From contig DATGZA010000017.1 in NCBI GenBank assembly GCA_035297365.1, forward strand, positions 1 through 16,245: DNA of 16,245 nt, given 5' to 3'. This document shows positions 1 to 16,245 of this stretch, piece by piece. This DNA comes from Nitrososphaeraceae archaeon. GTDB taxonomy: Archaea > Thermoproteota > Nitrososphaeria > Nitrososphaerales > Nitrososphaeraceae. Numbering within the stretch: position 1 is the first letter of the stretch; each line of letters starts with the position of its first letter. A model generated the notes under the pieces. It was not told where the DNA came from, ran no database searches, and saw nothing but the letters and a program-made list of their open reading frames with translations. The position numbers and the translations under genes are program-made.

Positions 1-140
1 ATGTCTATGAATGGTTAGATACTCCTGGACACCCTGGTTCTGACAAGAAACCAATAATGGCCAGAGAGAAAGATTGTATCTTCTGTCTGGCATGTGAAAA
101 TGTGTGTCCTCCACAAGCAATAAAGATATTCCAAAAATAA
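1..140 (+). CDS. C-terminal part of a Zfx-type 4Fe-4S dicluster ferredoxin (5' end outside the window)
   Basis: Not in the ORF track. The frame from nt 3 reads VYEWLDTPGHPGSDKKPIMAREKDCIFCLACENVCPPQAIKIFQK*, with a CxxCxxCxxxCP motif and the WxDTPGHP segment typical of Zfx-like archaeal ferredoxins. Stop TAA at 138-140. Confidence 0.9.
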   Translation, partial: VYEWLDTPGHPGSDKKPIMAREKDCIFCLACENVCPPQAIKIFQK

Positions 141-208
141 ACATAAAATCTAAATCTATCATATCTATAATCACGTTATCCTTCTTTATGTTAAAAGTAG
201 AGATTGTA

Positions 209-688
209 TTGAAAAAAAAATTCAATTTAGTAGCTACTGGTGGAACATTTGATTGTATTCACCAAGGTCACTTAAAATTATTAATCGAAACATTTCGAGT
301 AGGACAAAATGCAATAATTGGTCTCACTAGCGATGAATTTATAAAAAAATTTAAATCAGAATTTAACATACGATATAATTATGAAAAACGTCTTGAAAGC
401 CTGAAACAAACTATTTCCAATAATTTTGAAAATCCATCTTATGAAATAGTAAAATTAGAAGATTACTTTGGGCCTGTAATCTCATCTGTTAAAATTGAAG
501 CAATTGTGGTAAGCGAAGAAACTTATGTTAAAACTACTGAAATAAACAGGATACGAGTTAGTAAAAACCTGAAACCATTGAAAGTAGTAGTTATAAAAAT
601 GGTAAATTCTAGGGATGGAAGGCCACTTTCTTCGACAAGAATAAGACATGGTGAAATTGATGAAAAAGGAAATATTTTATGCGATTAA
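209..688 (+). CDS. coaD: Archaeal phosphopantetheine adenylyltransferase (cytidylyltransferase superfamily)
   Basis: Motifs ATGGTFDxIHxGH, IGLTSDEF, AIVVSEET and LSSTRIRxGEID. The track start at 104 overlaps the ferredoxin; TTG at 209 or ATG at 188 is more plausible. Confidence 0.9.
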   Translation: MKKKFNLVATGGTFDCIHQGHLKLLIETFRVGQNAIIGLTSDEFIKKFKSEFNIRYNYEKRLESLKQTISNNFENPSYEIVKLEDYFGPVISSVKIEAIVVSEETYVKTTEINRIRVSKNLKPLKVVVIKMVNSRDGRPLSSTRIRHGEIDEKGNILCD

Positions 689-745
689 AAAGCCAATTAT
701 TCTTAATCAATCCAATTATATCCATAATGCATTTTATTCAAATTA

Positions 746-1201
746 GTGCATTACGATAATCCTGTTAATTTTGCTTCGTCCAAAATTGATGAATATATTC
801 AAGATCTGAGATCAGGATTAGAACCGGAAACCCTGGCATATTGGTACAAAAGAATTGAAGAATCGTCAAAAGAAACTGCCCCTCAGGAATTAAAAGATAA
901 AATTCATTTTGTACAGGATCGTTTGTTATGGATGAAATTTAAATTAGATATTTCTAAAAGAGCAGTTCCTTTTGTTTTGGATTCTATAGAAGAAAATATT
1001 TCATTAATGCCATATTCGACAGAATTATATTTTAGGAAAATTCAAGAAATTTTAATCGATTCGCTAAAATTTTCTACTAATGTTGAATCCACAACTAATA
1101 AAAATGTTTCTAAATTAAAAAGTATAAAGAAACAAACGAAAAGTAAGAAAACAAGAAACAAACGAAAAGTAAGAAAACAAGAAACAAACGACAAGAAATA
1201 G
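746..1201 (+). CDS. Hypothetical protein of a thaumarchaeal type, with a Lys/Arg-rich low-complexity tail
   Basis: 151-aa ORF with a globular-looking first ~110 aa (LAYWYKRIE, WMKFKLDISKRAV, MPYSTELYF) followed by a repeat-derived basic tail. Confidence 0.75.
   Translation: MHYDNPVNFASSKIDEYIQDLRSGLEPETLAYWYKRIEESSKETAPQELKDKIHFVQDRLLWMKFKLDISKRAVPFVLDSIEENISLMPYSTELYFRKIQEILIDSLKFSTNVESTTNKNVSKLKSIKKQTKSKKTRNKRKVRKQETNDKK
1127..1191 (+). repeat. Tandem repeat, 26-bp unit, 2.5 copies
   Basis: AAGAAACAAACGAAAAGTAAGAAAAC occurs exactly at 1127-1152 and 1153-1178, plus 13 bp of a third copy at 1179-1191. Confidence 0.95.
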
Positions 1202-1228
1202 TTTACTATATTAAAAAGATTATTGCTC

Positions 1229-1543
1229 CTAATTGCTCATAGAAATTATTACCACTTCTTCTATAGCAGGAGAGTTTATTAATTCTATAAATTTTCTTTT
1301 GTTTTGCTTGATATCTGTAATTAATCTCGATAGATTTAATGCGAAAAGGTTATTTTTCATAGTCACACTATGGCAAGATTTATCTCTCAACATAATTATT
1401 ATCTCATTTTCAATAACATCCATAACATCCAAAATATAAATAGATTGATCCTTTTGAATTGAAAAGAGGCTACATAGTTTCTCTTTTTCATATTCATCCG
1501 AACAGAGGTACTTTTCGATTATCTTCATGTCATCAATTCTCAT
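1229..1543 (-). CDS. Hypothetical protein, translationally coupled to trpS
   Basis: 104-aa ORF whose ATG overlaps the trpS stop (ATGA, 1540-1543) and which fills the gap to the convergent gene. Confidence 0.65.
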   Translation of the reverse strand: MRIDDMKIIEKYLCSDEYEKEKLCSLFSIQKDQSIYILDVMDVIENEIIIMLRDKSCHSVTMKNNLFALNLSRLITDIKQNKRKFIELINSPAIEEVVIISMSN

Positions 1544-2751
1544 TCGAACATAAAATCAGCTATCTTGTCTCGAGCTTTTTCTCTTCTTTTTTTAAATTCA
1601 ATTATGAATTCCTTTGATTTTTCCGCCAGTTGGTTTTTGCATTCTCCACACAATAAATTTCCACTCTTGCATCTATAATATCTCTCGGTTGACGCCTTTT
1701 CGGAATCAAAAAAATATTTTAAGTACCAAAACACAGGACAAATATTGGCATTTGCACCTAATTTTTTTTGAAGATCTATCGTTGGCTGACCACCTGTAAA
1801 TGAAGATAATACTTTTTTTTCTACTATTTCTGGTTCATCAGTTGTAAAAATAGCAGTTTCTGGTTTAGATGAAGACATTTTTGATGAATTTGATAAACCT
1901 GGTAAGAATTTACTATGTATTTGGGCAGGTTTATAAAATCCAAGTTTTTCTGCTACATCCCTTGTAATTCTCCAATATGGGTCTTGATCTATAGCAGCAG
2001 GGATCAAGACGGGCGTTGGTTTTTTTTCTATTATTGATGGAAGAAAGCAAGGAGCTGCCTGAATGGGAGGGAAACCTATCATTCCAATATTTGTCATAGT
2101 CGTAAATCCGAATACTGCTTTGGCAGTAGAAAAAGTTATTTTTTTTGCAATTTCTGTAGCTATTGGATATAAATGTTTTATGTGTTTAGTATCCACTATT
2201 ATTTTAGTTAGCTCAGGTTTAAACCCTATTGCTATTACGTCTAAAATATTTTCATAGGTATATTCTGCAATTTTGTCCCTGTCAAGATCAGGATTATATA
2301 GAAACTTTTCGTCATCTGTTATTTGAAAAAGTAATTTTGATTTGAATTTATCTTGCATATATCTAGTAAATAACCACGGTAGAATATGTCCCATATGTAT
2401 ACGTCCAGATGGTCCCCTTCCTGTATACAAATAAAAAGACTCTCCGTTTTCATATTTATTTAATAACCAGTCAAAATCTCTATGTGAGAAAAAATAATGA
2501 AATTTAATTAGAGGATGAATTTCACCAGTGATTTTTTTAATTTTTTCTATCAATTCCGTAGATATTGCTTGAGTCCCAAATTTTTCCATTAGTTTGGCAT
2601 AGTTTTCTTCTCCAAGTTTTCCATGTACTTCCCAAGGAGTGACAAAAATATCATTAGGTAACTTGCTGTCGTGCTCAAAAGTGTTATTATCGTTATTATA
2701 TTTATTAACGAAATTATCTTTATTGCTATTTTTGTTATTTTGATTGTCCAT
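1540..2751 (-). CDS. trpS: Tryptophan--tRNA ligase (archaeal/eukaryotic type)
   Basis: Motifs VTPWEV, FSHRDF, LYTGRGPSGRIHMGH (HIGH-like), QITDDEKFL, AIDQDPYWR and KMSSS. Confidence 0.97.
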   Translation of the reverse strand: MDNQNNKNSNKDNFVNKYNNDNNTFEHDSKLPNDIFVTPWEVHGKLGEENYAKLMEKFGTQAISTELIEKIKKITGEIHPLIKFHYFFSHRDFDWLLNKYENGESFYLYTGRGPSGRIHMGHILPWLFTRYMQDKFKSKLLFQITDDEKFLYNPDLDRDKIAEYTYENILDVIAIGFKPELTKIIVDTKHIKHLYPIATEIAKKITFSTAKAVFGFTTMTNIGMIGFPPIQAAPCFLPSIIEKKPTPVLIPAAIDQDPYWRITRDVAEKLGFYKPAQIHSKFLPGLSNSSKMSSSKPETAIFTTDEPEIVEKKVLSSFTGGQPTIDLQKKLGANANICPVFWYLKYFFDSEKASTERYYRCKSGNLLCGECKNQLAEKSKEFIIEFKKRREKARDKIADFMFE

Positions 2752-2772
2752 TTTTTTATTAAGATAAATTAC

Positions 2773-2801
2773 AAACGTTTAAACGTTTAAAAAATATTTT
2801 T
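2773..2801. promoter_or_regulatory. Putative bidirectional trpS/pheS promoter with palindromes
   Basis: Perfect 16-bp palindrome AAACGTTTAAACGTTT (2773-2788) containing TTTAAA, then AAAAATATTTTT (2790-2801), inside the 62-bp divergent spacer about 25-35 nt from both start codons. Confidence 0.5.
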
Positions 2802-2813
2802 AATTTTGACTAT

Positions 2814-4367
2814 TTGAGCGAATTTAAAGATCCTAATTTGAATATCTTACATCCAATAGAAAAAAGAATATTAAATTCATTGGAAAGCAACGAAAGTATA
2901 TCAATAAATTCACTAAAACGAATGACAAATCTACATATTGACCAAATTAGAAGGGGTTTAGAGTGGTTAAAATTTAAAAATTTGATTATTTTTCAAAATT
3001 CAGATGATGTTAGAATATCATTAGGTGAAACTGGAAAACAATCAATAGAAAACGGTCTTCCTGAAAGAAGATTAGTAGAAGCAATAAAAAATGGAAATTC
3101 AACAATTGCTCAAATATTAAAAACTGGAAAAGTGACCGTGAATGAGGTAAATATAGCAATATCAAAATCAAAGATGAATAAATGGATTGAAATTGGTCAT
3201 GATAAAAAAAATGCTATGAAGTTGTCTATTCTTGACGATTCTAAAAATAATAGCGGAGAGGAGATCTTATTAAAAAAAATAAAGGATAATGGAAATAATA
3301 TAAAGCAATCAGAATTATCTAAAGATGAGATAAACATCCTCCAGTCACTAAGGAAAAGACCTGATTTGGTTTTATCAAAGAAGAATGACGAACTAGTTTC
3401 CTTGACGGAAGAGGGTAATAAAATTAAATCTTTACTTTTCAATTTAGAAAAAAATATGGCTCTTGAACAATATGAAAACAATGTTCAAGCCTTGACATCT
3501 GACATGATTGTTTCAGGTAAATGGAAAAGCGTCAAATTTCGTGAAATCGATGTTGAAGCCAATACTCCATTATTGTTTCCAGGAAGAACTAATCCTCTTA
3601 CAGATCTTATTGAAGAGATCCGAGAAGCATTTGTAAGTTTAGGATTTACGGAAATAGAAGGCAATTATGTGCAATCATCTTTTTGGAATTTCGATGCATT
3701 ATTTACACCGCAGGATCATGCCGCGCGAGATATGCAAGATACATTTTACATCAATGATCAAACAACCATTGAACTATCCACCAACAAAGTAATTCAAAAT
3801 ATTGCCAAATCTCATTTACATGGTTGGCATTATAAATGGGATAGAAATCAAGCAAAAAAATTAGTATTGAGGACACATACTACTCCTGTCACTCTCAAGT
3901 ATTTGTCAGAGAATATTACAGAAGAGACCAAAATATTTACTATAGGAAGAGTATTTAGAAATGAAAAAGTTTCGTATAAACATCTAGTTGAATTTAATCA
4001 AATAGAAGGAGTAGTTACACATAAAAATATTACACTAAGAGACCTAATGGGCATACAGATAGAATTCTACAAAAAAATAGGAATCAAAAAGATAAAGTTT
4101 TGGCCTACTTTTTTTCCTTATACAGAACCTTCGTTGCAGTCAATGATATACAATCAAAGGCTAGGGAAGTGGATTGAACTTTTCGGAATGGGCATCTTCC
4201 GCCCAGAAGTAGTATGTCCTTTAGGAATAAAAAATCCTGTACTTGCATGGGGTGGAGGAATAGAAAGAATAGCAATGCTCAGATATGATATTTCTGATGT
4301 TCGAGATTTATATAATAATAAACTTGGCTGGTTGAGAGGTACGGAAAGATGCCTGTTGTTAGGATAA
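2814..4367 (+). CDS. pheS: Phenylalanine--tRNA ligase alpha subunit
   Basis: Motifs GLPERRL, FWNFDALFTPQDHAARDMQDTFY, LRTHTT, GRVFRNE, FFPYTEPS and GMGIFRPEV. Confidence 0.97.
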   Translation: MSEFKDPNLNILHPIEKRILNSLESNESISINSLKRMTNLHIDQIRRGLEWLKFKNLIIFQNSDDVRISLGETGKQSIENGLPERRLVEAIKNGNSTIAQILKTGKVTVNEVNIAISKSKMNKWIEIGHDKKNAMKLSILDDSKNNSGEEILLKKIKDNGNNIKQSELSKDEINILQSLRKRPDLVLSKKNDELVSLTEEGNKIKSLLFNLEKNMALEQYENNVQALTSDMIVSGKWKSVKFREIDVEANTPLLFPGRTNPLTDLIEEIREAFVSLGFTEIEGNYVQSSFWNFDALFTPQDHAARDMQDTFYINDQTTIELSTNKVIQNIAKSHLHGWHYKWDRNQAKKLVLRTHTTPVTLKYLSENITEETKIFTIGRVFRNEKVSYKHLVEFNQIEGVVTHKNITLRDLMGIQIEFYKKIGIKKIKFWPTFFPYTEPSLQSMIYNQRLGKWIELFGMGIFRPEVVCPLGIKNPVLAWGGGIERIAMLRYDISDVRDLYNNKLGWLRGTERCLLLG

Positions 4368-6013
4368 AGAAGTCTCGAATAAAATCCTTCTTTCCTGATT
4401 ATTCCTTACAAAAAATACTAGAACAACTTCCATTTTTGGGGCTTGATATAGAAAGTATTGATGAAAATATTGTGAGGGTTGAATATAATCCTAACAGACC
4501 TGATTTTTCAAGTGATATTGGAATTTTTAGAGCGTTAAATGGTTTAGTAGGTCGAGAACTTGGTATACCAAAATTCAACTATTCAACCGATCCACAGTAT
4601 AAAATTATCGTAGATAATTCAGTTAAAAAGATAAGACCATTCATCTTTTTTTTTATTGCAAAGAACAAAAAACTTACTCAAGATTCACTTGAACAAATTA
4701 TTTCCATGCAAGAAGATCTTCATAATGGTATCGCAAGGGGAAGAAAGAAGGCATCTATAGGGATTCATGATCTGGATAAGATGCAATTTCCTTTGAGATA
4801 TTCTGCTGAGACTCCTGATATAGCATTTGTTCCGCTTGATCAGTCTGAAAAATATGATTTTGACGAAATATTGAATAAATTGACGGTAGGACAAAAATAC
4901 AAACATCTAGTTGAATCATTTGCAAAATATCCTGTTATTTTCGATAAAAGCAATATGATTGTATCTTTCCCGCCAATAATAAATAGTGACGTCACGAAGA
5001 TTACAAAACAAAGTAAAAACCTATTACTAGAAATTACTGCTACACATTCTGAAATTGCATTAGATATGTTGTCTATCTTGTCTCATTATTTTTTGGATGA
5101 AGGGTTTGAGATTGTGTCTGGATCAGTAAACGAAAATAATAAGGATAGCTTCTTTCCTTTAAAGAAACTATGCAATGAATCTATGGTTGTTAAAAAAGAC
5201 TACATAAATAATCTTTTAGGGTTAGAACTTTCATCTAATGAAATAATAAAATCATTAAAAAAGGTTAGAATAGATGCATCGAAAATCAACGGTAATGATA
5301 TGCAGTGTGCTATACCTCATTATAGGAGTGATATTACTAATACGATAGATGTTGTAGAAGAAGTAGCTTTAGGTTATGGTATTTATAATTTGGAACCAAG
5401 TATGCCTTCATTTAAAATTACCTCTGGAATAAAGAATCCTCTTATTGAATTTTTTAACGAATTAAGAAAAACTCTCATTGGATTTGGTTTACTTGAGGTT
5501 GTAAATTTTAGTTTAGTCGATCAAAAGAGTATTAAAACGATAAAAACAAAGCAAATAAATCACCTTTGGTTAAAAGTTAATGAAAGTAAAAGTTCTGAAC
5601 ATGAATTTTTGAGAACCAGTATTATACCTTCACTTATGAATAACTTGTCTCACAATATTCATGAAGAATACCCGCAAAAAATATTTGAAATAGGAAAAGT
5701 GTTTAGTATCAATAAGGAAATAGCAGAAAAATGGTGTCTTGGTGTTGTTATGTCCTCCAATAATATGGGTTTTACCGAAACGAGATCTTTGTTAAGATCC
5801 ATTATCAAAATTAATTTTGGCGAGGAAATATGTACAAAATCATATGAGAATGAATTTTTTATTACTGGAAGATCTGCAAATATTTACATAAAAGATAGTC
5901 TCGTAGGAGTTATTGGAGAAGTTTCTCCAAAGGTAATAAGTGAATACAATATTAGAGTACCTGTATCAGCATTTGAAATTGTTCTAAGCGATTTTATTAA
6001 AACTTTAAATTAA
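4349..6013 (+). CDS. pheT: Phenylalanine--tRNA ligase beta subunit
   Basis: MPVV start, EYNPNRPD, QEDLH...RKKASIGIHDLD, PPIINS, YRSDI...DVVEEVALGYG and LRTSIIPSL; overlaps the pheS 3' end. Confidence 0.97.
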   Translation: MPVVRIKKSRIKSFFPDYSLQKILEQLPFLGLDIESIDENIVRVEYNPNRPDFSSDIGIFRALNGLVGRELGIPKFNYSTDPQYKIIVDNSVKKIRPFIFFFIAKNKKLTQDSLEQIISMQEDLHNGIARGRKKASIGIHDLDKMQFPLRYSAETPDIAFVPLDQSEKYDFDEILNKLTVGQKYKHLVESFAKYPVIFDKSNMIVSFPPIINSDVTKITKQSKNLLLEITATHSEIALDMLSILSHYFLDEGFEIVSGSVNENNKDSFFPLKKLCNESMVVKKDYINNLLGLELSSNEIIKSLKKVRIDASKINGNDMQCAIPHYRSDITNTIDVVEEVALGYGIYNLEPSMPSFKITSGIKNPLIEFFNELRKTLIGFGLLEVVNFSLVDQKSIKTIKTKQINHLWLKVNESKSSEHEFLRTSIIPSLMNNLSHNIHEEYPQKIFEIGKVFSINKEIAEKWCLGVVMSSNNMGFTETRSLLRSIIKINFGEEICTKSYENEFFITGRSANIYIKDSLVGVIGEVSPKVISEYNIRVPVSAFEIVLSDFIKTLN

Positions 6014-6059
6014 AAAATGCTTACAGCGGAAGATTATCGCTTGATTTACAGATATTGGT

Positions 6060-6680
6060 TATACTAACTAACAATAATTCATAGAACTAAAGAGATAGTT
6101 TCTGACATCTGGATACAAGTTTTCGTTCTATAATATAACCTGGTTGATCTGTTAGAGAATCAAGTGTAGCTCAATAATAAGATAGTGTATTTTACTTATC
6201 CTGTCTGTAGTATTCCTTCCTCTCCTGCATTTAAGTCTGAATCAACCTAAAAATATTGTAGTTCTATAATACGATTATTTGTATCGAGGAATCGTCTTGC
6301 AATCTTGGAACAATGAGCTTTCGTCGAATCTAACTAATCTATAAAAATAACAAAATCACCAAATCTTTTCCCTATATGTATTAGATAGTCTACCGAGGTG
6401 ATATTGTCAAATTTATCGTATTGTCGAAATAACGGTTTCAGATCTGTCAATATAAAACCAAAAACAACTGCTCTTTTGTAAGAACCTGCTAAGATTATAA
6501 TAGGTTTTGACTTGTAGAAATCCATTGCTTTCTTTTAATTACATAATCATATTCAAATATTTATTCATCTTGTGCAAGGATGTACCAGTCTGTTTCTATT
6601 CTTGCAATATTTTATGTATTCTTTTTTTGAAGCTTTTCTTTTTTTACTGAAGCAGTATTATACCAAATATTCTATATTTT
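6060..6680 (-). pseudogene. Degraded IS630-family transposase (IS remnant)
   Basis: Minus-strand pieces join across stops and frameshifts: NTAS..FKKR (A7G run at 6621-6628), WYILAQDE*IFEYDYVIKRKQWI, PIIILAGSYKRAVVFG..LFRQYDKFD..DYL..IGKRFG..IFID*LDSTKAHCSKIARRFL..IELQYF*VDSDLNAGEE, YYRTK, DVRNYLF. This follows the IS630 DDE_3 order DE...D-x-A-x-H...S(P)DLNxxE. The 63-aa track ORF 6334..6525 is one fragment. Boundaries are approximate. Confidence 0.8.
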
Positions 6681-7749
6681 TTAACTAAATTTACTTATCA
6701 AATCCAATAAACAGTAATAGCTATCTGTCATGATATTTATTTCGTCTAACGTCAAACTATTATGACTTATTCTCGATCTGAATTAATTAGATTATAAAAG
6801 AAGGAAAAAAATCTCAATGTAAATGAAACGATAACATTTGTAATTAAGCTATAACAGGATAATGTTATTCCTGCTTACCTTGTTGCTGATGAACCATCCA
6901 AAAGTATGTCGTGAGCAATTATACGGGTTTGATGGATTCTCTAAAGAAGTATCAGAGGTATTAAAACCCAATAAAAAACTGGTAAACATTAAATATTTTT
7001 GGATATGTCTTGTTAATTATACATCATGTCTTGACATAACTTTAGCATTATTCAATTCCATGAGTGTTATTGAGTTATACTACATATTCGTTTTTATCAT
7101 AATCAATTGAATCATTTTTTTAATTAGGGCGAAGGTTATATGATCAATATGATTATCTGTCCAGATGTACATTCGGACCCTAGATTTTTTACTATTGGTA
7201 ATTAATAAACTATGTGTGCCTACGTTATAAATACACGTTCAGTTATCGATAGACAAAAACATATATTCCATATTATTTATTTGGCACGATTACAGAGTAG
7301 AAATTGTTAACCTACGAAAATAATCCTAGACTCGCTCAATAGATGTCTTTTGAGCTCACTTGAATATACCGGTTATTACTTTACACATGTTTGATCTAGG
7401 TGTTTTTACATATAGGTCATTTTCCTTTTTAATGCGCGAATATGTGAAAAATATAAGATTCTTTTCTGATGAGTTCTAGTCATTTTCAATGTTATGGATA
7501 CATCGCACAAATCAGGTAAAGCGTTTTAATAATTATTACATACATTTGTCTCAACTGTTTAAGAATTTTGCGATTTCGTTGTTAGGTCTTATTTTATAAA
7601 AGGAAAAAAATATTCTCAACAGAATATTTCAAGTATTTTTCATAATTATTTTGTACTCCTGATAATAAACTTTAATGCCTTAGAAGCTTACAGTTGAATT
7701 ACGATAAAATTACAATGATTCTTATGTTTGTTGATACGCCTTAAAGACA

Positions 7750-7828
7750 ACCCCGTTTAAAAAACGCTAGGAGGATTACACCAAGTGTGTAAGGCTATCT
7801 GTGAATAGTCGTGAGTCAGAGGCGGGGT
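7750..7828 (+). other. Candidate structured RNA or DNA element (closing stem enclosing two adjacent hairpins)
   Basis: ACCCCGTTT (7750-7758) pairs with AGGCGGGGT (7820-7828) using two G-U pairs. Inside are TTACAC/GTGTAA (7776-7781/7787-7792) and GGCTAT/ATAGTC (7793-7798/7805-7810). Locally GC-rich in very AT-rich DNA. Confidence 0.3.
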
Positions 7829-7960
7829 ACAATCATAAAGTGTTCATATTGCCTAACTAATTACTTTAACTGTTTTCATAAATTAATTTTATTTTATTTA
7901 TTTTTAGAGATAAATGAAAACTCGAATCTTTAAAACAAAGCTTTCTTCAATCTTTTATTA

Positions 7961-8137
7961 TTATTGTGTTAGATCTATGATGCTCTTTTTGATTATGTAT
8001 TTTGCCTCATTCGAAATATCATATTTTGCTAGAACTGAAGAAGAATCTTTGATAAGAACATTTCTAAACTCAGGTTCACTAGCAGCCTTCAGCAGAATCT
8101 CACTAATTATTTCTGCTTCTTTCTGACGAGAACTCAA
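7961..8137 (-). CDS. Small NHLP-clan (nitrile hydratase leader peptide-like) protein, 58 aa; candidate RiPP leader/precursor or YcaO partner
   Basis: Hand translation from TTG at 8137-8135: MSSRQKEAEIISEILLKAASEPEFRNVLIKDSSSVLAKYDISNEAKYIIKKSIIDLTQ, then three consecutive TAA codons (7963-7955). ILLKAASEPEFRNVLIKD...VLAKYDIS fits the NHLP-leader pattern IxxKAxxDxxFRxxLxxDPxxxLxxY. Divergent from ycaO. Confidence 0.8.
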   Translation of the reverse strand: MSSRQKEAEIISEILLKAASEPEFRNVLIKDSSSVLAKYDISNEAKYIIKKSIIDLTQ

Positions 8138-8154
8138 ACTATTTTTAAATGTGG

Positions 8155-8182
8155 TGCATGTAATATATATTCTTAATGCATG
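8155..8182. promoter_or_regulatory. Putative shared TATA element for the small NHLP-like gene and ycaO
   Basis: TAATATATAT at 8161-8170 sits at the midpoint (8165) between the two TTG starts (8137 and 8193) and is flanked by a TGCATG direct repeat (8155-8160 and 8177-8182). Confidence 0.55.
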
Positions 8183-8192
8183 ATTCGTAAGC

Positions 8193-9530
8193 TTGATAAG
8201 AACTTCTGAAGATAATTTCCCCGTATTGGATCTAAAAAGTCAAAAAAAATGGACCGTAAACGGAACATCGAGAACGGTTTCAGTAGAAAAAACTCTCCAG
8301 CAAGTCTCACATCTATCTAAAGAAATCGGTCTTACTAGGTTAGCAGATATCACATACATGGATAAATTATACATACCAAATTATTCATCTGTTCTACCTG
8401 GAACTGAAGATTATATTTGGGTCTATAGTGGCAAAGGTCCAACTAAAGCCCATGCTAAAGCAAGTGCAATAATGGAAAGTATTGAAAGGTATTCATCGTT
8501 ACCAAGTTCCTTTACAAAAAAAATGTTTCGCGGAACATTCAAAGAATTATCCAGTAGTTATAATATTTTACATCCTGAAGAATTAGTAGAACCGTTATCA
8601 TACGATTTTCAAGATACTATGGTGATGGATTATGTTGAAGGATTTGATATAATTAATAAAGAGAATATACTAGTTCCTTCTTCTTTGGCATTATTTAGAT
8701 ATAGCCCTTCATACCCAGCTGTCAATCCCTTTGCGTTTCACCATACGAACGGATTAGCTTCTGGTAACGTATTTGAAGAAGCTGTTTGTCATTCATTGTG
8801 CGAGGTAATTGAAAGAGATGCCATTAGTCTAGCAGAACTAAGATGCAGCGCCATTCCATTTCATTTATTATATAATCTCTCTAATAATTTAAGAAATAAT
8901 GGATTTGATGTTAGGATAATTTCAAAAAATGATTTCATTGATGACTATGGGATCTTCCCAGATGTTGATATTTCTGATGTACATTTTCAACCAATAATGA
9001 ATCTTGTCCAAAGGTTCAAAAAACATGGTATTCGTCTAATCACTAAAAATGTAACATCAGATCTGGAAATTCCAACCTTTAACGTAGCCTGTGTGGAATG
9101 GGTATCTGACAACTATGGATATTTGGCTGAGGGACATGGTACTCATCCTGACAAAAGAATAGCTCTATTGCGAGCTATTACAGAGGTATCTCAAACCAGG
9201 GCAGCAAATATACAAGGAGCAAGGGATGATTTAAGAAAAATAAAATACGGTCAAAATAATTCAGATGATAAATCTTCATGGCAGTTTATGTCGTCTAAAG
9301 ACGTTGTTAGGTTTTCTAAAATCATCACATATCAAAATGATGATATTCTTGATGATATAAATTTAATAACATCTAAATTAAAGAGAGTTGGCCTTAACAA
9401 GGCCATAATAATAGATCTTACTAATAACAAGTTAAAAATTCCTGTGGTTAGGGCAATTGTGCCTGGTTTGGAGACATTTAAATTTACAAAATCGATGATG
9501 GGATGGAGAGCAAGGAGAAATTTTAGATGA
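8193..9530 (+). CDS. ycaO: YcaO-family protein, TfuA-associated thioamide-forming type
   Basis: TRLADITYMDKLYIP, SGKG, SAIMESIER, TNGLASGN, EVIERDA, RAITEVSQTR, IQGARDD and PVVRAIVPGLE cover the YcaO ATP-binding motifs. There is no Pro-rich PxPxP C-terminus of the azoline-forming YcaOs. Confidence 0.93.
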   Translation: MIRTSEDNFPVLDLKSQKKWTVNGTSRTVSVEKTLQQVSHLSKEIGLTRLADITYMDKLYIPNYSSVLPGTEDYIWVYSGKGPTKAHAKASAIMESIERYSSLPSSFTKKMFRGTFKELSSSYNILHPEELVEPLSYDFQDTMVMDYVEGFDIINKENILVPSSLALFRYSPSYPAVNPFAFHHTNGLASGNVFEEAVCHSLCEVIERDAISLAELRCSAIPFHLLYNLSNNLRNNGFDVRIISKNDFIDDYGIFPDVDISDVHFQPIMNLVQRFKKHGIRLITKNVTSDLEIPTFNVACVEWVSDNYGYLAEGHGTHPDKRIALLRAITEVSQTRAANIQGARDDLRKIKYGQNNSDDKSSWQFMSSKDVVRFSKIITYQNDDILDDINLITSKLKRVGLNKAIIIDLTNNKLKIPVVRAIVPGLETFKFTKSMMGWRARRNFR

Positions 9531-10183
9531 GTATTCCTATAGTTTTTTTGGGTCCCAGTCTTTCTATAGAAAAAGCAAGAAAGATAATAAATGCAGAATT
9601 CCTACCACCTGCCAAAAAAGGTGATTTTATTAAATTAAGTTTAATATCAGAAAAAAAGATAATTATTTTAATAGATGGTGTATTCTTACAAGATTATCCT
9701 CCTACTCCCATAGAAGTATTTCAGGTAGTAAATAAAAATAATTTTCAAGTATACGGCGCATCCAGTCTTGGGGCTTTACGAGCAGTTGAATTAGAAAAAT
9801 TTGGAATGAAGGGATATGGACAGGTTTTTGAACTATTCAAGAAGAATATAATAAATTCAGATGACGAGGTAGCAGTGACATTTGATAACTCTTATAACCT
9901 TCTTTCAGAGGCCATGATAGATATAAGATATAATCTATTTCTTGCTTTTAAAAAAGGAATAATTGATAAGGAAACAAAGCAGTTAATTACTAGAACTGCA
10001 AAGAAAATTTATTTTCCGTTTAGGAGTTACGAAAATATAGTTAAGAAATCTATTGAACTCTATTCTGATACAAGGGATACTATAGAAGACTTTCACAATT
10101 TCGTTTCTACTCAAAGACAAAGCCTCAAAGAATTAGATGCAATGGGGATTTTAAAGAAAATAGCCGAGAATCCACAATATTAA
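9527..10183 (+). CDS. tfuA: TfuA-like protein
   Basis: Motifs IVFLGPSL, PPAKKGD, LIDGVF, VYGASSLGALRAVEL, GMKGYG, DDEVAV, SEAMIDIR, AKKIYFPFRSY and LKELDA. ATGA overlap with the ycaO stop. Confidence 0.93.
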   Translation: MSIPIVFLGPSLSIEKARKIINAEFLPPAKKGDFIKLSLISEKKIIILIDGVFLQDYPPTPIEVFQVVNKNNFQVYGASSLGALRAVELEKFGMKGYGQVFELFKKNIINSDDEVAVTFDNSYNLLSEAMIDIRYNLFLAFKKGIIDKETKQLITRTAKKIYFPFRSYENIVKKSIELYSDTRDTIEDFHNFVSTQRQSLKELDAMGILKKIAENPQY

Positions 10184-10277
10184 TAGATTTAAATTATTAA
10201 CACATTTACATCATGTTTTCTTCCATAATGAAATTTTTATAAAGATATTTTAGATTCTTATTCTTAATACAAAGAGT

Positions 10278-10664
10278 ATGAACAGCAAAAATATAGACAG
10301 AATTGTCGAACTAAGAGAGTATTGTAAGAAATTGCTTGAATTATCTTTAAATGTTCGTTATGTGTGTATCACTAACGAATTTGGCAGAACACTTGCTGGC
10401 AAGATGAAATCAGGACTGGTTCCACTATTGAGACCTGAAGAGGCAAGGAATGAATTTTTTCTTCACTCAATGATATTCAATATAAGAAAAAATTATGAGG
10501 ATTCTATTGGACCTACAGAACTTATTCTATTACAGAGCTCCAAGGTAAATATTGTTAGTTTTATGAGGAATGGATTAATCTATTATCTTACAATAGAGAG
10601 AGACATATCTAGCGACGAATTACATGGTATTATTAGAAAAATTCAGGAGAAACTTAAGTTTTAG
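10278..10664 (+). CDS. Thaumarchaeal DUF6659-like (roadblock/profilin-like) small protein
   Basis: CxxLLxL..VRYVCITNEFGRTLAG..K.GL.PLL..EE....F......RKNYEDSIG pattern of this expanded family; TTTATAAA at 10236-10243 upstream. Family assigned by recognition. Confidence 0.7.
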   Translation: MNSKNIDRIVELREYCKKLLELSLNVRYVCITNEFGRTLAGKMKSGLVPLLRPEEARNEFFLHSMIFNIRKNYEDSIGPTELILLQSSKVNIVSFMRNGLIYYLTIERDISSDELHGIIRKIQEKLKF

Positions 10665-10668
10665 CTAG

Positions 10669-11269
10669 TTGAGACGGGATCATAATTATTTTTATTTTAT
10701 TTTCACAAGAAATAATACTATCTCCTGGAGAATGATGTTTTGGTGAAAAACAATCATCCTGACCAACAAACCATCTCAAAATAGATCAACAACTATTCTA
10801 AATAATATTTTCTATTTGGTTGGATTAATTAGGTGGCCAGATAAAAATAACAAAAGACGTGGCAGACCATATATCCATTCTCCAACTGTTATCTTAATTA
10901 AGATGCTTTAAATTAAGTATATGGTTTCGATTAGATTCAAAGCACAGATATGGGATTTTAGTTAGTGCAGAGTATAAAGATATGGAAATTTACCTAATGT
11001 TAGGATCAAACTAGTTCAATTTTGTCAATCTAACATTTTACAGACTATATATTAGATGAGAGGTAATCAAACGAGGCGTAGACAGAACATATACAATCTC
11101 TTTTTAGGATAGACCGTTACCTGTAAGAGGATATGATAGTACTTGTGCATCAGTACTATTGTCAGTTTTGCTATACCAGATACTTGTATATTATAACTGT
11201 AAAACTAAAAAATATAATTCCGGAGCAATCAAACACATGTTAGGGAAATAACTATTGACTACATCTTAA
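10669..11269 (+). mobile_element. Degraded, internally deleted DDE transposase/IS remnant (DDE_Tnp_1-like, family uncertain)
   Basis: Broken plus-strand frames from about 10732 to 11251: IRWPDKNNKRRGRPYIHSPTVIL/RCFKLSIWFRLDS, then directly MGF*LV..YGNLPNVRIKLVQF, EHIQSLFRID and PLPVRGYDSTCASVLLSVLLYQILVYYNCKTKKYNSGAIKHMLGK*. These resemble the N- and C-terminal parts of a Nitrososphaerales transposase I recognise. Possible degenerate terminal inverted repeats at 10669-10684 and 11253-11269. Confidence 0.7.
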
Positions 11270-11397
11270 TATTATTGTTGGCAAAGATAATACTTATTTA
11301 TTGAATATTCAATTATTGTCCACTCTCAAATAGTCATACGTCTTATCTTTGTTAGTATCTTGTGATGAAGGAACCAAAAATAATAGATTTAGTTTTC

Positions 11398-11853
11398 CTA
11401 CGCAAAAGCCTTTAATTTTCCACGCATTTCCTTGTCGTTGGATACAGATGGGTGGTTAGGATCAGCTAAAATTACTTCATACCATGAATGTTTTCCATCT
11501 TTGTAGAGAAAATATGAACCAATTATTTCCATGTTAGGGTACCTTTCATTAACTCTTCTTTCTGCAACTATTCGCATATTCATTGCCTGTTTGATACGTA
11601 CAACACCACTGTGTTTTTGTCTTCTTCCAGCTGTTGGTCTTTGCTTTCTCATTCCACCTCTTCCTACTCTAGTACGAATAACAATAATCCCTTGTTTAGC
11701 TTTGTATCCTAGTCTTCTTGCTCTATCAAGTCTGCTGGGTCTATTAATTCTATGAATAGCAAGTTCTCTTCTCCAGCCAATGGCTCTTGATTTTAAATGT
11801 TCGCTATTGGTTTTCCACATGTTAATCCAAGTTTTAGCTAGATGCTTGTACAT
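11398..11853 (-). CDS. rpl15e: 50S ribosomal protein L15e (eL15)
   Basis: Motifs RPSRLDRARRLGYKAKQG, RVGRGG, AERRV...YPNM, SYFLYKDG and WYEVILADPNHP. Confidence 0.97.
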   Translation of the reverse strand: MYKHLAKTWINMWKTNSEHLKSRAIGWRRELAIHRINRPSRLDRARRLGYKAKQGIIVIRTRVGRGGMRKQRPTAGRRQKHSGVVRIKQAMNMRIVAERRVNERYPNMEIIGSYFLYKDGKHSWYEVILADPNHPSVSNDKEMRGKLKAFA

Positions 11854-11971
11854 TTTATAGTATCAATAAAAATCCTAGAAAAGGTTATTTAAGAATTTGC
11901 TTTATTACGCCTGAAGATTTTGACAAAACAATATTCAAGTTAGATTTCTGCCTATACATTAAACTAACATT

Positions 11972-12457
11972 CTATTCTTTCTGTAAATATACTTGGAATA
12001 TGTATTCTATTTCTACAATGCTATCTAATGGTAAACTTGCAACACCTAACGCGGTTCTTGTGTGTTTACCTTTATCTCCAAATATGTTCACTAGCATTTC
12101 TGATGCCGGGTTTATTACCTTGGGATGATCCGAAAAGTTAGGTGCACAGTTGATAAACGCTGAAACTTTTACTACTCGTCTTACTTTATCCAAGCTTTTT
12201 AACCGGTCCTTAAATATCGAAAGCGAATTAAGAGTGCAAAGCATAGCTGCCTTTTGGCCTTCTTCAAATGTTGCATTTTCACCTATTTTTCCTTTAAATT
12301 TTACATAAGGCGGTTCAGTATTTGTATCAAGAGGAATCTGTCCTGACACAAAAATAAGATCATTAATTTGAACTAGAGGAATATAAGAGCCTGCAGGTTT
12401 AGGTGGAGGAGGAAGTGAAATCCCCAGAACTTTAAGCTTTTCTTCGACTGTGATCAA
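11972..12457 (-). CDS. RidA/YjgF/YER057c/UK114 family protein
   Basis: Motifs LPPPPKPAGSYIP, FVSGQIP, VRRVVKV, FSDHPKVINPASE, FGDKGKHTRTALGVASLP and VEIE. Confidence 0.92.
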   Translation of the reverse strand: MITVEEKLKVLGISLPPPPKPAGSYIPLVQINDLIFVSGQIPLDTNTEPPYVKFKGKIGENATFEEGQKAAMLCTLNSLSIFKDRLKSLDKVRRVVKVSAFINCAPNFSDHPKVINPASEMLVNIFGDKGKHTRTALGVASLPLDSIVEIEYIFQVYLQKE

Positions 12458-12539
12458 TATTGCAATAAAGTTCAGATGTTATTATTAATCTTATTAACTC
12501 AAGATTAGAATTAAATTAATATTTATAATAAGGTTTTTT

Positions 12540-12920
12540 GTGGCAGTGAAATTTGCAGTATCCCTTGGGATAGGGATAGTTTTTGCATTATTGGTATATT
12601 TTGGTCTTATTGATTCTTTAACCAGATCGTCTGTGAATTTTCAAGCAATTTCAAACAGCACAGCTGTATCAATAGTTCTTCAAGAAAATAATCTTTCAAA
12701 AGATGAGATAACCAACACGCAGTCTAAATTTGTTTATCTAAAATCGAATGGTAATTTGTACCTATCAGATAATAAAACCAAAAAAATTGGAAATTTTATG
12801 GGAATTACCTCTCCAACTATTACCACAGGTAACCATTTTGCCTGGGAAATAAAATTAACTCCAATCAATCATACGTATTATGTTGATCATGTTAGTGGTG
12901 ATATAATCTCAAACAACTAA
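12540..12920 (+). CDS. Hypothetical membrane-anchored or exported protein with a PepSY-like C-terminus
   Basis: N-terminal hydrophobic helix FAVSLGIGIVFALLVYFGLI; C-terminal AWEIKL...YYVDHVSGDII. Confidence 0.65.
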   Translation: MAVKFAVSLGIGIVFALLVYFGLIDSLTRSSVNFQAISNSTAVSIVLQENNLSKDEITNTQSKFVYLKSNGNLYLSDNKTKKIGNFMGITSPTITTGNHFAWEIKLTPINHTYYVDHVSGDIISNN

Positions 12921-13007
12921 ATTATTTCTTACATGTAATATATGCTTCATTTCGATGATGATAAATATTAAGTAATAATTATATTTGCATACTATAGGAT
13001 TTTTCAT

Positions 13008-13943
13008 GTGCAATTACAAGGAAATGTATTGATATGTGATCCAATTGATGAAATTGGAATCTCAATTTTGTCAAAAAGAGGTCTTAACGTGATAAATAAA
13101 CCATCCATAACTCCCTCTGAATTACTTGCAGAAGTTAGCAAATATGATATATTAGTTGTAAGAAGCAGGACGAAAATCACGAAAGATGTAATTAAGGCAG
13201 CTACCAATGCAAAGGTTATTGCAAGAGTTGGAGTTGGTTTAGATAATGTTGATATAGATGAAGCCCATCAGAAAAATATCTCGGTAGTGAATTCCCCAGA
13301 ATCTGCAATAAATGCAGTATCTGAATTGGTTATAGGCTTTATGTTATTATTGTCCAGAAATATATTATTAGCAGATAATGAAATGAAAAAAGGTAACTGG
13401 TTAAAAAAAGAATTAAACGGAATTGAATTAAAAGGCAAATATCTTGGAATTATTGGAGTGGGAAATATAGGTAGAAATCTTGGAAGAATAGCCAAAGGTC
13501 TTCGTATGAATTTAATTGGACATGATCTTATTCCAATAAATCCCCAATTTATAAAAGAAGTTGGTATGATAACTACCGATTTACAGACGCTTGTAGAAAG
13601 TTCCGATTTTATTTCATGTCACGTACCCTCCACTCCTGAAACAAAACACATGTTCAATGAGACACTTTTCTCGAAAATGAAACCGTCAGCATTTTTTATC
13701 AACGCTTCACGTGGCGATGTTGTTGATGAAAAATCATTGTATGATGCATTGGTAAATAAGAAGATAGCTGGAGCAGCACTCGATGTATTTGAAAATGAAC
13801 CCCCTACAAATAGTCCATTACTCAACTTACCAAATGTTATCTGTTCTCCTCATATCGGAGCCCAAACAAAAGAGGCACAAGAACTAGGGTCAAATGTGAT
13901 AGCAGAAAAGATAATACACAAATTGCTGGAAAGACAGCAATAA
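13008..13943 (+). CDS. serA: D-isomer-specific 2-hydroxyacid dehydrogenase, probably D-3-phosphoglycerate dehydrogenase (no ACT domain)
   Basis: Motifs VVRSRTK, RVGVGLDNVD, GIIGVGNIG, HVPSTPET, INASRG, GAALDVFENEP and SPHIGAQTKEAQ. Family is certain; substrate is inferred. Confidence 0.85.
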   Translation: MQLQGNVLICDPIDEIGISILSKRGLNVINKPSITPSELLAEVSKYDILVVRSRTKITKDVIKAATNAKVIARVGVGLDNVDIDEAHQKNISVVNSPESAINAVSELVIGFMLLLSRNILLADNEMKKGNWLKKELNGIELKGKYLGIIGVGNIGRNLGRIAKGLRMNLIGHDLIPINPQFIKEVGMITTDLQTLVESSDFISCHVPSTPETKHMFNETLFSKMKPSAFFINASRGDVVDEKSLYDALVNKKIAGAALDVFENEPPTNSPLLNLPNVICSPHIGAQTKEAQELGSNVIAEKIIHKLLERQQ

Positions 13944-13992
13944 TTAATTATCTAATTCGCTCGTTTAATTCAAGCCAACAGGAAACTGTATG

Positions 13993-14086
13993 TGGACCGG
14001 GTGGGATTTGAACCCACGACCACCTACGTTTCCTCTACCTTTAAAGCATGCAAGGCAGATATTCTACCAGGCTAAACTACCGGCCC
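13993..14086 (-). tRNA. tRNA-Ala(TGC) with a 20-nt intron in the anticodon loop
   Basis: Minus strand: GGGCCGG/CCGGTCC acceptor stem with G3-U70 and A73 (Ala identity elements), D arm, anticodon TGC at 14052-14050, T loop TTCAAAT. Removing 20 nt (14030-14049, equivalently 14029-14048) gives stem TCTGC/GTAGG and loop CTTGCAC. CCA is not encoded. Confidence 0.93.
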
Positions 14087-14181
14087 TTTAAAAAACCTTA
14101 TTTTATGATAATTTAAGTGTTTAATTGCTTTTTAATATTTTTCAATATCTTTTAATAGATAAAAGATCTATTTAGATTTTA

Positions 14182-15033
14182 ATGAATAATATCAAATATT
14201 TTGATCCGGAAGTTCTTTGCGAAACAGAATGGGTTGCGAACAATTTGGATAATCCGGAAATAAAGATTTTGGAAGTTGATTATGATGTTGAAAATGCCTA
14301 TAAAAGTGGTCACATTCAAGGTGCACACATGGTTTGGTGGAAAAAAGATATTAATGATCAAACTAGGAGAGATATTATTAATAAAAAGCAATTTGAATCA
14401 TTAATGTCTAGAATAGGAGTTTCTAAGAGTGATACTCTTATCCTATATGGTGATTTTAATAATTGGTTCGCCGCATTCGCTTTTTGGGTATTTCAATATT
14501 ATGGACACAAGAAAATAAAATTGATGAATGGTGGTAGAAAGAAATGGGAATTAGAAAATAGAAATTATACTACTGAAGAACCTTCTGTACAGCCTTCAAA
14601 TTATGTTTCCGATCCTCCGGATGAAGGAATACGCTCATACCTATTTGATGTTAGAAGATCGCTTGAAAAAGTCGAAACAGTGCTTGTTGATGTACGTTCT
14701 CCAAAAGAATTTAATGGCGAAATATCTGCTCCACCAGAGTATCCAATGGAGCATGCTCAAAGAAGCGGTCACATTCCCGGAGCTAAAAACATTCCATGGC
14801 TTCAAGCGGTAAATGATGATGGTACATTCAAGACACCAGATGAACTGAATAAACTTTACCAAGATAAGGGTGTAACTCCTGATAAAGAGGTGATCTGCTA
14901 TTGCAGGATTGGTGAACGCTCGTCACATAGTTGGTTTGTATTGAAATATTTACTTGGATATCCTTCAGTAAGTAACTATGATGGTTCATGGACAGAATGG
15001 GGAAACATGATAGGAAACCCAATAGAAAAATAA
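14182..15033 (+). CDS. Tandem-domain rhodanese / thiosulfate sulfurtransferase (CysA/SseA type)
   Basis: Motifs YKSGHIQGA, LYGDFNNWFAA, LMNGGRKKW, LVDVRSPKEF, GHIPGA, active-site loop YCRIGERS and NYDGSWTEWGN. Confidence 0.95.
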   Translation: MNNIKYFDPEVLCETEWVANNLDNPEIKILEVDYDVENAYKSGHIQGAHMVWWKKDINDQTRRDIINKKQFESLMSRIGVSKSDTLILYGDFNNWFAAFAFWVFQYYGHKKIKLMNGGRKKWELENRNYTTEEPSVQPSNYVSDPPDEGIRSYLFDVRRSLEKVETVLVDVRSPKEFNGEISAPPEYPMEHAQRSGHIPGAKNIPWLQAVNDDGTFKTPDELNKLYQDKGVTPDKEVICYCRIGERSSHSWFVLKYLLGYPSVSNYDGSWTEWGNMIGNPIEK

Positions 15034-15065
15034 GAAATTAATGTTAACTTAAAATAAAAAAGGAA

Positions 15066-15380
15066 TTGTATATGGATGAGAAAAATATAGTCAAAAAGGG
15101 TCAGTTTTATACCATTTTTAAGAAAAAAGATGACGAGATTCTCATTCTGGAAGATAGGACAAAAAGAGGATTGGTACCAAAAGAAATCAAAAAAGATGAG
15201 ATACATTCAGTTGATGTTGAGAACGGGCTCATTTATGACATGGATGGTATTGGACATAAAGTCCCAATTAGATGGTACTTTCCACTGGAAAGATTTCAAA
15301 TAGATTATGTTGTAAATTTCGCGGAAGAACTAGAAAAAAAATATAAAGCAATAAGAGAATTGACCTGTCCTGATGATTGA
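15066..15380 (+). CDS. Hypothetical protein
   Basis: 104-aa ORF 32 nt downstream of the rhodanese on the same strand (ILEDRTKRGL, GLIYDMDGIGHKVPIRWYFP, C-terminal ELTCPDD). The start may be ATG 15072. Confidence 0.75.
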   Translation: MYMDEKNIVKKGQFYTIFKKKDDEILILEDRTKRGLVPKEIKKDEIHSVDVENGLIYDMDGIGHKVPIRWYFPLERFQIDYVVNFAEELEKKYKAIRELTCPDD

Positions 15381-15426
15381 CAAGCGAAACCCTTTTAGGT
15401 TTTTTCGTTTTTAGATATTCTATAAA

Positions 15427-16245
15427 ATGTCTGTCTTATTGAAGGATAGGGTGTGGACAATGCTATCTGATGTGGCAAAAAGAGGTGTTTATCCTACCCA
15501 TAGCTATAGATTGGGACTCTATAGGTTACCCGTTAACTTAACAGATGAGTCTACAATTACTAATATAGCAAACGAAATTAAGAAGAATGGATTTAATATA
15601 GATAGATATGCTGATAGAATCTATGTTAAATATGCTTGGAAAGAAAACGATGTTGACCCTATCTCTGGAAAATCGGTTTCTGTAGATCTTGATATTGTAG
15701 TAGAAATTGTAACCGGAGAGGTAATCGATATAATTTACCAAATCAGACCTATAGAGACATTTGGAGATGTATATTGGATAAAGAATTATCGACAGAAGGC
15801 TGATCATAATGCAAAAATGGTAATAGATACGATCCTACGAAATTCTTCTATTGGTGATAAGTTAATTTCTTATTATCAAAAAACTGAAAAACTATCACTT
15901 GAAAAATCTATAGAAAAATTGAGTGAATTGACTCCTCTGACTATCAATCCAAAAACTAGGAGCGTCAATCCTCCACCTCCACCAGCAGGTGCTTCGGTTT
16001 CTTCTCAGGAAATAGCAACGTCATACACACAACCTTCTATCTCGAATGTTCCTCCAAGCGTGATTTCACCTTCATCAAGAGATGCTAATACTTCAATATC
16101 GCTTACCGGTTCGGGAACCGGTTATTCAAAAGCAGATGGTCCAATAGATACCTCCTTTAAAACCAAACGTACAACAACAGGTAAATTCAAGGGAATAACG
16201 GTCTGGGGACCAGTTGATGCACCAGGACAGTTGGGAATATGGGGA
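15427..16245 (+). CDS. Multidomain protein with a C-terminal Zfx-type ferredoxin (3' end outside the window)
   Basis: Not in the track because there is no stop in the window. Open frame of 273 codons from ATG 15427 (MSVLLKDRVWTMLSDVAKRGVYP...): about 170-aa unknown domain, Pro/Ser-rich linker, then GPIDTSFKTKRTTTGKFKGITVWGPVDAPGQLGIWG, which matches the N-terminal extension of zinc-containing ferredoxins. Confidence 0.85.
   Translation, partial: MSVLLKDRVWTMLSDVAKRGVYPTHSYRLGLYRLPVNLTDESTITNIANEIKKNGFNIDRYADRIYVKYAWKENDVDPISGKSVSVDLDIVVEIVTGEVIDIIYQIRPIETFGDVYWIKNYRQKADHNAKMVIDTILRNSSIGDKLISYYQKTEKLSLEKSIEKLSELTPLTINPKTRSVNPPPPPAGASVSSQEIATSYTQPSISNVPPSVISPSSRDANTSISLTGSGTGYSKADGPIDTSFKTKRTTTGKFKGITVWGPVDAPGQLGIWG

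Follow-up and report, generated by a model that had tools for sequence, protein, structure and literature searches.

A conserved NHLP-like three-helix protein encoded divergently from ycaO-tfuA: a candidate component of a proposed backbone-thioamidation module in ammonia-oxidising archaea

Introduction

Backbone thioamides are known on two proteins only, McrA and bacterial uL16, according to the part of PMC13063428 available to us. The first is modified in methanogens and ANME by the McrA-glycine pair (curated families TIGR03266 and NF033432; MJ1094, PDB entries 6pe3 and 6peu), in which ycaO and tfuA are coupled in that order. An adjacent coupled TfuA is described as a mark of thioamide-forming YcaOs (PMC8120280, PMC13063428), and TfuA is described as delivering sulfide from a thiocarboxylated carrier (PMC13063428). 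The second protein is the substrate of Escherichia coli YcaO (Rice et al. 2026, PMC13063428), which acts on ribosomal protein uL16 as a folded cellular protein and not on a RiPP, recognises it through its tertiary structure and, in the available portion of that report, works without TfuA. The substrate was found by proteome-wide complex prediction, and the same report considers further YcaO protein substrates yet to be discovered.

Ammonia-oxidising archaea (AOA) have been known since 2017 to own YcaO homologues that sit in the McrA YcaO clade although these organisms lack MCR (Nayak et al. 2017, PMC5589413). TfuA clusters of Thaumarchaeota, eight in number, have already been reported too (PMC8120280). 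As far as the literature was accessible in full or in part, we found no substrate named for the McrA-clade YcaO of AOA.

Two further kinds of systems pair modification enzymes with small proteins of interest here. Thioamitide (thioviridamide-type) clusters carry a YcaO-TfuA pair beside a small gene (PMC8120280); their precursors have a leader and a core, and the clusters contain more tailoring enzymes, often transporters, and are patchily distributed. NHLP or proteusin precursors (TIGR03793; solution structure 8tb1, PMC10858898) begin with a three-helix N-terminal bundle, which is followed, in the system described there, by beta strands, a proline-rich disordered leader half with an LxxxxL motif, a Gly-Gly site and a core. 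The related Os1348 protein (NF038399) of Pseudomonas sp. Os17 is also small and all-helical, and was detected in cells at about 8.9 kDa, encoded beside putative modification genes (PMC7726476). It has 85 aa and six helices and forms a dimer, and in place of YcaO-TfuA the accessible text gives it a GNAT, a peptidase and a SagB-type dehydrogenase as neighbours. Here we describe an archaeal locus in which a 58-aa NHLP-like protein is encoded head-to-head with a ycaO-tfuA pair.

Results

The locus lies in a 16,245-nt stretch of DNA (contig DATGZA010000017.1, assembly GCA_035297365.1), hereafter the window, from a soil ammonia-oxidising archaeon of the Nitrososphaeraceae. A profile search of the genome, which is 97.1% complete, found amoA at 392 bits and gave 0 matches to MCR alpha (PF02249), with both methanogen control genomes positive, in line with the preliminary description of an ammonia oxidiser devoid of MCR. 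Since the genome lacks McrA, McrA is not the substrate of this YcaO-TfuA pair. The open reading frame list places all three genes where they were first described. The small gene (7961..8137, minus strand) has a TTG start and stands head-to-head with ycaO (plus strand; PF02624, E 1.4e-70), which encodes an ATP-dependent amide-activating enzyme. Directly behind it is tfuA (9527..10183, plus strand; 218 aa; PF07812, E 1.9e-35), which putatively delivers sulfide from a thiocarboxylated carrier. A 4-base overlap of its ATG with the ycaO stop couples the two genes in translation. A domain search of the window genes found no protease, transporter or ThiS, as had been noted before, and no cyclodehydratase partner or dehydrogenase; nor are there tailoring or export genes among them. 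The window also holds a tandem-rhodanese sulfurtransferase at 14182-15033. A 128-aa gene 3' of tfuA (10278-10664) was left out of the system, as it has no family match and occurs only in close relatives.

The two divergent genes had been placed 55 bp apart, and a ycaO frame of 445 aa does open at 8193 (8193..9530, plus strand), at that distance from position 8137. The likely ycaO start, however, is at 8226 (8226..9530, 434 aa), which widens the spacer to about 88 bp: of 20 relatives examined, 4 have a stop within the first 2-10 codons of the frame from 8193, and in each of these the frame reopens at a conserved TTG whose homologous position here is 8226. When the intergenic region (8138..8225) was aligned across 12 loci, it contained an invariant TATATA at 8164-8169, 27 nt off the start codon of the small gene, and an invariant block, TTGATAAGA, at 8193-8201, 24 nt from the TATATA. 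From these elements we infer that both genes use one bidirectional archaeal promoter and that ycaO has a short 5' leader. Across the spacer (8133-8214) no contig was found in four RNA-library runs. Over the small gene, one 183-nt contig from an RNA library spans 7940-8122 with 2 mismatches, which is compatible with transcription but is no proof of it.

Well past chance, the small ORF is a real gene. Its dN/dS is 0.085 in its own frame versus 0.24-2.3 in the five other frames, and the variable columns at codon positions 1, 2 and 3 number 24, 16 and 51 of 58. It was found at all 21 related loci that have upstream DNA, with TTG or GTG at the start position in the close relatives examined and ATG at most loci of distant genera and families. 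The protein is 64-98% identical to its relatives, a figure at most 7 points from that of ribosomal protein L15e at 18 of the 19 loci that yielded both proteins (4.5 points at locus L010, 3.5 at L015), higher than that of YcaO at 18/21 loci and higher than that of PheT at 21/21. The gene is single-copy: tblastn with the small protein on its own genome gave no second copy (next best E 0.08) and no other NHLP-like gene.

Co-occurrence was assessed in 301 genomes of the class, with families labelled f1, f2, f3 and f5, of which f2 is Nitrosopumilaceae-like. YcaO is present in f1 (38/38), f3 (9/9) and f5 (4/4) and absent from f2 (0/181) and from eleven other families (0/68). The small protein occurs in 50 of the 52 YcaO-positive genomes (f1 38/38, f3 8/9, f5 3/4) and credibly in none of the 249 YcaO-negative ones. 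In the two YcaO-positive genomes without it (G253 and G265), ycaO is truncated by contig ends, and the four marginal f2 matches to the small protein (E about 0.005) lie inside open frames of 206-382 aa. The conservation of the small gene with ycaO-tfuA thus extends well past local synteny. Its position beside ycaO is less uniform. Among the 50 genomes with both genes, 28 have them immediately divergent and 5 divergent with one gene between. In the other 17 the genes are unlinked (in three single-contig genomes, about 1 Mb separates them), and yet all 17 have kept both. The divergent adjacency spans three families and YcaO identities down to about 50%, with the other neighbours all changed, and because the f3 and f5 loci have no other window gene nearby, it is more than synteny. 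In comparison, tfuA is the next gene 3' of ycaO, in the same orientation, at every examined locus that holds ycaO. Few independent events underlie the co-distribution (perhaps no more than one loss, in f2), and the relatives sampled are not independent of one another.

Where the small gene is unlinked, its neighbours share no theme; they include a Na+/H+ exchanger, an OGG glycosylase, TldD/PmbA (genus g29) and, in f3, a BNR-repeat protein. In f3 the small gene leads a gene string of its own, followed by a protein of about 210 aa and the BNR-repeat protein, whether ycaO is near or not. The TldD/PmbA pair was set aside as a candidate leader protease, since it occurs in one genus only. A fusion search found no fusion of the small domain to YcaO, TfuA or a candidate substrate, which is weak evidence, and among longer proteins it returned only two mis-called or longer NHLP-like proteins. 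A 1530-aa protein (P0137) was dropped as a fusion candidate, being a helical-repeat protein matched by composition.

The NHLP-like pattern of the small protein is real and clear at the level of its family, though weak for the window sequence by itself. In the HMM search, the window protein matched four NHLP-clan models at E 0.02-0.06, all far under the cut-offs: TIGR03793 gave 13.3 bits against a curated cut-off of 50.9, and NF038399, the best curated family match, gave 15.1 bits against a cut-off of 40 bits. With a threshold of E up to 0.1, NF038399 is matched by 22 of 23 family members (best E 1.5e-7) and TIGR03793 by 21 of 23 (best E 8.6e-5). LigA is matched by 5 of 23 (best E 0.0018). As judged from these profile matches, the relation to the Os1348 family is at clan level only. 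Searched against the PDB, the family profile retrieved nitrile hydratase alpha chains (E 6.4e-8) and the NHLP precursors 9cjx and 8tb1 (E 0.02-0.035). An Atlas search returned the small protein's own cluster and then bacterial Os1348-type clusters at 0.80, which we treat as leads only. A search of metagenome contigs for the surroundings of a distant group of 72-aa NHLP-like proteins (P0149, P0151 and P0158) returned only two LigA/LigB dioxygenase loci of high-GC bacteria (L046 and L047), from which it emerged that the motif also occurs in LigA.

AlphaFold2 predicts an all-helical protein (pLDDT 88.9) with helices at residues 3-20, 22-30, 32-36 and 43-57, which make up a rigid bundle reaching to residue 57-58. 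Foldseek gave no match below E 0.5 with this model, the fold being too small for significance; its top match was the C-terminal domain of DesB, and 8tb1 ranked 11th (TM 0.52, 30% identity), both non-significant. All 23 homologues are 53-62 aa long, stopping 1-4 residues past helix 3. Residue R25 is invariant, the exposed helix 2 is the most variable part in the f1 alignment, and the C-terminal tail differs between families. Homology to the NHLP precursors covers residues 8-39 and a three-helix bundle is common to both, but the window protein ends where those precursors continue. Neither the sequence nor the model contains a disordered or proline-rich leader half, beta strands, a Gly-Gly site or a core, and glycine is missing altogether from the window copy. 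The protein is therefore not a canonical RiPP precursor, nor is it an NHLP leader plus core. What the profile matches indicate is a core-less homologue of the bundle of helices with which NHLP leaders and nitrile hydratase alpha begin.

For both enzymes the best-scoring curated models are those of the McrA-glycine pair. YcaO scores 274.2 bits against TIGR03266 (cut-off 365) and TfuA 206.3 bits against NF033432 (cut-off 235.2); both fall under the equivalog cut-offs of that system, so that even thioamidation is a putative chemistry for the pair. The window YcaO scores only 35 bits with NF040716, the different YcaO family of the E. coli uL16 system, and its match list also has azoline-forming and S12-accessory families. 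Its ATP/Mg motifs align residue for residue with those of MJ1094 (PDB 6pe3) and do not vary among the 21 YcaOs aligned (AlphaFold2 pLDDT of the window YcaO, 87). Two ThiS-family genes are present elsewhere in the genome, outside the window.

The comparison with solved structures also revealed an insertion in YcaO at codons 207-254 (8844..8987, plus strand). In phmmer alignments against the PDB, these 48 residues stand opposite 14 in MJ1094, and residues 203-244 stand opposite 8 in MusD. The extra segment of about 34 residues, which appears lineage-specific and is missing from the solved methanogen YcaO, consists of a helix (210-224) and a loop with a conserved FVDDP..FP(D/E)VD motif, and is kept in 21/21 YcaOs aligned from three families. 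A word-based search with the insertion alone retrieved 2 proteins, a method too insensitive to delimit its distribution.

Complex prediction for YcaO and the small protein scored 0.78 in each of 3 runs, against 0.02 for the best of 3 controls and 0.02 for the control in which YcaO was replaced. Of 80 solved complexes 58 reached this mark, as did 2 of 110 mismatched pairs; these counts are only an approximate calibration because our job used analyst-made alignments and three chains. At least 96% of the contacts were common to the runs, with a partner pLDDT of at least 87. The predicted contacts fall on YcaO residues 211-242 and 433 and on helices 1 and 3 of the small protein, whose C-terminal end touches the YcaO C-terminus in the model. 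Within f1, 21 of 24 interface positions of the small protein are at least 90% conserved versus 19 of 34 other positions, although this comparison shares its alignment with the complex prediction and is not independent of it. None of the YcaO ATP/Mg motif residues is in the listed interface, so the modelled pose is one of docking and not of catalysis. The predicted docking surface coincides with the insertion, which came from the separate PDB comparison and thus lends the model independent support. Taken with its controls, the predicted interface supports binding of the small protein to YcaO. Residues on helix 3 faces beyond that interface are also invariant in f1, which suggests that the small protein has a function of its own.

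Discussion

The small protein is probably a dedicated YcaO partner of some kind, and the frame of the preliminary description, in which it is either modified or helps to modify another target, remains right. We tentatively propose a lineage-specific, three-component backbone-thioamidation module in AOA other than the Nitrosopumilaceae-like family, with the small protein as the client. YcaO would use ATP to activate a backbone amide, and a sulfide equivalent would come from TfuA, out of a ThiS-like thiocarboxylate whose gene is elsewhere in the genome. The 58-aa protein, an NHLP-like bundle of three helices, would dock via helices 1 and 3 on the insertion directly after the YcaO catalytic helix and would be thioamidated as a folded protein, probably near the C-terminal end that meets the YcaO C-terminus in the model. 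By analogy, modification of the small protein is favoured by its NHLP-clan relatives being RiPP precursors and by the ability of YcaOs to thioamidate folded proteins (PMC13063428, in the part available). Speaking against it are the predicted rigid bundle, which offers no flexible core, and the tail, whose variation between families is at odds with the conservation that a shared modification site would predict.

The small protein may instead be an unmodified accessory subunit of YcaO, a stand-alone "leader in trans" that activates the enzyme or recruits it to another cellular protein, which would then bear the thioamide. That the protein comprises just the rigid three-helix part of the NHLP architecture (as given in the accessible text of PMC10858898), and that it is predicted to dock rigidly on the lineage-specific insertion and not at the ATP/Mg motifs, would suit such a role, as would the conservation of 21/24 interface positions in f1 against 19/34 others (not alignment-independent), a single-copy gene conserved at about the level of a ribosomal protein, and fold relatives that are enzyme subunits (nitrile hydratase alpha, LigA and the DesB C-terminal domain). 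We consider it somewhat less likely than the client role. A further component, the true substrate, would be needed; the gene of an obligate subunit ought to belong to the operon, whereas this one seems to be driven by a divergent promoter of its own and, in 17 of 50 genomes, is not linked to ycaO; the exposed helix 2, where a third protein would most obviously bind, varies more than any other part; and the search for fusions to YcaO, TfuA or a candidate substrate found none, weak evidence as that is. We know of no natural stand-alone NHLP domain that serves a YcaO, and found no precedent for one in our searches.

The unlinked arrangements also bear on whether the small protein has anything to do with thioamidation. 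It could be an independent housekeeping or regulatory protein that shares the ycaO promoter region, with the interface a false positive of the kind that 2 of 110 mismatched pairs represent; the f3 gene string that forms regardless of ycaO fits this, and the phyletic match could stem from a single many-gene loss in f2. We judge this unlikely, given a divergent adjacency that persists across three families while every other neighbour differs, the lack of a credible copy in 249 YcaO-negative genomes, a contact surface that is the very insertion found by an unrelated comparison, and the 0.02 of the YcaO-replaced control. Very unlikely, in our estimate, is that the enzyme pair performs other YcaO chemistry (amidine or azoline formation) or thioamidates a classical exported RiPP encoded elsewhere. 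YcaO chemistry is diverse, azoline-forming and S12-accessory families are among the matches, and both enzymes score under the McrA equivalog cut-offs (274 versus 365 bits and 206 versus 235). Against this, the top curated models are thioamidation ones, a coupled adjacent TfuA is the mark of thioamide formation in the available parts of PMC8120280 and PMC13063428, and the window has no cyclodehydratase partner, dehydrogenase, protease or transporter. Nor did tblastn detect another NHLP-like gene in the genome, and genes that are universal and vertically conserved in three families are unlike typical antibiotic clusters.

Compared with the described systems, the locus combines familiar and new parts. 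It shares with the McrA-glycine pair the coupled gene order and the aligned ATP/Mg motifs, but the host is an aerobic ammonia oxidiser without McrA, and its YcaO has about 34 extra residues and a small NHLP-like partner gene. To our knowledge, no such partner accompanies the methanogen YcaO-TfuA system. From thioamitide clusters, which also set the pair beside a small gene, it differs in that its genes are universal in three families and its small protein is strongly conserved, with no core and no tailoring or export genes in the window. In the one NHLP system tested, the bundle was dispensable for enzyme binding (PMC10858898, in the text available), but at this locus it is the bundle that is predicted to bind.

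It is possible, if still more tentative than the client role itself, that a core-less stand-alone NHLP domain was recruited as the dedicated partner of a McrA-type YcaO-TfuA pair via a new YcaO insertion. Protein backbone thioamidation would then come in three kinds, this one being the first from an aerobic archaeon. In one version the 58-aa protein would bear the thioamide and have its own housekeeping role; as pure speculation, a thioamide-based copper ligand is conceivable in these copper-dependent archaea. In the other, it would act naturally as a "leader in trans" and direct the enzyme to a cellular protein that has no leader.

YcaO-TfuA in AOA is already published, so the novelty suggested for the system as a whole narrows to the small partner and the YcaO insertion, neither of which we found in print. 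The small conserved protein is a concrete candidate for what the YcaO-TfuA pair works on or with. Together, a conserved partner protein, a predicted binding surface on the enzyme and the lineages that have both make a testable three-gene hypothesis. If true, it would give a first function to the structured NHLP bundle, whose role was unclear in the one system examined (PMC10858898, as far as available). The module is found in all AOA families sampled except the Nitrosopumilaceae-like one, and as the AOA of these lineages are major soil nitrifiers, a modification system universal among them would bear on their physiology.

The ycaO-tfuA locus and its host genome

The contig carrying the locus belongs to a genome of 2.52 Mb (97.1% complete), and contigs related to the window carry the label Nitrososphaeraceae. 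The three open reading frames of the preliminary description were confirmed from the ORF listing, as were the Pfam identities of the two enzymes: a 58-aa small gene with a TTG start on the reverse strand (7961-8137), a 445-aa ycaO ORF on the forward strand (8193-9530; PF02624, E 1.4e-70) and a 218-aa tfuA, also forward (9527-10183; PF07812, E 1.9e-35), whose ATG overlaps the preceding ycaO stop by four bases. The genome encodes an archaeal AmoA (392 bits), and a search for MCR alpha that was positive in both methanogen control genomes returned no match in this 97.1% complete genome, bearing out the earlier placement of the organism among ammonia oxidizers lacking MCR.

The two divergent genes had been described as lying 55 bp apart, which holds for the ycaO frame as read from 8193. 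Four of the 20 relatives examined have a stop within the first 2-10 codons of that frame, and in all four a restart is available at a TTG homologous to the one at 8226; ycaO therefore probably starts at 8226 and encodes 434 aa, giving a likely spacer of ~88 bp. Because a TATATA at 8164-8169 is invariant in the spacer, at a distance of 27 nt from the start codon of the small gene and of 24 nt from a second invariant stretch (8193-8201), we infer a common bidirectional promoter for the small gene and ycaO.

To assess expression, we compared four RNA libraries, drawn from four studies, with the region 7600-8800. One library (X8) yielded a single 183-nt contig over 7940-8122 with 2 mismatches, and all four yielded ycaO contigs with 4-11 mismatches each, covering 8228-8389 in X8 and reaching 8785 in library X11. 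DNA can occur in such libraries, and these contigs are no more than compatible with transcription.

Conservation of the small gene

The small gene was detected by tblastn in 21 of 22 related loci, the 22nd starting within ycaO and having no upstream DNA. Across 22 sequences, 30 of the 58 columns of the protein are invariant, variable columns at codon positions 1, 2 and 3 number 24, 16 and 51 of 58, and the pooled dN/dS is 0.085 in the gene's own frame versus 0.24-2.3 in the five other frames. Identity to relatives (64-98%) differs by no more than 7 points from that of ribosomal protein L15e in 18 of the 19 loci that yielded both, exceeds that of YcaO in 18 of 21 loci and exceeds that of PheT in all. 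The gene is single-copy within its genome, and among the close relatives examined its start codon, unchanged in position, is either TTG or GTG; at loci of more distant genera and families the start is mostly ATG, and the proteins are 53-62 aa long. On these grounds, the small ORF is a real gene.

Several other features surround the locus. The interval from pheT to the small gene holds a conserved structured element of ~85 nt (7751-7838, forward strand) that is G+C-rich against a background of 30% G+C and occurs in 23 of 24 related-locus matches at 75-88% identity. Its terminal stem (CCCCGUU/GGCGGGG) is followed by an invariant ACA, and its inner hairpin shows compensatory changes in 3 pairs; from these motifs it presumably resembles an H/ACA-type guide RNA. 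No Rfam match was found for it even at E 5, and one RNA-library contig touches 7796-7832. Two stretches, 6014-7750 and 10665-11397, are poor in ORFs. The distance from pheT to the small gene is 1.9 kb in the window versus 0.3-1.4 kb in relatives, and 10665-11397 is a dispersed repeat, since three other contigs of the genome (C12, C58 and C56) carry copies at 76-88% identity. Directly downstream of tfuA lies a 128-aa gene (10278-10664, forward) that matches no Pfam or NCBIfam model; its conservation (44-97% identity) is confined to close relatives, and the loci of other genera lack it. A 94-nt tRNA (13993-14086, reverse; Rfam 52 bits, no ARAGORN call) probably holds an archaeal intron.

Relationship of the small protein to NHLP leaders

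The NHLP-leader-like pattern previously read in the small protein was upheld at the level of the family, in which 22 of the 23 members (drawn from three taxonomic families) matched NF038399 (best 1.5e-7) and 21 of 23 matched TIGR03793 leader_NHLP (best 8.6e-5). The window copy alone gave only sub-threshold matches (E 0.02-0.07), every one of them against an NHLP-clan or nitrile-hydratase-alpha model and over residues 8-44. With Pfam, 18 of the 23 members matched Frankia_peptide, 10 NHase_alpha and 5 LigA, and the family profile retrieved from the PDB nitrile hydratase alpha chains (E 6.4e-8) and two NHLP precursor entries (E 0.02-0.035). AlphaFold2 predicted a compact helical bundle (pLDDT 88.9) with helices at 3-20, 22-30, 32-36 and 43-57.

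According to passages of PMC10858898, NHLP/proteusin precursors begin with a rigid three-helix bundle and two strands, after which come a leader half that is proline-rich, disordered and marked by LxxxxL, then a Gly-Gly site and finally the core. The small protein, in contrast, corresponds to the bundle only. With neither the second leader half nor a core, and with no glycine in the window copy, it is thus related to NHLP leaders but falls short of the architecture that defines an NHLP precursor.

Searched with a profile, 1.84 billion representatives yielded 40 proteins at E <= 0.001, and a second search returned 695, every source-named one of which is annotated as hypothetical, the sources being Nitrososphaeraceae, Nitrososphaera, Nitrosopolaris or 'Thermoproteota'. 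The family is narrow. Its closest curated counterpart is Os1348 of Pseudomonas sp. Os17, which parts of PMC7726476 present as a small helical protein of undecided role adjoining other modification genes.

Predicted docking on a YcaO insertion

We predicted a three-chain complex, with alignments of 21 rows each for YcaO and TfuA and of 23 for the small protein, whose placement was scored. Each of three runs scored 0.78, against 0.00, 0.01 and 0.02 for the controls, the last with YcaO replaced; the score mark is attained by 58 of 80 solved complexes versus 2 of 110 mismatched pairs, counts that are rough for custom alignments and a three-chain job. At least 96% of contacts were common to the runs and partner pLDDT was at least 87, and the prediction supports binding of the small protein to YcaO. 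The predicted contacts involve helices 1 and 3 and a conserved AA.EPEFR turn of the small protein and residues 211-242 and 433 of YcaO, with no TfuA residues among the listed contacts.

When compared with solved structures by phmmer, YcaO aligned to M. jannaschii MJ1094 (6pe3) over 16-206 and 255-429, with 48 residues between the blocks versus 14 in MJ1094; against MusD the figures are 42 and 8. The extra segment, a helix (210-224) and a loop carrying the conserved motif FVDDP..FP(D/E)VD, is found in all 21 YcaOs aligned, from three families, and is exactly the predicted docking surface. This coincidence with a segment defined by phmmer lends independent support to the predicted interface. No solved YcaO-NHLP complex on which the model could have drawn is known to us, and none is among the PDB matches of the window YcaO or of the small-protein family profile.

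Co-distribution and gene arrangement

Across a sample of 301 genomes of the class, YcaO, the small protein and AmoA were found in 38, 38 and 36 of the 38 genomes of family f1, in 9, 8 and 9 of the 9 of f3, and in 4, 3 and 4 of the 4 of f5. Family f2, which is Nitrosopumilaceae-like, has AmoA in 175 of 181 genomes and YcaO in none (tallies that take in three genomes flagged unpublished, G132, G230 and G282); its small-protein matches, in 4 of the 181, are marginal only and we regard them as spurious (E ~0.005, within open frames of 206-382 aa). The 68 genomes of eleven other families gave none of the three. The module is therefore present in all sampled ammonia-oxidizer families but f2. G253 and G265, the two genomes that have YcaO but not the small gene, have their ycaO cut at contig ends.

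The co-occurrence check bore out the association, the small gene and ycaO being common to 50 of the YcaO-positive genomes. Coordinate tables for these 50 place the small gene and ycaO immediately head-to-head in 28 (gaps < 600 bp), head-to-head with one transporter gene between them in 5 (genus g23), and unlinked in 17 (14 in g5, 1 in g3 and 2 in g29), by 0.93-1.0 Mb in three single-contig genomes. Where adjacency is lost, both genes are retained. The window's other genes were sought near the f3 and f5 loci, and neither pheST, the 128-aa gene nor L15e was found there; the adjacency of the small gene and ycaO thus outlasts general synteny.

In f3 generally, the small gene is followed by an uncharacterized protein of ~210 aa and then a BNR-repeat protein. 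In genus g29 of this family, and there only, the small gene, unlinked from ycaO, is transcribed away from two genes encoding 451-483 aa (3009-5752 in locus L034 and 2767-5570 in L043), one of which was scanned as a PmbA/TldD metallopeptidase. In E. coli, TldD/E proteases process a YcaO-made peptide.

Possible roles of the small protein

By homology, YcaO would carry out an ATP-driven activation of a backbone amide, and TfuA would take its sulfide equivalents from a ThiS-type carrier bearing a thiocarboxylate, a role that passages of PMC13063428 describe for organisms living without sulfide. Two ThiS-family genes lie elsewhere in the genome. The top NCBIfam models for the enzymes are those of the McrA-glycine thioamidation pair, with scores under the equivalog cut-offs (274 bits versus 365 for YcaO with TIGR03266, 206 versus 235 for TfuA with NF033432); that the pair performs some other chemistry strikes us as very improbable. 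A tandem-rhodanese sulfurtransferase encoded 4 kb downstream of tfuA (14182-15033, forward; PF00581, E 1.5e-36) is a possible, weakly linked sulfur-relay candidate. The genome has five paralogues, and a homologue of 27% identity directly follows tfuA, convergently, in locus L037 (genus g6), the one locus showing such an association.

The small protein is probably a dedicated partner of YcaO. A small protein unrelated to thioamidation seems unlikely. The relatives are not independent, and the co-distribution may have few evolutionary events behind it. We give somewhat less than an even chance to the partner being itself modified, a reading suggested by its NHLP relatives being precursors, by its gene having its own inferred promoter and being separable from ycaO, by the conservation of helix 3 on all faces within f1, by the contact between its C-terminus and that of YcaO in the model, and by the fact that folded proteins do get modified by YcaOs. 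It is somewhat less likely that it acts instead as an adaptor for YcaO, for which speak its rigid bundle without a core, a listed interface free of ATP/Mg motif residues, a tail that varies between families, and fold relatives (nitrile hydratase alpha and LigA) that are enzyme subunits. What the preliminary description observed is confirmed, and its interpretation as a thioamidation system is supported in part.

The enzyme pair and its occurrence in the lineage are already known: Nayak et al. 2017 (PMC5589413) placed YcaO homologues of ammonia-oxidizing archaea in the McrA clade, passages of Malit et al. 2021 (PMC8120280) report eight TfuA clusters in Thaumarchaeota and archaeal thioamidation for MCR only, and passages of Rice et al. 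2026 (PMC13063428) add uL16 as the second thioamidated protein, with more expected. Full-text searches pairing TfuA or YcaO with these archaea, or TfuA with NHLP, turned up no description of a small partner, YcaO insertion or substrate in them; predicted archaeal precursors may appear in the supplementary tables of PMC8120280. New, as far as searched, are the core-less NHLP partner, the YcaO insertion that matches it and their distribution, and the three genes make the substrate question for the YcaO homologues of these archaea directly testable.
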